Part shown: piece by piece, positions 1-64,000 of the stretch | How positions within the stretch are numbered: position 1 is the stretch's first letter | Layout: the number at the start of each line of letters is the position of its first letter | Assembly (NCBI RefSeq): GCF_947568905.1 | Contig: NC_079172.1 | Location: 31,930,001-31,994,000, forward strand | Length of the DNA: 64,000 nt | From: Ostrea edulis | Taxonomy: Eukaryota | Direction of reading: 5' to 3' | The notes under the pieces: model-generated | The model's input: only the letters and a program-made list of their open reading frames with translations | The model's database searches: none | Told to the model about the DNA's origin: nothing | Position numbers and translations under genes: made by a program

Positions 1-679
1 GTATGTTGAAGGCATCATCCTTGGAGTTTGGTAATATACACTGCAAATACTTTTACCTAGCTAATCACATATAAAAGTCAATTACATACAAATCATGAAT
101 GGTAGAAAGATTCATATATATGCATTATCAATGAAGGTTTGACTCCTGTAGGATTATAGTTAAAGGAAATGGCACTCTGAAAGATTGAAAGTCTACACAT
201 GACTACACTAGTAGGCATCACAATTGCTCTCTGAAACAAATTGCACCAAATTGTATTCTTGGAATGAAATGCATATCTTTTTTTTTTAAAGAAATATTTA
301 TTTAGAGGCTCATTTCCCTGTTGTGTAAGTTACAATGTAACAAATAGTTATTTGGACTACCAATATTTGCTTATAACCACAAAGTAAAGATCACATATCT
401 ATAAGTAGAAATAGTTTTTCTATAGCTGTCGATCACCATGTATTCTTGTACACACAGTGACTCTCTTCTTTTCAAATCTAAAACATTGCATGTTTGATTG
501 CATATATATACATTAATTCCACCATGTTTGGAAAATTAAAAAAAATGTATTTCCCTGAAAGATGCTAGACCTACCCTATATAATAAGATAAATGGCAAAT
601 ATTCTTTTTTTTTTAAATAACCTGCATGACTAAAATAAAAAGCTTCCCAATTATTTCTAAAGGCAAGGTTAGATCCACC

Positions 680-777
680 CAGTGTGATTAAAATCAAATT
701 TCGCACTTTGCTCGATATACGGACAGCGACTGTCCGTATATCGAGCGAAGTGAGAGGTTTGATTTTAAATCAGACTG
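680..777. mobile_element. Palindromic MITE with 9-bp TSD
   Basis: Termini CAGTGTGATTAAAATC / GATTTTAAATCAGACTG; central perfect 16-bp stem CTCGATATACGGACAG-cga-CTGTCCGTATATCGAG (711-745); flanks AGATCCACC (671-679) and AGATCCGCC (778-786). Confidence 0.8.
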
Positions 778-1154
778 AGATCCGCCACAAGGTAAATTAG
801 ATCGGGCTCAAAATTTTGAGAATTGTCACACAATTGCAGATGATCCCAAAGAAAACGATAATCTGAATAAATACAATTAATTTGTGTATTACTAACCAGC
901 TTATATGCATCTAGAGGGTTTGTAAGGTCTTTACGCAAGAAATTATCGATAAAAATGACAAGTCGCCATTTGCTTTGTTTATTCTTAAAGTTACGATCAG
1001 CTTACGTGTACTAGTGTAGCACACGTAGAGTTACGCTTATTTCTGACGTAAATCTACGTCTACGACTGTTCGTGAATACCGTCCCACACGTAAACGTACG
1101 CTACGTCTAGATTTACGCTACGTTTACGTCTACGAACTTTAGTAAATATGGGCC

Positions 1155-1497
1155 CAGTGTACCAAGTTTGGTGTCATTCAAGCAAAGTGTTCTCAAGATA
1201 TTGAGCAAAGAATATCTTACTACGTCCAGTTTTACCCTTGACCTTGTGGCCTGCAAAATAATAGGAGCGCAACCACTGTACCATGCTTGGTTTCAAACAA
1301 ATGATTTGAGCGAACAATATCTTATGTCCAGAGAAGTTTGACCTTGTGACCTTAACATCAATTAGGAGTAATCGTTTAATTCAGAACCAGTGAACTAAGT
1401 TTGATGTTTGTCAAGCAAGGGGTTCTAAAGATATTGTGCAGCAAATGGTTCTTTAAGTATTGAACGGACAAAATCTTGTCTGCAGACCGACAGACTG
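1155..1497 (+). repeat. Pearl/CvA-like (Helentron-associated) dispersed repeat, left part, interrupted by the RTE
   Basis: Motifs GTACCAAGTTTG, GATATTGAGC, TTGACCTTGTGACC and a GACAGAC microsatellite; continues at 5044-5212; related copies at 6281-6716, 24045-24430 and 32310-33140. Family name from recalled oyster repeats. Confidence 0.55.
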
Positions 1498-1649
1498 GTT
1501 CCTAAGGTTGTTATGCCTAGGGGTGATACTGGAGATAAGCACCCAGTTTCAAAATAAGTGCTCCTATGGGCGTGCGAAAAATATAGCCTCTGACAACCAA
1601 AGTCCAACTCCTGACCTTCTCGTGGTGGAACTGTTTCAACGAACAGGAG
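1497..1649 (+). ncRNA. Predicted HDV-like self-cleaving ribozyme at the RTE 5' end
   Basis: P1 GGTTCC 1497-1502 / GGAACT 1627-1632 (G.U first pair); P2 CTCCTG 1608-1613 / CAGGAG 1644-1649; P3 ACC/GGT; L3 TTCTCGT; J4/2 C1640-GAA. Confidence 0.75.
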
Positions 1650-2081
1650 AAGGGGCAAAGGCGAGACCCTGGCGCCTTAAAACCAGTGCTTGGGGTGGAT
1701 GGAGCTCCTCAGCCTTGGAAGGCAATTCATCTAAGAGAAGGTAAACTCTGATTTCAAACCCGGCGTTGAAAGTCGTTAGTTGTTCACAATATTCAAAACA
1801 TGGGTAGACAGGACTCAATAGCCATGGTCGGCAACCAGTCTAGGAGAAAGAGACTCTGATGTAAAAACTACTCTGCAGGTTTCAAAATCCAACCCTATAT
1901 CGAAAGATAAGGAATTTGTGGGGTGACAATCTGTCAAACTAAGGGATATGGTGAAGCTGAAGGGCCAACCCCCCATCAGTGGATAAAATCGGTTACAGAA
2001 ACAACCATAGAAGCAAATCCTCTTACTCGTCAAAGACTAGAGATAGAGGTAAACCAAACCCCCCAAACACGAGTTCAACGA

Positions 2082-5041
2082 ATGACGCGAAAGCCGAGAA
2101 AGTTGTTCTCACCAAAACATCCAACAAGAATTGCGTGCTGGAACATCCGCACGCTATATCAAAGTGGTAAGTGTGTCCAAGTAGCTAAAGAAATGGATAG
2201 ATACAACATTGAAATACTAGGCTTAAGTGAAGTTAGATGGAACACATCTGGTATAACAACAATAAGCACAGGGCACACCATCGTATATTCGGGAAATCCA
2301 AACATAAATGATCCACATGAGAAAGGAGTTGGATTTTACTCAACAGAACATCAAAGAAAGCACTGTTAGAGTGGAATCCTGTTTCACAAAGAATAATTAC
2401 AGCAAGATTCGACACAAAATTCCAGAAAACCACCATCATACAAGTCTATGCTCCAACTAATGAGGCTGAAGAATCTGAAAAGGATGATTTCTACAATGCA
2501 TTGCAATCCACAGTAGATAAAACACCAAAGCGTGACATCCTTATCATCATGGGTGACCTAAATGCAAAGGTAGGATCAGATAGAGTAGGGAGGGAGACAG
2601 AGATTGGAACACATGGAATAGGAAATATGAACGAAAATGGAGAGTTATTTGCAGACTTCTGTGCAGTCAATAAATCAATGATAGGAGGAACATTCTTCCC
2701 ACACAAAATATGCCACAAGATCACATGGGTATCACCAGCAGGAAATGCAGAGAACCAAATAGATCACATTGCTATATCACACAGATGGAGATCATCACTG
2801 CAAGATGTTAGAAACAAAAGAGGTGCCGATGCTGCATCAGACCATCATTTACTAATGGCTACCATCAAACTAAAGCTGCTATCAAAGAAAAAAACAGAAC
2901 CAAAGAGGAAAAAGTTAAATGTTGCAAAACTAAAGGAACCTTCTACAAAACAAAACTACCAAATAACCTTACAAAACAGATTCTCTGTTTTATTGATCGA
3001 AGAGGAAGACCAAGATATTAATACTATATGGGAGAAAACTAAGAAAGCCATTATACAAACATGTGAAGAAACCATAGGTTATGTCCAAAACAAACGTAAA
3101 CATTGGATGTCAGATGACACTTGGGCTAGAGTAGAGGAAAGAAGACAAGCTAAAGAGAAAGTGGTAAGAGCTACAACCAGACATCAAACACGTCAAGCAC
3201 AGGAGAACTACACCCAAAAAGATCAGGAGGTGAAGAAAAATTGTAAAAAAGACAAAAGAAAGTATGCAGAACATCTAGCACAAGAGGCAGAAACAGCATG
3301 TAGTAAAGGAGACATCAAAACTCTCTTTAACATCACCAGACAGCTGAGTGGTAAACCACCGACTACCAATACACCAGTAAAAGATAAAAACGGAAATGTA
3401 ATAACCAAGATTGAAGAACAACTTAAGAGATGGAAAGAACATTTTCAGGAAGTACTAAATAGACCACCACCGACAAATCCACCTGATATAGAAGCGGGGC
3501 AACCACTAGATATAAATATTGAAGAAGTTACAAGAGATGAAATAGATAGAGCAATAAAACATCTTAAAAATGGGAAATCAGGAGGAGTTGATAACATTCC
3601 ACCAGAGGCAATTAAAGCCATGGACTATATGTCAGTCGAGGCCCTTCACCGCCTGATAAACAGAATCTGGAAGGAAGAACAAATTCCAGATGATTGGCGA
3701 AAAGGACTCCTTATTAAACTTCCAAAGAAAGGTGACCTTTCCTCATGTAACAACTGGAGAGGGATCACCCTGTTATCCATTCCAAGCAAAATCCTATGTT
3801 ATGTCATACTCTATCGAATTAAAGCAAAATTAAACAAAATGCTTAGAGATGAACAAGCAGGATTTAGACAAGAGCGTTCCTGTGTAGACCAGATAGCCAC
3901 CTTAATAATCATAGTAGAACAGACAATTGAATGGCAAACATCTCTTTATATGATCTTTGTAGACTTCGAAAAGGCTTTTGACAGTATCGACCACCAGGTA
4001 CTGTGGGATATTCTCAAACACTATGACATACCTCATAAAATCATCTCTATCATTCAACAGTTTAATGATGGATATAACTGCCAAATAGTTCATGATGGAA
4101 ACCTGACCGATCCGTTTGATGTCACTACCGGTGTAAGGCAAGGCTGTCTCCTGTCCCCTCTCCTATTCTTAATGGTTATAGACTGGGTAACTAAAACAGC
4201 ATATAAAAACCCAAAAGGTATACAGTGGACATTACAAAACCGCCTGGAAGATCTTGACTTTGCCGACGATATATGTATGCTATCACATAGATTTCAGGAC
4301 GCAAAAGAACAGACCATCAGTCTTGAATCAACAGCAAGACAAACAGGCCTTCTAATCAATCCAGTAAAGACAAAGATAATGACAATAAACACAGCTCAGA
4401 CAGAGAAACTACAAATAAGACACAAAGAAGTAGAAAATATAGAAGAATTCACATACCTGGGCAGTATCATCAGCACTACAGGTGGAACCGACGAAGACAT
4501 AAAAGCTCGGAAAAGGAAAGCTCAACAAGCCTTTGCTATGCTAAAACCAGTTTGGAGAAACACCACCTTGAGAACTAGTACCAAACTAAGGCTTTTCAAC
4601 TCTAATGTCAAATCTGTCCTTCTCTATGGGTCCGAAACTTGGAGAGAAACATCAGCATCCATCAAGACACTCCAAGTCTTCTTAAACCGCTGCCTAAGAA
4701 TCATCCTTGGTGTGAGATGGCCAGATACGATTAACAACAAAGAACTGTGGAAAAGAACCAAACAAGAACCAATTGAGATAACAATTAGAACAAGAAGATG
4801 GAAGTGGATTGGACACACATTAAGAAAACCTAACACCAGCATAACTAAACAAGCTCTAGAATGGAATCCACAAGGCAAACGTAAGAGGGGCAGACCGAAA
4901 AACACTTGGCGTAGAGGGATCAATGCAGAGTTACAGGCCATCAATAAAACATGGGGAGAAACCAAAAAAATAGCCCAAGACAGAAAAAAGTGGAAAGCTA
5001 CTGTGGTTGCCCTATGTCCCCCATGGGACGAAGTGGATTAA
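2082..5041 (+). CDS. RTE ORF: AP-endonuclease + reverse transcriptase, one frameshift at ~2334-2337
   Basis: EN motifs WNIRTL, LGLSEVRW, QVYAPT, MGDLNAKVG, IDHIAI, SDHH; RT motifs WRGITLL, QAGFR, FVDFEKAFDS, GVRQGCLLSP, LDFADD. One T is missing in GGATTTT, splitting ORFs 1923-2369 and 2501-5041. Confidence 0.92.
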
Positions 5042-5043
5042 AA

Positions 5044-5212
5044 AGACCGACAGACTGACCCTTAACCTTGTGATCTGAAAACCAATAGGGGTCATCTATA
5101 CTCTCTTGGGGCAACCACCGTACCAAGTTTAGTAACGGTCAAAGAAAGCATTCATTAGATATTGAGCGGACAAGACTTGATCTACAGACCAACCGACAGG
5201 TGCAAAACAATA
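5044..5212 (+). repeat. Pearl/CvA-like repeat, right part
   Basis: Continues the repeat cut at 1497; ends GACCAACCGACAGGTGCAAAACAATATGC like the copy at 6650-6700. Confidence 0.55.
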
Positions 5213-6089
5213 TGCATGTATTTATTATTATTGCGAGTCAATGCTATCAAAACTCAGGTATACTGGGGCTTTCCTCGAGATCTGAAGACTGCCGGTCATC
5301 ATTAACCATGATTGTTATCAAAACATCTTTCACAGGTAGCTGTAGACCATGGTCTCTGCAAACGTCAATCAACCTAAGCTATATTGTTAAAAGTTTGATT
5401 GACCAGCGGCTTATCATTGATCGCAACACAGGTAAAATTTGGGGGCGTTAACTTAAAGTTGGGTCTTTAACGTTCCTGTAAATGCTGCATGGAAACCAAA
5501 ATGAAAGCGAAAATATCAAATTTGCCATTTTCAAAAAATTAGGCTATTTCACATTTCAAGAAACAGTCTAGATGCTCTTTAATTTCCAAGAATGTAAGGC
5601 TATACATGTATAGATATGTGATGCAATATGCGCATATTCCTTTACCTGCTTAAAACCGTAGATTCAGGAGTGAAAAACTAGCCACCTCGATTTATGTTTT
5701 CTATTGATTGGTCAAGGTGTGCGTACAGTGTTTTAGGCCACAACCATCCAATAGATAGCATAAAAATAACGTTAGTTTTAAAACCGTATAGATTACATTC
5801 ATCCAGGCATACAAATTGAAAGATCACAAAACATCATAGAGATTGTTAAAGGGCGTGACATTTGCTGAAAGGTTTATTTATCCCCGTAAGGACCTACGGT
5901 GAGTTTTTGTAACATATCTTATTCAAAATATATTTTTGATTTAAGTTGGTTGGGCATAATTTTCGTGGTTGACAAGATTTCACAACTTCGTGATGTGATT
6001 TGGTGCACAGGTGCTTGTGGACAGGACTTCCGGTACCCCCCTTCTTTTATTTTTAAATGTTCAATTCCTTGGGTATTTCGGACTTATTT

Positions 6090-6280
6090 TTGATAAAATA
6101 TGTAACTTCAGAGTTTATCTATTTCAATGGAATACACAAATTTCGCATAGAAACCGTTTTTAAAAATGTCATAATATATTTATTATGATCGGTGATATGA
6201 CATTTTTAAAAAACGGTTTCTATGCGAAATTTGTGTATTCCATTGAAATAGATAAACTCTGAAGTTACATATTTTATCAA
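6090..6280. repeat. Near-perfect ~85-bp inverted repeat (foldback)
   Basis: Arms 6090-6173 and 6196-6280 are reverse complements except for one extra A; 22-nt spacer. Confidence 0.9.
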
Positions 6281-7797
6281 GAGTGGATTGACCATGTGAC
6301 CTAAAAATCAACAGGAGTCATCCACTCCTTATGCTGTACCAGTGTACCAAGTTTGGTGTCAATCTAGCAAATAATTTTTAAAATATATGAGACAATATAT
6401 TACTATGTCCAGTTTAACTTTACCATGTGACCTCAAAATCAATAGGGGTCATCTTCTCCTGAAGATGTACCAGTATACCAAGTTTGATTTATTGAGCGGA
6501 CAGTATATTCCTAAGTCCAGAGTAGATTAACCTTTGACTTTTGACTTGAAAAACAATAGGGGTCCTCTTCTACTCATAACCAACCCACATATAAATATCA
6601 TTTCGATCAAGTGAATGGTTCTCAAAATATTGAGCGGACAACATGTGGTCGACCGACCCACCGACCGACAGGTGCAAAGCAATATGCCCCTCTTCTTTGA
6701 AGTTGGGGGGTTAAAAAAAAACCGGTAACCTATGCTGCTTAGTATGCTAATTTTCTAAGAATATTTTTGAATATTTACAGAGAACTTTTCCCAAAAATAA
6801 TTTCTTTAATCTTAATCCATGAAAACTATATTTTCTTCATAGGCTTCAATGTTAACTTGATTAAGCCACATCTTCCACTGTGAAATATCCTTCGGTTAAC
6901 CACCTCTTCTGTCGATAATTTTAAAAAAAATACCCTTTATAAAAAAAGTAGTTGGGGGCTACACAGGAGTAAAATACTTTAGAATATTTTCCATGCATTG
7001 CAAATAAGAGATCGCCAAACTGCACGAGACAACTAGTACTGAACTAGCTGTTCATTTTCTCCTATATTCTGTACAAGGTCCCGTAACCCTGATCCACGTG
7101 TAAATTGGAAAATCTCCCTATTTAATTAAAATTATATAGATATTTTACGCACATGACATTGATACACCACACAACCTATCTAAGTGAGCGGATCAAAGGA
7201 TCTCCCTTCCACGTTTTTCTTCCTCACAGTTAATCATTCAATCAAGAATGATATATGAATCTTCATGTTATTTATTTAAGCCCTGTAAAGGCATCCTGTG
7301 TACAGAACATAAATTAAAATGTCTGAACATGGTGAATTTGTGCGAACTTGCTCTTGCATGGTTTATGCCAATTATTTGTCGAAGGGGAGTGGCAAACATT
7401 CAACTTACCGAATTTCCTTGGTTTCGTTATAGTGGCTGGGACAGCCTCAGTGTCGCCTCAGAGACCGTCAATTATATTTTCAAAGAAATTCAAGTTTAAA
7501 AAATGTCAACACAATGTCCACATAAGTACTTTTCTACGAACCCGAACACACTCCATGTATAATTTTCGCAGCTTTTGACATTTCACCCCATACCTTTCCA
7601 CGGTCTAAAACGTTACATATTCAATCCAGTAAAACTGTAACATGATAAAAGTGCAAAATGGTATTGAAATATGAAATACTGATGCCCCCGGATTACAAGT
7701 TTTAGTGAATAATTTTCAAAGTAGGTCAGAGGTCAATTTCAAGGTCATATGGTCAACAAATTTGGTAACAGTTGAAAGGTTTTCTCACAAGAAATAC

Positions 7798-7963
7798 TAT
7801 AGGATTAAACATTCTTTTTGAAGAATTTATCGATGAGTAAACTCCGGACATTTTACTCACAAACTGAATAAAAGTGCGAAGCACTTTTATGTTAAGTTTG
7901 TTAGTAAAATGTCCGGAGTTTACACATCGATAAATTCTTCAAAAAGAATGTTTGAGTCTTATA
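7798..7963. mobile_element. Palindromic MITE (TATAGGATTAAACATTC...GAATGTTTGAGTCTTATA)
   Basis: The whole element is an imperfect ~80-bp hairpin centred on AAAAGTGC-gaa-GCACTTTT. Confidence 0.75.
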
Positions 7964-8143
7964 ATTCCAATTCATTCATTTTATTAGCAATTGCAAAAAT
8001 TTGAATAGTTTCCCCGCACTACGTTATTTGTATTCAGGCGTGTATGAATACATCGCGTTTTCGGATTTATTGATGTATAAACTCTTGTTCAGCTTTATTT
8101 TTGCCCAATCAAAGCAATTGTAATAAATAATATTGGAATTATA
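7960..8143. mobile_element. MITE with TATAATTCCAAT...ATTGGAATTATA termini
   Basis: 12-bp perfect TIR; shares the TATA at 7960-7963 with the preceding MITE. Confidence 0.7.
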
Positions 8144-8689
8144 CATGCTTAAGATAAAAAAGTACCTCTTACGATTTGAAAGATATGGCTTATATTCGAA
8201 GTTTCTAAAAGTAGGCCAAAGGTCAATGTTAAGGCCACCAAGTCAAAGATTTTTGTACCATGGAAAGGTCTTGCCACAAAGTATATACATACCAAATATT
8301 AAAGATGTATCTCATGTGTTGTAAAGTACATGACTAAGGTTAAAGGGTGTGGAGGTTTTTTTTGGCCACAGACAGACAGAAAGACGGACGGAAAGGCTAA
8401 AAACTATATCCGCGAATTTTCGATTCAAATAGATACAACAGACATAGAATCTACGAGTTGTCATAAAATATTTATTACTCATTACATTTTTTTTTTGTGC
8501 ATTGAAATTCGAGATATACTTAGCTTGTCTACAAAAAGCCTAATAATTTGGGATATTTGATGCAAGTCGAAAACTTGATTTTAAATCATCTGTGTTGTAG
8601 CAGAATAGAAATCGATATCTGTTACAAATACATAAGAAGGTCTTACGAGTACCTGCAGTCACCACTTTCCTCCCTTCTGTAATTATGTA

Positions 8690-9012
8690 CAACGCATGCA
8701 CTCCAATAGACCGTACAACACATGCACTCCAATAGACCGTAGAACATATGCACTCCAAAGAACGTACAACACATGCATGTCAATAGACCGTACAACACAT
8801 GCACTCCAATAGACCGTACAACACATGCACTCCAATGAACCGTACAACACATGTACACCAATAGACCGTACAACACATGCACTTGAATAGACCGTACAAC
8901 ACATGCACTCCAATAGACCGTACAACACATGCACTCCAATAGACCGTACAACACATGCACGCCAATAGATCATACAACACATGCATGCCAATAGATCGTA
9001 CAGCATATACAC
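8690..9012. repeat. 26-bp minisatellite (~12 copies)
   Basis: Unit CAATAGACCGTACAACACATGCACTC; explains the repetitive ORFs at 8643-9031. Confidence 0.95.
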
Positions 9013-10306
9013 TCCAAGAGATCGGTGGCAATGGCTTAGTGGTTATGATTTATTCACACCCGGTAAAAATCCTGAAATTGTCAATTTTAGATATCAAATG
9101 TACGAAGATAATATCAATCGATCATTGACATTGCTCAAACTGAATATAAGACAATCAGCCCACCCCTTTACTATGACAAAATATAAGTGAGTAGGCGATG
9201 CATGGTCAATTCGATGTGGGCACCATTGTTTCTGTCGTCCTTTCAACGAATCCTCTGTTGCAAACAGTATACTGCCTAAACAAAATGATTTCACTTAAAC
9301 ATGCCTCTTTTACTGCCATGCTTTAACGCCAGCATACTTCATGAAGCGATTTAAATAGCGCGTCATGAAAAGTCTTTTAAAACATAATAAACATACAAGA
9401 CAACTTTCATCCTCGCATTCACACAGATGGGAGAAATAATAACATGAGTAGCATTTTGAAATAACAGGAATTAAATTATTTGAAAAATTAAGTCATTCAA
9501 AAAGACATTTCCATTTTGACCACTTTTTCATAAAGACAGATGTGTCGAAAAGACTTTTTTTCCGTGTGAATACATGTAGTATAATTGTAAATTAAATATG
9601 CTAAAATATCATTAAACGTGAAAGTTAAGTCTTTCCTACAGAATTACCAACAAAGTACCAAAGTACAGTTTGTAATAAGATTAATATTTTCGTAACCAGT
9701 CAATAGGCCAAAAATTATTGTTAATGAAATTGCACTACCCCCCCCCCCCCCCCCCCATGGTAAAGATATATTGAAAGTGTAAATATTCATTATTTCCTGA
9801 AATAAATATTCTATATCAAGATATACTTTTAGTATGCTCTATGAACATTTAAATATCGATCATTAAACTATTGTCACCACTTACAAACCACGGACAAGTC
9901 GCGGATGCACGGAAACAGAAAAAAGTAGTCTGTGACCTGTAATAACCGAAAGTGAGTACTATACAGAAAAAGCTTATCGTTCCAATAATAGCTTGTCACA
10001 TCACGTGATCGATCATGCACATTTTGGCGTGAGGCTTCTCATAGATTTCAATGAAGCAGGTTTTACTTTTGTTCTCAGTGACCAATCACATTGAAACAAT
10101 GGCATAGTGTGGTCATCCAAACTCACATTTTCTGAAATCAAACGGCCAGTCAGTAAGCGATATGGCAATTCACGAGTGTTATTCAAGCGAAACAAACACA
10201 CTGTTTTGGAATGATAGTAGAATCGTCCAAATGAATTCTAAAGAGCAAATTCAAGAACTCCAAACTTTGCTCACTTTCGCGCAGGGGTAGCTGGGGATTT
10301 GTCGCG

Positions 10307-10463
10307 ATGCATCATTTTAAGGACAGGATAAAATTCATTGCGGTTTTCTTACTATCATTCTGTGTCTTCCATTTAAAACGTCCCGTTAATCTATCAAACT
10401 GTCAAGACTCAAATGAAAAACAGATAACTACCTACCACGAAGAAATTTCTAGGATAAATCCAG
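10307..10463 (+). CDS. Candidate alternative first coding exon (signal-peptide-like) of the cytokine-like gene
   Basis: MHHFKDRIKFIAVFLLSFCVFHLKRP...RINP followed by the phase-1 donor CCAG|GTAAGA, in phase with exon 16219. Confidence 0.35.
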
Positions 10464-11326
10464 GTAAGAGACTTGCCACAAAACTTTTCAAAAATGATGA
10501 AAATGGACACTGAATTATTGTTTACAGAAGTGAAATAAAAACACTTCACCGCTGGAATCTTACTTTTGCCTTCCATGTCGCAATTATGTCTAATACAGTG
10601 GGTAAAAATTTCATAAGAGATGTACATGTATATGGGGAAGGGATACATATCACAATTATGTCTAATACAGTGGGTAAAATTTCATAAGAGTTGTATATGG
10701 GGAAGAGATTCATATCATATTATCATTACGTCCAAGTCCGCACGAAAAATATACTGATTGCCGTAGGAGTACTAGTTTGTTGCACTCTGCTTTAAAAGCA
10801 CGATTGCATCCTCCGTAGTTCTAAATGATTGTATCCAAATGACGCTTGGTCACGGTGTAGGTAAGTAAGTAAATCTTTTATTATAGTGACATGTGTAATA
10901 CAACTTTTGTACTTCAGCAAGATACATGTTAACACTGGTTAATATAATTTTACACCCGGCCCAACGGACCTATATGTCACTTTTAGCAATTTAACATATT
11001 CAACGATGTCTGCGCATGTACATTTGTCTGATGTTATAAGAATTATAGATAAATTTTGCAGTTTGTCTTAGGTAATTACAAACAATTTTAGAAACGCAGA
11101 GTCATCAATTTGATTTATATTTACATTAAGTCCAATTTCAGAGTTTTTCTTTGTTCTTTATAAAAGGGACAGACTAGTAGAAAGTGTTTTTCAGACTCAA
11201 TTTGATCATAGAACATATTCTATCCTCGACTATTCTATTACAGACAATATACATGTAACAGGATATAAAGATTAAGTGTATGCATATTAAAACTATTCCA
11301 TTACAGACGGATATAAAGATTAAGTG

Positions 11327-11729
11327 CAGGGGCGGATCTAGGAATTGCGGTTACGGGGGCGCCACTTTAAGAGGCAGGGGGTCTGGGGGCCGCCTTCAGG
11401 CCCCCAGTGGGTCCAGGATTTTACAGATTTTGTAGGGCTTGAAATATGTCTCCTGTTTAGTCATTTGTACTATTTTCTATCATTTTTGATAAGGTGAAAT
11501 TAATCAAATGACGCAAATTTTAAGGGTTTTTAGAAAAAAAATTATAGTTCTCCCAATAAAGTAAATCAAGAAATCAAAAGATTTTGTCATTTATTTCTCC
11601 GGGGGTGGAAGAAATTATTGCTTCCTTTATCGTTTAGTACACTTTTTTAAAACAATATACCACGATTTACCTTAAATTTTAAAATTTTAGGCCTGTGCCC
11701 CCCCCCCCCCCCCTTTAAATCCGCCACTG
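11327..11729. mobile_element. MITE with CAGGGGCGGATC...ATCCGCCACTG termini
   Basis: Imperfect TIRs; a second copy at 59964-60755 carries a nested insertion. Confidence 0.75.
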
Positions 11730-13339
11730 AAGTATATTTATATTAAAACTAGTCCATACGAAAAAATAAAGAAATGTAAAACAAAATCACACAAATTGAA
11801 CCAAAAACAAATCTCTCTGATCCGCCCACTGTTTATATATCTGCCAGATTTTTATGCAGCGGATCCGTTCAACAGGGCTGCTGGATTTATGAGACGGATC
11901 CGATCAGCAGGGCTGCCAGATTTTTATGCAGCAGATCCGCTCAGCAGTCAATGTTGTCGATGAAATATGGGAGTTTAAAAAAAAAAATTAGCACTTTAAT
12001 AGATATAAATGATGATTTAAAAAAAAACACCTGAATATTATCTGATATGAGGCCTGGACGGAATGAATCAACATATATATGCATTCTGCTCCGTCTTCTA
12101 AAATTTATACATGCTTGGTGACAAATTTTTCAGTCTGTAATTCTATATAAACTTCCACTCTATAGACAGGGCTTGATATCATGTGCATGTTGCTCAATAC
12201 TATATAAATATTCAGCCAGTTTTGAATTCTATAGGCCCAATATGTATAAATTAAAATTGATGCACGCATGTCGCTCTTTTCAAAATTCTGGACATACTGA
12301 CCAGAGGCGGATCCAGGAATCTGGACAGACTGACATATAGGCTTAGGGCAATATTGATACATGTGTGCACGTTGCTTAAAAAAATCGAACTAAGAAGTAG
12401 AGCGAAATTAATGCATGCATGATTCTTCTAAATTCCAAATCACGAAAGAGGGCCAAATAATAAAATTAAATCATAATTGCGCCTTGTTACAATGTCACGG
12501 CCTTTAATCGCACCCCACGTAAATAACCAACATACCCGTCTAAAGTCGGTTCCCCCAGTTCCACAATTAGGAATACCCGTGAATCATACCAGAGTTATTG
12601 AATTTTCGGAAAATATATTCTGTTTTGGATAAGTCTACAGCAGGCCTTTAAATCGAAAGTAGACGTTTTGTTTGTTTTTCTGCGACCAATATAGCCGAGG
12701 TACTTCCGATAATCACATCAAAATAAACTACACTGAAACAAGCTATAGATTTAAGCATCGACCTAAATAGAGTCTACTCCAAAATTTCGGTACTGTATCG
12801 TAAGCCAATCAACACATGCTGTATGTTGGAAAACTTTTTCTACCAGATTTAATTGTTACCCTGGAGACATTCTGGTCGTTGAATTTGTCATCGAAAAAGA
12901 CGGACTTTCTGAGCTTCGTTACCAAATTATATGTTAAAGTTGGGGTATACAGAAAAAATGGCATCAAAATGAAATAGATATTCTAAAATTGATTGTTTGT
13001 AATGAGAATAAACTTATAATACTTTAATGGATATTCGTCATAATTTCTTTGCAAGTTTTTGTGCAGAACCAAAACTGCATGTAGTTTTAGAATGTATTAG
13101 AACAAAATGCATTTTTATATATTCATGAGAGATTTAGTGTAGGTTCCTGATTTTTTCCTTTTTCACATATAGTGTGACATTGTATGCTACAGGTTTAAAA
13201 AAAAAGAAAGAAGAAGAAAAAAAAACCACTTCGCAAAATGATATGTACTTCGTAAAAACAAACCTTACAACAGTTACTCTGTATAATACATTGTTTATCT
13301 GATTAACGAAATTTTATTGCTATATCACAACGTCGATCA

Positions 13340-13368
13340 AGAGAGAGATCAAGAGAGAGAGAGAGATC

Positions 13369-13414
<46 letters not shown>
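13340..13414. repeat. (GA)n microsatellite
   Basis: Direct reading. Confidence 0.95.
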
Positions 13415-13415
<1 letters not shown>

Positions 13416-15491
13416 GTATGTAGACTAATGAGATAAAATTGTTTGTGGCTGTAAATAGAAAACACATTGAAAGTCCTCTTGACATTCAGTGTGTGCTATT
13501 ATTAACTATCATTATGCTCTCATCCTATCGGAAAACAAGACACTCTGGACATGCCTTAATGCATTAACCGCCGAAGTGTTTTCCACAGTTGCACTACCGG
13601 TATTTATAGATCAAAATAAAAATATAAACGACTTACAATCCATAAATTTTATACATTATATAATATTTGTTTAATTATGTATATGAAACTAATTCATATT
13701 CATGATATATTCATGTTTCCAGTAGCTATTTTTTGCTTACAACAGTTGATCTATTCCGTGAGGAGAGAAAAAAAAAATAGCAGAAATATTAGAAACTGTT
13801 TTGATAATCTCTGATATAGTATCAATAAAATATGTCCAAGCTAAAATTAAATTTAAAGAACATAACACACAATAAATCATACTCATATTCATCAAAAGTA
13901 ATGCTGCAGAATATACCCAAGTTTAAACAATATCTTATCTATCTAATTTCAGTATCACGTAATACAAACAACGAATAAATACTGCTATCTATCTTAATAC
14001 CTAAAGCATTACTAAATATTTATGATAAGGAAATATATAAATACTGTCCTCTATTATAGTACGTGAAATGTTTACTAAATATTATTTATACAATATCTCT
14101 TCCTACGAAGAAGATGTAACTTGTAAATGATATTCATGATATTTAGATTTAATCTTAATCTGGATTCAAAGTTGATCAAAAGTGAATTTACAAACTGTTA
14201 GTTTACCTTCTCTATATTTATATGTATATGACTTGTATGTGTGTATATGTATGAATGAATATATATGTGTATGTGTTTGTATATTTATATATTTAATTAT
14301 TTTGTGTTCCACTTCCATTCTGACTTTGATGTTAGGGAGACGGCTAAAATAGGCTGTGCCTGCTACCCAATCCTATTCATTTTTGAATAAAATATTGTTT
14401 AATTTTTTCTTTTAAATTATAGACAAATATAAATAAATACATGAGTGAACATTAACACTGCTACATTAGATTAAAGATGAAAATATAAAATACAGGCAAT
14501 GTTACCATGGAAACACAGTTATGGTATTAGAAAGGGCGTTCCTATCCAATGATTGGTAATATATTTGCATTCTCAGTTTCTGGCAAGTCTGTTGAACAGT
14601 GCTATAGTACATGTAATGAATGTACGGAAATTATATAACTTTACGTAGATTTAAGTTTTATTTCTCACAATCGTATAGTTACAAGTCTAGGGACATTATA
14701 AAATTTAATGTAGATACAAGTTATAGCTCACAACCGTACAGTAATAAATCTAGGGAGAGTATGTAATTTAATGTAGATACAAGTTATAGCTCACAACCGT
14801 ACAGTAATAAATTTAGGGAGAGTATGTAATTTAATGTAGATATTAGTTGTATCTCATAGACTGTGTCTTTGTTTGGATTTCTTTAGCGACCTGGTTTGTC
14901 AAGTATTGTAATAGTGGTTCGTACTATTGTAAATAATGCTTTATTATGGTACATTTTGTGTCAATGTATTAGTCGGTGCTTTTCTCGCCGTTTAGTAAGT
15001 GCCCCGTTCTGTTTATATATAATAAGGATTCAGGGGCCACCAGTAACTATCCTTGTTGCCTCCAAATTTAAGCATTCAGTTTTCTCAACCATGTTTCTAG
15101 ATAAATATTTCCATATGATATCAGTATATTCTGGCTATGGACGGACAAAATTACATTAAGAACTATATTTCTGAACATTTCTGCTCTGGTGACTGAATCA
15201 TACATATAAGCCTAAATGCAATGGGTTAAGAAATGCAGGAAACTTACTCCGATTTTCACCTTAACGTATTTGTTACATCAAACCACTGCGTTGAGTGAGA
15301 TTTCTGTTATATTAGAACTATATAAGGGTATTATGAAACACAACACGATCTAATCCTAAACCTATATGTACGCAAATAAGAACTATACATCCAGGCATGT
15401 TGGTTTAAACGTTTTTTTTAAAATTAAAATGAACTGAGATCAGACAAATTCTGTATTTTTCTTTGTTTACATTTTCGTTTGTTTGTTGTGC

Positions 15492-15499
15492 TATAAATA
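15492..15499 (+). promoter_or_regulatory. Candidate TATA box of the cytokine-like gene
   Basis: TATAAATA about 200 bp upstream of ATG 15703. Confidence 0.4.
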
Positions 15500-15702
15500 G
15501 ATCTGGACTTCATCGTCTATTTTAAGAAGCAAAATTCTCAACTAGCTAGTTCGATATCTATTGGCTATTATTTACCTACAGCATCATCTGATACTGAATT
15601 CAAAAGTGAAAATATTAATTCAATATTTCCAACGAATGTGTATATAACTAAACCACACAACTAAAATGGCATTAGTGAAAAATGAACAAACTCCAGAGAA
15701 AC

Positions 15703-15793
15703 ATGAAAAAAGTCGTCCCAGGTGTCTTGATAACATTATTGGCGATGTTTCTATTAGGTATTGTACTGACCGTTCTGGTCCGTGCTTCACACA
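15703..15793 (+). CDS. Cytokine-like gene exon 1 (signal peptide)
   Basis: MKKVVPG...VRASH, donor A|GTATGT; alternative in-frame ATG at 15682. Confidence 0.8.
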
Positions 15794-18606
15794 GTATGTT
15801 TCAAATATTAATTCATCTGCATGCAAGCTTTTATCTTATTTTGTACTTTTTATTTTATTTTATTTTTGAACTTTTAGAATAGAAAACATTACTTCAACTT
15901 TAGGTCCCCCCCCCCCCCTTTTTATTGTTATATTTATGTATTCTTGTTTATTTCAAATTTTTAAAATCACTGAATTTGTAAATTTGGAAAAGTAGATTGT
16001 ATCGATCTAGCTGTCCAAAATATTTAAAATGCATGAAATTACACCCAGTTATGCTAATTAAAAGTTTCTATTTTCAAACATTTCGTTCCTTTACTACCAA
16101 TATAATAATAATTTTAAAAAATCGAAATTTTCTGTCATGTGTATACGAAAACAAGTAGAACATCTAAAAGCATACATATTTTTTTCTTAAAGCTGTAACG
16201 GATTTTTGTTTTGTACAGGCAACAGTACAAGTGAAGCAGCGCCCCTCTCTACTACAGAAAAGCCAGCCAGATGGACGAATCCCTGCAATGCTACGAGAGA
16301 TCTTAGTTCCAGAAATTTTACAGTACCGTTTCTTCCAGAATTTGAAAAGATTCAGAGGATCAGTGAAAAGTTACTAACCGTGATGGATATTACAGTCACG
16401 CTTAAGACCAAAATAGTAAGTAGCCTAATTTTCTTATTTTCTTTTGCTCTTTAGATTACAAATCTGTAATATTCTTTTGATGGGTTTTTTCCTGGTTCAT
16501 TTTTCACGTGAATTAAAAAAGAGCCACATTCACAAACGTGTCTATTCCACCTTTGTTGTTGTTTTATATTAAAAACTCATAGATTTGGCTCGGACTTAAT
16601 TTCGATTTTTTCCCCCCTATGTTCATGTACCATTGTAGGTTTCACAGAAAACACCGTGGCCTCGTCTCAAAACAACCCTGAAGTAAATTCTTGTTCAAAT
16701 TAATTCAATATTTTAAATTTACAACTCAATATTGAAAAATAATAATAATAATATTTATTTTCCTCTTTAAAAAAAAAATTGGGTGAATGATAGTTTAAGA
16801 ATTCTGCTTACGACAAAAAGACAGTAATAATTTATGCAATCCTTAAATAATTTTTGGATACACCGTATATTTCTGGCAATTGCAATAATTTCAAAACTTT
16901 TTTTCTCGGAGCCGTTAGGATCTGGAGCAGTATTTAGGTTGTCTAAAAATCTTATTGAGTGTATTTCATAACTAAATGTTTCAAAACAGAGAAATGTATT
17001 TGAAGTACATACGTGTACATTTTGTTGCCTTGATTACATCATGTACTGGCAAACGGGTACACTAAAGCACTTCCAACTTTATTTTCACAATTAATTTAAC
17101 GTCCATAACAGCTCAATATAGAGTCCCTTAAAATATCCGCCACATAGAGGTAGGGAAAAAACCAACAACAAAAACACCCCCCCCCCAACCCCCGTATTTC
17201 CCTGCGTTGGTCTTTGTAATTTTCTGACCAGTACCTTTTGCATTTTCTTCAGTATTATTTCGCCATTACAATAATGCCCCTGGGTGAGGAAATCCACGAA
17301 CTTGTATGAAAACTTTAAAATAATTAGCTATAATTCAGTTGTAACCCCTTACAGTTGGTAGGATAAAGAAAAACTTGGATATCCACAGATTGACCACAGG
17401 GACTAAGCCCGTTTGGGCCAGAACTCTGTGATACCATAAATATAGTATATTTATGGTATCACAGAGTTGGGGCCCAAACGGACTTAGCCCCTGTGAGATT
17501 GACCTTTCACTGACCCCGCAAAGGGAGATAATTAAAATATACTGGTTTATAGGTGTATTGGTTGAATAGATATGGATGTATTTGAATGGAGACATTGATA
17601 TATAATTAAACATATAGTTGTAACAGAACACCTGTTATATTTCCATCCATTTACTGGTTTTTACAGTTTCCTGACCACGTGGATTCATTATACAAGCATT
17701 TAAATAATTATGCACTGCATTTTTTCTCTCCTACTCATATATCATACATGTACGTCTATCTTCATTACACAGGCAAATGAGCGGGTCCAGAGTTCGATTA
17801 TGACGTCAGCTCTGAATTCACAACACATAGACGGATTCCCCAACACAACTCTGTCCCAACATAATATGGAGGAATATAAGGACAACGTAAGTTTCTCTTT
17901 CTTGTCCCCTGCCCCCCTCCCTCCCCTTTGTACGACAACATAGATTGACAGTTTCTATGTCATGCGCTCATCAATAGGAGCTAACGTCACCGGAGGCCCC
18001 ATATCGTGATGGGTGTTGTCACGATAATCTTATTGTGCCCTAAGGCCTGGCATAGAGCATGATAGGTCAATTTAATTTTGTGGCACTAGTGACAAATGAA
18101 ACATAAAACAATATGTAAATAATTAAAACTGTGGTATTTACTCATTCAAAAGACCCAGTTAACAGTGGGTTTTTTTTTTTTCCTAAGCAAATTATTTATA
18201 CAGACGTTTAATCTTTATCCATTCAGAAAATTTCTGTTTCTCCTTCCAACAGGTAACCCTGGCGTATATAAGAAGCTATCGGGATTTGTCGGTGGTTGCA
18301 GTATTCCTAGAGGCCGTCCGAGAAGATGAAGACCAGTATGAATACGGTAGCTGGACCCCTGAAATCAAAGATAAAGAAAATAGACTCTATGGCCTTCTCT
18401 GCGAACTCCATAATGCCATCATCACGAATGGGGCCGTCATTGAATACGAATCACGTGATATTATGCCCCAGGAGTGGCGTGGTATGTCTAATCGTTCCTA
18501 TAGAAACTATCGCGATTACGTCATCATGAAAGACAGTGGCCTAGTCTATCAAAGTTTCTTCAACATGTACCAAACTATTTTGAATTCGTTTAAAGTAGGG
18601 GTCTAG
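15703..18606 (+). CDS. Secreted Unpaired/IL-6-like four-helix cytokine candidate (4 exons, ~251 aa)
   Basis: Exons 15703-15793, 16219-16415, 17773-17886, 18253-18606; all introns GT-AG with consistent phases 1,0,0. Signal peptide MKKVVPGVLITLLAMFLLGIVLTVLVRA; motifs WTNPC, AVFLEAVREDE, LYGLLCELHNAI, RNYRDYVIMKD; five N-glycosylation sequons. Confidence 0.8.
16219..16415 (+). CDS. Cytokine-like gene exon 2
   Basis: TTTTGTACAG| SNSTSEAAP...WTNPCNAT...KTKI |GTAAGT. Confidence 0.88.
17394..17496. repeat. Central hairpin of an intronic MITE (~17330-17640)
   Basis: Stem AACTCTGTGATACCATAAATATA-g-TATATTTATGGTATCACAGAGTT, extended by imperfect outer arms. Confidence 0.7.
17773..17886 (+). CDS. Cytokine-like gene exon 3
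   Basis: ACACAG| ANERVQ...EEYKDN |GTAAGT; 114 bp, phase 0-0. Confidence 0.88.
18253..18606 (+). CDS. Cytokine-like gene exon 4 (terminal)
   Basis: TCCTTCCAACAG| VTLAYIRSY...SFKVGV*; AATAAA at 18916-18921. Confidence 0.9.
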   Translation, partial: VTLAYIRSYRDLSVVAVFLEAVREDEDQYEYGSWTPEIKDKENRLYGLLCELHNAIITNGAVIEYESRDIMPQEWRGMSNRSYRNYRDYVIMKDSGLVYQSFFNMYQTILNSFKVGV

Positions 18607-21130
18607 TAGCGTGACGTCATGTCCGGATCGAACTCCAGTATTGGTTCACGTACTATTATTATTGGGTGGATTTATACTGTTTTTACATTTACCTGGATGT
18701 TTTTTAATTTAGTAAAATGAATACAATAACACTCCATCACTTATATTTAAGTAGACTATGGATCCAATCTTCTTTCCATTTTTTGTCATCTAATTCACAC
18801 ATAAAACCAGAGGTACATATTTGTTTAATTGAGATACAGGCCGGGGTATTACATGTTAAAATTATCTGTAAATTAAAAAAAATTCATGATATGCAATCAT
18901 GCACTTGTGGAATTAAATAAAACAATTCTGCATTTGTTATATATTTGTTATCTTGTTATATATTTGTTATCTTCTGTTATGTGAAAATCATCTTCAAAAT
19001 GGTTATTTTGGCCCAAAAATGTAAATATAAATTGAGATGCTGTGAAAATATTATGCTGAGAAAGGGCAGATTTTTTAAATGTATTTTAACAAGCATTCAT
19101 ATATGAACATAATATGTGAGTTTGAATGAAAAATCACAAGTCAAATTTTTAAAATATTCATATTAGTGGTGTTGCAGTGCCGTATTTTTGACTGCCGAGG
19201 GCCTGTATTGAGTTCAATTTTGTACCACCATTATTAAAAAACATGAAACTATGTTAAAATTTCATTTTTAATTATTTAGTTAAACATATTTATTTCATAT
19301 TTGAGGAAAAAAATTGCAGCATCATACCTCAAACAAAATTTTATGGACATATTCTAGGACTTCTTCAATGAATTCTGATATTGCCGTTTGACAAATGGGG
19401 GTACACGTAATAAAAATACCATAATTTACTCATTATACTGACAACCCCCCATTTTTTTGTTTTTATCATACCCTGAAATGAACAATCTAAGTATCTAAAC
19501 TCAAATTTTTGAGAAATCACAAGTAGGTCCAGGACTAGGGACCTACCTTAACAGTAGTTCCTAGTCATTCTTGGCGATGCCCAACGTCATTTGGAAAGGC
19601 AGCTTCCATCTAATTCTGTTTTAATGATGAAATGACATTTTTGTGAATTTTTTTTTTTTATTGTAAATTTTAATATCGGTTCTGTATGGTCCCCATTCAT
19701 TTCATCACCACTTCTGAAATTCTCTAATGCCTTGGTGTTCAGTAACAAGCTTGCCAACAATGTCTTTCAATGTCTTCAAGCATCATATCATTGCTTTCCA
19801 TGATCTCAATGTTATAACTTTTTGTTATGGGTCTGAAATATTCTAGGATCTCATTAATCACTGCCAAGCTCAGGTTCATTGATTTAGTTGTCGTCCTTTT
19901 CTTTTCACATGCCGTTTTCTCCATTTCTTACAGTGACCCATTTACATGTATAAATACGTTTTCTATATGTCATTATTAACAATTAAAAAAGAAAAACCGC
20001 AAGGTCCAGTCTTTTGGTACGTTGTTTTAATTCAAACATCGTCATAGAGAATGTTTTTAAGGAAGAATGATACATAGTCAAAATGGCGCAAATTTTTTTT
20101 CTTCTCCAGATTATTTTCTATGCATTTAAAAAAAAACACCACCAAATAATGTAAATTTGCGCGAATCCCCTCAAAGATTATTTTCTACTAAAATTGCATA
20201 TTTTAAAAATTAAATAATGTAAATTTGAAGTTTTTCGCTTTGAAAATATTATTGTATACATATCCTCCACTTTCCATTCATATCAGGCTTCTCTGGTGTG
20301 TTATTCATCCTTAAAACGACTAGAAAAGAAGAGGTGTGTGTATTTTGCATGTAATTTATTGTTTGATATGACTTCACAGTAAGGTTGTGTGTGTACATGT
20401 TATTTAAAAATTTACATAGGATTTATTACGTGATCACGTTATCTGTTGGAATACTATGGCGTTTTGTGATAATTACTTAATATGTATGCATTCCTCTAAC
20501 ACTTATGAAGATTATACATATTTATATCCATTAACATGTAATAACAGATGTATATTTAACAAACACTATATTTTTAGTTCTAGTTGTTGCCAGTCTTAAA
20601 GCCAGGGAAATGATCTGTGTAATTATGTTATATACGTTTGTTTTTAAAATATCTCTTGTAATATTTAAACTCGTTCATGTATGGTATATTTACTTTAAAA
20701 TCTTAGATTTATACATGTATTCTTTTGTTTTTAAAATATATTTTGTAATATGTTGTTTTAACTCATTATCTACTTAAAATGTCCAGAAACTTGAACAGAA
20801 TTAATCTAGGTTTATATACATGTGTGTATATTTTTGTTTTTCAAATATCTCATGTAATATTTTTTTTAAAACTCATTTATGTATGGTAGGTACACTTAAA
20901 ATGTCCAGAAATTTTAACAGAATTAATCTCAGTTTATATATGTATATTTTTGTTTTTCAAATATCTTTTGTAATATTTTTAAACTTGTTCACTGTGTATG
21001 ATATCTGTCGTTGAATTCCTGATTAAACATGCAGACTTTACATGGTGTTTAATAACAATGCAATTCACTGTAATCTACAAGATATTACTGTGGAAGTGGG
21101 CAGAGGGACCACCTGTCCCCCTCCCTCCTC

Positions 21131-21161
<31 letters not shown>

Positions 21162-21720
21162 TAACATATTCTTTATTTCCTCCAAGTTAATGGAGAGTTA
21201 TGAGTAATTGACAACTAGAACATTCTACAATTGAATATGAACAGGAACAAACATAATTATATATGTACCAAGTTACATTTTACGACAACCAAATATAAAG
21301 AGATTTTTCAATTTGAAAACATAATTTGAAACAATTTGAATTACCTTTTTCCATGTATCACGAGACAAATTTCCAAAGCTAGTACCATTGATACATCCCA
21401 AAAGAGAAAGATATTGTGTTCAATACTTTGACTCTCAAAATTAACACATTCTTCAAGGTCTAACAGGTCCAATACATTTTCTAGTAAATGTTCTCTTTCT
21501 GATAAAACATTGAAGCAACTGAGCATTACATGCATTTTATTATTTGAAACATTCTTGCTACACAAAGTACATTCTTTTGAAAGTATTTTCATAGAGGCAA
21601 GCTGCAAGAGACAATTAATAGACAATCGATGACTATGATTTTCATTAAGGATACACCAGATATGACTTGGTCTTAATTTACAATGAATTTTCATAAAAAA
21701 ACGACATATGTTGAAATTGT
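21131..21720 (-). mobile_element. 3' fragment of a LINE (C-terminal Cys motif, AATAAA, (CA)n tail)
   Basis: ORF 21694-21341 has ECTLC...HVMLSC...ER..LLENVLDLLD, typical of LINE ORF2 C-termini; on - strand AATAAA directly precedes a (CA)n run. Confidence 0.55.
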
Positions 21721-21829
21721 GATAAATTGCGTTATGCCATTTTCCCTCTTCTACTAGAAATACACTTTTAAAAACTGATTTTTAAAGGAGTGGAATTTTC
21801 GTTGTATATACAAACGAGTGGGTTTAAAG

Positions 21830-23305
21830 TTGCACATATAGAGGAGTATATATATAGAGACGGGCGGATCTAAAGTTGTACATACAAGTATATAGAGGAG
21901 TATATATGTAGCTGTATATAGAGACGGGCGGATCTAAAGTTGTAAATACAAGTATATAGAGGATTATATTTATAGCTGTGTGACGGGCAATCTAATTAAA
22001 ATTAGATGTTAGATCCGCTCACATATTCGCTACACAAACGTTTGTGTAGCGAGTATGTGAGCGGATCTAACCTCTACTTTTAATTAGATTGTGTGACGTA
22101 CAGATTTAAAGTTGTATATACAAGTATATAGAGGAGTATATTTATAGCTGTGTGACGTACAGATTTAAAGTTGTATATACAAGTATATAGAGGAGTATGT
22201 CTATAGCTGTGTGATGGGCAGATTTAAAGTTGTATATACAAGTATATAGAGTATATATAAACGAGTTGATTTAAAGCTATATATAGACAGGAGCGGATTT
22301 AAAGCTGTATATAGACAGGAGCGGATTTAAAGCTGTATATAGACAGGAGCGGATTTAAAGCTGTATATAGACAGGAGCGGATTTATAGCTGTGTGGTAGT
22401 ATCGGTCTATATTATCTCCATTTCATTATTTTCTACTTGTCTACGTAAATTCCTATCTTCGTATTCGAGTTGTTTATTTCATGAAACAGGAAGAGAGTTA
22501 TCTTTTATTTCCAAACGTATTTTATTACAAAACTTCTCATCGATTACTTCTAGATTTATTATCAAATCACATTACAGGTAACTTTTACTTTCATTCTTTT
22601 GTTAAGAATAGTATTTAAATCCGAGCACAACCGTGATCGGGGCTTCTTCTGAGCCAAACCTTGCAACAAGGTAAATATCAGGAGTTGCCACACCCTGTAT
22701 TTTTGATTAGTGTTTCTTTATTTTTCCTGTTTAATTATATTTTTCTCTCAAGCCACATTCATTCCCCGGGATTATCATTTTGGTATTTATCATATAATTG
22801 TTGAACTTTATTAAAGGTTTAAAACTTTATTTATTATTTTATTGCTAGCCTCACTCTAGGCGGACTCAAACTTACTTGGAAATATCTAAAGGGTTGAATA
22901 CTTTATATAACACCTATCATCATTTAAAAAAACCACAACGCGAAGTAAAAAGAACATATCAATAGTAGTGGCAGAATGACCAACTATTACAGCTATATTA
23001 CGGGTGGATTTGAAGTTGTATATACAAGTATAAATATAGAGTGTACATAGTTACATGTACTTCTCTATACACATGTACTTGTATATATACAACTTTAAAC
23101 CAGCCCGTCATACAGCTATAAAATATACATGCAGCTTTAAATCCGCTCCTCTCTAAATTCAGCTTTAAATCCGCTCCTCTCTATATTCAGCTTTAAATCC
23201 GCTCCTCAATTTCTACAACTTTAGATCCGCTCCTCCCTATATAGCTTTAAATCCACTCGTTTACAGGAGCGGATTTAAAGCTGTATATAGAGAGGAGCAG
23301 ATTTC
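21830..23305. repeat. Degenerate GGAGCGGATTTAAAGCTGTATA satellite with orientation switches
   Basis: Forward units at 21830-22392 and 22990-23042, inverted units at ~23063-23260, forward again to 23305. Confidence 0.8.
21988..22091. mobile_element. Palindromic MITE, 9-bp TSD family
   Basis: CAATCTAATTAAAA...TTTTAATTAGATTG; stem centred on GCTACACAAA-cg-TTTGTGTAGC; flanks TGTGACGGG / TGTGACGTA. Confidence 0.75.
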
Positions 23306-23445
23306 AGGAGGAATAACACACCAGAGAAATTTGATATGCCGGGATGAAAAGTGGAGGATATGTACAATAATATTTTGAAATTGAAAACTAACAAATTTAT
23401 CTTATTTACATATAGTTAAACATGCAGTTTTAATAGAAAGTGACA

Positions 23446-23477
<32 letters not shown>

Positions 23478-25317
23478 GGATACTAAAACCTCTGATATAT
23501 AGACTTGAAAGCATGAACTAAAGATTCTGAGTCCACAAGTTTAATAACCTACTGAGCTACCCAGCTAGATACAATCATTGCTGATATTTTTATCTTTCGT
23601 TCAAGTTGCAAGTCTCCTGGAAATCGGTGAATTCTTGGCATCAGCACCTTGCTTCCGAAGGACATGAACTTCCTATTCTATTCAGATAATTCGCATGCAT
23701 AATTATGTTCTTTAAAAATTGTAGTAGAAATTACAAATTTGGAGAAAATGTATTTGATTTGTTTTTAGAACAGAGAAAGGACAAACGCCGCTCTCTCCTC
23801 AAAACGAAATATGTAATGACTTTATCCAACTCAATGGAAAATTCATGTTTATTTCTTTTTGAATTTTATTCATTTTCTTTTTTTTCCCTTTCAAATGGAT
23901 GTGGACTCTTGGGAGTAAACGCCTGCATGCACGGCGTCAACATCTGCCACTACACAGAACTTGATTTAGAGACCCGCGGATCTCATGAAAGTGTGATCTT
24001 TAATTTGGATCTCAAAATCAATGATTATCTACTTCTTAGGGTTTACATGTATACTAAATCTGATGTCTATCAAGCAAAGGTTTCTCAAAATATTGAGCGG
24101 ACAGTATTTTCTTATGTCCGGAGTAGTTTAACACTGACCTTTGACTTGGTGACCTCAAAATCAATAGTGGTCATCTATACTCCTTAGGGGTGCCAGGCTT
24201 AAAAGTCTATCTAGCTCATGGTTCTGAAGATATTTAGCAGACAATTATTTTATAATGCTCTGAGTAGTCTGACTGTGTGACCTCAAAATCAATAAAGGTC
24301 ACCTGCTCCTTAGAAGCTACTCCTCATCTCGTTATTAAAGTTGGATATTTGTCAAGCAAAGTGCTCTTGAGCCCACAGCACTTGGTCTACCAACCAACCA
24401 ACTGGTACAAATCAACATGCCCCTAAAAACAATTAAGAAATCAAATTCCGGCTGTACATAACTGCAATTTGTAAATTTAACATGATTTATTTAAAATTAA
24501 TAAAAAATGATGCGGTATAACATAAAGTAAAAGATTTACAATAAATGATCACAGAAAAAGAATATAAATACAAAGAGAATAAAATACAAAATAAACACAT
24601 GGAAATACCGGTAGTAGTGAAAGTCATCATAATATTTGGGTCTAATATATAAACAATTCATATGAAATGTATTATAAACAAACAGGAAACAGGCTTTGTA
24701 GATTTTCCTGGATATTTAGAGAATTTCGTTGTGTAGATTTTCCTGGTTTAGCTTGTTCATCAATTTATTTTCAGCACGAACAATGTCTACTAATTTGGGT
24801 CCTGTATGATTTGAGCCCTGGAAATTGGAATACAATTTTGCCCCATTTTAAATGACCCCTTATTCCATTTCACTTGTTCAGAGCTGCATTGCATTCAGAT
24901 TCCAGCCCTGATTAATATTTGTGTGAAAATATACATATATGTAAGCGGCATCAAACTTACAGACATAGGATACCTAACCAAAAAAAAAAAATAAATTACA
25001 GAATTTTGTAAAACTATTTGTAAATATTGCTAAACACCCATATTTGCCACAAAATTTACTATGAAACCACCTTTATTTTTGCATTATTCACAAATCTTTA
25101 CTTGAAAATTCAATGGAAAAGCATTACCCAAACTTGAAATTGTTCAAAAATACATCTTTTTATTGGTGCATTTCATGCATTAATGACCAATTTACATTGT
25201 TGTTTGATCAAATAATAGAAAATCCCACCTAAACACATACAGCAAAATTCTACTTCATTTGACGCGTCCCAAATCTTGGCTATCCTATGACCTTCAAACG
25301 CCATCAAATATTACATT

Positions 25318-25738
25318 CAATCTGATTAAAATCAGAACCTATGATCCGCTCACGAAGATTGCTACACTAGTGTAGTGCTCATGTAGATCAATACACTACA
25401 CTTAGACTAGTGTAGCTATCTACATGAGCACACTACACTTAGACTAGTTTAGCTATCTACATGAGTACACTACACTTAGACTAGTGTAGCTATCTACATG
25501 AGTACACTACACTTAGACTAGTACACTACACTTAGACTAGTGTAGCTATATACATGAGCACACTACACTTAGACTAGTGTACCTATCTACATGAGTACAC
25601 TACACTTAAACTAGTGTAGCTATCTACATGAGTACACTACACTTAGACTAGTGTAGCTATCTACATGAGCACACTACACTTAGACTAGTGTAGCTATCTA
25701 CATGAGCGGATCATAGGATCTGATTTTAATCAGATTTA
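25318..25738. mobile_element. 9-bp-TSD MITE filled with a 37-bp satellite
   Basis: TIR AATCTGATTAAAATCAGA.CCTATGATCCGCTCA at both ends; flanks TATTACATT / TCTTACATT; ~8.5 units of TACACTACACTTAGACTAGTGTAGCTATCTACATGAG. Confidence 0.8.
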
Positions 25739-26144
25739 TCTTACATTTTGTCTACATTGATTGTCTACATGCCTCAAAAAAAATTTCAATGAAGGCATAA
25801 ATACAGACTAAAATATGGTAATACTATCTTAGCCATGACATGTACAGTGTACTTGCAAACTTACATGTTGTTATATTTTTTTTACTGACCGAAAGTCTGA
25901 AAAATAAACAATAAATTGTGGGATGAAGAGGTTGCATGACATTACAATAATATACAATACAATGCGATACAAAAATGTTTAAACATGTATACTGAAAGTC
26001 TGCAATTTCCCTGCAACATTATTTCATCTTCAGAAATATTATTCAACGGACTTACTCTTGCAACAAGCGCAGCATAATTAAGAGTCAACCACTGCACAAA
26101 AGTATCACATTCCTATCATCTGAATTAATGAGCTGGATTGTTAA

Positions 26145-26440
26145 GGAGGTACCTTACATCATGTCGTCATGGCTGACTTCCATTTAAAATATGAAGGAAA
26201 ATATAAATATCAGCAATATTTGTCTATTCCTTTAAGATTTAATTGCCTAGCTGAGTAGCTCAATAGATCGCGGGTTCGAATCCTGCAGGGGTTTTAAACT
26301 TTTTTCAGATTACTTTCAACTAAACCTGCATTTTTTGACTAAATAAAGTAAATTTAAAAGTTTTCAATTTCAAAATACATGTAATATTGTGCATTTTCTT
26401 CATTTTTCATCCATATCAAATTTTTCTGTGTTATTCCTCC
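26145..26440 (+). mobile_element. Kolobok-like MITE (TTAA TSD) with tRNA-like internal segment
   Basis: TTAA|GGAGG...CCTCC|TTAA; internal TAGCTCAATAG and GGTTCGAATCC (A/B-box-like); related copies at 32511-32832 and ~23307-23600. Confidence 0.7.
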
Positions 26441-27664
26441 TTAATGAGAGACCTGACATCTACACTCATGTAATAATATTACATTGTATGCACATATGAT
26501 AATATACTAAATAACATTAACATGTATGTATTAGTTTTAAAAAAAATAAACATAAAATATTTAATATCAAAACTCAATACAAAAAAAATAAAAAATGAAT
26601 GCATGATTTGACATTTATTTTGTCTAGTTTAGTTGTAATAAGTATAAATATAAAATTCCTATAAAAATTATGGAGTTGTAAATTTTCTAAGATGTTAAAA
26701 ATTTGAAATATATTACCTCTCCCAATATAACTCCATATAAATTTTCCCCACAGTTTTGGACTCAGTTGAGAAATCGTGGGAATGAAATACGCTGCACATG
26801 GTAAATTGTATTATTTGCACATTGATAAAAGTTTCATATAAATTACAGGAAAATGTCCAAGGAACACATCAGTCCTGACCATTTGACGTTTTCTTGATTT
26901 ACTCCACATTTACACAGAATCAACACTTCACATATTACTTTACTATAAAGTCCAATGTAACTGAAAACCCCTTTCCTGTTGTGTACATTTTGGATGATTT
27001 CCATGGTCATGGTGGTATGTAATATTTTTCTTTGAAATTCAACAGAAACGTTTTTCATGGCGAAGCCATCGCTAAGCTGAGATATTTTTCTACGATGTAA
27101 AAATAACATTTTCTTGTGTATTTAATAACTAGGATCCTGTCTGCCCGTGCGTACATGGAGATCGATAATGACCAATTTTCCACGTCATTGACCGCAAGCA
27201 CCCATGGTGATTTATCGAGATACTTAACACTTTGAAATAAACTTTTGTAATAAAAACACCATGACACAAATGGCGATAGCGAATTTGGTGTTTTAATTCT
27301 TAACAAACTGTGGCATTATAATGAAAATTGCAATGAACTGATTTGCAATAATTCAAGAGTAAACTGTATAAGCAAAAAATACAACAATATGACTAATACC
27401 ATAAAATGTATTAAAAAAAAAAAAAAAAAATGAAAACAAAAAAACATGTATGAGATTGTCTTTAGAGGCCCTAAGTAATAAATCTGATAATCTCAAATGG
27501 TAAGTTTAATGTACCTATGTGATTTTACATAGTTTATGCATCAATTAAATCTCGTCAAACATAATTAATCATGTGCTGACACATGTTATGTCTGTATGGG
27601 CATTAATTTGTTTGGACTTGTCCAGAACTGGAGAACCCTTAATCTACTGAATTTCACCAGTATT

Positions 27665-28305
27665 TTTTACTGACAAAGGTGAAGATAACAATCACTGATC
27701 ATCAATCTCATGAATCCTATAAACACTACAAAATCGAGAACAGGGCAAACACGGACCCCTGGACACACCAAAGGTGGGATTAGACAAACACGGACCCCTG
27801 GACACACCAGAGGTGGGATCAGACAAACACGGACCCCTGGACACACCAAAGGTGGGATCAGACAAACACGGACTCCTGGACACACCAAAGGTGGGATCAG
27901 ACAAACACGGATCCCTGGACACACCAAGGGTGGGATCAGACAAACACGGACCCCTGGACACACCAAAGGTGGGATCAGACAAACACGGACCCCTGGACAC
28001 ACCAAAGGTGGGATCAGACAAACACGGACCCCTGGACACACCAAAGGTGGGATCAGACAAACACGGACCCCTGGACACACCAAAGGTGGGATCAGACAAA
28101 CACGGACCCCTGGACACACCAAAGGTGGGATCAGACAAACACGGACCCCTGGACACACCAAAGGTGGGATCAGATGCCTAGGAGGAGTAAGCATCCCCGG
28201 TTGACAGGTCACAGCCACCATGAGTCCTATATCTTGATCAGGTAAATCGAGTAATCTGTAGTCAAAATTAGTATGTAAAGAATGGCCTAACAATTTGAAT
28301 GAAAC
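27665..28305 (-). mobile_element. 3' fragment of a Penelope-like retroelement with an internal 39-bp expansion
   Basis: Same sequence as the 29440-29783 copy (…CATGCTTACTCCTCCTAGGCA…GATCCCACC); 11 tandem 39-bp units at 27744-28172. Confidence 0.7.
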
Positions 28306-28987
28306 ATTTTGCTTAAATTAAGATCATTATAATTGCTTTCTAAGCTCTAAGCACTAAAGTACTTTCACAATGGTTTATATATTTTAATGTTCAATCACTC
28401 AGGAAAATACAGATTTTAACCTGTATTACAATAGAACAAATTATCCGTAGCATTCAAGAAAATAATTCAAACTTTCTCATATCAAGGTCAACCCTTAAAA
28501 TTCAAACAGCTCTAAATTTGTAAGGGATGAAAAATAATAGTTAGCGAAGGCATCATGGCTTGAAGAGACCCAACTCAACACTACCCGAGAATGCTCGAAT
28601 GTTGAAAAGATTAATTACACATGTATTAAAGTGATTCTGAGAAGACCTGTCTTCTATAAAACTAGGAATCCCTATGCTGTCCCTGTACTGTCCTGGATCT
28701 AAAAAAAAAAACTTACGTTGAAACTTGTGTATTTAAATCCAGCTCAAATATAAGAAAATTCAAACATAAGTTTGCGATTTTTTTTCGAGAATCCTCGCCT
28801 GGAGGTTGTGGTATTTACACAAAGATTCAACACTACATGAGGAGGCCTGGATATTAAGGAGACTTATGACAGAGATAGCCTATTTGGCTCTGTGAATAGA
28901 TTTCCAGGGTTCAGCTGCGATGTCTGGATATGAGGAGACTTATGACAGAGATAGCCTATTCAGCTCTGTAGAATAAATTCCCAGGGT

Positions 28988-29152
28988 TCAGCTGCGATGG
29001 AGGTGAAAATTCGCTGTATTTTCTGCGGCGGTGATGCAGACAACTTTCTGTGGGTGCTGCGTCTCGGACTGTAAATACTGGTTTAGATCCACCCCGAGCT
29101 TGTGTAGTTCACTATAATGATGCAGTAGCTGTTTTTGATCCTCTTTCGTCGC
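28988..29152 (-). CDS. MVP-like gene exon 13 (terminal)
   Basis: TTTTTGTCAG| ATKEDQKQLL...KLGVDLNQYL...FHLHRS*. Confidence 0.87.
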   Translation of the reverse strand, partial: ATKEDQKQLLHHYSELHKLGVDLNQYLQSETQHPQKVVCITAAENTANFHLHRS

Positions 29153-32100
29153 CTGACAAAAATAAGACCGCCAATTAATGTTACAAGCATACGCCTGTTG
29201 GTTCTAGGTTTTGTATTCCATGCTTTGCAATGAAATTCAATCCTCAAAAAATAAATCCTTCAGAAACAGAAATGCTAAGTTTAAAGGCTCAAATCTAACA
29301 TACACAAAACCTACAGCACAAATTTTGTTTATAAAGCATTGGACAGATTCTGGTGTGATAGATTAGTCATGTTTTGATGATGCATTCAGCTATCCTTCAC
29401 ATACCAACTTCTTCATCATCGAGTTAGGATTATTAAAAATGTTGTGTGAAAGGTGAGAATAACAAACAGTGATCAATCTCATGACTCCTATAAACAATAC
29501 AAAATAGAGAGTTGGGCAAAAATGGACCCCTAGATATACCAGAGGTGGGATCAGGTGCCTAGGAGGAGTAAGCATCCCCTGCTGACCGGTCACACCCGCC
29601 ATGAGCCCTATATCTTGATCAGATAAACAGAGTTATCCGTAGTCAAAATCAGTGTGCCAAGAACGGCCTAACAATTGGTATGAAACACGTCAGACAGCAT
29701 TTGATCCAGTGATAGGTTGTATTGGTGAACTAGATCGTTATAACGACCATAGAATTTGCGACATGCTGACTTTAAACAAGTGTAATTTCTACAATGATGA
29801 CAAATTAGGATCATCGTTTTCCCCATATCACACAAAATTGGCCATTTGCAGATTCTTCCTTTATGACTACAAAATTATGCTTGTCCGTTGACCCGGTTTA
29901 CCTCAAGAGAAGCCATATTTTCCTCTGTCCAGCGGTCTCGCTTTTTCTCCTCTTCTTGTACATTCAGAGCCAGTTTGTGTTGCACTGCTGCCCTGTAAGA
30001 ATACACGTACATATACACCATACATGTTTTAGCATGCACTGTAAGCCAGGCTTGAACTGGCAAATGCCAACATGTTCATGAGAATTGACAGTGTTGTGTT
30101 TACACCTTGTATACAAACAACATCTCAGCAAAGCATGGGCTCTCATATTCTCGTCTCCTTGCTGCAGTTAGGTTCTGTACTTATTTCATTTGTTCTGTTT
30201 GTTAATAATCAGTCAAGAACCTCACTTATTTCATTTGTGTTCTTTTTCTTAAAGCAAATACTTTTTTTGATCAGAAAGATGTACTCATTTAATGATGATT
30301 AGGTCAAGGATAAATTTTAGAACACTCAGAAAAAATCTGGCCAGTCCAGAATCTGCAATATGAGAACAGGCTAATTCAATGTATTGGAAATCCATTATTT
30401 TGTTTGGTTGAAATTGGGCGACTGTTGGTCACTGAGAATACTATCTAATTTTATAAAATTCCCAGTATCCAGACTTTATATAAAACAACATTTTCTTAGT
30501 AGCAAACTTATGCTGTTTCAATACATCTTATTTTTCCACAAGCACTGACTGACATTTCAACTTGGCATAAAAAGCTGTAAGTTCACAGAATTTGAATTTA
30601 AGGAATAGATTTTGAAGTTGTTTGTATATTTTCAATGTGGGATATAAAGACAAATAAAAGAATCGAGTAATTTTCCCATAATCAGCTCAGGGACCATCAT
30701 TTCACAATTTCCAAGAACTAGGTCAATGACTCTTTAAAATTTCCATAACTGCAAAAGTCTAGTTTTGCAGGACATATTTTGTGATCAACACAGATTTTCA
30801 CACTGATGAACACAACTTCAGAATGCATTGTGTTTGCGATAACCTTTTGATCTGTGTTTACCTCTTCGTAAATCATACCTCTACGACTCTCAATGTTAAC
30901 ACCTGGATACATTAATTATATCTCATCTCAAGATACTGCTTGATACATCATTATAATTGTTTCAGCAATGATTTGTGAGATTTACATAAAAGTACAAGGT
31001 GACATAGCTAATTAAAACAGAAATTGAAAGATTCAGGTAATATATTATGTGTGATGTCACAGCAAATACATATTATGATAATGTTGTCATTAAAAACTCA
31101 CACTAACAGTATACAGATATTGACTAGGTTCAAGGACAACAGCTATTTTGTTTGAGGGTTCAAAAACCAGTTGTTGTCTGAGGACACAGTCTATAAATCT
31201 TTTGTTATACACCTTCACTCTCTTTAGATTGTTATTTTTTCCCCCTAGATGCACATAGTTTGTTGACTTTAAACTTTTAACATACATTTATCACTGTTAC
31301 CACTAGTTTAAAAGAAAACATACCCAACACATTATCAATATTTCTTAATATTTATATATTGTTTGCGTTTCTGCTCTGTGTTTCATCTAATAAATTCTGT
31401 ATTTCATCATCAGCTAAATCAGTGAACCTCGCCATTACATACACAAAGCAGCAGATCAAGAATCATGTGACTTGCATAGCCAATAGAAATAGGGAAGACT
31501 GTTGCCTGGTCAACAGTTTGCAAACTGTTGATAGGTCAATAGACCATGAGTGTGAGAGTTGGTTTAACAATTTAAAAGTTGGTTCTAAATTGTATTAGTT
31601 TTATATAGGAAAAAAGTAAGGTGTATAACAACATAAATTATTTTATGTGTAAAGCACAAATTGTTCTATGTGTAAAACACACATTAACAGCACAAATGAA
31701 ACTTACTTTTCCATGTTCTGATTGTGGGTTAAACTTTCTATTTCCATTGTTTGTTCTATAAACAAGAAAAGGAAAATTTAATAACAAAGTCCTCTTAATC
31801 AGTGTTCATTCATACATAATAAATATTCAGGAGAGTACAAGTAGTTATTTTCACTAAATTGAAGACTTTTCGTTGTCTTGAACCAGTCACTTAGTGATCA
31901 ACATAGGCATCCATGAATGAATGCAAAAGATCTAATCAGTCTTCTTACCATTGTGTATGCAAAAATAGAGTAGATGAAAATAAAAACATATCAAACTTAC
32001 TTAGGAATTCATGTAATGTAATTTAGAGCCCTAATGTCATTGTGCGGTGATATGATCAATCCAAAAAAACAGTGCATTAGAAACATTGTGATAAATTACC

Positions 32101-33002
32101 AAGTTTGAGACGATCCCTGTCATTTTTCAGCTTGAGATCAGTCATGTCTTGTTGTTGTTCTTCCTTTTCATACTGAAATGAAAGTAATTCAGGTTTATAA
32201 TATACTGAAATGAAAGTAATTCAGGTTTATAATATACTGGAATGAAAGTAATTCAGATTTGTAATACCCTGAAATGAAAGTAATTCAGATTTGTAATGAA
32301 AGGAAGCAAAAGTGAGCAAGCCCACATACCCCACGCTCCACACATTGCTTGACAATGCCTCACATAATGAATGGTAATGCTATGCATTACTGCAAGAACA
32401 GGACAGACGTGCTTGAAATTCTAAGTTCAAAAGGGGCGTAACTCCCAGAAACAATTATCGAATCAGAATTTTCTGTGAATATGCACATCTACACAGTGTG
32501 TCCTTATTAAGGAGGTATGCTACACCAGAGAAATTTGATGTAGATGAAAAGTGGAGGATATGTACAACAATATTTTGAAGTTGAAATTTTTCAAATCAAC
32601 TTTATTTTGTCAAAAAATACCGTTTTAGTATAAGGTAATCTGAAAAAAATTTAAAAGCCCTGCTGGACTTGAACCTGCGACCTACAGTTTAGCAGTCGGT
32701 ATGCTATTAAACCTACTGAGCTACTCGGCTAGGTATTTAAATTGAAAAGGAAAAGTCAAATATTGCTCCTATTGATTTTTTCCTCCATGTTTTTAAAGGA
32801 CGTCATCCATTATGACGATGTAGAGTACCTCCTTAACTACAAAGTTTGACGAAATTCTGTTGAGCAGTGTCAGAGCAGTTGTGCTGACAAGAACAGGACA
32901 GACAGACTCAAAATTCTAAGTTAAAAAAAAAGCATAACTTCCAGAAAAATTATTGAATCAGAATTCCCTGGGAATATGCACATCTACACACTGTGTCCTT
33001 AT

Positions 33003-33033
<31 letters not shown>

Positions 33034-36000
33034 AAGTCTTAGAGGAATTGCGCTGTCTTAGAGGAATTGCGCTGACAAGAAAGGGACTGACAGACTGACG
33101 AATGGGTCAAAAACATTATACCCTCCGCAACCTCATGGCGTGGGATATAATAATTGTAATACACTGAAATGAAAATAATTCATATAAATTTTGTAATAAT
33201 TGTAATACACTGAAATGAAAATAATTAAGATTTGTAACAATTGTAATATACTGAAATGAAAGTAATTCTGATTTGTAATAATTGTAACTTACTGAAATTT
33301 TGTAATAATTATAAACATGCACAGAAACAGGATCTATGACACACAGGTCACATTCAAGCTGAGAATCTGGGATGTTCTTGGCCCCATGGCCCCTCTTGGG
33401 TTTTATAACATTTAAACAGAGTTTGATGATGCATTAGGGTTGAACTAAATAGTTAAAAATGAAATTATTCAAACAACAAGGCTGCATATACATGTACATC
33501 TAATTCTATGAATGCTACTTCTTGTCAGTCTCTTACTCTGTATATGTATGTTCTCAGTCAGTTTAAATTGACAGAGGGTTTTTCAGTGAGGACAATGTCT
33601 ACAAATATACATTATCCAGAATATACACAGACAATTGATACTTACAGCCAGTTTGAGCTTGGTATGGGTCTGAATTGATACTTACAGCCAGTTTGAGCTT
33701 GGTTCAGGTCTGAATTGATACTTACAGCCAGTTTGAGCTTGGTTCAGGTCTGAATTGATACTTACAGCCAGTTTGAGCTTGGTATGGGTCTGAATTGATA
33801 CTTACAGCCAGTTTAAGCTTGGTTCAGGTCTGAATTGATACTTACAGCCAACTTGAGCTTGTTATGGGTCTGAATTGATACTTACAGCCAGTTTGAGCTT
33901 GGTTCAGGTCTGAATTGATACTTACAGCCAGTTTGAGCTTGGTTCAGGTCTAAATTGATACTTACAGCCAGTTTGAGCTTGGTTCAGGTCTGAATTGATA
34001 CTTACAGCCAACATGAGCTTGGTATGGGTCTGAATTGATACTTACAGCCAGTTTGAGCTTGGTATGGGTCTGAATTGATACTTACAGCCAGTTTGAGCTT
34101 GGTTCAGGTCTGAATTGATACTTACAGCCAGTTTGAGCTTGGTATGGGTCTGAATTGATACTTACAGCCAGTTTAAGCTTGGTTCAGGTCTGAATTGATA
34201 CTTACAGCCAACTTGAGCTTGTTATGGGTCTGAATTGATACTTACAGCCAGTTTGAGCTTGGTTCAGGTCTGAATTGATACTTACAGCCAGTTTGAGCTT
34301 GGTTCAGGTCTAAATTGATACTTACAGCCAGTTTGAGCTTGGTTCAGGTCTGAATTGATACTTACAGCCAACATGAGCTTGGTATGGGTCTGAATTGATA
34401 CTTACAGCCAGTTTGAGCTTGGTATGGGTCTGAATTGATACTTACAGCCAACTTGAGCTTGGTATGGGTCTGAATTGATACTTACAGCCAGTCTGAGCTT
34501 GGTTCAGGTCTGAATTGATACTTACAGCCAGTTTGAGCTTGGTTCGGGTCTGAATTGATACTTACAGCCAACATGAGCTTGGTATGGGTCTGAATTGATA
34601 CTTACAGCCAGTTTGAGCTTGGTTCGGGTCTGAATTGATGCATCATGAATGCGCTGGAGCTCAGGATGTGCGTGATAACCACGATACACCATTTTGGAGA
34701 TCTCATACCCAATCTTCTTGCTGCGCTCCATGAGTTGGGGGTAATTAGCAAGATCATTGAGTTCTGATGATTTCTCCATAAACTCAATATAGCTGTAAAT
34801 CAAAATGGAATTAAACTGAGAAAACTTACACAGGGTAACTTTATTTTTCAATGTGTGGGGTAGGCAGATGGAAAATGAATGACATGAATAAGACCCTTCA
34901 GTTTAGTATTTCAGCATCAGCATTCTTTGATAATGTTATCTTACAGTGAAAATCTACTAAAGAATTTCTAATCAAAGGACTTTCAATTTATGAGAATAAC
35001 ATTTGACAACTTTTGGATTTACCTGTATTTGGCAGCAAAAGCGACCACATCAGCACACACGCAGCTGAAAAAGAAAGTTACACATCGTTACTATACAATC
35101 ATATGTTTAATTGGCATGGTGTTAAAGTTATTCGATTTACTACTTTCACTCATAAAACACAATGTCAAATTATTCAAAGAAGTTGGGTGCATTGCTTCAG
35201 GATATACATGCAGGTCAACAAAATAGTGATTAAGAATTGCCGTGTTATGATTATTGTGAATTATTTTTTTGTTGATTGATTGATTACTGTTTTCCACCAC
35301 ACTCAACAAGTTTTTTTTCTTTTTTCCATGCTTTATTTTTAGACATTTACAATTACATCTACATATGATAGATGATCTCGCACACAAAATCACATACATG
35401 CATACAATATCTTCCATACAAAAACTTTCTACATGAACTAGTATTTGACAGCTTGGCATAATTTAAAGGTATTGAAAATATACCTATTAACAAAATGATA
35501 CTAAAAGTAATGATAACAAATATAACCTATAAAGCTTTGGTTTTTCATCACTTGTTATAAACAATATCATATATTGACCATTTAGTAAATATTTTGGATT
35601 TGCATCCAAACACATTTTCACAGTATTTTTCCATTTTTCTGTAGTACTTAAATAAATTCACTGCCTCAGAAAATTTTGGCCTGATTCCTTGTGATCTGGA
35701 ATAATATATGAACTATTTTGATACTAATAAAAGAAAATTTTCTAAACAGCTTCCTTCTGTATTACCAAGTAAGATGTTTGTTGATTGATTGATTACTGTT
35801 TTCCACCACACTCAACAAGTTTTTAGTAATCTGGTGGCACCCAGTTTTTATTGGTGGAAGAGAGAACCAAGATACAATGAACCTGGGAAGAGACTACCAA
35901 CCTCCCACAAGTAAACTGGGATAATTTTGCACTTACTGGCATGAGCGGGATTTGAACCTGCACTGAACAGAGGTGAGAAGCCATGTGATATTGAGCGCGA

Positions 36001-39000
36001 TGCTCTAACCACTCAGCTACGGATTCCCCCCCCCCCCCCCCCTTCCTTTTGTTGTTGTTGTGAGAACTTTTTTTTAATTTTTGTGAGAACTTTATTTTGC
36101 TATAAGAATTGCCGTTTATATCATGAATTATTTTTTTCATTGTGAGAAATTTATTTTGCTATAAGAATTGTCATGCTATAATTATTAGAATTATTTTTTC
36201 GTTGTGAGAACCTTATTTTGCTGTAAGGATTGTCATGTTATAATTATTACAATTATTTTTTCGTTGTGAGAAATTTATTTTGCTTTAAGGATTGTCGTGT
36301 TATAATTATTACAATTATTTTTTCGTTGTGAGAAATTTATTTTGCTTTAAGGATTGTCGTGTTATAATTATTACAATTATTTTTTCGTTGTGAGAAATTT
36401 ATTTTGCTTTAAGGATTGTCGTGTTATAATTATTACAATTATTTTTTCGTTGTGAGAAATTTATTTTGCTTTAAGGATTGTCGTGTTGTAATCATTAGAA
36501 TTATTTTTTCGTTGTGAGAACTTTATTTTGCTGTAAGGATTGTCGTGTTATAATTATTACAATTATTTTTTCGTTGTGAGAAATTTATTTTGCTTTAAGG
36601 ATTGTCGTGTTGTAATCATTAGAATTATTTTTTCGTTGTGAGAACTTTATTTTGCTATATTAGGATTGCTGTGTTATGATTATTGTGAATCACGTTTTCA
36701 CGACAAGAACTTTATTTTCACGTAAATTTGAACTATCACCTTGATGCAAAATTGTGAATAATATGTTATACATGGGCATACATGTACTGCACAAATCAAA
36801 GTTCTTGAAAATTAAAATACAAATCACAGAAATAAATCTCAGTGATTTATGGTAAAATACAAAATCCCAGAAATAAAGTCTCAGTGATTTACCGTAAAAT
36901 ACAAAATTCCAGAAATAAATCTCAGTGATTTATGGTAAAAAACAAAATTCCAGAAATCTGAAGTGATTTACAGCATTGAGATAATGGTCGAGGCATGAAA
37001 GATTTGGAGATTTTCAGCAAACTTTGATAATCCCATTCAGTTAGAATTTTAATACACTGAAAAAACATCAATGATTATTATAACAGATTTTCTATAATAT
37101 ACATTACCAAATAAGGTACAATATTTTGCCATGTCATCTTCAAATTTTTATTTAATGTAGATTTCCAGAGGAAAGTCTTGGGATTTTTAGCATAAAAGTG
37201 TAAACCGATATAGAGTATGCTCTTTCTGACTCCCAATTACTTTAAATGCAGTTAAAAGATTTCAATAATTTTGAAATTTCTCAGAGCTCCTGATACAATG
37301 CACTATACTAAGTATAAAATGTGAGAGAAAAATCCTTCATTATATACTGATGTAAGATAGGGAAATTTGACCTTGGCAACATGATGCGCTGTTTATGAAT
37401 CAACAAAGCCTTGTTTGGATCTGCAAATCTTGTCAACTCAGTACAATTTCTTAATCCCACACTCACTATTGAAGGATTCTATTAATCTTTTTTCAGGCCA
37501 AAACAAAAAATATATGTGTTTCTGATTTCCCGACCCTATCTACGCTTTGCTGCCAACCAAAAATATTTTACTGACGATATACGTAAATAAAAATCCAGAA
37601 TTTTCAAACTGGAGTTTTTTTCGTTTTGTGTTCAAGTTTCTCTGGTTTACATTTTGACTACTATTGATCATCAAAATATTTGAAAAGTATTTGTAATATG
37701 TCTAAAGACCTGTATTCAAAGTGTATCAAAAACTAAGATTTCAAATAAAATGTTTTGATAAAATAAAATGTTTTACCTACCTACCCCACCTAATTTTTGG
37801 GGAGTGAAATCGGAAACACATATTTTATTTTGGCCTTACAGATAAATGTAATTATCAAACCATACTTGATAATGTCTGCTATCGGGTCTTTTGTGGAGTT
37901 CAGCTGAAATAATACATACTTGTTTTAAACATTCAATACAGAACATTTCCTCCTGATTTTTGTATTTCATTTGTATTGTTTCACAATTTCCACCAACAGC
38001 CAACTCACCATCGTCTCGATTTCTTTCAACTCGTAGAACACCATAAGCTTAATTCTGATTGGTGCATCATCTTTAGTCCGCACTTCATCAACCTGCATAA
38101 AATCCATTCATTACATCCTGTAGAATGAAGTCTACTTGCACATCTTTTGTATAAACATACTTACATTAATATATGATGACATGCAAACATTAGTCACATA
38201 GGATTACATCTATCAGGAGCCCCTGTGCATTTTATGGAGGACCTCAGTTTTCTGGCTCAATAATGAACAAAGTCCACAAAAAAGAATGTCATAGTGTTTC
38301 TCATTTCATGGCTGATGAATGGTTAATCTTTATAGTTGTTTCTAACAAGAACTTTGTACTTTTATTTCTTATAAAACTGATTCAGGAGAGAAATAATTCC
38401 AAAAGATCATATCCTATACGTCAGAGTAGAAGTTGAATCTGCTCAAAAACTGCCACTAATGACACACTGACAAAAACTGCCACCAATGACACACTGACAA
38501 AAACTGCCATCAATGACACACTGACAAAACCAGCCACTAATGACACACTGACAAAAACTGCCACCAATGACACACTGACAAAAACTGCCATCAATGACAC
38601 ACTGACAAAACCAGCCACAGATGACACACTGACAAAAACTGTCACAAATGACACACTGGCAAAAACTGTCACCAATGACACACTGGCAAAGACTGCCATC
38701 AATGACACACTGACAAAAACTGTTACTAATGACACACTGACAAAAACTGTCACCAATGACACACTGACAAAAACTGTCACCAATGACACAATGACAAATA
38801 CTGCCACAAATGAAACAAACTGCCACCAATAGCACACTGACAAAAACTGCCACTAATGACACACTGACAAAAACTGTCACAAATGACACACTGGCAAAAA
38901 CTGTCACCAATGACACACTGGCAAAGACTGCCATCAATGACACACTGACAAAAACTGTTACTAATGACACACTGACAAAAACTGTCACCAATGACACACT

Positions 39001-42000
39001 GACAAAAACTGTCACCAATGACACAATGACAAATACTGCCACAAATGAAACAAACTGCCACCAATAGCACACTGACAAAAACTGCCACTAATGACACACT
39101 GACAAAAACTGCCACCAATGACACACTGACAAAAACTGCCACTAATGGCACACTGACAAAAACATCCACTAATGACACACTGACAAAAACTGCCACCAAT
39201 GAAACAAACTGCCACTAATGGCACACTGACAAAAACTGCCACCAATGACACACTGACAAAAACAGTCACTAATGGCACACTGACAAAAACTGCCACCAAT
39301 GACACAAACAAAAAATGCCACCAATGACACACTAACAAAAACTGCCACACTGACAAAAAATGCCACTAATGACAGACAAAAACTGCCACCAATGGCACAC
39401 TGACAAAAACTGCCACTAATGACACACTGACAAAAACTGCCACCAATGACACACTGACAAAAACTGCCACCAATGGTACACAGACAAAAACTGTCACTGA
39501 TGGAACAATGACAAAAACTGCCACCAATGGCACACTGATAAAAACTGCCGCCACCAATGACACACTGACAAAAACTGCCACCAATGGTACACAGACAAAA
39601 ACTGTCACTGATGGAACAATGACAAAAACTGCCACCAATGGCACACTGATAAAAACTGCCACCAATGGCACACTGACAAAAACTGCCACCAATGGCACAA
39701 TGACAAAAACTGCCACTAGTGGCACACTAACCTGCAAAGTGCGATAAAAGCGAGTCTGTCCAACCTAGTCACAGGCCCAACACCATCCTTAAATTTTCCA
39801 ACCTTAGTCATGATCAGCATTGTTACAGTCAAAATTTCTCAGTTCATGTCACAGATTAAAATGACCATGTATTCACATCCTAACTGAAACACCATAGAGA
39901 CTGGTTACTCATTGACCACACTGAATCACCATAGAAATTGGTCACTCATTGACCACACTGAAACACCATAGAGATTGACCACACTGAAACACCATAGATA
40001 CTGACCACTCATTTACCACACTGAAACAACATAGAGACTGACCACTCTGAAACAAAGACCCCATGTCATGATCAAGCCTTTTCATCAATATCTGAGCCAA
40101 GAAAATAATTGATTTAACAATTTTTGTATTATGAAATTACATTGTAGTAAAACTGGCCCGGACTGATTTGTAACTTCTGGAATAAGTTAGCATTGGGGAT
40201 TAACTGTGTCTTGTTACTCGGATCGGTCCCATGCCAACTGAAGGAATGGAACCTGAAATGGAAAAAGCGATATTTATAAAATATTGGGATTCAATATATC
40301 ATCTGAAAGTTTGTCATACTTTGGGCTATATGGACCAAGGATATCAACCTGGATAGCTCAAGGCTTAGAAAACCTGAATAACACTGCAGGGATCCCAGTT
40401 CAATTCCATGTACAGCCCAAAAATAATACTCTCTTTCCTTCATTTATACGATATCCTATACCGGTGTGTGTGCGTGTGTACATACACACACACACACACA
40501 TTTATTTATATTACCGTTAAACACATCACAAAACAAAGGATTCTACAATGAAGTCCGTTCTCACCATTCGTTGGCTTGTGGCATAACCAGGGTGGGCCCA
40601 AACTGAACGTATCGAGTCACTGCTTTGGTACTTTCGTCCTCTCTGTATATCACCAATGCTTCATTTGCATCTAATGAAATCATGTCCTTAATCTGTATCC
40701 CATAATGCTCTAGGGGATTTGTAAACATCACACATGGTCTGAAACCAAGAAAGTGAATGCATTATAATTGTTAATGTTAAACATACTCTGTTTATGATAA
40801 AAAGTCAGACATACACTACCCACCATAAATAAGCATACACATAACCTTTTTGCACATTTTGGAATTCATGAATTATATTCAATATAATGAAATAAAGATG
40901 AATTCACTGTGTATAACTTTCAATCTCAGTAAAATAAATGGACATTCAATATTTTTGGCATAGTCTGTTGAATTGTGATATTGATTTCTTTAAGGTAAAA
41001 AATCAAAGGATCTTAAATATATAGATCTCCTATTTTAAATATACATTTAACATTAGTCACCCTTTCTTGTGTTCGACTCGCCCATCTTTATATTTCACAA
41101 TGAGGTAGGCATTCTGGTTGGCTGCATTTCGTTTGAGAACTTCATAACGTTCTCGCCACAGAAAGATCTGAAAATTTTTATCAGGATTATAAAATTCTCT
41201 GCTGTTTTATGGACATCGGCTTCATCTGAATTCAACATAGAAAAGAAAGAAAAAGACTAAAACACTCACCCTTTGAGGTCCCTTTTCTACTCTTGCAACT
41301 CCTTCATGATTGTAGACTAAAGCCTGATAAATTATAAGTACACTATTAAGCCACTGCAAAGGTATCTTTTTGAATTAATAGAATCCTTTAATTCATTGTA
41401 CCTTTCATTATAATTTCACATTATGATTTGCATGTCACTTATAGTCATTCATGGGTCAATTCTGTGATTTATTATCCTAATCTTATTTTCTAATTTTCTT
41501 CCAGAGTTAATTATTCTGATTTCATAATTTGGGTCATCTGCAGGTTCTCTCAAAGTCTAAGGGTCTGACAAATCCTCATTTGACTTGATACATAGGGACT
41601 TGTCACATATTTTGTTCATTATATCGACTTAGCCTTGGTGAAGATATGTAGACTCGAAATCTTCTATGTATTGTAAAATTAAAACACCCGAAATAAAAGT
41701 ATTAACAAATACATGATTTACACATTGACAACAAAATGAGAAATAGACATTTAAATAAACACATGGAATAGAAATTAAATAGGTTATAACTGTTTGCAAT
41801 AATTGATCTGTCCCATTCAAGAGCCTAGCAGAGAGTGTCCGATCGGTAAGGTAATGACGGAAATGTGATGTGGGTTAGAACCAGTCATGCATATAATGGT
41901 CAGTCTGTCTATGTCCATGGGCACATAATGCTCGCATACAACACACACTCACTCAGTGCAAAGAAGCTAATACATGTGATTATTTGTATATATAATACTT

Positions 42001-43229
42001 GAACTGGTTATATTGAGATACACGAAAATACTACAAAGGGAGACCACTCAAATACTCCCACCTGCCTCTTTTCCTTGTTTTATGTTTACATGTAAATACT
42101 TATATTTAATCTAATTCATTGATTTATCTCCAATATGAATTTGGGTGTTGACCATCAATACTCAGTAGTCTATTTATCACAAACGAACACACATGTCATA
42201 TCAAAACACAGCGGGTTCAGTTTATAATTCCATATACAGTCAAAGTAATAAACATTTTAATCCAAAGGACTTAATGGAACTGTGCATTTTGCTAAATGAG
42301 CTAAAATAAAGAGTAAACAATTAGTCACAAGGGAAGATGCTTCAATTGCAAATGCTGCAAAATGCAGAGCTAGAAATATTTATTTTTATTCAATTGTCAC
42401 TTGGGCTATCAACATAAATTTTTGCTGATGAATAGGGGGTGAATAGGGAGCTTTTACTGTTCCTTTGGATCAGTCAATATGATAATGACAGGCCCAAATT
42501 CTATGATTGAGTAATAATAGAATACTTTCATAAATAATTTACTAACCCGATTGCTGAGGAATTTTGATAAGTACTCAAATTAACTAGTCCCAAGCTCTTT
42601 ACAAAGAACTAGCCCAAATCCATAATTTACTGGTCCTAAACCATCGGGCCATTAATTATCATGAGCCCAGACAAAGGCCTACCTCACAAATAAGATCATC
42701 TGTAACGTCCCTACACATGCATATATATATGATAGAAACACCCATGCACAAATCAAATTCCTCCCCATTATTACTCTCAATGCTCAAAAGCAATCATTCA
42801 CTTTGGTAAAGAATTTATCAGTTACTCTCTGTAGGGCGTGACACTAACTTAACCAAGGGCTCTGGTACTTCAATGACATCATATGAAAAGGGGTCGACGA
42901 ATCGAGGGAGATCATCCCAAAGTGATCAGACTGGGATTTCGGACCGAGTCCCTTAAGTATCCAGTAAAATGATCTACCAACGGAGTTAACGGTTTGTGGA
43001 GGATCCCGAATTCTGCTGTAAAATATATCATGTCATTCATACAATTGTTTCAAATGCAATGGGGTGGGGATTGTTGTTTCATATAAGGGTATATCTCTGG
43101 CAAAAAGACACTTGACAACAAAGTTAATTCCAAAATTAAACACCTAAATACTTGCGAAAGATTTTTCTACAGGTACCAATCAAAATTTACCTGCTCCCCA
43201 ACATCAAGGGTCACCCAACCGACTGTCAT
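28988..43229 (-). CDS. Miniature major-vault-protein-related SPFH/shoulder-domain protein (13 exons, 404 aa)
   Basis: Exons (5'->3'): 43229-43191, 41323-41270, 41167-41061, 40738-40565, 40252-40141, 38092-38009, 37903-37866, 35064-35023, 34792-34606, 32172-32100, 31755-31707, 29992-29902, 29152-28988. All introns GT-AG, phases consistent, total 1215 nt open. Three GP-containing beta repeats, VDEVRTKDDAPIRIKLMVFY shoulder-like segment, GYEISKMVYRGY, long coiled coil, KLGVDLNQYL. Confidence 0.88.
29440..29783 (-). mobile_element. 3' fragment of a Penelope-like retroelement (intronic)
   Basis: Encodes LKSACRKFYGRYNDLVHQYNLSLDQMLSDVFHTNC*, recalled as the C-terminus of oyster Penelope-like RTs, followed by the same 3' UTR as 27665-28305 with a single 39-bp unit. 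Confidence 0.65.
29902..29992 (-). CDS. MVP-like gene exon 12
   Basis: TTCTTACAG| AAVQHKLALNVQEEEKKRDRWTEENMASLE |GTAAAC. Confidence 0.87.
31707..31755 (-). CDS. MVP-like gene exon 11
   Basis: TTTTCCTTTTCTTGTTTATAG| EQTMEIESLTHNQNMEK |GTAAGT. Confidence 0.82.
32100..32172 (-). CDS. MVP-like gene exon 10
   Basis: CATTTCAG| YEKEEQQQDMTDLKLKNDRDRLKL |GTAATT. Confidence 0.87.
32171..32298 (-). repeat. 32-bp tandem repeat containing the exon-10 splice acceptor (4 copies)
   Basis: Minus-strand unit TATATTATAAACCTGAATTACTTTCATTTCAG; AG at 32173, 32205, 32237 and 32269. Confidence 0.85.
32511..32832 (-). mobile_element. Kolobok-like MITE (TTAA TSD) with tRNA-like segment
   Basis: Inserted into CCTTATTAA|CTACAAAG of a host repeat (the empty site is visible at ~32996-33012); GGAGG/CCTCC termini. 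Confidence 0.75.
33633..34639. repeat. 40-bp minisatellite (25 units) with a duplicated 9-mer higher-order repeat, spanning the exon-9 donor
   Basis: Unit GAATTGATACTTACAGCCAGTTTGAGCTTGGTTCAGGTCT; units 3-11 have the same variant order as units 12-20. Confidence 0.97.
34606..34792 (-). CDS. MVP-like gene exon 9
   Basis: TTTACAG| YIEFMEKSS...RTKLKLA |GTAAGT (first of 25 tandem donors). Confidence 0.9.
35023..35064 (-). CDS. MVP-like gene exon 8
   Basis: CTTTTTCAG| CVCADVVAFAAKYS |GTAAAT. Confidence 0.87.
35822..36027 (-). mobile_element. tRNA-derived SINE (V-domain-like body)
   Basis: A box TAGCTGAGTGGTTAGAGC, B box GGTTCAAATCCC, body ending TTCCACCAATAAAAACTGG. Confidence 0.75.
36060..36700. 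repeat. 62-bp AT-rich minisatellite
   Basis: Unit ~TTTTTTCGTTGTGAGAAATTTATTTTGCTTTAAGGATTGTCGTGTTATAATTATTACAATTA, ~9 copies. Confidence 0.9.
37866..37903 (-). CDS. MVP-like gene exon 7
   Basis: TATTTCAG| LNSTKDPIADIIN |GTATGG. Confidence 0.85.
38009..38092 (-). CDS. MVP-like gene exon 6
   Basis: TTATGCAG| VDEVRTKDDAPIRIKLMVFYELKEIETM |GTGAGT. Confidence 0.9.
38447..39730. repeat. 27-bp minisatellite (intron 5 of the MVP-like gene)
   Basis: Unit AATGACACACTGACAAAAACTGCCACC, ~45 copies, with an internal ~235-bp block duplication. Confidence 0.95.
40141..40252 (-). CDS. MVP-like gene exon 5
   Basis: CATTTCAG| FHSFSWHGTDP...PGQFYYN |GTAATT. Confidence 0.9.
40565..40738 (-). CDS. MVP-like gene exon 4
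   Basis: GGTTTCAG| PCVMFTNP...FGPTLVMPQANEW |GTGAGA. Confidence 0.9.
41061..41167 (-). CDS. MVP-like gene exon 3
   Basis: TTTTCAG| IFLWRERYEVL...EHKKG |GTGACT. Confidence 0.88.
41270..41323 (-). CDS. MVP-like gene exon 2
   Basis: TTTATCAG| ALVYNHEGVARVEKGPQR |GTGAGT. Confidence 0.88.
43191..43229 (-). CDS. MVP-like gene exon 1
   Basis: MTVGWVTLDVGEQ |GTAAAT. Confidence 0.75.
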
Positions 43230-43690
43230 ACTCTGTGGTGTACTTGCGGCACTTTTAATGGTTCAGCTTCTGAATAAGCCTAGATAGAGCCGACTTTTAT
43301 TTCATCAGTTTGCGTCATACGATATTTTAAAGAAAATCTAGGCAAGATTGTCACGAACCGGATGTTGTTTCTTTTTTTTTATGGATTTTTTAAAGCCAAG
43401 TTGTACGTATAATATTTTTGTTAACCAGTACCAAGACATATTCGTTCAGTAATATATGTACAACGTATAGAGCGAGTGAAAACTAGAAGCTGTCGTAAGA
43501 CAGTTATATACGCACACAAATGTTTGCCTCTAAATATAATCTATACCATATACATATTTTGAATTCTTGCTGCATATGTCAAGGTGCATTGGGTATTCTG
43601 ACCTGGGATCATCCGGCCTCCCAAACCACTTTAAAATATATTTAAAACAGTTGACGTGTTGATCCCTAAACCATATATATATATATTTCT

Positions 43691-43777
43691 GCTGAGATTC
43701 GGCTTGGCTGAATATTTGGACTGACGCCTTCACCGACAAGGCGTCAGTCCAAATATTCAGCCAAGCCGAATCTCAGC
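43691..43777. repeat. Perfect 40-bp-arm palindrome (MITE-like)
   Basis: 43691-43730 is the exact reverse complement of 43738-43777; loop CACCGAC. Confidence 0.92.
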
Positions 43778-44186
43778 CGAGAATAATTCCTGCTGCACAT
43801 GTCAAGATGTATGGGGCGCGATATATTCAATTCTGAATTATTGCGCACATTAATTGAATTGATGATAACATTAATTCTTCAGCTGAATCGATGCGTATGT
43901 AGCGCCAAATTAACATAAACTCAAATAATTGAAGATATCTTCAATTATTTGAAGATATCATCAATTCATTTGATGCGCGCAACAATTTAATTAAAGATCT
44001 CTTCAAATAATTAATGATATCTTCAATTCTGAATTATTGCGCGCATTAAATGCGCACATTATATCAATTAATGAGAGCAATCATTGAATTGATACGCACA
44101 TTAATTCATTCGATGAGTGCAATAATTGATTTAATGCGCGCATTAATTCAATCATTGCTCTCTTCAATTGAATTAATGATATCTTT

Positions 44187-45173
44187 GGCTAGTAGGCCGA
44201 AAGGCACTCAATCAAAATCTCACCCATTACCTTGACGATTTCTTGTTCGTTGGTAAACAAAATACTTCACAATGTTTAGATATTGCCAATAATTTTCAGG
44301 CAACTTGTGAGGAATTAGGCGTTCCAATAAACCATAAAAAAAACACAAGGCCCGACCACACGATTGTGTTTTTTAGGTCTGGGAATCGATACGGTAGCAC
44401 AGACCATTTTTATACCAGACAATAAGATTCAAGAACTTCAGTCCAAACTTCATGCGTTAGTCGCTTTAAAAAAGGTTACCCTTAAAGATATGCAATCATT
44501 ATGCGGCTCCCTCAATTTCTTTGCTAAAGCCATTCCAGGCAGCAGGGCATTTAACCGCAGATTCTATAACTCCACCATTGGCATACGGAAACTTTACTTT
44601 CTAATCAAAGTTACACAAGCAATCAGAGACGACGCAAATGTTTGGCTCAATTTTCTCGAGCATTACAATGGGTATTCCCCCTTTCCAGAATTACATTGGT
44701 CTACTAACCAGGCCCTTAACCTCTTTACCGATAGTTGCGGATCCTACGGCGGAGGTGCAATTTTTCAGAAGCATTGGGCAGTAATTTCCTGGCCATCTTC
44801 ATGGGGTAACGAGGTACGACGGGATATTACTTTTTTAGAGCTAGTTCCCATCTTATTAGCTATTTGGGTCTGGGCTGATCATTTTAAAGCAAAGAAATTG
44901 CTTATAAACACCGACAACATAGCTTTGGTACACATACTAAATTCTCAGTCTAGTAAGTCTCAGCGCGTCATGTCTCTCTTAAGGCCACTAATATTGTTAT
45001 GCCTGAAGTACAACATCCAGATTAAATCCACTCATATATCGGGCTATAAAAATTCCATTGCAGACTCTATTTCTCGATTTCAGTGGGAAAAATTCAGGAC
45101 CCTCGCTCCACATGCAGACAAGAATCCAGCCCTCATACCTCCGGCATTATTGACTCTTTTAGACCTCAAGTAG
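44187..45173 (+). pseudogene. Truncated RT + DIRS-type RNase H
   Basis: THYLDDFLFVG, FLGLGIDT, CGSLNF, LFTDSCGSYGGG, ITFLELVPI, TDN, NSIADSISR; a 1-nt insertion in the A8 run at ~44336-44343 shifts the frame. Confidence 0.88.
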
Positions 45174-46039
45174 ATTGTTTGCTTGACGCCGCCATAGCAA
45201 AAAACACAGCATCAACTTATCAAAAAGCCCTAAACTCTTTTCTGAACTTTCGTATCAAATATAAATTGCAGTTATGTTGGCCCCCACCAGTTGACCAGTT
45301 TATTAACTATATTGCTTTCTTGAGTGCCAACAAAGTATCGTTTTCAACCGCTAGGTGTTATCTAAGTGGCATTAGTTACAAAATTCAGTTAGAGGGCGGT
45401 ATTGACAATACTAGGGCATTCATAGTAAGGAAAATGCTAGAGGGATTCCATAGGCTGAACCCAGCAAAGGATACCCGTTCCCCTATCACTCTTCGTATAC
45501 TGAACCAGTTAATACCTATCCTGCCTGTAGTTTGTTCAAGCTCATACGAAGCCACTATGTTTTCCACCGCTTTTCAGTTGGCATTTTTTGCATTGTTGCG
45601 GGTTGGCGAAATTACCTTCACTAGTCATGCCACTCCTACACTGTTGTACAATGACGTATCAATAGGCGATGAACATATTTCGTTGTTTATAACTGGTTCA
45701 AAAACGGATCAATACAATAAGGGTTCTACTTTGCACATTCCACTGAACTCCCAAACAGATTCATTGTTCAAGCACTTGCACAACTTTTTGTCCATTAGAC
45801 CCCAATCACGTGGCCCATTTTTCTGCCACCTTAACGCCAAACCGCTCACTAGATATCAATTTACATCATTATTGCACAGGTCTATTGAATTTATCGGTTT
45901 AGATACCTCTATTTTTAAGTCTCATTCATTCAGAATAGGTGGAACTACCCATTTGTTTTTACAAGGAATCCCCGAAGATGAAATTAAGGCTAGAGGCAGA
46001 TGGAAATCTGACGCATTTAATTCCTATATCAGAGCCTAA
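45083..46039 (+). CDS. Tyrosine recombinase (integrase)
   Basis: Catalytic R (LLRVGEI), K (SKTDQ), H-x-x-R (SHSFRIG), W and Y (GRWKSDAFNSYIR); frame intact and overlapping RNase H. Confidence 0.92.
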   Translation: MGKIQDPRSTCRQESSPHTSGIIDSFRPQVDCLLDAAIAKNTASTYQKALNSFLNFRIKYKLQLCWPPPVDQFINYIAFLSANKVSFSTARCYLSGISYKIQLEGGIDNTRAFIVRKMLEGFHRLNPAKDTRSPITLRILNQLIPILPVVCSSSYEATMFSTAFQLAFFALLRVGEITFTSHATPTLLYNDVSIGDEHISLFITGSKTDQYNKGSTLHIPLNSQTDSLFKHLHNFLSIRPQSRGPFFCHLNAKPLTRYQFTSLLHRSIEFIGLDTSIFKSHSFRIGGTTHLFLQGIPEDEIKARGRWKSDAFNSYIRA

Positions 46040-46101
46040 AGTTTAAATTTTTTAGTATACCTGCAACATTTCGTGTTCTAATTGAATACCCAAGTTTGTA
46101 G

Positions 46102-46691
46102 GTTCCCGTACTACTGTCTGGATCATTGGCTCTTCCATTATTAATCATGCTGCCCGCCACGCAGAAAAGCATTTCGGAAACCAGCATATGGATCTACTAC
46201 AGCACAATATCTCAATTTTTTGGTCCGGTAAGAGCGGTATGGTGTGGGAGGAGGTGGAGCCAATAGTTAAAAGTATTGTTCAAAAAAGGGGCAAACCTGA
46301 CGTTATATTAATTCATGGCGGGGGTAACAGTATTGGTACAATGCCCTTGGCTAGATTGCAAAAGTTCATGAAATTAACTTTTGCAAATTTACAAACTTTT
46401 CTTCCACAAACTCGATTCATATGGTCCCAAATTCTCCCCAGGCGTTACTATAGACATATGTTCTCAAATATTGCAGCCGATAAAGCACGTAAGCGTATCA
46501 ACAAATCTTTAGCGCCATTTGTAATAGCACGCAATGGCGCATACATAAAATACCCAGGACTTCAACAATGTTCTTCCACGTTTTATAGAGACGGTACGCA
46601 TTTGTCGGATATTGCTCAGGTTACGTTTTTAAACACCATCCGGGATGGATTGCTTAGCATCATCCAAAGAAACGCTCGAATATTTCCTTAA
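46102..46691 (+). CDS. SGNH/GDSL-type hydrolase (probably entered via a splice acceptor at 46101)
   Basis: The frame is open upstream of ATG 46188 and contains VWIIGSS (block I); also GKSG, IHGGGNS and RDGTHLS (D-x-x-H). Confidence 0.8.
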
Positions 46692-46806
46692 CCACACGGC
46701 TATTTGATAAGCAGTCTCCCTGTCATGGCTCGAGCAAAATTTTGCCCGCTCGTGGCGGATGTCTTCATGTACGTAAATATTTCTCATACATACATGAAGA
46801 CATTTG

Positions 46807-47293
46807 GCCGAATTTTGCTAAGCCTGCCACAGATTTTGTTTCATTCCAGGTCCGTGGCTAATAATTAGGCTTATTGACATTGCATGATTGATATTGATTG
46901 ATTGACAAATTGAAATGATTGATTGATTGAAATGATTGATTGATATATTGATTGATTGACACATTGGTGGAATGAAATATTGATTGATTGATTGAAAATA
47001 TTGATTGATTGACACATTGGTGAATTGAAATATTGATTGATTGACACATTGGTGGATTGAAATATTGATTGATTGAAAATATTGAGTGAATTATTGATTG
47101 ATTGACCGAAACATGGATGGACTATTGATGCTACAACATAACTATCCAAAAGTCGTTGTAGATCATGGATTTATACATACTGATGTTTTGTATTAATATG
47201 AACATTGTCGTTGAATTGAAAATACGTTTTTATTAAGTAAAGCCATGACAAAGACTGCCAATACGTGTTATCGTTCTGTTCTATTGAAATAAT
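46807..47293 (+). repeat. Ngaro split direct repeat B1
   Basis: Identical to 47701-48171 except for a 16-nt insertion in the (GATT)n tract. Confidence 0.92.
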
Positions 47294-47700
47294 CCGACTT
47301 AACTCACTATGAGTTAAGTCCAGTTATTGAAATGAACAGAACATGTATTTGTCCAGGCAAAGAAACATAACTCTCGCATTCGATAGAATTGCGCGGTTTT
47401 GACACTATCCCCCCAAACACCTATCGTGACACTTTCCCTTTTCTAACCCGCGTATATCTACTGCGCAAGAGCGAATTGCTAGTTCTTTTTGAGTTCCATG
47501 TCGACGAAAATACAAACCCTCCCTACCCTCCCCCTTTTTCATAACATACATGCATATCATCCTTTTTGCGTTTTTGCTGTCTCCCTTTTTGTGTATTTCA
47601 GGATTCATTTTGTCCACGCCAACGTGCCTCGAATATCTGCCTTCACGAACCGTCATGGCTCTACAACTTATGAGGAGTCAGTGGTCAATGATGGTCAATT

Positions 47701-48171
47701 GCCGAATTTTGCTAAGCCTGCCACAGATTTTGTTTCATTCCAGGTCCGTGGCTAATAATTAGGCTTATTGACATTGCATGATTGATATTGATTGATTGAC
47801 AAATTGAAATGATTGATTGATTGAAATGATTGATTGACACATTGGTGGAATGAAATATTGATTGATTGATTGAAAATATTGATTGATTGACACATTGGTG
47901 AATTGAAATATTGATTGATTGACACATTGGTGGATTGAAATATTGATTGATTGAAAATATTGAGTGAATTATTGATTGATTGACCGAAACATGGATGGAC
48001 TATTGATGCTACAACATAACTATCCAAAAGTCGTTGTAGATCATGGATTTATACATACTGATGTTTTGTATTAATATGAACATTGTCGTTGAATTGAAAA
48101 TACGTTTTTATTAAGTAAAGCCATGACAAAGACTGCCAATACGTGTTATCGTTCTGTTCTATTGAAATAAT
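47701..48171 (+). repeat. Ngaro split direct repeat B2 (3' terminus)
   Basis: See B1; ends GTTCTATTGAAATAAT. Confidence 0.92.
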
Positions 48172-50237
48172 TCAATCATTGCTCTCTTCAATTGAATTAA
48201 TGATATCTTTAATTCATTTGAAAAGAGCAATAATCATTTTAGAGAGAGAGAGAGAGAGAGCAACTATATAATTAAAGATATCTTCAATTCAACATATCCA
48301 CAACTGAATTAATGATCTCTTTAATTGAATTGTTGCTCTCTTTAAAAAAAATTATGCGTGCATTAATTCCTTATACAAAAGCATTGTAAATAATAGTGAT
48401 CATCAAATTATTTATACTGAGCTTTAAATTAATTATTGCGAGCAATATTTATACGAAATTGATACTCTCATCAATTGAATGTAAGAGAGCAATAATTGAA
48501 TTAATGCGCGCGTTAAATCAATCATTGCTCTCATTAATTCAATTGACGTGCGTAGTATTTCAATATTGATGAGAGCAATAATTGAATTGAAGCGCGCATT
48601 AATTCATTTGATGAGAGCAATAATTGATTTAATTCAATTAAAGAGAGCAAGAATTGAATGGATGATATCTTCAAATAATTGAAGATATCTTCAATTATTT
48701 GAGTTTATGTTAATTTGGCGATCCATAAAGATGCATTGAGTAATCTGATGAGCAGGTGCCCAAGGGTCATCTCAACCCCCATCATTTTTTGATGGTTCAA
48801 ATATCTGTAAAATTGTTGAGATTCCAATATACTATTGTTTGTTGTACATGACTCGATGCAAAGAGCTCCAGATTTTTGTTAGTCGTTTGTTCCACGTCCT
48901 CCAGTTGCCCCTCAAGGTGAAAAAAAATTTCCGAAAAATTATTGCACATCTAAAGGACACTACCAATCATCTCCCAAAAGATGATTTGGTTACTGTCTAA
49001 AATGCAAGATGAGAAATTCTAGAAACCAGGATTTTCTAAACGAAAATTCTGAAATCTTATTGCACATCTACAAGACACCACCAATTACCTTCCAAAACAT
49101 GATTTGACTACTGCGTGAAATGTAAGAGGAGTTCCTGGAAACAAGTTCTTGTACAAAAACATCGTACTTTTTTTTAACCCCCATTTTGCCCCCAGGATGA
49201 AAAGAAAATTCCATAAACTTATTGTACATCTGCAGGGCACCATCAATTATCTATTCTTCCAATATATTATTTGGCTAACGCATAAATTGCAAGAGGAGTT
49301 CTTGGAACCAAGGTATTTTTTATAGAAAAAAAAGTTTTTCGACCCCCATCTGGGCCCCATGGCGGGTGAAAATGAAAATCTGAAGCCATATTGCAACCAA
49401 TTACCTTCCAAAACATGATTTGGCTACAGTTTAAATGTAAGAGGGGTTCAGGGAAACAGTTTTTTTGGTTTGTTTTTGTTTGTTTGTTGTTGTTGTTGGG
49501 TTTTTTTGGAAGAAATAAAAACATTGTTTGTATTTTTTACTCACATTTGGGCCCCATTATATGTAATCGAAAACTCCGAAACCTATTTGCACATCTACAG
49601 GACACAGGATACCATCAATTACCTTTTAAAAAAATGATTTGGCTACTAAGTGAAATGTAGGAGGAGTTCTAGGAACCAGTTTTTTGTGGAAAAACGTCAT
49701 TTTTACCCCATTTTGCCCCCCCCCCCCCTGGGTAAAATTGAATGTTCCAAAACCTTATATTGCACATCTACAGGACACCACTTAGCATATTCCAAGATTA
49801 ATAGGTTACTGCTTAACATAAAAGAGGAATTTGAAGAAGAAGAAAGTGTGACAGACGGACGGACCAGGATAGCAATTAAGAATATACCCGAACTTTCTTT
49901 AGAAAATGTGGGTATAGCAATACTCAGTATTTATATATCAATTACGTGAATGGAATTAGGAAACAGACACAGCCCATGTTAGCCCTCTCCCAGGATTTTA
50001 ACACACACTCACCCACCACTCATTTCAAGCTAGCAGTCACGATGAAAAATCATCAAAGGACTGAGTATTCATAGAAAAATATTTAATTTGAAACCTATTT
50101 TATAAGACAATTTGTATTACATTCAAGTTTAGAATTAATAAATATCAATCGCAGCACGCATGAGCAACTTAGCTCGCATGAGAGGTTACACATTAATGAT
50201 GAATTGAATTTATGTCAGTAATTTGTATTGAAAGGAT

Positions 50238-50504
50238 TGATTGATTGAATATTGTTTAACGTCCCTCTCGAGAATATTTCACCCATATGGAGACGTCACC
50301 ACTGCCAGTGAAGGGCTGCAAAATTTAGGCCTATGCTCGGCGCTTATGACCATTGAGCAGGGAGGGATCTTTATCGTGCCACACCTGCTGTGACACGGGA
50401 CCTCGGTTTTTGCGGTCTCATCCGAAGGACCTCCCCATTTAGTCACCTCTTACGATAAGCAAGGGGGTACTGAGGACCTATTCTAACCCGGATCCCCACG
50501 GGAC
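50238..50504 (-). mobile_element. SINE-like retroposon with (CAAT)n tail and 9-bp TSD
   Basis: TSD TGAAAGGAT at 50229-50237 and 50505-50513; body TCGGATGAGACCG..AACCGAGGTCCCGTGTC..AAAGATCCC; further copies at 53910-54167 (-) and 54741-54872 (+). Confidence 0.8.
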
Positions 50505-51299
50505 TGAAAGGATGGAAGCAAATAAAATTTATCACACTTTTACTTTTCTGATCTTTTTTAACAATTAATTTTGCCACCTTACATGCATGAAAGTACAGAA
50601 TATGTACATTGATAATTTAGCTCATCAGAATATCACGATCTTAACCATTAAGTACCAATGAATATATTTCTTAGGTAGGGAAAACTATCCGATGTAGGGT
50701 GTTTTATTATCTCAAGACTGATTCTATTTTCATGTGCCAATCCATTTGTTATCATATTGCATTCAAATGCAGAACTGTAAATGTCTGGGAAACTATTGGA
50801 ACACACCAGAGAGCTACAGATCCACTGCGACCCCATAAATAAACCTCCAATTTACGACGCAAATTTTTCCGCACACGGTTGAGGTCTTATATTCCTGTAT
50901 TCTTGCATTGCTGTCTCAAACATTTAACATCGAAACATTCCTAAACATACTGTTCCACTATAATTACTTGTGTCCAAACATAATTGCAAATATCCATACC
51001 GCAGGCAGAGGAATGAATATCTTGACGTTTCGTGATTGGCGAAAACCAAGATTGAAATTATTTGGGATTGAATGAAATATTACACATATGAGAGTTTTAT
51101 CAATTGTCGGGGTGGGCGAGAAATCACTATGGAAATTATCATGTTGGATAAGGCCATGTCAATTTGTAATCTAGTTCGTCGGATTCGCTGCTTCTATTTA
51201 TAATAAATCAAAATTATAATATTATCAAATGATGATATCTGCCCGTGTGTCCAAAAATATCTGCGTAAAATATTTTCGAATTTTTTACAACAAGCACAC

Positions 51300-53614
51300 A
51301 AACGACCTTGATGCATCTCCGTAAACAAAACCCAAAAGTATTCTACAAACATTTCCGAAAAAGAAAGCCAAAAAATACTCCAATAGACTTAGAATCGTTC
51401 CACACTCATTTTAAAGATTTAGCTACATCTGTTCCCACAGAAGATTATTCTAATGTGGAAGACACGGGACCTACAGTTTTTAATGAACTAGATATGGAAA
51501 TTACCGAGAAAGAAATATCCGAAGCTATTGATCAATTAAAACGGGGGAAATCTCATGGTTTGGACTATATTTTGAATGAGTATTTCATGGAATTTAAAGA
51601 ATTTTTTGTACCATATTTGCATATTATTTTTAATCGAATCTTATCATCAGGATTTCTTCCAACACAATGGTCTGACGCTGTTATTGTGCCTGTTTTCAAA
51701 AAAGGTGATCCTTCTGATCCAAATAATTACAAAGGAATAAGTCTTGTTAGTTGTTTCTGCAAATTGTTTACTTCCATACTAAACAGAAGACTCGTCTCAT
51801 GGGCAGCCTCGTATGATATTATTTCAGATGCACAATTTGGTTTTCAACCCAAGCTAGGTACTACGGAGGCAATTTTTGCGCTTCATTGTCTTATAACACA
51901 ATCACTCCAATCCAAAAAACGATTATATTGTTGCTTCGTGGATTATAAGAAGGCATTCGATTCAGTTAACAGGGGAAAATTGTATAGAAAATTAAAACAC
52001 TACGGTATACAAGGGAAGCTGCTTACTATTGTTCGCTCCATGTATAGTAGGATTAGAACCTGTGTAAAATCCTCTGGTCACATTTCACAATTTTTTGAAA
52101 ATCACATTGGTCTATTACATGGAGAAGTGTTGTCTCCCCTATTTTTTGTATTGTATGTGAATGACCTTGAAATTGAATTTATCAAAAAAGGTAATCATTC
52201 GACTGATTTACAGTTATTAAGTCTTTATATTTTGATGTATGCTGATGACATGGTGTTGCTTGCAGAATCGGTTATTGAACTACAAAATATGTTAAATACA
52301 CTGCAAAGTTATACAGATGAATGGGATTTAGTTGTTAATGTAGCAAAAACTAAAATTGTTGTATTTAGAAATGGTGGGAAGATTCGCACAGATGAAAAAT
52401 GGGTGTATAAAGATGAAAGTATAGAAGTATTAGATCAATTTGTTTACTTGGGCGTTTTATTTAATTTTAATGGTAAATTTTTGGTAACGCAGAAACAGTT
52501 AGCATCACAAGGTCGCAAAGCATTATTTGCCCTTAAATCAACTATAAAACAATTGTATTTAAATCATTGTACCTTATTCTCCCTTTTCGATACCTATGTC
52601 TGTAGTATTTTGAATTACGGATGTGAAGTGTGGGGATTACATAAAGCACCTGACATTGAAAAGGTTCATCTGGATTTTTTAAAATTTGCACTTGGTGTTC
52701 GTAAAAACACTAATACAACCATGGTATATTTTGAAACAGGGCGTTTACCATTGTATTATGTTCGTATTTTGAGAATGTTCAAGTTTTGGTTTAAACTATT
52801 GCAGTCTGAAAATTGTATACTTAATGCTGCATATGAATGTTTATACAATATCTGTGAAAATACAAAGCACACAAATCGTAACTGGGCTACTTTTATCAAG
52901 GAACAACTTGATTGTTTGGGACTTAGTTATATGTGGCATGATCAACATAACTTAAATAGCCATATTTGTTTGCCAATAATACAACAAAGATTGAAGGATC
53001 ATTTTATTCAAAATTTACATAGCAACATGCAGTATGAATCAAAATGCACTATTTACAAACATTTGGTTGATAATTTTTGCTTGCAATATTACCTAGAAAA
53101 ATCTATTCCTAAATTGTACAAGAAGGGTATCTCCAAAATAAGGCTATCATCACATAATTTATCCATAGAAACTGGCAGACATAAAAATGTACCACGTGAA
53201 AAAAGGTTTTGTAAAACATGTATCACTGAAATTGAGGATGAATACCACTTTTTGTTAGTCTGTCCTGTATATTGCCAGATTAGAGCTAAATTAGTGAAGA
53301 AGTATTACTGGAGTAAACCCTCCATGTTCAAATTTATACAACTACTAAGTGTGAACAATGTTAAAGAACTCTGTAACTTGGGGAAATTTATCTGTAGAGC
53401 TCTTGAACTAAGAACAGTCCATAATATGTAATTTGTATCGTCATTCTCCTTTTTTACTATCACTATACTAGTGTATTTACTATATACTATTGTATGCTAG
53501 ATGTCTTTGAAAGAATTGGCCGTTTATTTTCAGCTTTGTAATTATTATCCATGTTCAATTTTGTTATAATGCTATAAAGATGTATGTCTTTCGCAATAAA
53601 GTTATTATTATTAT
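51300..53614 (+). mobile_element. 5'-truncated LINE (RTEX/L2-like) with AATAAA + (TTA)n tail
   Basis: RT ORF followed by a 3' UTR, AATAAA at 53595-53600 and GTTATTATTATTAT. Confidence 0.88.
51308..53431 (+). CDS. LINE reverse transcriptase with C-terminal CCHC motif (endonuclease missing)
   Basis: NYKGISL, QFGFQ, FVDYKKAFDSV, GEVLSP, LMYADD, YLG; C-terminus RLSSHNLSIETGRH..C..C..EDEYHFLLVC. Confidence 0.9.
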   Translation: MMHLRKQNPKVFYKHFRKRKPKNTPIDLESFHTHFKDLATSVPTEDYSNVEDTGPTVFNELDMEITEKEISEAIDQLKRGKSHGLDYILNEYFMEFKEFFVPYLHIIFNRILSSGFLPTQWSDAVIVPVFKKGDPSDPNNYKGISLVSCFCKLFTSILNRRLVSWAASYDIISDAQFGFQPKLGTTEAIFALHCLITQSLQSKKRLYCCFVDYKKAFDSVNRGKLYRKLKHYGIQGKLLTIVRSMYSRIRTCVKSSGHISQFFENHIGLLHGEVLSPLFFVLYVNDLEIEFIKKGNHSTDLQLLSLYILMYADDMVLLAESVIELQNMLNTLQSYTDEWDLVVNVAKTKIVVFRNGGKIRTDEKWVYKDESIEVLDQFVYLGVLFNFNGKFLVTQKQLASQGRKALFALKSTIKQLYLNHCTLFSLFDTYVCSILNYGCEVWGLHKAPDIEKVHLDFLKFALGVRKNTNTTMVYFETGRLPLYYVRILRMFKFWFKLLQSENCILNAAYECLYNICENTKHTNRNWATFIKEQLDCLGLSYMWHDQHNLNSHICLPIIQQRLKDHFIQNLHSNMQYESKCTIYKHLVDNFCLQYYLEKSIPKLYKKGISKIRLSSHNLSIETGRHKNVPREKRFCKTCITEIEDEYHFLLVCPVYCQIRAKLVKKYYWSKPSMFKFIQLLSVNNVKELCNLGKFICRALELRTVHNM

Positions 53615-53646
53615 GTGGCTGACAATATTTCTAATGACAGAAGCGC

Positions 53647-53725
53647 TAGTCTAACGCATGCCTGACCAAGTTTCCGCTACGTTGATGTAGCGTAGCGGAA
53701 ATTGGGTCAGGTGTGCGTCAGACTA
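53647..53725. mobile_element. 79-bp palindromic MITE with perfect 9-bp TSD
   Basis: TAGTCT...AGACTA, 35-bp imperfect arms; CAGAAGCGC at 53638-53646 and 53726-53734. Confidence 0.88.
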
Positions 53726-53909
53726 CAGAAGCGCGGGCTCTCGAGAAATTTCCAAACAGTGTAATACGGTGTTTTAAGTCATTCATGATGTACGATACTT
53801 CATAACACTGGATTTGAAGTTGTTCCTTATACTCCAATCGAAATGGAAGCCGATGAAACTTTTGAAGCGCTATTCGATGCCACCATTTAGAGAAAATCGA
53901 CAGCGTACG

Positions 53910-54167
53910 ATTGATTGAATGATTATATATTGTTTAAAGTCTCTTTTGAGAATATTTCACTCATATGGAGATGTCACCATTGCCAGTGAAGGGCTGCAAA
54001 ATTTAGGTATATGCTCGGTGCTTACGGCCTTTGAGCAGGGAGGGATCTTTATCGTGTCACACCTGCTGTGTCACTGGTCTGAGTTTTTGCGGTCTCATCC
54101 GAAGGACCGCCCCATTTATTTGCCTCTTACGACAAGCAAGGGGTACTGAGGACTATTCTAAACCGGA
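53910..54167 (-). mobile_element. SINE-like retroposon, copy 2
   Basis: Aligns along its length with 50238-50504. Confidence 0.75.
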
Positions 54168-55701
54168 CCGACAGTGAAAGACAAATTTTACAAAAGGTTT
54201 GGTGATTATTGATTATGTGTTCTATCAAAATTCAAGGAAATGCTAAAAGCGATGCAATGGAGATTTCAAAACCGGACATGTCCCTAGCAATATTCTTAGA
54301 AATGTAACCAAAATTAAATTGTTCAAAAAGACCTTATCATTAATATTGCAAAGTACATGCATTAGGTATATGAAGAAAATAAAGTATTTGAAACCTGAAA
54401 TACTTCTTAATTATTGTAAACTATATCAACAAAGTTGAAAAATATATAGTTCATCTGGTATAAACAAATGATATCTGATGATTGTATATCTTTATTTTTA
54501 AGCGCTTGCTTTTTAAAACCACACTCAATTCAATTAAAAATATTTATATTTCTTGTATTCGCTCGCCTCATAATTTTTATCTCCAAAATGAAAAATAATG
54601 TTTGTAAAATAATTTCGCCCTCTCGCCTCACTTTGTTTGAAAATCCGAAGATTGGTGTGGCCTAAAGATGTATTTGAAACATAGGGTATAGATGTAACTG
54701 CAGATTGCTGTACATTTGTATGTTATAATGAAGTACATGTGGAAATCCGGGTTAGAATGCTTGTCGTAACAGGCGACTAAATGGGAACTGAGACTGAGAC
54801 CCCGTGTCACAGCAGGTGTGGCATGATAAAGATCCCTTTCTGCTCAAAGGCCGTAAGCGCCGAGCATAGGCCTATTATTTTTGTGGGTTTTTTTTTATCA
54901 GCGCTTGGAATGCATTTTCCAATCTGGGTGGACATTTGTCAAAAATCAATACAGTATATTATTGAGAGGGTCAAAGTTTTGTACTAATATTAAGGTCTAT
55001 GGGAAATGCCCTGGTACTCTTTCCTATATAGGTCATTATAAACAACATCTTGCGTAGTTAGAAAATGGCTATACGCTGTCGACAATATTAGCAAATGATG
55101 TTTAACGATAAGTAAACAGCATAGATTTGTAATTAGAATTTCAAGAAAAACATTTAGCAACTAGCATGTCAGTCCATTGTTTCCGTATTTCGGAACCATT
55201 AAGAAGTGCTAACAGACAATGGACATCACCGACAGCAAGGCAGACGGACAGACAGACGAAGAACGGTGTGTGGTGACTAGGCGAGCTAAAACGGCTTGAT
55301 ATAAACTTGCCGCATCGCGAAACTGGGTGGGTATTTGTAAAATTCTGATTAAATTAGAAACACATGATATAAAGTGCAGTAATTACTATTTATAAATAAG
55401 TGTATAAAACATGTAGATAAATTAAGAAGTAGATAATATATACAAGCACCAAGCGTTTTAATACTGATTTCGAAGGCTGATATGGAGTAGCCTTTATGAA
55501 CTCCAGCAAACAGCGGGAAAAAACTAATACCTGTCTAATGGCGATTTACTAATACCTGTCTACTGACATTTTCGACATTAAATCTGATCGTCGTACTTTG
55601 TTTTAAGTATATTCATGTTCTTTTCCTCAGAACAAATCCAGGCATATTTAAGTGGTGGTAATATAATGCCATTTCCGCGTGATTTCCTCATGATCACGTG
55701 A

Positions 55702-56703
55702 CTACATTGTCGGACAGCGTTCAAACTGGCGTGACTGGTACCCGGGTACCGGAACAACAGATTTTCGGCCAACATGACGCAAAATTCGTCCCATTTGTCC
55801 TCGACTCTTTCGTAATATTTTTTGCGCTTCAGGATATCGAACTCGTGGTACTGCGCTTGAGAAAACACGTGAACTAGGAGGCTCGTGCATGAGTCTACTC
55901 ATCCTTCCGCCGAGATCTAAAGTGTAATTCGGATCTCCTTCCGGTTTTACCCTGGGAACTGCTCTAGAAGACTCAGGCATACGTGCATATTTATGCATTA
56001 AGTTACCCATTCTCTTGCCTTTGTCGAGATCGGCATTATCTTCACCTTCGGGTTTTACCCTGGGGACTGCTCTCGCAGAGACTGGTGCTGTCTGCTTTTT
56101 AGGACTGTGGATAATAGTTTTCATACGTTTCCCTTTGTCGAGATGAGCGTTACTTTCACCCTCTGGTTTCACCCTCGGAACTCCTCTGTCTGATAATGGC
56201 AATTTTCCATAACTATGAACGAGCTTTTCCATCCGCCCTCCTTTATGTGGCACGACTATTTCTTCAGCCTCTGGCTTCACCCTCGGTACGCGCGGCGTGG
56301 GGGTAGACTGTGCATACTTATGAATGATTCTTTTCATGCGCTTTCCTCTGCTGATGGATGCGATGGGCTCAGCCTCCGACTTTATTCTAGGTGGCGCTGT
56401 TTCTGGTCTTGGGGTGGCTTTGCCATTTAGCAGAGGTTTGATAGTCCCATTTTTACCGTGCTGGTAATTCGCTTTACAGGGGTCTGTTGGGCACCGTGGA
56501 ACAGGACGTGGAGTCCGTCGCTCCGTAAAACATCCAAAGGCCCATTTTCCGACGGACCCCCGATTGCGGTTGTAGTTAGACTCTCCCTCCGGCCGGACTC
56601 GTGGTACAAACACTGGTTCCCGGTAGGAATCGTCTATGTCGTATCCTGGATATGGTGGAATGGAGGAAGTAGAGGATCGTGATGACGTCACTTCCACATA
56701 CAT
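55702..56703 (-). CDS. Uncharacterised basic repeat protein (~8 x PRV[KR]PE..G.RM..H), 333 aa
   Basis: 1-kb GC-richer ORF; ATG in AAAACATG context 10 nt after an acceptor-like TTCATCTAG; repeats conserved at amino-acid level despite synonymous divergence. Confidence 0.8.
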   Translation of the reverse strand: MYVEVTSSRSSTSSIPPYPGYDIDDSYREPVFVPRVRPEGESNYNRNRGSVGKWAFGCFTERRTPRPVPRCPTDPCKANYQHGKNGTIKPLLNGKATPRPETAPPRIKSEAEPIASISRGKRMKRIIHKYAQSTPTPRVPRVKPEAEEIVVPHKGGRMEKLVHSYGKLPLSDRGVPRVKPEGESNAHLDKGKRMKTIIHSPKKQTAPVSARAVPRVKPEGEDNADLDKGKRMGNLMHKYARMPESSRAVPRVKPEGDPNYTLDLGGRMSRLMHEPPSSRVFSSAVPRVRYPEAQKILRKSRGQMGRILRHVGRKSVVPVPGYQSRQFERCPTM

Positions 56704-59700
56704 GTTTTGTCAACTAGATGAATATACAAAAATATATTGAAGTGAGATATTAATGGAAGCAAGAGAGACATAGAATCACAACAAATTTATGTCATTTTCT
56801 CATTACGATGAATAAACATTTTTAAAAACATATACTTTTGAGGTATCACTATAAAGATCTCGATGTTAGTACCACAAATACCTGAAACTGTCTCGCATCG
56901 GAATATGAAAATAAAATGTTCTAAGGAATGACGAGAGCTCATATTTCTGCAGAAATCACAGATAATGTGCAAAATATGTCTGACAAATATTCCGTTTTTT
57001 GGGGGGTTTTGTGTGTATTTTTTTTTCTTTATATTTTGAACATATTCCATTGAATACATAAAAAGGGTTGGAACCAAATTACAATAACTTCCTAGTTCCT
57101 CTTCTAATGATATACATGTACCAAAGTGTCATGCAATTTGATAGAATGAATTTTTTAGATATGCTGTATGCACATCAAATAGTCTTATATTGTGGGAAAT
57201 CTAGCCCTGCATTTGGTTTTTAGTTGTTGTGGATGGGTTGGGTTTTTTTATCGCCGATTGGTACATGTAAATACACTGGTGCTAACCGCCAACACAGTGA
57301 CTGTTATCTATAGAAATTGACAAGTATATCTAAAAGTCAACACGTGAACTTTTGATTTCATTAACTGTATTCTTATAAATCAATAATATACTAGTAAAGA
57401 TCCCGTACATGCAGAAATATCTTATATGGCTGTGCAACGTAGCAATTTAAGGGCTTGGCAAGAATTCAATCGGGTTTTCATTTGGCATTAAAAGGCCGAT
57501 TAATGCAATTCTTACGTACATAGACTTTCAACATTGAAATTAACCACACGTCATACAGCTTTTAATGTTATATTTCCTCATAGAAAATCATGATCTATTT
57601 AACGTGAATAAGAATTTTCGAAAATATTGAATAGATCAACAACATTTTGATGATATTATCTCAGAAATATCGAATTTGATATTAACGTTGTTACTCAAAC
57701 TTATCTGTAAAGTTCCCCTGATATTTTTCATTTGTTTTTTTTAAGAGATCCACACTGTAATTGAGACTTACATTAAGTTCTGTCGACTAAAATCCTCAGA
57801 ACATCGTCAAGATCGCTTAATATCCATTCCATCACTTGTTCATGCTTGATGTCGATTTGAACGGGAATTTAAACCATGGGCCTAGGTCAGATTATTTAAC
57901 ACAATACAAGATGGTAAGGGGCGCGGATCTACATATATATAAATAATCCAGTAATTTCGCACCAGGAAGCGGAACGTGTCTTTACTTATATAGAGACAGG
58001 GGAAAGGGGGGGAGGGGATAAAACATAGTACATCAGGGAACACAGCACACATCAGGGTTCTTTAAACACAAGACATGGAGATCTGGTCTCAAGACCATAA
58101 CTTGAGTACAGGCGAAAGTCTAAATTTCAAATCTAACTAACTTCTGAAGCAAGTAAAATTTTCAGTATATCTTTGCAATTATTTTTTTTATATACTAGCA
58201 GTTCCTTTTAAACATCTGTGCTAAGATCAAGCTTAACATATAAGTTATCAAAAATTAGACTTTAGCCTTCTATATATTCTTGAGACCTGGCGGATTTCCG
58301 AAACCCCAATTTTTACTAAAATAAAGGGCCGTGGGTCTGGAATTCCAATGGAACCATCCTGCATCATCTCCAGGATTCTGATGCTGTATAGATCCTGGAA
58401 TCTCCACTTGAACCTCAGCGATCCGCCAGGAGTACTGCAGGTCTGAGTACTTAGCACCAGAAACCATGCATATGTCTGTACACTAAAATCTACTCACAAA
58501 AGGAGCGCTATGATTCGCATGTCTCAGCTACCCTTCTTATTGATTCGTATGCAAGTGTGTACAATTCGTTTTCTGAACGTTAACTTGTTGCTATTATTCG
58601 CTCTCATGCGTCGGATTTAAACCGCTACAATTCGCAAATATTCGTTACAATTCGTAAAAGTTCGTAAACAATCGCAAAGATTCGTCTTTTGATCGTTCTC
58701 GTTTGCTTGAGATGCAAATCAGCTGATCACGATATGCAAATTTGCTGAAAGCTGCAATCTCAAACGCCAGTTGACAAACACTTCTCCGATTGGTTACGTA
58801 TTGAAACGAATGATAGACGAAACAGTTATTCGCCACAAATCTTTCAACATGCTGAAAATTTTCTGATGAACAGAACTAATCGCAACTGACACAAACGCTC
58901 ACAAACGCATCCATACGAACACCACCAGCGATGCACCACGTCTATACACTAATGAAAACGAATTTCGCTGTTCAAAGTTCAATTCGCAAGTAGACATCGG
59001 GGGATATTCGTCCATGTGTGAGGAGGCTTTCAAACTGAGTTTTTTGCTGCTTCGCGCTTTATAACTTGCGTTTGCAATGACTTGATGTTCCGCATTACTT
59101 CAATATCGTCGTTAACTGATTAACCACTAAATGATCCCCGCCAGCTCGTCTGCGGGAATGGTTGTGTTTCGGTTTCATCAACACAGAATTTCTTGACCAT
59201 GAATGGATTTGGCAGATGACAAGATGATTCCTCTTGTAGTTCTAAAGTTTCTCTATCATCTTCACAATATTCTGTCACCAACGGCGACGGGAATTTCACG
59301 ATGAGTGTGTTTTCAGCATTGCATTAGAATTGAAAGTGTACCGTGTCGTGTTTTGAACAATGTGTGTACTTTTATTTATTTATTTTTGGTGATGGATCTT
59401 GCCGTCCTTGGGGTGTAGAACAATGTGATTGGACCGTTTGTCTTTTCCTGATCTTTGTCTCTTTCTCTGTTACATTTAGATTCTCTGGTTGTACGGCGGG
59501 ACTGGTCACCCAAAAATATCACCCCCGTATGTTCAAGCCCCGCCTTCTTCAATCTTGTCCTCTGTTGTGTCTGTATGTAATTCTGATTGCGAATTTTTAG
59601 AATGGCAATCGCTTGTAGGTTTGTAAAGGGTTTCGGATTCTCCTCCGTGCTTTCACGAATTAAGCCATATCGCGGAATGTTTTCTTTCTCAAACTGTTCA

Positions 59701-59963
59701 ATCACTTTATAAATAACGAAATATCTCCCAATATTTATGGTAAGCCGTTTGACTATTCATTCGAAAAAGAGATATATCTTTAACTTTGAGATACATCTCT
59801 TTAAGTAAGGAATCTACTAAAGCGCATGGCTTTGGTGGATTTTTATCTGATTTTCTTGGGAAGTTTTCCTTCCAACTCAATTATTTCATGTTGTCTATCG
59901 CCTGCTTATGTTTTTAACTGCGTTTTCAAGATCATCCCGCTGTGTGTTGTATGACAAATTCCC

Positions 59964-60755
59964 AGGGGCGGATCCAGGAATTGCGGTTACGGGGCGCGCC
60001 ACTTTATGAGAGTGGGAGTCCAGGGCGAAGTCCTTGTGGGGCCTCAAGGGGGGGGGGAGCTCCTGGATTTTACAGATTCCATATGGCTAGCCTTGAAATA
60101 TGTCTCCTATTTAAGTCATTTGTGCTATTTTCTCAATATCTACCCAGAGTTATCGTTCCTTACACTCACTTGCACCTCTGTCAACGTCTCAAGGGTTTTA
60201 CAAGATTTTTGTAAAATGGCACGTCTGCTCATATAAGGTATGGTTTTGACTTCAGTTACAAAAATATACGTAAATAAATAAATATTGAGCAGATGTCAAG
60301 TCTTTTTGTGACAACGTGGATATTGGGTAGTTCTATTGCACCAGGCATATACATAGGTACATGAAGAATATATAGTACTGGAAAAAATCTACAAATAGTT
60401 GCTTGTCCTATATTTTCCCGATATTTTATAAAATAGTTTCTAGTTTTATTAGCCGTAAAAAAAGTGGATTTACATGTGGAATAACATTGCTTATTTTGAG
60501 ACGTTATCAGAGCAAGGAACGACAACTCTGGGTATAGATTGCTATTTTCTATCATTTTTAATATGGTGGTAGTAAAATGGTTTTTTTAGTAAAACAAAAA
60601 TTAAGTTCTCCCAATAAAGTAATTCAAGAAATCAAAAGATTTTGTCATTTATTTCACCAGGAGTGGAAGAAATTATTGCTTCCTTAATCGTTTAGTACAT
60701 TTTTCTAAACAAGATTTACCTTAAATCTTTAAATTATAGGGGGCGCGCCCCACTG
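59964..60755. mobile_element. CAGGGGCGGATC-type MITE with nested insertion
   Basis: Homologous to 11327-11729, with an extra 408-bp element at 60134-60541. Confidence 0.7.
60134..60541. mobile_element. Non-autonomous TIR element with perfect 9-bp TSD
   Basis: CAATATCTACCCAGAGTTATCGTTCCTT / AAGGAACGACAACTCTGGGTATAGATTG; TSD CTATTTTCT at 60125-60133 and 60542-60550, present once in the empty copy at ~11470. Confidence 0.88.
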
Positions 60756-60784
60756 ATTCCTTCTCTATATCTGTTTTTTATGAT

Positions 60785-60980
60785 GCACAATGACATAATC
60801 TATTAGGTGCCATTGTTTTGATCTGGGATGCATCCAGGTAGTCTTGTACTTGTCCGCCATTCTGTACATTGTGCTTGAAATGGCGAGGTCATGCTCGGTG
60901 CATTTGTTCAACAGTAGTAGGCCATTACTGTTCATCTTGCCAATGCCTTGTCTACCTAGTACCCCTTTCCAGCGTTCTGA
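60785..60980 (-). pseudogene. Inverted RTE endonuclease fragment
   Basis: Minus strand encodes SERWKGVLGRQGIGKMNSNGLLLLNKCTEHDLAISSTMYRMADKYKTTWMHPRSKQWHLIDYVIV. Confidence 0.85.
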
Positions 60981-63255
60981 GTGGTTACAAAGACAGCTAA
61001 GAACATTCTAGGCCCCAAGAAAAGGAATCACCAGGATTGGTTCGACGAAAATAACAATCGCATTACAGACATTTTGGCTAAGAAGAACCAAGCATTCGTG
61101 GAATGGCAAAATGGCCCGCAGTCCCAAGCAAAGAAAGACAGATTTAAGGCACATCAACCCACTGCACAAAAGGAGATTAAATCAATGCAAGACAAATGGT
61201 GGAATAGGAAAGCCGGAGAAATTCAAGGTTTTGCCGATTGCAACAATTCGAAGCAGTTCTTCAGTTCCATCAAAACAGTCTTTGGTCCTCCTTCAAAAAC
61301 TGGCTCCACGCCTCTGCTAGCTGCAGATGGATTCACACTGTTAAAGGACAAATCTGAAATCAATTCAAGATGGAGGGAACACTTCAGTCAACTGCTTAAT
61401 CGCCCAACTACTGTCGACCAATCTTCCCTTGACCAGATCCCCCAACAAGCCATAGTGGAGGAACTTGACGATCCACTAACGGTTAGTGAAGTAAGGAAGG
61501 CCATAAAACAAATGAACTGTGACAAAGCTCCCGGCAAGGATGGTATTCCTGTAGAAGTCTACAAAGCATTCAGCGAGGAAGCCCTTGGGACATTTCACAA
61601 TATCCTCACTAATATCTGGGAGGAAGAAGAAATGCCAGCAGACATGCGTGATGCTACAATAGTTTCTTTGTACAAAAACAAAGGCTCCAAGTCAGACTGT
61701 GGAAACTACAGAGGCATATCACTCCTCTCAATAGCTGGAAAAATTCTTGCACGGATCATCCTTAACATACTGTTAAGCATCTCAGAAAGCAACCTCCCTG
61801 AATCTCAATGTGGCTTCCGTCCAGAACGTAGCACAGTTGACATGGATTTTGCAGTAAGACAAGTCCAAGAAAAGTGCATCGAGCAGAATATGAACCTCTA
61901 TGCAGTCTTCATAGATCTTACAAAAGCCTTCGACACTGTCAACAGAGAAGCACTATGGATTATTCTCAAGAAACTTGGATGTCCAGCGAAGTTCACATCA
62001 CTCATTCAACTGTTCCATGATAACATGACTGGTGAAGTGCTGTCAGACGGAGAGCCCTCTGAAAAATTCAACATCTCTAACGGTGTAAAGCAAGGCTGTG
62101 TTCTCGCTCATGTACTGATCAACCTCTTCTTCACACAAGTACTCCTGCATGCTGTAAAGGACATTGACACTGGTGTCTACATCAGATACCGTCTCGACGG
62201 CTCGTTGTTTGACCTGAGACGCCTCCATGCAAAGACAGACACTTCAGAGACTTATTGTAGAAACTTTATTTGCTGATGACTGTGCCTTGATGGCCCATGA
62301 AGAGGGACATGTGCAGCTCCTAGTGGATAAGTTCTCCGAAGCCTCCAAGCTGTTTGGCCTTACAATTAGTCTCGGGAAAACAGAAGTCCTCCTTCAGCCT
62401 GCACCGAAATGTGTACCCAAGCAGCCTAACATCCCCATTGATAGAACTGAGCTGAAAAATGTAGGCTCCTTCAAGTACTTAGGTAGCACCATTGTTGATG
62501 ATGGCTCATTGGACAAGGAGATTGCAGTCCGGATCCAAAAGGCTAGCCAAGCACTTGGTAGGCTCCACACCAGAGTACTGCAGCACAGAGACATACGCCT
62601 TTCAACCAAGCTGAAGGTATATAATGCAGTAGTCCTGACCTAATTACTGTATGGGTGCGAAACAGGGACTTTGTATCGCAGGCACATACAGAAACTGGAG
62701 CAGTTCCACACCTGTGCACTCCGATCTATTATGCGCATACGATGGCAAGACCGTATTACAAACCAAGATGTCTTAGATAGAGCCAGTACAACAAGCATCG
62801 GCCAAAGTTCTTCATGCCCAACTGCGCTGGTCTGGCCATACTATCCGCATGGAAGAGACAAGAATCCCTCGACAACTTCTGTATGGGGAACTTGTGCGTG
62901 GAGCTCGCAACCATGGTCGCCCAAGGAAGTGGTACATAGATAATCTCAAAGCCAACCTCAGATGGACGAGGATTGCGCCTAATCAACTAGAGGCAGTGGC
63001 TGCTGACCGCACACTTTGGCGCTCTCTCACAAAATCAGCAGTGCAGAACTTTGAGGACAACCGTCGTCAAGAACACGCCTCCGCTCGTGCTCGTCGTCAT
63101 GCAGCAGCAAATGCATCTGATCCAGCCAACAGCGTTCAGTGTTAACAATGTGACCGTGTATGTGCATCTGAATTCGGACTTCGGAGCCATATGCGTAGAC
63201 ACAGATGAGTGCACAACTCTGTCATTCTCGGAACAGAGAGACTACTATGATGATG
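60981..63255 (+). mobile_element. Decayed 5'-truncated RTE (BovB-like) LINE
   Basis: DWFDENN, NYRGISLL, QCGFR, FIDLTKAFD, GVKQGC, LFADD, YLG and a C-terminal C2H2-like finger; several frameshifts and stops; (TGA)n tail at ~63248-63255. Confidence 0.9.
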
Positions 63256-63578
63256 CCCATGAACAACGTCACTTCCGGTATCCCGTTTAGGCAGATAACT
63301 TGAAGTTTGATAATGAAGTGTAATTATATTTGGATTTTGAAAAACAATTGATCTCTATAAATATTGTGATGTAAATATGTCAAATATAAATGCGTTAACA
63401 CAATAAAAGGTTCAAAACATTTTATTCAATTATTTATGAAAACCGTATTTTGCAGACATTCAAAAATATGCAACACTTTCCACATTTCACTGTCTTCTAT
63501 TTTTTTATTCGTATTGTCACCGATGTCCTCTCTAGGAAGCCCCTAGCCCATTATTTGTATTTACAATGTGTCGTCTTT

Positions 63579-64000
63579 ATGGAGCGCCAAATTAACATAA
63601 ACTCAAATAATTTAAGATATCTTCAATTATTTGAAGATATCATCAACTCAATTATTGCTCTCTTAAATCAATTATTGCTCTCATTAATTGAATTAATGCG
63701 TGCATAAATTGAATTGATGAGAGCAATAATTGATTTAATGCGCGCATTAATTCAATTATTGCTCTCTTCAATTCAATTGATGAGAGCATCAATTTCGTAG
63801 AAATATTGCTCGCAATAATTAATATACAGCTCGGTATAAATAATTTGATGATCTCTTTAATTCAATTGAAGATATCTTTAATTATTTACAATGCTTTTGT
63901 ATAAGGAATTAATGCGCGCATCAATTCTTTTAAAGAGAGCAACAATTCAATTAAAGAGATCAATAATTCAATTGTGGATATGTTGAATTGAAGATATCTT
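63579..64000. mobile_element. TIR element of the same family as 43897-48726 (runs off the window)
   Basis: Starts ATGGAGCGCCAAATTAACATAAACTC; GAGAGCAATAATTG subrepeats. Confidence 0.75.

What the first reader, a model, noticed from the sequence alone, without database searches (positions are those of the whole stretch)
1497..1649. HDV-like ribozyme whose cleavage site coincides with the RTE 5' junction
Seen: every element of the nested double pseudoknot is present: P1 GGTTCC/GGAACT with a G1497.T wobble, P2 CTCCTG/CAGGAG, P3 ACC/GGT, L3 TTCTCGT, single-pair P1.1 (C1619-G1633, as in CPEB3), near-absent P4, catalytic-position C1640 followed by GAA, and a ~105-nt J1/2. The predicted scissile bond lies immediately 5' of G1497, the last base of the left TSD. 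Established: HDV-like ribozymes process the 5' ends of RTE/R2-type LINEs. Inference: self-cleavage defined this insertion's 5' end. The 6-bp P1 and minimal P4 make it an unusual variant.
Basis: partly seen in the sequence, partly recalled or inferred. Interest (0 to 1): 0.75.

Follow-up and report, generated by a model that had tools for sequence, protein, structure and literature searches.

The report
HDV-like ribozyme heading an oyster RTE
The first ~155-165 bases of a young but broken RTE jumping gene in this oyster genome fold as a hepatitis-delta-type self-cutting RNA whose predicted cut site is the element's first base. This device is already known for RTE elements, so it is a well-supported new example, not a new kind of thing.

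Summary

The motif alone is only moderately unlikely: 0.115 chance hits per 64 kb with a loose descriptor, and 0 in 200 with an HDV-type L3 required. The family evidence is strong:
- At least 64 copies in the genome fall into RTE families only 47-55% identical in protein but 73-83% identical in this head.
- P2, P3, P1.1 and three J1/2 helices show compensatory changes.
- P1 is invariant in the genome but compensated in a metagenomic homologue.
- TSD-flanked copies of four families begin exactly at GGTTCC (G1497).
- The region is not coding.

Rfam does not detect it (best hit drz-agam-1, 16.7 bits against a cut-off of 37).

HDV-like ribozymes at RTE 5' ends, P4-less forms, 6-bp P1 and structured J1/2 are all published, so this is a new member of a known kind. 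Cleavage itself is inferred, not shown. This copy's ORF is frameshifted. The scan had already reported the same kind of head on two other pieces of this genome.

The parts
1484..1496 (+). Left target-site duplication AGACCGACAGACT
   Evidence: Identical 13-mer at 5044-5056
1497..1502 (+). P1 5' strand GGTTCC. G1497 is the first base of the element; the predicted scissile bond is 5' of it
   Evidence: Homology among copies starts here. TSD-flanked copies start here. It pairs with 1627-1632, with a G.T wobble at the base.
1503..1505 (+). 3-nt linker (TAA) from P1 into the J1/2 domain
1506..1513 (+). P1.2 5' strand GGTTGTTA, the helix that closes the J1/2 domain
   Evidence: Pairs with 1591-1598. 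Shows a compensatory T-A to A-T change and T.G to C-G or T-A changes among families.
1515..1571 (+). Inner J1/2 hairpin domain: 1515-1524 with 1560-1571, and 1525-1533 with 1542-1550
   Evidence: Predicted by RNAalifold. Both-side changes at three pairs (alignment columns 23-72, 31-55, 34-52).
1591..1598 (+). P1.2 3' strand TGACAACC
1603..1605 (+). Distal extension of P2 (TCC), pairing with GGG 1652-1654 across an internal loop
   Evidence: T.G changes to C-G in one family
1608..1613 (+). P2 5' strand CTCCTG
   Evidence: Pairs with 1644-1649. G1613-C1644 becomes A-T in families D and E.
1614..1616 (+). P3 5' strand ACC
   Evidence: Pairs with 1624-1626. The A-T pair is seen as G.T and as G-C in other families.
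1617..1623 (+). L3 TTCTCGT; C1619 forms P1.1
   Evidence: T-N-C-N-C-G-T is conserved in all families
1624..1626 (+). P3 3' strand GGT
1627..1632 (+). P1 3' strand GGAACT
   Evidence: Invariant in intact copies. The metagenome homologue has TTGAACC opposite GGTTCAA.
1633..1634 (+). P1.1 3' side: G1633 pairs with C1619; T1634 faces T1618 (mismatch in this family)
   Evidence: The second pair is T-A in family C and G-C in family D
1635..1639 (+). 5-nt linker TTCAA in place of P4
   Evidence: 5-7 unpaired nt in every family; no helix
1640..1643 (+). J4/2 CGAA with the catalytic-position C1640
   Evidence: This C is conserved in all families, 3-4 nt before the P2 3' strand
1644..1649 (+). P2 3' strand CAGGAG
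1650..1760 (+). Rest of the conserved non-coding head; includes GGG 1652-1654 of the P2 extension
   Evidence: Similarity between families runs to about 1760
2082..5041 (+). RTE ORF (APE endonuclease + RT + DUF6451). In this copy the frame shifts near 2333.
   Evidence: The intact 986-aa ORF is present in copies L033 and L036.
5042..5043 (+). AA tail remnant. Other copies carry (GTAA)n tails here.
5044..5056 (+). Right target-site duplication AGACCGACAGACT

Best explanation
Window 1497 to about 1654 is a P4-less HDV-like self-cleaving ribozyme forming the 5' head of an RTE-type LINE (1497-5041).

Inferred mechanism. A source element is transcribed, probably as part of a longer read-through or upstream-initiated RNA. 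The head folds into the nested double pseudoknot: P1/P1.1 stacked, and P2/P3 stacked. A structured J1/2 domain closed by an 8-bp P1.2 helix, together with an extended P2, holds P1 and P2 side by side. C1640 in J4/2 catalyses scission of the bond 5' of G1497. This removes upstream host RNA and leaves an element RNA that starts at G1.

Target-primed reverse transcription of that RNA makes copies that begin exactly at GGTTCC. The copy in the window is such a product. It is young (0.8% from an intact copy). Its ribozyme helices are intact but its ORF is frameshifted.

Shown here: the fold, its conservation and covariation, and the precise 5' ends. Inferred: catalysis and its role.
For: (1) All elements are at the stated coordinates.

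(2) There are at least 64 CM hits in the genome. They belong to families whose ORFs are 47-55% identical in protein but whose heads are 73-83% identical in DNA.

(3) Pair counts on 20 copies: 95.5% of cells are paired, against 41-53% when the partner is slid by 1-3 columns. Both-side changes occur in P2, P3, P1.1 and three J1/2 pairs. RNAalifold independently predicts P2, P3 and the J1/2 hairpins. P1.2 covaries.

(4) The P1 strands are invariant in the genome. Homologous heads on metagenome contigs read GGTTCAA/TTGAACC, a compensatory C-G to A-T change at P1 pair 6.

(5) C1640 and the L3 core are conserved in all families.

(6) TSD-flanked copies of four families start exactly at GGTTCC. 31 of 50 hits start with GGTTCC. 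Upstream 20-nt identity is 0.28, against 0.75 downstream.

(7) The region is not coding: the frame open in family A is closed in families C and D.

(8) There is a weak partial match to Rfam drz-agam-1 over P2/P3/L3.

(9) Literature. RTE ribozymes cleave at the 5' junction, and P4-less forms are known (PMC3774820). A structured J1/2 with an extended P2 activates the RTE ribozyme Agam-2 (PMC4908430).
Against: - No cleavage assay was possible.
- P1 shows no covariation inside this genome. The cross-species support rests on three decayed copies from one metagenome sample.
- P1.1 in this family is a single C-G pair next to a U.U mismatch.
- No Rfam family reaches its threshold.
- The single-sequence MFE is not better than shuffles (z = -0.54), although that method cannot model pseudoknots.
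- Precise 5' ends could also come from an internal promoter.
Confidence: 0.85

Rival explanations
1. The head is a conserved structured 5' UTR with another job, such as an internal promoter, a translation start or recognition by the element's protein. The 5' end is then set by transcription initiation at G1497, and the HDV-like arrangement is not catalytic.
For: The precise 5' ends would also fit a fixed start site. The whole 264-nt head, not only the ribozyme core, is conserved. L1Tc combines a promoter and a ribozyme in the same bases (PMC3383444), so the two roles can coexist.
Against: The conserved and covarying features are exactly those of the HDV fold. P1.1 covaries across a pseudoknot. 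The catalytic-position C, the L3 core T-N-C-N-C-G-T and the G.U at the predicted cleavage site are all kept among families with about 50% protein identity.
Confidence: 0.1
2. The fold is a chance match of short helices in one sequence.
For: A loose descriptor hits 0.115 times per 64 kb by chance. The MFE z-score is not significant.
Against: With the L3 constraint there were 0 hits in 200 simulations. The same helices recur with compensatory changes in many copies and families and on foreign contigs.
Confidence: 0.01
3. The conservation of the head reflects a short 5' ORF: in family A a 102-aa frame is open from element position 2 to 307.
For: The frame is open in four young family-A copies.
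Against: Its ATG is not conserved, and all three frames carry stops in families C and D. The substitutions are pairwise-compensatory rather than codon-periodic.
Confidence: 0.02

Closest known systems
drz-Agam-2 HDV-like ribozymes of Anopheles gambiae RTE elements (Ruminski et al. 2011 as cited in PMC3774820 and PMC5786205; Webb et al. 2016, PMC4908430)
   Same: HDV-like ribozyme at the 5' terminus of an RTE element. Large structured J1/2 (P1.2) domain joined by short linkers. P2 extended beyond the core. Cleavage at the element's first base.
   Different: Agam-2 is not described there as P4-less, whereas here 5 unpaired bases replace P4. No detectable sequence relationship. The inner J1/2 domain here is branched. 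Activity is untested here.
HDV-like ribozyme of the abalone Haliotis discus with 5 nt in place of P4 (Webb and Luptak 2011, as cited in PMC3774820)
   Same: Mollusc host. P4 replaced by 5 nucleotides, as in TTCAA 1635-1639.
   Different: The source paper is not in the held library, so I could not compare sequence or genomic context. Homology is not tested.
R2 ribozymes of Bombyx mori and other silkmoths (PMC3774820)
   Same: Long J1/2 (216-498 nt there, 105 nt here). No P4 stem. Catalytic C kept.
   Different: Those belong to the R2 clade, which is site-specific in 28S rDNA. Their P1 5' strand comes from 28S, and cleavage lies upstream of the junction in many species.
Mammalian CPEB3 ribozyme
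   Same: It shares the double-pseudoknot topology.
   Different: CPEB3 is intronic and not in a retrotransposon. It is a short ribozyme (abstract); that it has a P4 and a short J1/2 is from my memory. The Rfam CPEB3 model does not match here.
Rfam RF01787 drz-agam-1
   Same: Partial match over P2, P3 and L3 (GACCUUCUCGUGGUG against the consensus).
   Different: 16.7 bits against a gathering score of 37, E = 1.3. Its P1 and P4 are not matched. This is not membership.

Membership tests
HDV-like self-cleaving ribozymes | Nested double-pseudoknot order: P1-5', J1/2, P2-5', P3-5', L3, P3-3', P1-3', P1.1, (P4), J4/2, P2-3' | tested here: met
   The coordinates follow this order. 95.5% of cells are paired across 20 copies, against 41-53% when slid.
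HDV-like self-cleaving ribozymes | Core helices P2, P3 and P1.1 supported by compensatory change | tested here: met
   P2: G-C/A-T. P3: A-T/G.T/G-C. P1.1 second pair: T.T/T-A/G-C.
HDV-like self-cleaving ribozymes | P1 helix of 6-7 bp whose first base is the cleavage site, supported by compensatory change | tested here: inconclusive
   The 6-bp P1 is present and both strands are invariant in the genome, so there is no covariation there. Three metagenome homologues show GGTTCAA/TTGAACC, a compensated pair 6, but these are few and decayed copies.
HDV-like self-cleaving ribozymes | G.U wobble at the base of P1 | tested here: met
   G1497.T1632; G.U in 17 of 18 scorable copies. The metagenome homologues have G-C instead.
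HDV-like self-cleaving ribozymes | Catalytic cytosine in J4/2 just 5' of the P2 3' strand | tested here: met
   C1640 followed by GAA then CAGGAG. This C is kept in all families.
HDV-like self-cleaving ribozymes | About 7-nt L3 with the conserved C (P1.1) and C-G core | tested here: met
   TTCTCGT here; T-N-C-N-C-G-T in all families. The consensus used for comparison is from my own knowledge of HDV.
HDV-like self-cleaving ribozymes | P4 helix | tested here: not met
   Only 5 unpaired nt (1635-1639). P4 is dispensable, and P4-less natural members are published (PMC3774820), so this does not exclude membership.
HDV-like self-cleaving ribozymes | Divalent-metal-dependent self-scission giving a 5'-OH product | not testable with these tools
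   Only indirect evidence: TSD-flanked copies begin at the predicted product's first base.
Rfam HDV-type families (HDV, CPEB3, drz-agam-1 and the library's other HDV-like models) | Score at or above the family's gathering threshold | tested here: not met
   No hit at gathering thresholds. Best hit is drz-agam-1 at 16.7 bits against 37. No HDV-type match at E up to 5 on four sister-family copies and two of the metagenome contigs.
RTE clade of non-LTR retrotransposons | Single ORF with an N-terminal APE-type endonuclease and an RT; element of about 3.3-3.5 kb | tested here: met
   The intact 986-aa ORF has Exo_endo_phos 33-255, RVT_1 548-796 and DUF6451 817-849. The element is 3545 bp. Clade traits are from my own knowledge (Malik and Eickbush 1998).
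RTE clade of non-LTR retrotransposons | Very short 3' UTR ending in short tandem repeats instead of poly(A); TSDs | tested here: met
   The TAA stop is the last 3 nt of the element. Other copies have (GTAA)n tails. TSDs are 11-14 bp.
RTE clade of non-LTR retrotransposons | RT sequence groups with the RTE clade in a phylogeny | not tested
   No reference LINE set was on hand, and the large protein search was left unused.

The most novel reading that the evidence does not exclude
Two readings go beyond the ordinary one.

(a) The sister RTE families D, E and F in this genome carry a covarying 6-7-bp hairpin inserted between the 7-nt L3 core and the P3 3' strand of the same ribozyme, yet still make TSD-flanked copies that begin at G1. 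If those heads cleave, this would be a structural variant of the HDV fold (a peripheral helix growing out of the active-site loop). I found no description of it in the held literature.

(b) The head may also be a module kept or exchanged among RTE lineages as far apart as 25% protein identity.
Probability: 0.35. Interest if true: 0.55.

Novelty: new member of a known kind. Interest (0 to 1): 0.35.

Why it matters
It adds a well-supported bivalve example to the HDV-like ribozymes that process RTE retrotransposon RNAs. Rfam models miss it, so current annotation pipelines would leave it unmarked.

The data set is a ready-made natural mutagenesis series for a P4-less HDV fold with a structured J1/2 domain. 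It comprises several RTE families about 50% identical in protein that share one head, with intact young copies.

The head is the most conserved part of these elements, which underlines how important 5' processing, or a linked function such as translation start, is to RTE propagation.

It does not change the current understanding of these ribozymes.

Tried and rejected
- Rfam at gathering thresholds over the whole window found nothing. At E up to 10 on 1300-1900 the only relevant hit was a sub-threshold drz-agam-1 match. At E up to 5 on sister-family and metagenome loci there was no HDV-type hit.
- The single-sequence MFE fold was not informative (z = -0.54) and cannot model the pseudoknots.
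- An alternative P1 5' strand at 1545-1550 (AGTTTC), found by my descriptor, was rejected because it is not complementary in other families.
- The coding explanation for the conservation was rejected.
- RNAalifold's distal helix 1589-1592/1659-1662 (GCCT/AGGC) never varies and crosses P1.2, so it is left open.
- The metagenome pattern scan gave 94 hits, about what chance predicts for 17 fixed bases. Only 3 of the 80 contigs returned were real by the covariance model.
- TRF found no tandem array in the flanks.
- The papers of Webb and Luptak 2011 and Ruminski et al. 2011 are not held, so they are cited only through PMC3774820 and PMC5786205.
- I did not run the large protein searches, structure prediction or an RT phylogeny.

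Full report
**What is in the sequence.**
- P1: GGTTCC 1497-1502 pairs with GGAACT 1627-1632, with G1497.T1632 at its base.
- P2: CTCCTG 1608-1613 pairs with CAGGAG 1644-1649.
- P3: ACC 1614-1616 pairs with GGT 1624-1626.
- L3: TTCTCGT, 1617-1623.
- P1.1: C1619 can pair with G1633.
- P4: absent; only TTCAA (1635-1639) stands in its place.
- J4/2: C1640-GAA precedes the P2 3' strand.
- J1/2: 105 nt (1503-1607).

The order of the strands is that of the HDV nested double pseudoknot.

**Is it more than chance?** A descriptor holding only these helices and spacings hits 0.115 times per 64 kb (both strands) in 200 simulated sequences of the same dinucleotide make-up. So the single-sequence observation is suggestive but not decisive. 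Requiring an HDV-type L3 (T-N-C-N-C-G-N) gave 0 hits in 200. In the real window only this site matches. Rfam finds nothing at its thresholds. The best sub-threshold match is drz-agam-1, an HDV-like ribozyme, at 16.7 bits against 37, over P2/P3/L3. The MFE of 1497-1662 is no better than shuffles (z = -0.54), but that method cannot model pseudoknots.

**The element.**
- 1497-5041 is a 3545-bp LINE flanked by a 13-bp TSD, AGACCGACAGACT (1484-1496 and 5044-5056).
- Intact sister copies (L033, L036) carry one 986-aa ORF with an APE-type endonuclease, RVT_1 and DUF6451.
- The TAA stop is the last three bases of the element.
- Other copies end in (GTAA)n tails.
- These are RTE-clade traits by my own knowledge. 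I did not build an RT phylogeny.
- The window copy is 0.8% diverged from L036. It has a one-base deletion near 2333 that shifts the frame, an extra A near 1551 in a J1/2 loop, and A1607 in an internal loop. None of these touches a ribozyme helix.

**Family evidence.**
- The genome (895 Mb; earlier notes of this scan call it an oyster) holds at least 64 covariance-model hits to the head.
- They belong to families whose ORFs are only 47-55% identical in protein to the window's family. Their first ~264 nt are 73-83% identical in DNA, while the coding DNA aligns at 62-68%. The head is therefore the most conserved part of these elements.
- It is not coding. The 102-aa frame open over it in family A has no conserved ATG and is closed in all three frames in families C and D.

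**Covariation.**
- On 20 copies from four families, 95.5% of cells form standard pairs, against 41-53% when the 3' partners are slid by 1-3 columns.
- Both-side changes occur in the core:
  - the P2 closing pair: G-C in families A-C, A-T in D and E;
  - the first P3 pair: A-T, G.T and G-C;
  - the second P1.1 pair: T.T in the window's family, T-A in C, G-C in D.
- They also occur in three pairs of the J1/2 hairpins.
- RNAalifold, blind to the hypothesis, predicts P2, its distal extension, P3 and the J1/2 hairpins.
- I also found an 8-bp helix closing J1/2: GGTTGTTA 1506-1513 with TGACAACC 1591-1598. Among families it shows a compensatory T-A to A-T change and T.G to C-G or T-A changes.
- The architecture is therefore: P1, a 3-nt linker, a closed P1.2 domain, a 4-nt linker, then an extended P2. 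This is the arrangement shown to activate the RTE ribozyme Agam-2 by pinching P1 and P2 together (PMC4908430).
- The caveat is that the families are few, so each compensatory change is one or two events.

**P1.**
- Both P1 strands are invariant in intact genomic copies. That shows constraint but not pairing.
- A scan of metagenome contigs for the invariant J1/2 stretch returned mostly chance hits. Three contigs of one sample (ERZ1740055) carry a real homologue at 89-95 bits.
- On the longest of these (L180), the downstream RTE-like ORF is only about 25% identical in protein.
- Their P1 reads GGTTCAA/TTGAACC. Pair 6 is changed from C-G to A-T, a seventh A-T pair is added, and the base pair is G-C instead of G.U.
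- Two of the three copies also show CpG-to-CpA decay in L3 and at the P1.1 G.
- This is compensatory support for P1, from few and decayed copies.

**5' ends.**
- Homology among copies starts at GGTTCC. 31 of 50 hits begin with exactly those six bases, and most others differ by a point change or lack 1-2 bases.
- Pairwise identity is 0.28 in the 20 nt upstream and 0.75 in the 20 nt downstream.
- Copies with unambiguous TSDs place the element's first base at the first G: L032, L033, L034 and L039 (family A); L042 (B); L043 (C); L047 and L049 (D).
The family shows it is the element's first base.

**Mechanism and rivals.** The best reading is ribozyme processing. The source element's transcript folds, C1640 cuts 5' of G1, and reverse transcription of the product gives copies starting at G1. 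The cut that defined this insertion's end took place in the parental RNA, not at this locus. The main rival is a structured head with another function, with the 5' end set by a fixed transcription start. It cannot be excluded without an assay, and the two can coexist, as in L1Tc (PMC3383444). However, what is conserved and covaries is specifically the HDV active-site architecture. Chance and coding explanations are rejected.

**Comparison with what is known.**
- HDV-like ribozymes at the 5' ends of RTE elements, cleaving at the junction, are established (Ruminski et al. 2011, cited in PMC3774820 and PMC5786205).
- P1 of 6-7 bp is typical (PMC3774820, PMC4908430).
- P4 is dispensable. A natural ribozyme with 5 nt in its place is reported from an abalone, and silkmoth R2 ribozymes combine long J1/2 with no P4 (PMC3774820).
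- The scan has already reported the same kind of head on two other pieces of this genome (s1-301830, s1-281890). My tests agree with both.

**Beyond the finding.** Families D, E and F carry an 18-21-nt insertion between the L3 core and the P3 3' strand. It forms a hairpin whose stem covaries: GGTTTG/CAAGCC, GGCTTAG/CTAAGCC, GGTTTAG/CTAAACC. TSD-flanked family-D copies still begin at G1. I found no description of such an L3-side helix in the held literature. Whether these heads cleave is open.

Noticed in passing
L063:1501-1692 (-), L066:1501-1692 (+), L082, L085, L091, L092 (sister RTE families in the same genome): The same ribozyme carries an 18-21-nt hairpin inserted between the 7-nt L3 core and the P3 3' strand. 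The stem covaries among families (GGTTTG/CAAGCC, GGCTTAG/CTAAGCC, GGTTTAG/CTAAACC). This may be an undescribed peripheral helix of the HDV fold.
   Followed up: partly
L113:1334-1515 (-), L156:1090-1265 (-), L180:2548-2732 (-) (metagenome sample ERZ1740055): Homologous heads (89-95 bits). On L180 the downstream RTE-like ORF is only about 25% identical in protein. P1 reads GGTTCAA/TTGAACC. L113 and L156 show CpG-to-CpA decay in L3 and at the P1.1 G.
   Followed up: partly
L180:2859-2903 (-): A type I hammerhead ribozyme (Rfam RF00163, 40 bits, above the gathering score of 34) lies about 130 nt upstream of the HDV-like head on the same metagenome contig.
   Followed up: no
5' junctions of copies L051-L100: The base just before GGTTCC is T in 19 of 31 copies (T is 31% of the window). 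Where TSDs are clear, this T belongs to the target, so it may reflect a preference in second-strand cleavage or joining.
   Followed up: no
L032:81-697, L049:89-702, L046 (about 1.09 kb): Short internally deleted derivatives keep the ribozyme head and the 3' end of the element, with TSDs (for example 550 nt of head plus 72 nt of tail). They are bipartite non-autonomous RTEs of the kind discussed in PMC5786205.
   Followed up: partly
window 1100-1496 and 5057-5210: The RTE is inserted in a dispersed, partly tandem repeat with more than 2000 candidate copies in the genome (units of about 110-280 nt). TRF does not call it.
   Followed up: partly
window 1650-1760: The head stays conserved between families for about 100 nt beyond the ribozyme core (for example CTGGCGCCTTAAAACCAG). 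Its function is unknown; it may be part of the extended P2, a translation signal or a protein-binding element.
   Followed up: no

What the first reader, a model, noticed from the sequence alone, without database searches (positions are those of the whole stretch)
15703..18606. Molluscan Unpaired/IL-6-like cytokine candidate
Seen: signal peptide plus three exons give a ~251-aa secreted protein with two conserved-looking Cys (WTNPC; LLCELH), amphipathic helices and five sequons. Recalled knowledge: WxNPC, AVxLExxxxDE/Q, LCExxxA and RxxRDxxIxxD mark insect Unpaired-family JAK/STAT ligands. Inference: a four-helix-bundle cytokine for a Domeless/gp130-like receptor. Such ligands are hard to find by BLAST outside arthropods.
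Basis: partly seen in the sequence, partly recalled or inferred. Interest (0 to 1): 0.8.

Follow-up and report, generated by a model that had tools for sequence, protein, structure and literature searches.

The report
Oyster IL-6/Unpaired-like helical cytokine gene
This flat-oyster gene, listed publicly only as "uncharacterized", encodes a secreted protein predicted to fold like the vertebrate cytokines IL-11, IL-6 and CNTF, and it belongs to a wide invertebrate family that may be the missing activator of JAK/STAT signalling in molluscs.

Summary
A four-exon gene with GT/AG introns at 15682/15703-18606 (+) encodes a 251-258 aa protein. It is Ostrea edulis LOC125659921, annotated as "uncharacterized". 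Its only two cysteines are near-invariant across relatives. It has six sequons, not five.

An AlphaFold2 model (pLDDT 89, pTM 0.81) has four long helices with long-short-long connections. Its best solved-structure matches are IL-11 (Z 18.3, 2.5 Å over 164 of 165 residues), CLCF1, IL-27p28, IL-6, LIF, OSM and CNTF. Non-cytokine bundles score Z 8 or less.

A profile of the last exon finds 329 protein clusters in bivalves, gastropods, an annelid, insects, crustaceans and a mite. Mollusc and arthropod profiles align at 99.8% probability (E 1e-29).

The oyster protein does not hit Pfam Unpaired. Arthropod relatives hit it only below threshold (11 of 69, best E 7.6e-5), and a mite member nearly reaches the IL11 threshold.

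Receptor binding, JAK/STAT activation and expression in this species were not tested. The oyster has at least 12 family loci. A very young high-copy repeat replaces the last four codons and the 3'UTR.

Verdict: a real, probably new IL-6/Upd-type cytokine candidate. Fold and family are well supported. Function is inferred.

The parts
15492..15499 (+). TATAAATA, a possible core promoter about 190 nt before the annotated start codon
   Evidence: Read from the sequence. Inference only, because the transcription start was not mapped.
15666..15668 (+). Upstream out-of-frame ATG (AAAATGG context) opening a 35-47 codon overlapping reading frame
   Evidence: Whether it lies inside the 5'UTR is unknown.
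15682..15793 (+). Coding exon 1: short basic N-terminus plus a 16-23 residue hydrophobic segment (signal peptide or signal anchor). The alternative donor used by RefSeq isoform X2 is at 15757.
   Evidence: Hydropathy peaks at about 3.0 over residues 15-33 of the long form. The cleavage site was not predicted.
16219..16415 (+). Exon 2: N-terminal segment with three sequons and WTNPC (16272-16286), then most of helix A (from 16338)
   Evidence: Contigs from the related oyster carry the exon 2-3 junction.
17395..17495 (.). High-copy 50+50 nt palindrome inside intron 2 (MITE-like); not part of the protein
   Evidence: 92% complementary arms. (word depth hundreds of times that of the flanks in four DNA runs).
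17773..17886 (+). Exon 3: end of helix A (to 17787) and the long A-B loop with a short helix and the conserved H(I/L)DGFP motif
18253..18606 (+). Exon 4: helix B (18253-18339, AVFLE..EDE), helix C (18355-18426, LLCELH with its Cys codon at 18400-18402), C-D loop (SRDIM), helix D (18493-18600, R..RDYVIMKD), stop at 18604-18606
   Evidence: The phase-0 acceptor in front of helix B is shared by all paralogues examined.
18590..19160 (+). Start of a very young high-copy repeat (it runs beyond 19160). It supplies the last four residues (KVGV), the stop codon and the 3'UTR.
   Evidence: the 39 other places listed match from window position about 18590 onward, most at 99-100% identity; contigs break at 18593, depth rises a hundred-fold or more, and one contig bridges the junction. 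Orthologues end in ...NSS instead.

Best explanation
The gene encodes a secreted (or type II anchored and then shed), N-glycosylated long-chain four-helix-bundle cytokine.

It belongs to an old protostome family that includes distant relatives of insect Unpaired. Its predicted fold is closest to the vertebrate IL-6/IL-11/CLCF1/CNTF group.

Proposed mechanism:
1. The N-terminal WTNPC segment is tied to helix C by the single disulfide.
2. The bundle binds the cytokine-binding module of a Domeless/gp130-like class I receptor.
3. This brings receptor-bound JAK kinases together and activates STAT.

Shown here: the gene model, the family and the predicted fold. Inferred: secretion, the disulfide, the receptor and the pathway.
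For: Gene model:
- It is identical to a RefSeq isoform over exons 2-4.
- Its exon 2-3-4 junctions are seen in intron-less contigs of a related oyster.
- It sits in a 100%-supported oyster orthologue clade.

Fold:
- AF2 pLDDT 89.1, pTM 0.81; helices at residues 66-96, 130-158, 164-187 and 210-245, joined by a long, a short and a long connection.
- All top 50 Foldseek PDB matches are long-chain class I cytokines.
- VIA-align Z scores: IL-11 18.3 (rmsd 2.5 Å, 164 of 165 residues), CLCF1 17.5, IL-27p28 16.6, IL-6 16.4, LIF 16.0, OSM 15.9, CNTF 15.8. Interferons score about 11 and ferritin-like bundles 8 or less.
- An ant relative folded separately gives the same ranking.
- Language-model neighbours are CT-2/CNTF/IL-11/IL-6/LIF clusters at 0.93-0.94.

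Family:
- 329 clusters at E <= 1e-3 and 96 at E <= 1e-10.
- They come from bivalves, gastropods, an annelid, insects, crustaceans and a mite.
- Lophotrochozoan versus arthropod profiles: 99.8% probability, E 9.6e-30, 209 columns.

Links to named families:
- 11 of 69 arthropod members hit Pfam Unpaired, best E 7.6e-5, always over profile positions about 20-177.
- The Tetranychus member hits Pfam IL11 at 24.3 bits against a cut-off of 25.8.
- UniRef names the Lottia member 'Ciliary neurotrophic factor'.

Pathway:
- STAT DNA-binding domain exons are present in this genome.
- A 2026 survey reports an IL6R-like receptor, JAK and STAT in molluscs, but no ligand (PMC13203501).
Against: - The oyster protein has no significant hit to any Pfam cytokine family or to Unpaired.
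- It has no sequence-level hit to a solved cytokine.
- The link to Drosophila Upd rests on sub-threshold hits of arthropod relatives.
- The fold is a prediction.
- A shared fold does not show function, and helical bundles tend to give high Z scores.
- No RNA run holding this locus was found. The four runs laid on it are genomic DNA, so expression in O. edulis is not shown here.
- A repeat has replaced the native C-terminal four residues and the 3'UTR, which could affect expression.
- Exon-level searches did not find the receptor or JAK in this genome. That result is uninformative rather than negative.
Confidence: 0.65

Rival explanations
1. It is a helical-cytokine-fold hormone or growth factor that still acts through a class I type receptor. 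Its role would be metabolic, neurotrophic or developmental (like leptin, prolactin or CNTF) rather than an immune or injury cytokine. Alternatively, it is a natural antagonist or decoy within the expanded oyster family.
For: - Placental lactogen, growth hormone and leptin also match well, at Z 15.3, 13.2 and 11.8.
- Atlas neighbours often carry Hormone_1 labels.
- The genome holds at least 12 family loci, which leaves room for divergent roles.
- No induction data were obtained.
Against: - The seven best matches are all gp130-family cytokines.
- The sub-threshold sequence signals point to Unpaired and IL-11, not to hormone families.
Confidence: 0.2
2. It is a secreted or membrane-anchored four-helix protein whose resemblance to cytokines is convergent or a modelling bias, and whose real function is unrelated (structural, lipid-binding or metal-binding).
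For: - There is no significant direct sequence match to any cytokine family.
- The tool's own note says helical models typically reach a best Z of about 14.
Against: - Z 18.3 covers 164 of 165 IL-11 residues in sequence order, and the overhand loop pattern is specific to cytokines.
- Ferritin-like bundles match only three helices, at Z 8 or less.
- Unpaired and IL11 are the recurrent or strongest sub-threshold Pfam hits among relatives.
Confidence: 0.1
3. This O. edulis copy is functionally impaired or silent because of the repeat inserted at its 3' end, even though the family as a whole is functional.
For: - The repeat starts at 18590, inside the last codons, and replaces the 3'UTR.
- No RNA-holding run was found.
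Against: - The reading frame is intact, and only four residues at the tip of helix D differ from orthologues.
- RefSeq lists at least two isoforms.
- The insertion is present in all four DNA runs, with no empty allele seen, which is compatible with a tolerated change.
Confidence: 0.05

Closest known systems
Vertebrate IL-6/gp130 family cytokines (IL-11, CLCF1, CNTF, IL-6, LIF, OSM, IL-27p28)
   Same: - Predicted long-chain up-up-down-down four-helix bundle of the same size, with Z 15.8-18.3 and rmsd 2.5-3.4 Å over nearly the whole solved chain.
- A secreted glycoprotein layout.
- From memory, LIF and OSM also tie their N-terminal segment to helix C by a disulfide. The single Cys pair here would do the same.
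   Different: - Only 7-12% identity.
- No Pfam IL6, IL11, CNTF or LIF_OSM hit for the oyster protein.
- A different cysteine pattern.
- The known receptor-site motifs were not examined.
- The family-specific motifs (WxNPC, AVFLE..DE, SRDIM, R..RDY.I.KD) were not compared with vertebrate cytokines here.
Insect Unpaired ligands (Drosophila Upd1-3, Pfam PF15972; Aedes Upd-like, bioRxiv 10.1101/2025.09.21.677592)
   Same: - Secreted, glycosylated helical ligand candidates.
- The oyster family is homologous (E 1e-29) to an arthropod family whose members give colinear sub-threshold PF15972 hits.
- Aedes Upd-like was shown to need Domeless to induce Socs. This is the mechanism proposed here.
   Different: - The oyster protein itself does not match PF15972.
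- Drosophila Upd sequences could not be obtained, so the motifs were not compared directly.
- From memory, Drosophila Upds are much longer (about 400 aa).
CgIFNLP, the interferon-like protein of Crassostrea gigas, with its receptor CgIFNR-3
   Same: An oyster cytokine-like protein reported to bind a cytokine receptor-like protein and to drive STAT and ISRE reporters (PMC8218723).
   Different: - It is not the orthologue. Its RNAi primer begins at a start codon encoding MERKKDK, whereas the M. gigas orthologue of this gene begins MNKRIEM.
- Neither its primers nor the peptides they encode occur in any of the 37 DNA records (36 loci and the window) or 262 proteins gathered here.
- Whether it is a distant family member was not tested.

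Membership tests
Class I long-chain four-helix-bundle cytokines (IL-6/gp130 type) | Four long helices in up-up-down-down order, with long A-B and C-D overhand loops and a short B-C turn | tested here: met
   - AF2 model with pLDDT 89.1: helices 66-96, 130-158, 164-187 and 210-245.
- Sequential alignment to IL-11 over 164 of 165 residues, Z 18.3.
- The Foldseek top 50 are all such cytokines.
This is a predicted model, not an experimental structure.
Class I long-chain four-helix-bundle cytokines (IL-6/gp130 type) | Entry into the secretory pathway | tested here: met
   A basic N-terminus is followed by a 16-23 residue hydrophobic segment, and there are six sequons and two Cys. No signal-peptide predictor was available, so cleavage versus signal anchor is open.
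Class I long-chain four-helix-bundle cytokines (IL-6/gp130 type) | Significant sequence or profile match to a curated family of the clan (IL6, IL11, CNTF, LIF_OSM, GCSF, Hormone_1) | tested here: not met
   - No Pfam hit for the exons or for P0170.
- No PDB sequence hit.
- Only a mite relative comes close: IL11, 24.3 bits against a cut-off of 25.8.
Class I long-chain four-helix-bundle cytokines (IL-6/gp130 type) | Binds the cytokine-binding module of a class I receptor and activates JAK/STAT | not testable with these tools
   The receptor is multi-exon and had no usable sequence reference, so no co-fold was run. STAT is present in the genome. Receptor and JAK searches were blank but uninformative.
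Unpaired (Pfam PF15972) | Match to PF15972 above the 27-bit gathering score | tested here: not met
   - No hit for P0170 or for any lophotrochozoan member of alignment A2.
- Nothing in the whole genome.
- Arthropod relatives reach about 12-18 bits in the hits whose scores were seen, with E from 7.6e-5 to 0.17.
Unpaired (Pfam PF15972) | Homology to arthropod proteins that carry the Unpaired signal | tested here: met
   - hhalign of A5 against A4: 99.8%, E 9.6e-30, 209 columns from WxNPC to the C-terminus.
- The last-exon profile hits arthropod proteins at about 1e-13 to 1e-9.
- PF15972 is the joint most frequent Pfam hit among the 69 arthropod members and has much the lowest E-value (11 of 69).
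Unpaired (Pfam PF15972) | Domeless-dependent activation of JAK/STAT | not testable with these tools
   Needs experiments. Shown for Aedes Upd-like in a preprint.

The most novel reading that the evidence does not exclude
This gene and its relatives form one ancient, vertically inherited protostome family. That family would be the true counterpart of Drosophila Unpaired and of the vertebrate IL-6/CNTF group. It would then be the Domeless/gp130 ligand reported as 'missing' in molluscs, annelids, honey bees, aphids, scale insects and mites.
Probability: 0.5. Interest if true: 0.85.

Novelty: new member of a known kind. Interest (0 to 1): 0.7.

Why it matters
Molluscs have STAT, JAK and an IL6R-like receptor. 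A 2026 survey still found no IL-6-like ligand in them and suggested that other ligands act instead (PMC13203501).

Honey bee and scale insect genome papers likewise list Unpaired as absent (PMC1847501, PMC11084805).

This report gives three things:
- A concrete, well-conserved ligand candidate.
- A gene family of at least 12 loci in the oyster.
- Relatives in Hymenoptera, Hemiptera, crustaceans and a mite.

That makes the question directly testable by binding and reporter assays. It would also give oyster immunology, including work on Bonamia and herpesvirus disease, a handle on cytokine signalling.

If the family proves to be the common ancestor of Upd and the IL-6 family, helical cytokine signalling through gp130-type receptors would date back to the bilaterian ancestor.

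Tried and rejected
- **Pfam on the three exon translations.** No hits.
- **PDB sequence searches** with exon 4, the last-exon profile and the 60-sequence profile. Only unrelated weak hits (FtsX, Rb, a TetR-family regulator) at E of 0.03 or more.
- **Pfam Unpaired against the whole genome.** Nothing.
- **Exon-level searches for IL6Ra-bind, Lep_receptor_Ig and Jak1_Phl.** All blank. The tool warns that such blanks are uninformative.
- **Word search with the arthropod alignment** to reach named Drosophila Upd proteins. It returned mainly Hymenoptera plus a few other arthropods, all unnamed and without Pfam labels.
- **Atlas search with an ant member.** No cluster labelled Unpaired.
- **RNA evidence.** No RNA run holds the locus. 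The four runs laid on it are genomic DNA and show no splice joints.
- **AU-rich elements in the 3'UTR.** ATTTA is mildly enriched. I dropped this as evidence because the 3'UTR is repeat sequence.
- **Identity with CgIFNLP.** Rejected for the orthologue.
- **Receptor co-folding.** Not run, because no receptor sequence could be given by reference.
It has no reference, so I did not type it in. RefSeq isoform X2 (P0170), which has the same mature part, was folded instead.
- **Accession search in papers.** No paper mentions these loci.
Full report
**1. What is there**

Reading 15200-19200 and joining 15703-15793, 16219-16415, 17773-17886 and 18253-18606 gives an open 756-nt frame of 251 aa. Every intron starts with GT and ends with AG.

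The contig length and a paralogue's accession identify the genome as Ostrea edulis, chromosome-scale contig C9. The gene is RefSeq LOC125659921, "uncharacterized protein".

- RefSeq starts at the in-frame ATG at 15682, seven codons upstream.
- Isoform X2 uses a donor at 15757, which removes 12 hydrophobic residues.
- There are six sequons, not five.

The protein has only two cysteines, in WTNPC and LLCELH.

Five intron-less contigs of about 1.1 kb come from five runs of a related oyster. Their product is 59% identical to the Saccostrea orthologue and 61% identical to this gene's last exon. They join exons 2, 3 and 4 exactly at the predicted junctions. Four of the five also lack a 39-nt segment at the place where the Ostrea X2 isoform lacks 36 nt. 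In those contigs I found no ATG-started signal exon upstream. This is unexplained.

**2. Family**

Pfam and PDB sequence searches with the exons were blank.

The last exon has 11-13 further matches in the same genome:
- seven intact last exons at C9:20.62-20.79 Mb;
- three divergent last exons at C9:20.80-20.89 Mb;
- one last exon on C5;
- two fragments.

All paralogues examined share the phase-0 acceptor in front of helix B.

A profile of nine last exons was searched against 1.8 billion representative proteins. It gave 329 clusters at E <= 1e-3 and 96 at E <= 1e-10, always at the C-terminus of proteins of about 210-420 aa.

Source names place these proteins in the following groups, and almost all are "uncharacterized":
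- oysters, mussels, a scallop and an ark clam;
- Lottia, Aplysia, Haliotis and Pomacea;
- the annelid Owenia;
- beetles, wasps, ants, bees, a planthopper and a whitefly;
- crustaceans;
- the mite Tetranychus.

UniRef calls the Lottia member "Ciliary neurotrophic factor".

Lophotrochozoan and arthropod profiles align over 209 columns, from WxNPC to the C-terminus, at 99.8% probability and E 9.6e-30.

A quick maximum-likelihood tree gives three results:
- arthropods fall on one side of a supported branch (SH-aLRT 95);
- the window's protein sits in a 100%-supported clade with its Magallana, Crassostrea and Saccostrea orthologues (50-54% identity);
- the one cluster paralogue included (P0003) falls outside that clade.

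This pattern fits vertical inheritance.

**3. Fold**

AlphaFold2 on P0170 with the 60-sequence alignment gave pLDDT 89.1 and pTM 0.81. The model has helices at 66-96, 130-158, 164-187 and 210-245. The A-B connection is long, the B-C connection is five residues, and the C-D connection is long.

The WTNPC segment is confidently placed (block pLDDT 90) between less confident flanks. This fits a disulfide to the invariant Cys in helix C. I could not measure the distance, so the disulfide is an inference.

The top 50 Foldseek matches in the PDB are all long-chain class I cytokines. Their E-values are weak (0.0075-0.24), but TM-scores normalised by target length reach 0.79.

The exhaustive VIA-align search gave:

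| Match | Z |
|---|---|
| IL-11 (rmsd 2.5 Å, 164 of 165 residues) | 18.3 |
| CLCF1 | 17.5 |
| IL-27p28 | 16.6 |
| IL-6 | 16.4 |
| LIF | 16.0 |
| OSM | 15.9 |
| CNTF | 15.8 |
| Placental lactogen | 15.3 |
| Growth hormone | 13.2 |
| Leptin | 11.8 |
| Interferons | about 11 |
| Ferritin-like bundles | 8 or less |

The ESM Atlas shape search put an arthropod cluster first (TM 0.75) and CLCF1 second (TM 0.65). An ant relative folded on its own (pLDDT 90.1) gave the same ranking, with IL-11 at Z 18.4. Language-model neighbours agree, and they include a 114-member mollusc cluster in which 11% of members carry a Pfam IL6 label.

**4. Is it Unpaired?**

Pfam has an Unpaired family, PF15972. Neither the oyster protein nor any lophotrochozoan relative in the 60-sequence alignment, nor the six-frame genome, matches it.

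Among 69 further arthropod relatives, PF15972 ties for the most frequent Pfam hit and has by far the best E-value (11 members, best E 7.6e-5). In nearly all hits whose coordinates were seen, it covers profile positions about 20-177 and runs from just before WxNPC to helix C. All of these hits are below Pfam's 27-bit threshold.

The Tetranychus member hits Pfam IL11 at 24.3 bits, against a threshold of 25.8. A thrips member weakly hits both Unpaired and IL11.

I could not obtain Drosophila Upd sequences for a direct profile comparison. I therefore treat membership in Unpaired as likely but not shown. I do not file the oyster protein under PF15972.

**5. Mechanism and pathway**

By analogy with the IL-6 family and Upd, the protein should bind the cytokine-binding module of a Domeless/gp130-like receptor and activate JAK and STAT.

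In this genome I found STAT DNA-binding exons on C6. Exon-level searches for receptor and JAK domains were blank, which the tool flags as uninformative.

The literature adds the following:
- Molluscs have an IL6R-like receptor, JAK and STAT but no known IL-6-like ligand (PMC13203501).
- Honey bee and scale insect papers list Upd as missing.
- A 2025 preprint shows a mosquito Upd-like acting through Domeless.
- No paper mentions these loci.
- The oyster interferon-like protein CgIFNLP is not the orthologue of this gene.

**6. Caveats**

- Expression of this locus in O. edulis was not shown. No RNA run holds it, and the four runs laid on it are genomic DNA.
- Those runs and a genome search show that a repeat begins at 18590. 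The 39 other places listed match from there on, most at 99-100% identity.
- As a result, the final residues KVGV, the stop codon and the 3'UTR are repeat-derived. Orthologues end in ...NSS.
- The frame is otherwise intact, and no empty allele was seen.

**7. Verdict**

The fold and the wide family are well supported. The Unpaired link is indirect, and receptor binding is inferred.

I rate it a new, uncharacterised member of a known kind (IL-6/Upd-type helical cytokines), in a phylum where no such ligand has been described in the papers searched.

Noticed in passing
window 18590 to beyond 19160: A very young, high-copy repeat starts inside the last codons of the gene. The 39 other genomic places listed match from there on, most at 99-100% identity. 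It supplies the last four residues, the stop codon and the 3'UTR. Its type and far end were not determined.
   Followed up: partly
window 17395-17495: A 50+50 nt palindrome in intron 2 has word depth hundreds of times that of its flanks in four DNA runs. It is probably a MITE family.
   Followed up: partly
G000:C9:20.62-20.89 Mb and C5:21.02 Mb (L002-L008, L015-L036): A tandem cluster of about ten paralogous cytokine-like genes. It includes two last-exon fragments (C9:20695890-20696063 and C9:20784556-20784678) and three divergent copies with an insertion between helices C and D.
   Followed up: partly
P0050, P0073, P0080, P0099, P0115, P0117, P0120, P0131, P0147 (arthropod relatives): Many arthropod members carry a 90-180 residue N-terminal extension with a conserved DRDQRT motif (MLDRDQRTAK in several), followed by an internal hydrophobic segment. 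This suggests type II membrane-anchored precursors rather than classic signal peptides.
   Followed up: no
window 15757 / L009-L013: The alternative donor that trims the hydrophobic N-terminal segment (36 nt in Ostrea isoform X2) has a 39-nt counterpart in contigs of a related oyster. Those contigs have no ATG-started signal exon upstream of exon 2.
   Followed up: partly
window 15666: An out-of-frame ATG in a strong context lies 16 nt before the annotated start. It opens a 35-47 codon overlapping frame and could be a translational brake if it is transcribed.
   Followed up: no
P0106 (280 aa, source unknown): One relative matches the last-exon profile in two separate stretches, so it may carry a tandem duplication of the helix B-D region.
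   Followed up: no
L014 (JGI metagenome contig, 3245 nt): A metagenome contig encodes a last exon 79% identical to this gene and ends in the native ...NNSS. It probably comes from a related oyster's DNA in an environmental sample.
   Followed up: no

What the first reader, a model, noticed from the sequence alone, without database searches (positions are those of the whole stretch)
28988..43229. A 404-aa 'mini major vault protein' gene hidden in 13 small exons
Seen: 13 GT-AG exons splice into one open 1215-nt frame that the ORF track misses. The protein has three ~40-aa beta repeats (GEQALVY..GP, NAYLIV..GP, ANEALVIY..FGP), then FQKLQISPGQFYYNVDEVRTKDDAPIRIKLMVFY...DPIADIINCVCADVVAFAAKYSYIEFMEKS...GYEISKMVYRGY, then a ~100-aa coiled coil. 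Recalled knowledge: this lines up with the last repeat, shoulder (SPFH/Band-7) and cap helix of human MVP ([81 protein letters not shown]). Canonical MVP has 9 repeats and ~890 aa. Inference: this is a separate, shortened MVP/SPFH lineage that could build a smaller vault-like or SPFH cage. I know of no functional description of it in molluscs.
Basis: partly seen in the sequence, partly recalled or inferred. Interest (0 to 1): 0.9.

Follow-up and report, generated by a model that had tools for sequence, protein, structure and literature searches.

The report
Short vault-like SPFH protein gene
The 13-exon gene is real and already annotated as an uncharacterised protein of the flat oyster; it encodes a half-length relative of the major vault protein, and its bacterial counterparts sit in NAD/ADP-ribose operons, which suggests a testable function.

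Summary
Observation confirmed. Thirteen GT-AG exons on the minus strand (43229 to 28988) splice into a 1215-nt frame of 404 aa. That protein is 100% identical to NCBI's "uncharacterized protein LOC125659917" of Ostrea edulis.

Interpretation supported. The AlphaFold2 model (pLDDT 89) matches MVP best: Foldseek E 1e-14 and VIA Z 16.5, covering model residues 3-387 against MVP 321-777. Flotillin, erlin, stomatin and prohibitin score E about 1e-7 and Z about 12, and align only from residue 85. The N-terminal 138 aa folded alone hit only MVP, including the isolated R1-R7 crystal fragments. The protein therefore has three vault repeats, an SPFH shoulder and a 109-residue cap helix, with no membrane anchor.

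It is not a canonical MVP. It has 3 repeats rather than 9, and the Pfam vault models score below threshold. It belongs to a conserved, unnamed family of about 400 aa found in molluscs, annelids, nemerteans, sponges, crinoids, a hemichordate, rotifers and at least 247 bacterial species.

New here:
- Bacterial members carry 3, 5 or 7 repeats.
- In 46 of 61 bacterial loci the gene lies among NrtR, nicotinamidase, NUDIX, Tpt1, ADP-ribosylglycohydrolase, PARG, NADAR and NAD-salvage genes. This parallels PARP4 and the NAD+ pocket of the human vault.

Cage formation and nucleotide binding are untested.

The parts
43191..43229 (-). Exon 1 (aa 1-13): start codon and first strand of vault repeat 1
   Evidence: ATG at 43229 and donor gtaaat. 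Homologues start at the same position.
41270..41323 (-). Exon 2 (aa 14-31): rest of repeat 1, ending in the invariant G28-P29
   Evidence: Acceptor cag and donor gtgagt, phase 0. Invariant columns are listed.
41061..41167 (-). Exon 3 (aa 32-66): repeat 2
   Evidence: cag/gtgact. The R2 HMM matches residues 34-72.
40565..40738 (-). Exon 4 (aa 67-124): end of repeat 2 (G67-P68) and repeat 3 (G114-P115). The sub-threshold Pfam Vault_3 match and the Band_7 match both start here.
   Evidence: cag/gtgaga. Vault_3 matches residues 92-141 with E 5.6e-4, and Band_7 matches 90-254.
40141..40252 (-). Exon 5 (aa 125-162): invariant motif EW.H.F.WHG at the repeat/SPFH junction, and first SPFH strands
   Evidence: cag/gtaatt. 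H127, F129, W131 and H132 are invariant.
38009..38092 (-). Exon 6 (aa 163-190): SPFH beta strands (invariant R167 and D170)
   Evidence: cag/gtgagt. Strands 157-167 and 173-184 appear in the model.
37866..37903 (-). Exon 7 (aa 191-202): SPFH helix with invariant D196 and D200
   Evidence: cag/gtatgg.
35023..35064 (-). Exon 8 (aa 203-216): SPFH core helix (N203, D208)
   Evidence: cag/gtaaat.
34606..34792 (-). Exon 9 (aa 217-279): rest of SPFH (G245, R254, G255) and start of the long helix (R273)
   Evidence: cag/gtaagt. This exon alone found 369 relatives among 1.84 billion proteins.
32100..32172 (-). Exon 10 (aa 280-303): cap-helix-like long helix
   Evidence: cag/gtaatt. Helix 260-368 appears in the model.
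31707..31755 (-). Exon 11 (aa 304-319): long helix
   Evidence: tag/gtaagt.
29902..29992 (-). Exon 12 (aa 320-350): long helix
   Evidence: cag/gtaaac.
28988..29152 (-). Exon 13 (aa 351-404 plus stop): end of the helix, short helix 373-380, and a low-confidence tail with conserved P384 and H400
   Evidence: Acceptor cag, with the TGA stop ending at 28988. pLDDT falls below 65 after residue 370. Conservation is shown.

Best explanation
This is an intact, spliced oyster gene (Ostrea edulis LOC125659917). It encodes a soluble 47-kDa protein built like the C-terminal half of the major vault protein: three vault-type beta repeats (about residues 1-33, 34-72 and 73-122), an SPFH/'shoulder' domain (about 136-259), one 109-residue helix (260-368) and a short flexible tail. 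It is not a canonical MVP. It belongs to a separate, conserved family of about 400 residues shared by many non-vertebrate animals and by PVC-group and other bacteria. Every solved SPFH protein, and MVP itself, packs side by side through the SPFH domain and the long helix. I therefore infer that this protein forms a homo-oligomeric ring or small cage whose wall is lengthened by the repeats. It lacks any membrane anchor, so it may close two halves through the N-terminal repeat as the vault does. The bacterial orthologues are embedded in NrtR-controlled NAD-salvage and ADP-ribose-removal operons. From this I infer that the family's job is tied to NAD+/ADP-ribose, for example binding the nucleotide or housing or scaffolding the enzymes or their ADP-ribosylated substrates. 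Shown here: the gene model, the family, the fold and the operon context. Inferred: oligomerisation (about 0.6), a closed double cage (about 0.3), and an NAD/ADP-ribose role in the oyster (about 0.35).
For: Gene model; exact identity to the RefSeq protein and locus; junctions collinear with an intron-free contig of a related oyster.

Family: full-length alignment at 35-85% identity to about 110 proteins of 385-440 aa. At least 247 bacterial species representatives carry a relative. Eukaryotes and bacteria are separated by one well-supported branch, and the animal part of the tree broadly follows the species tree.

Fold: model pLDDT 89. MVP is the best match by Foldseek, against Swiss-Prot models (18 MVPs first) and by VIA. 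The N-terminal domain alone matches only MVP.

Sequence: Band_7 scores above Pfam's cut-off, and Vault_3 gives E 5.6e-4. Across the family, Band_7 hits 55 of 111 members and Vault_3 hits 30 of 111, best E 3e-6. There is no hydrophobic anchor.

Context: in 46 of 61 bacterial loci, 36 of them with two or more families, the gene lies within four genes of the following, mostly on the same strand. Nicotinamidase-type isochorismatase occurs in 33 loci and is directly upstream in 17. NUDIX occurs in 26 and is directly downstream in 23. ADP-ribosylglycohydrolase occurs in 26, NrtR in 24, Tpt1/KptA in 20, PARG in 12, NAD synthase in 11, NAPRTase in 7 and NADAR in 5. In L001 the upstream gene overlaps the start by 4 bases.

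Precedent: the human MVP cage binds NAD+, ADP and ADP-ribose in a pocket at the R9/SPFH junction and houses PARP4 (PMC12280208).
Against: No oligomer was modelled or observed. No sequence search linked the family to MVP at family thresholds: phmmer and a 111-sequence profile found no MVP chain in the PDB even at E 10, and MVP_shoulder was only a faint hit in one relative. The operon evidence comes from bacteria, and transferring it to an animal orthologue at about 40% identity is an inference. Fifteen of the 61 bacterial loci show no such neighbours. I could not map the MVP NAD+ pocket residues onto this protein residue by residue, because the tools gave me no MVP sequence or coordinates. I did not examine RNA-seq from O. 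edulis itself.
Confidence: 0.8

Rival explanations
1. It is an ordinary membrane-microdomain SPFH scaffold (flotillin/stomatin/prohibitin-like). Its resemblance to MVP is only the SPFH domain plus a long helix that all such proteins share.
For: Band_7 is the only Pfam family above its cut-off, and UniProt names relatives 'Band 7 domain-containing protein'. SPFH cage proteins match with Z about 12. Single repeats also superpose weakly (Z 4-5.5, about 40 residues) on the N-terminal beta part of prohibitin, erlin and stomatin.
Against: Other SPFH proteins align only from residue 85 and score six or more orders of magnitude worse than MVP in Foldseek. The first 138 residues alone hit 16 MVP entries, including shoulder-less R1-R7 fragments, and no other fold with probability above 0.5. 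There is no transmembrane or hairpin segment; the maximum Kyte-Doolittle score over 19 residues is 1.44, inside a core helix. Vault_3 hits recur in 30 of 111 members.
Confidence: 0.1
2. It forms a vault-like or SPFH-like cage, but its role has nothing to do with NAD or ADP-ribose in animals. The bacterial operon link is specific to bacteria, for example a scaffold in a phage-defence system that removes ADP-ribose. The animal gene was then co-opted for something else.
For: ARG-centred, NrtR- or WYL-regulated operons in planctomycetes and other bacteria have been proposed as antiviral de-ADP-ribosylation systems with variable accessory chaperones (PMC9503650, section 3.8). Bacteria and eukaryotes form two separate clades. 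Fifteen of 61 bacterial loci lack the context. Some bacterial members are instead fused to a c-di-GMP-binding MshEN domain.
Against: The most conserved columns (EW.H.F.WHG, R167, D170, D196, D200, N203, D208, G245, R254, G255, R273) are invariant across both bacteria and animals, which argues for a shared molecular activity. The eukaryotic vault has its own NAD+/PARP link. PADLOC models do not recognise the protein.
Confidence: 0.3
3. The locus is a mis-predicted, pseudogenised or contaminant (bacterial) sequence rather than a working oyster gene.
For: Bacterial relatives are unusually similar (36-45% identity). I checked no O. edulis transcript directly.
Against: There are twelve canonical introns with consistent phases and no in-frame stops. 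The gene sits on a 75.6-Mb chromosome-scale record. It shares 85% identity with Crassostrea and Saccostrea orthologues of exactly 404 aa. The tree follows mollusc and animal relationships. Uninterrupted 1215-nt ORFs lie on 1.3-2.4-kb assembled contigs from other molluscs.
Confidence: 0.02

Closest known systems
Major vault protein (MVP), the shell protein of the eukaryotic vault (PDB 4V60, 9BW5, 9Z4W)
   Same: The domain order is the same: tandem beta repeats, then the SPFH 'shoulder', then a very long cap helix, with no membrane anchor. MVP is the best structural match for the whole protein and the only match for the N-terminal repeats. Pfam Vault_3 gives weak but recurrent hits. Both have a link to NAD/ADP-ribose: MVP through PARP4 and an NAD+ pocket, this family through its bacterial operon neighbours.
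   Different: It has 3 repeats rather than 9, and 404 aa rather than about 850-890. Identity is only 15-17% in structural alignments. No MVP chain is found by sequence or profile search. The helix is shorter (109 residues, against 155 from my recollection of the rat structure paper). There is no evidence for vault partners (TEP1, vault RNA, PARP4) or for a 78-mer.
Asgard archaeal MVP homologue with five repeats (Nat Microbiol 2026, PMC12962969)
   Same: It is a shortened MVP-like protein with repeats, shoulder and cap helix, predicted from structure and proposed to build a small closed cup.
   Different: It comes from a different lineage and has a different repeat number. Its relation to this family was not tested here. 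That paper describes prokaryotic MVP homologues as known in 'only a few Bacteria', whereas this family alone is present in at least 247 bacterial species representatives.
Membrane SPFH cage proteins: flotillin, stomatin, prohibitin, erlin, HflK/C, QmcA
   Same: They share the SPFH fold followed by a long wall-forming helix: VIA Z 11-12.4, with the stomatin SPFH domain at 1.9 A over 109 residues. Band_7 scores above Pfam's cut-off.
   Different: Those proteins carry a transmembrane helix, hairpin or lipid anchor before the SPFH domain and form half-cages on membranes (PMC13100048). This protein has two extra vault repeats there instead and no hydrophobic segment.
ARG-centred, NrtR/WYL-regulated ADP-ribose-processing operons of bacteria (Viruses 2022, PMC9503650)
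   Same: The gene set around the bacterial orthologues is the same: ADP-ribosylglycohydrolase, an NrtR-type Nudix regulator, a rhodanese-type phosphatase (seen in L001), Macro and NADAR. Planctomycetes are among the host lineages.
   Different: That description lists chaperone-like accessory proteins but no SPFH or MVP-like component. The operons seen here also carry NAD-salvage genes (nicotinamidase, NAPRTase, NAD synthase, PnuC).
Dictyostelium vacuolins A-C (flotillin-like proteins)
   Same: Their AlphaFold models align with this protein over nearly its whole length, N-terminal part included (E 2e-9 to 1e-8, query residues 3-404).
   Different: TM-scores are lower (0.31-0.33). They are about 590 aa long with N-terminal extensions. 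I did not follow them up.

Membership tests
Canonical major vault protein (vault shell) | Nine N-terminal vault repeat domains | tested here: not met
   Repeat HMMs and the model show three repeats. Relatives have 3, 5 or 7.
Canonical major vault protein (vault shell) | Pfam Vault, Vault_2, Vault_3 or Vault_4 repeat models above the gathering score | tested here: not met
   Only Vault_3 matches, at 20.4 bits against a cut-off of 28.8 (E 5.6e-4, residues 92-141). Thirty of 111 relatives hit it at E below 0.1, best 3.2e-6.
Canonical major vault protein (vault shell) | Pfam MVP_shoulder domain | tested here: not met
   P0184 gives no hit. One relative gives E 0.11. The region is instead recognised as Band_7.
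Canonical major vault protein (vault shell) | Fold order: repeats, then shoulder, then long cap helix | tested here: met
   Foldseek gives E 1.8e-14. VIA gives Z 16.5 with 370 residues aligned, model 3-387 against MVP 321-777. The N-terminal domain alone matches MVP repeats.
Canonical major vault protein (vault shell) | Assembly into a 78-subunit barrel holding PARP4, TEP1 and vault RNA | not testable with these tools
   No multimer prediction or experiment was available.
SPFH / Band 7 superfamily | Pfam Band_7 above the gathering score | tested here: met
   25.7 bits against a cut-off of 23.6, E 1.4e-5, residues 90-254. Fifty-five of 111 relatives also match.
SPFH / Band 7 superfamily | Alpha/beta SPFH fold followed by a long helix | tested here: met
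   Stomatin SPFH (4fvg) aligns at Z 12.3, 1.9 A over 109 residues. Prohibitin, erlin, HflK/C and flotillin give Z 10.8-12.4.
SPFH / Band 7 superfamily | Membrane anchor N-terminal to the SPFH domain (true of all members except MVP) | tested here: not met
   No segment reaches a transmembrane-like hydropathy; the maximum is 1.44 over 19 residues. Beta repeats occupy that position.
SPFH / Band 7 superfamily | Large homo- or hetero-oligomeric ring or cage | not testable with these tools
   This is inferred from the behaviour of all solved relatives only.
Unnamed family of short MVP-like 'Band 7 domain-containing' proteins of about 400 aa | End-to-end collinear alignment with family members and possession of the invariant motifs | tested here: met
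   Identity is 100% to the O. edulis RefSeq protein, 83-85% to other oysters, and 36-64% to other animals and bacteria over about 400 residues. Twenty-three columns are invariant.

The most novel reading that the evidence does not exclude
This family builds 'mini-vaults': soluble cages whose wall length is set by 3, 5 or 7 vault repeats. Their ancestral job would be in NAD+/ADP-ribose handling, meaning binding the nucleotide or enclosing de-ADP-ribosylating and NAD-salvage enzymes or their substrates. The eukaryotic vault, with PARP4 and an NAD+ pocket, would then be the 9-repeat elaboration of the same machine. Oysters and many other invertebrates would carry a second, smaller vault-like particle that nobody has yet seen.
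Probability: 0.25. Interest if true: 0.9.

Novelty: new variant of a known kind. Interest (0 to 1): 0.7.

Why it matters
The function of the vault has been unclear since its discovery. [quoted passage not shown] This report documents a conserved, compact relative with the same repeat-shoulder-helix plan, present in animals and in hundreds of bacterial species, and with repeat numbers that step 3, 5, 7 within one family. That gives a tractable system of about 47 kDa, with cultured bacterial hosts such as Adhaeretor mobilis, Cerasicoccus and Poriferisphaera, for asking how vault-type walls assemble and lengthen.

The bacterial operon context points at NAD+/ADP-ribose metabolism. This is the same chemistry as the vault's only enzymatic passenger (PARP4) and the newly found NAD+/ADP-ribose pocket in human MVP. 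It turns 'what are vault-type cages for?' into concrete binding, encapsulation and knockout experiments. For mollusc biology, it adds an uncharacterised, strongly conserved protein that may form a particle.

Tried and rejected
- Pfam on single exons gave nothing useful, because the pieces are too short.
- phmmer with P0184 and hmmsearch with the 111-sequence profile against all PDB sequences found no MVP or SPFH chain even at E 10; the only hits were coiled-coil noise. The MVP link therefore rests on structure and on sub-threshold Pfam hits.
- NCBIfam and PADLOC have no model for the family.
- Pfam found no domain in the extra length of the 490-670-aa relatives. Repeat HMMs built from the family itself then showed that the extra length is duplicated R2-R3 modules.
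- I considered that exon 1 might be an internal exon with more repeats upstream, because a cag lies just before the ATG. I rejected this because all animal orthologues and most bacterial ones start at the same residue.
- I considered a bridging sequence search to reach MVP through intermediate families. I dropped it because of the length window and word-seeding limits of the homology tool, and because the profile scored MVP below 15 bits.
- I could not make a residue-level map of the human NAD+ pocket (R437, R507, P508, H509, R511, L517, P565, K573). The tools return only aligned ranges and no MVP sequence. The statement that the pocket lies near this protein's EW.H.F.WHG motif is an estimate from domain boundaries.
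- Literature searches for the locus identifiers, and for NrtR together with SPFH, band 7 or vault, found nothing.
Full report
**1. The observation**

The finding lies on the minus strand. The plain ORF list shows only pieces of it, for example 34522-34851, 40561-40731 and 37967-38107. I located the quoted peptides, listed all stop-free segments and read the flanks. This rebuilt 13 exons. Every intron begins GT and ends AG (11 cag, 1 tag) after a pyrimidine tract, and the phases fit. Peptides that were not found as contiguous strings simply span junctions.

The protein is identical over 404/404 residues to P0184, NCBI 'uncharacterized protein LOC125659917 [Ostrea edulis]'. That gene occupies the same 14,242 bases of chromosome OX387712.1, and the sequence equals the window. 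So the window is flat-oyster DNA and the gene is already predicted, though unnamed. I could not query O. edulis RNA-seq. However, a 1272-nt intron-free contig assembled from a sequencing run of a related oyster carries an uninterrupted 1215-nt ORF. Its product is P0181, 83% identical to P0184. That ORF is collinear, without gaps, across all 12 junction positions.

**2. The family**

One exon (62 aa), searched against 1.84 billion representative proteins, found 369 relatives, many of 400-450 aa, with the match at the same position as in the oyster protein. The spliced protein aligns end to end with them. A search with the Haliotis orthologue listed proteins of about 404 aa from many groups:
- bivalves, gastropods and a chiton;
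- a nemertean and annelids;
- three sponge classes;
- crinoids, a hemichordate and rotifers;
- bacterial MAGs.

Their names are 'uncharacterized protein', 'Band 7 domain-containing protein' or a spurious 'T2SS protein E N-terminal domain'. A 111-sequence alignment (A1) has 23 invariant columns, including three G-P pairs and the motif EW.H.F.WHG.

A scan of one genome per prokaryotic species found 247 species with a relative at 36-45% identity to the oyster protein. Most are Planctomycetota and Verrucomicrobiota. Others are Myxococcota, Thermoanaerobaculia, Armatimonadota, Omnitrophota, Sericytochromatia and more.

In a maximum-likelihood tree, the 46 bacterial rows and the 23 eukaryotic rows lie on opposite sides of one branch (SH-aLRT 99). 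The animal part broadly follows the species tree, with bivalves, gastropods and Spiralia grouping, and sponges and deuterostomes outside. That fits long vertical descent in animals with many losses, plus a single old bacteria-eukaryote connection. Its direction cannot be told without a root.

**3. The protein's structure**

AlphaFold2 with A1 gave a confident model (mean pLDDT 89.1). It has beta strands up to residue 134, an alpha/beta domain at 142-258, a single helix at 260-368, a short helix at 373-380 and a floppy tail.

Whole-protein comparisons:
- Foldseek against the PDB ranks 12 MVP entries first (E 1.8e-14 to 5e-11). Flotillin, erlin, stomatin, HflK/C and prohibitin follow at 2e-7 or worse.
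- Against Swiss-Prot models, the first 18 hits are MVPs from human to Leishmania. They cover query residues about 3-382 against MVP about 271-776.
- VIA-align gives Z 13.7-16.5 for MVP, with up to 371 residues aligned (model 3-387 against MVP 321-777, which is R7-R9, shoulder and cap helix by my recollection of the rat domain boundaries). Other SPFH proteins give Z about 12, and all of them start only at model residue 85.

- Foldseek returned 16 MVP entries (E 2e-4 to 4e-2, probability 1.0, TM 0.52-0.63). These include the crystal structures of the isolated R1-R7 fragment, which has no shoulder. The next hit has E 0.54 and probability 0.09.
- VIA superposes the three repeats on three consecutive MVP repeats, in several registers, at 2.6-3.9 A over 124-137 of 138 residues (Z 7.9-9.6). 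The best non-MVP match covers only 42 residues.
- In AlphaFold DB clusters, the confident hits are the family itself, a few Band 7 proteins and many MVP clusters.

At sequence level, the oyster protein passes Pfam's Band_7 cut-off (25.7 against 23.6 bits). It hits Vault_3 below cut-off (E 5.6e-4, residues 92-141). Across A1, 55 members hit Band_7 and 30 hit Vault_3, with a best E of 3e-6. The three repeats resemble each other (hhalign P 9e-5 to 8e-3). There is no hydrophobic anchor, and the protein is mildly acidic at 47 kDa.

The match is in fact to three repeats, not one.

**4. Why it is not a canonical MVP**

It has three repeats rather than nine, and no Pfam vault or shoulder model reaches its threshold. 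Neither phmmer nor the family profile finds any MVP chain in the PDB at E 10. It should not be filed as MVP. It is a distinct family inside the SPFH superfamily that shares MVP's special features: repeats before the SPFH domain and no membrane anchor.

**5. Repeat number varies within the family**

I built HMMs of R1, R2 and R3 from A1. They show that most members, including all animals, have three repeats (180 proteins). Twenty proteins of about 490 aa have R1-R2-R3-R2'-R3', among them those of Adhaeretor mobilis and other Pirellulales and Phycisphaerae. Four metagenomic proteins of 628-671 aa have R1 followed by three R2-R3 modules. The wall-forming part thus grows by duplication of a two-repeat module, giving 3, 5 or 7 repeats. 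MVP has nine, and an Asgard homologue has five (PMC12962969). Other members carry an N-terminal MshEN (c-di-GMP-binding) domain.

**6. Genomic context in bacteria**

Two unrelated MAGs first showed the gene directly after an NrtR regulator and next to Macro, ADP-ribosylglycohydrolase, Tpt1/KptA, NUDIX and DUF4291. In one of them a full NAD-salvage set was also present. In L001 the upstream nicotinamidase-type gene overlaps the start by four bases.

I then called ORFs in the 80 fetched loci, clustered the neighbours within four genes and named the clusters with Pfam. Among the 61 loci where the central ORF was recovered, the neighbour families occur as follows:

| Neighbour family | Loci | Note |
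|---|---|---|
| Isochorismatase/nicotinamidase | 33 | directly upstream in 17 |
| NUDIX | 26 | directly downstream in 23 |
| ADP-ribosylglycohydrolase | 26 | |
| NrtR | 24 | |
| Tpt1/KptA | 20 | |
| Microbial PARG | 12 | |
| NAD synthase | 11 | |
| NAPRTase | 7 | |
| NADAR | 5 | |
| DUF4291 | 5 | |

Forty-six loci have at least one of the nine NAD/ADP-ribose families in the table (all except DUF4291, which was not counted), and 36 have two or more, almost always on the same strand. NrtR is an ADP-ribose-sensing repressor of NAD metabolism. This is established knowledge, cited within PMC9503650.

The gene set overlaps the 'ARG-centred' operons that the Aravind group proposed as systems that strip virus-made ADP-ribose from host macromolecules. 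They list chaperone-like accessories but no SPFH or MVP-like protein. No paper in the library combines NrtR with SPFH, band 7 or vault.

**7. Likely mechanism**

Shown: the fold, the lack of an anchor, the repeat modularity and the operon context.

Established elsewhere: all solved SPFH proteins and MVP assemble laterally through the SPFH domain and the long helix into rings or cages. The vault closes two halves through its N-terminal repeat (PMC13100048). The human MVP cage binds NAD+, ADP and ADP-ribose at tens of micromolar, in a basic pocket between neighbouring subunits at the R9/SPFH junction, close to where PARP4's catalytic part sits (PMC12280208).

Inferred: the oyster protein forms a soluble homo-oligomeric ring or small vault-like cage. 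The family's conserved activity concerns NAD+/ADP-ribose. From domain boundaries, the MVP pocket region (residues about 507-517, just before the shoulder) should correspond to the family's most conserved stretch, EW.H.F.WHGTDP at residues 124-136. I could not verify this residue by residue.

**8. Comparison with what is known, and novelty**

The gene is already predicted, and short MVP homologues have a precedent, so this is not categorically new. The following appear undescribed in the searchable literature:
- the family as such;
- its breadth in bacteria and invertebrates;
- its 3/5/7 repeat series;
- its NAD/ADP-ribose operon context.

A 2026 paper still calls MVP domains unique to the vault. 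Protein-atlas neighbours show further short families carrying MVP_shoulder and Vault_3 in rotifers, haptophytes, diatoms, Chloroflexota and tailed phages. The oyster protein is thus one branch of a wider, poorly charted radiation. Full-text hits for 'major vault protein' in mussel and Dreissena proteomics papers (I did not read them) suggest that bivalves also have canonical MVP, which would make the short form an addition rather than a replacement. I rate it a new variant of a known kind, with interest 0.7.

**9. Limits**

- No oligomer model or experiment was possible.
- No O. edulis RNA-seq was examined.
- The MVP link is structural plus sub-threshold Pfam hits.
- My ORF calling in bacterial loci is crude. 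Nineteen of 80 loci lacked a recovered centre ORF, and some neighbours, such as the NrtR and Macro genes of L035, were not labelled, so the neighbour counts are lower bounds.
- Transferring function from bacteria to the oyster is an inference.

Noticed in passing
window 33633-34639 (intron 9, minus-strand gene): There are 25 tandem copies of a 40-nt unit. Each unit repeats the last 30 nt of exon 9 plus the first 10 nt of the intron, so every copy carries a gtaagt donor. The unit length is not a multiple of 3, and the read-through frames soon meet stops. An earlier scan note (s1-287580) describes the same array.
   Followed up: partly
window 32170-32297 (3' end of intron 9): There are four tandem copies of a 32-nt unit that contains the acceptor (tttcatttcag) used by exon 10. 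Intron 9 therefore begins with repeated donors and ends with repeated acceptors.
   Followed up: no
window 38444-39728 (intron 5) and 36081-36684 (intron 7): Intron 5 holds a 27-nt minisatellite of about 49 copies with strong strand composition skew; it creates long spurious ORFs on both strands. Intron 7 holds a 62-nt repeat of about 10 copies.
   Followed up: no
L038, L047, L054, L058, L071-L073; proteins P0090, P0206, P0222, P0233, P0256, P0259: Family members have 5 repeats (R1-R2-R3-R2'-R3', about 490 aa, Planctomycetota) or 7 repeats (628-671 aa, metagenomic, host unknown). The wall-forming part expands by duplication of a two-repeat module.
   Followed up: yes
L001, L003, L005-L084 (bacterial loci): The short MVP-like gene is embedded in NrtR/NAD-salvage/ADP-ribose-removal operons in 46 of 61 loci across several phyla. 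The typical order is NAD synthase, NrtR, nicotinamidase, the short MVP-like gene, NUDIX, Tpt1, ADP-ribosylglycohydrolase.
   Followed up: yes
protein atlas neighbours of P0184: Several clusters dominated by tailed-phage (Uroviricota) proteins of 333-871 aa carry MVP_shoulder and Vault_3. There are also 460-550-aa Band_7 plus Vault_3 families in rotifers, haptophytes, diatoms and Chloroflexota.
   Followed up: no
model residues 3-42 and 43-86 of P0184: Single vault-type repeats superpose on the N-terminal beta part of the SPFH domain of prohibitin, erlin, stomatin and HflK/C (about 40 residues, 1.3-2.2 A, Z 4-5.5). This hints that vault repeats may derive from duplication of that subdomain. The scores are weak, so it is only a lead.
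   Followed up: no
P0094 and an atlas cluster of 587-aa Planctomycetota proteins: Some bacterial members are fused to an N-terminal MshEN domain. This fusion explains the misleading 'T2SS protein E N-terminal domain' names that several mollusc orthologues carry.
   Followed up: partly
Swiss-Prot models of Dictyostelium vacuolins A-C: Vacuolins, usually described as flotillin-like, align with the oyster model over nearly its full length, including the N-terminal repeat region (E 2e-9 to 1e-8). They may also have repeat-like domains before their SPFH domain.
   Followed up: no
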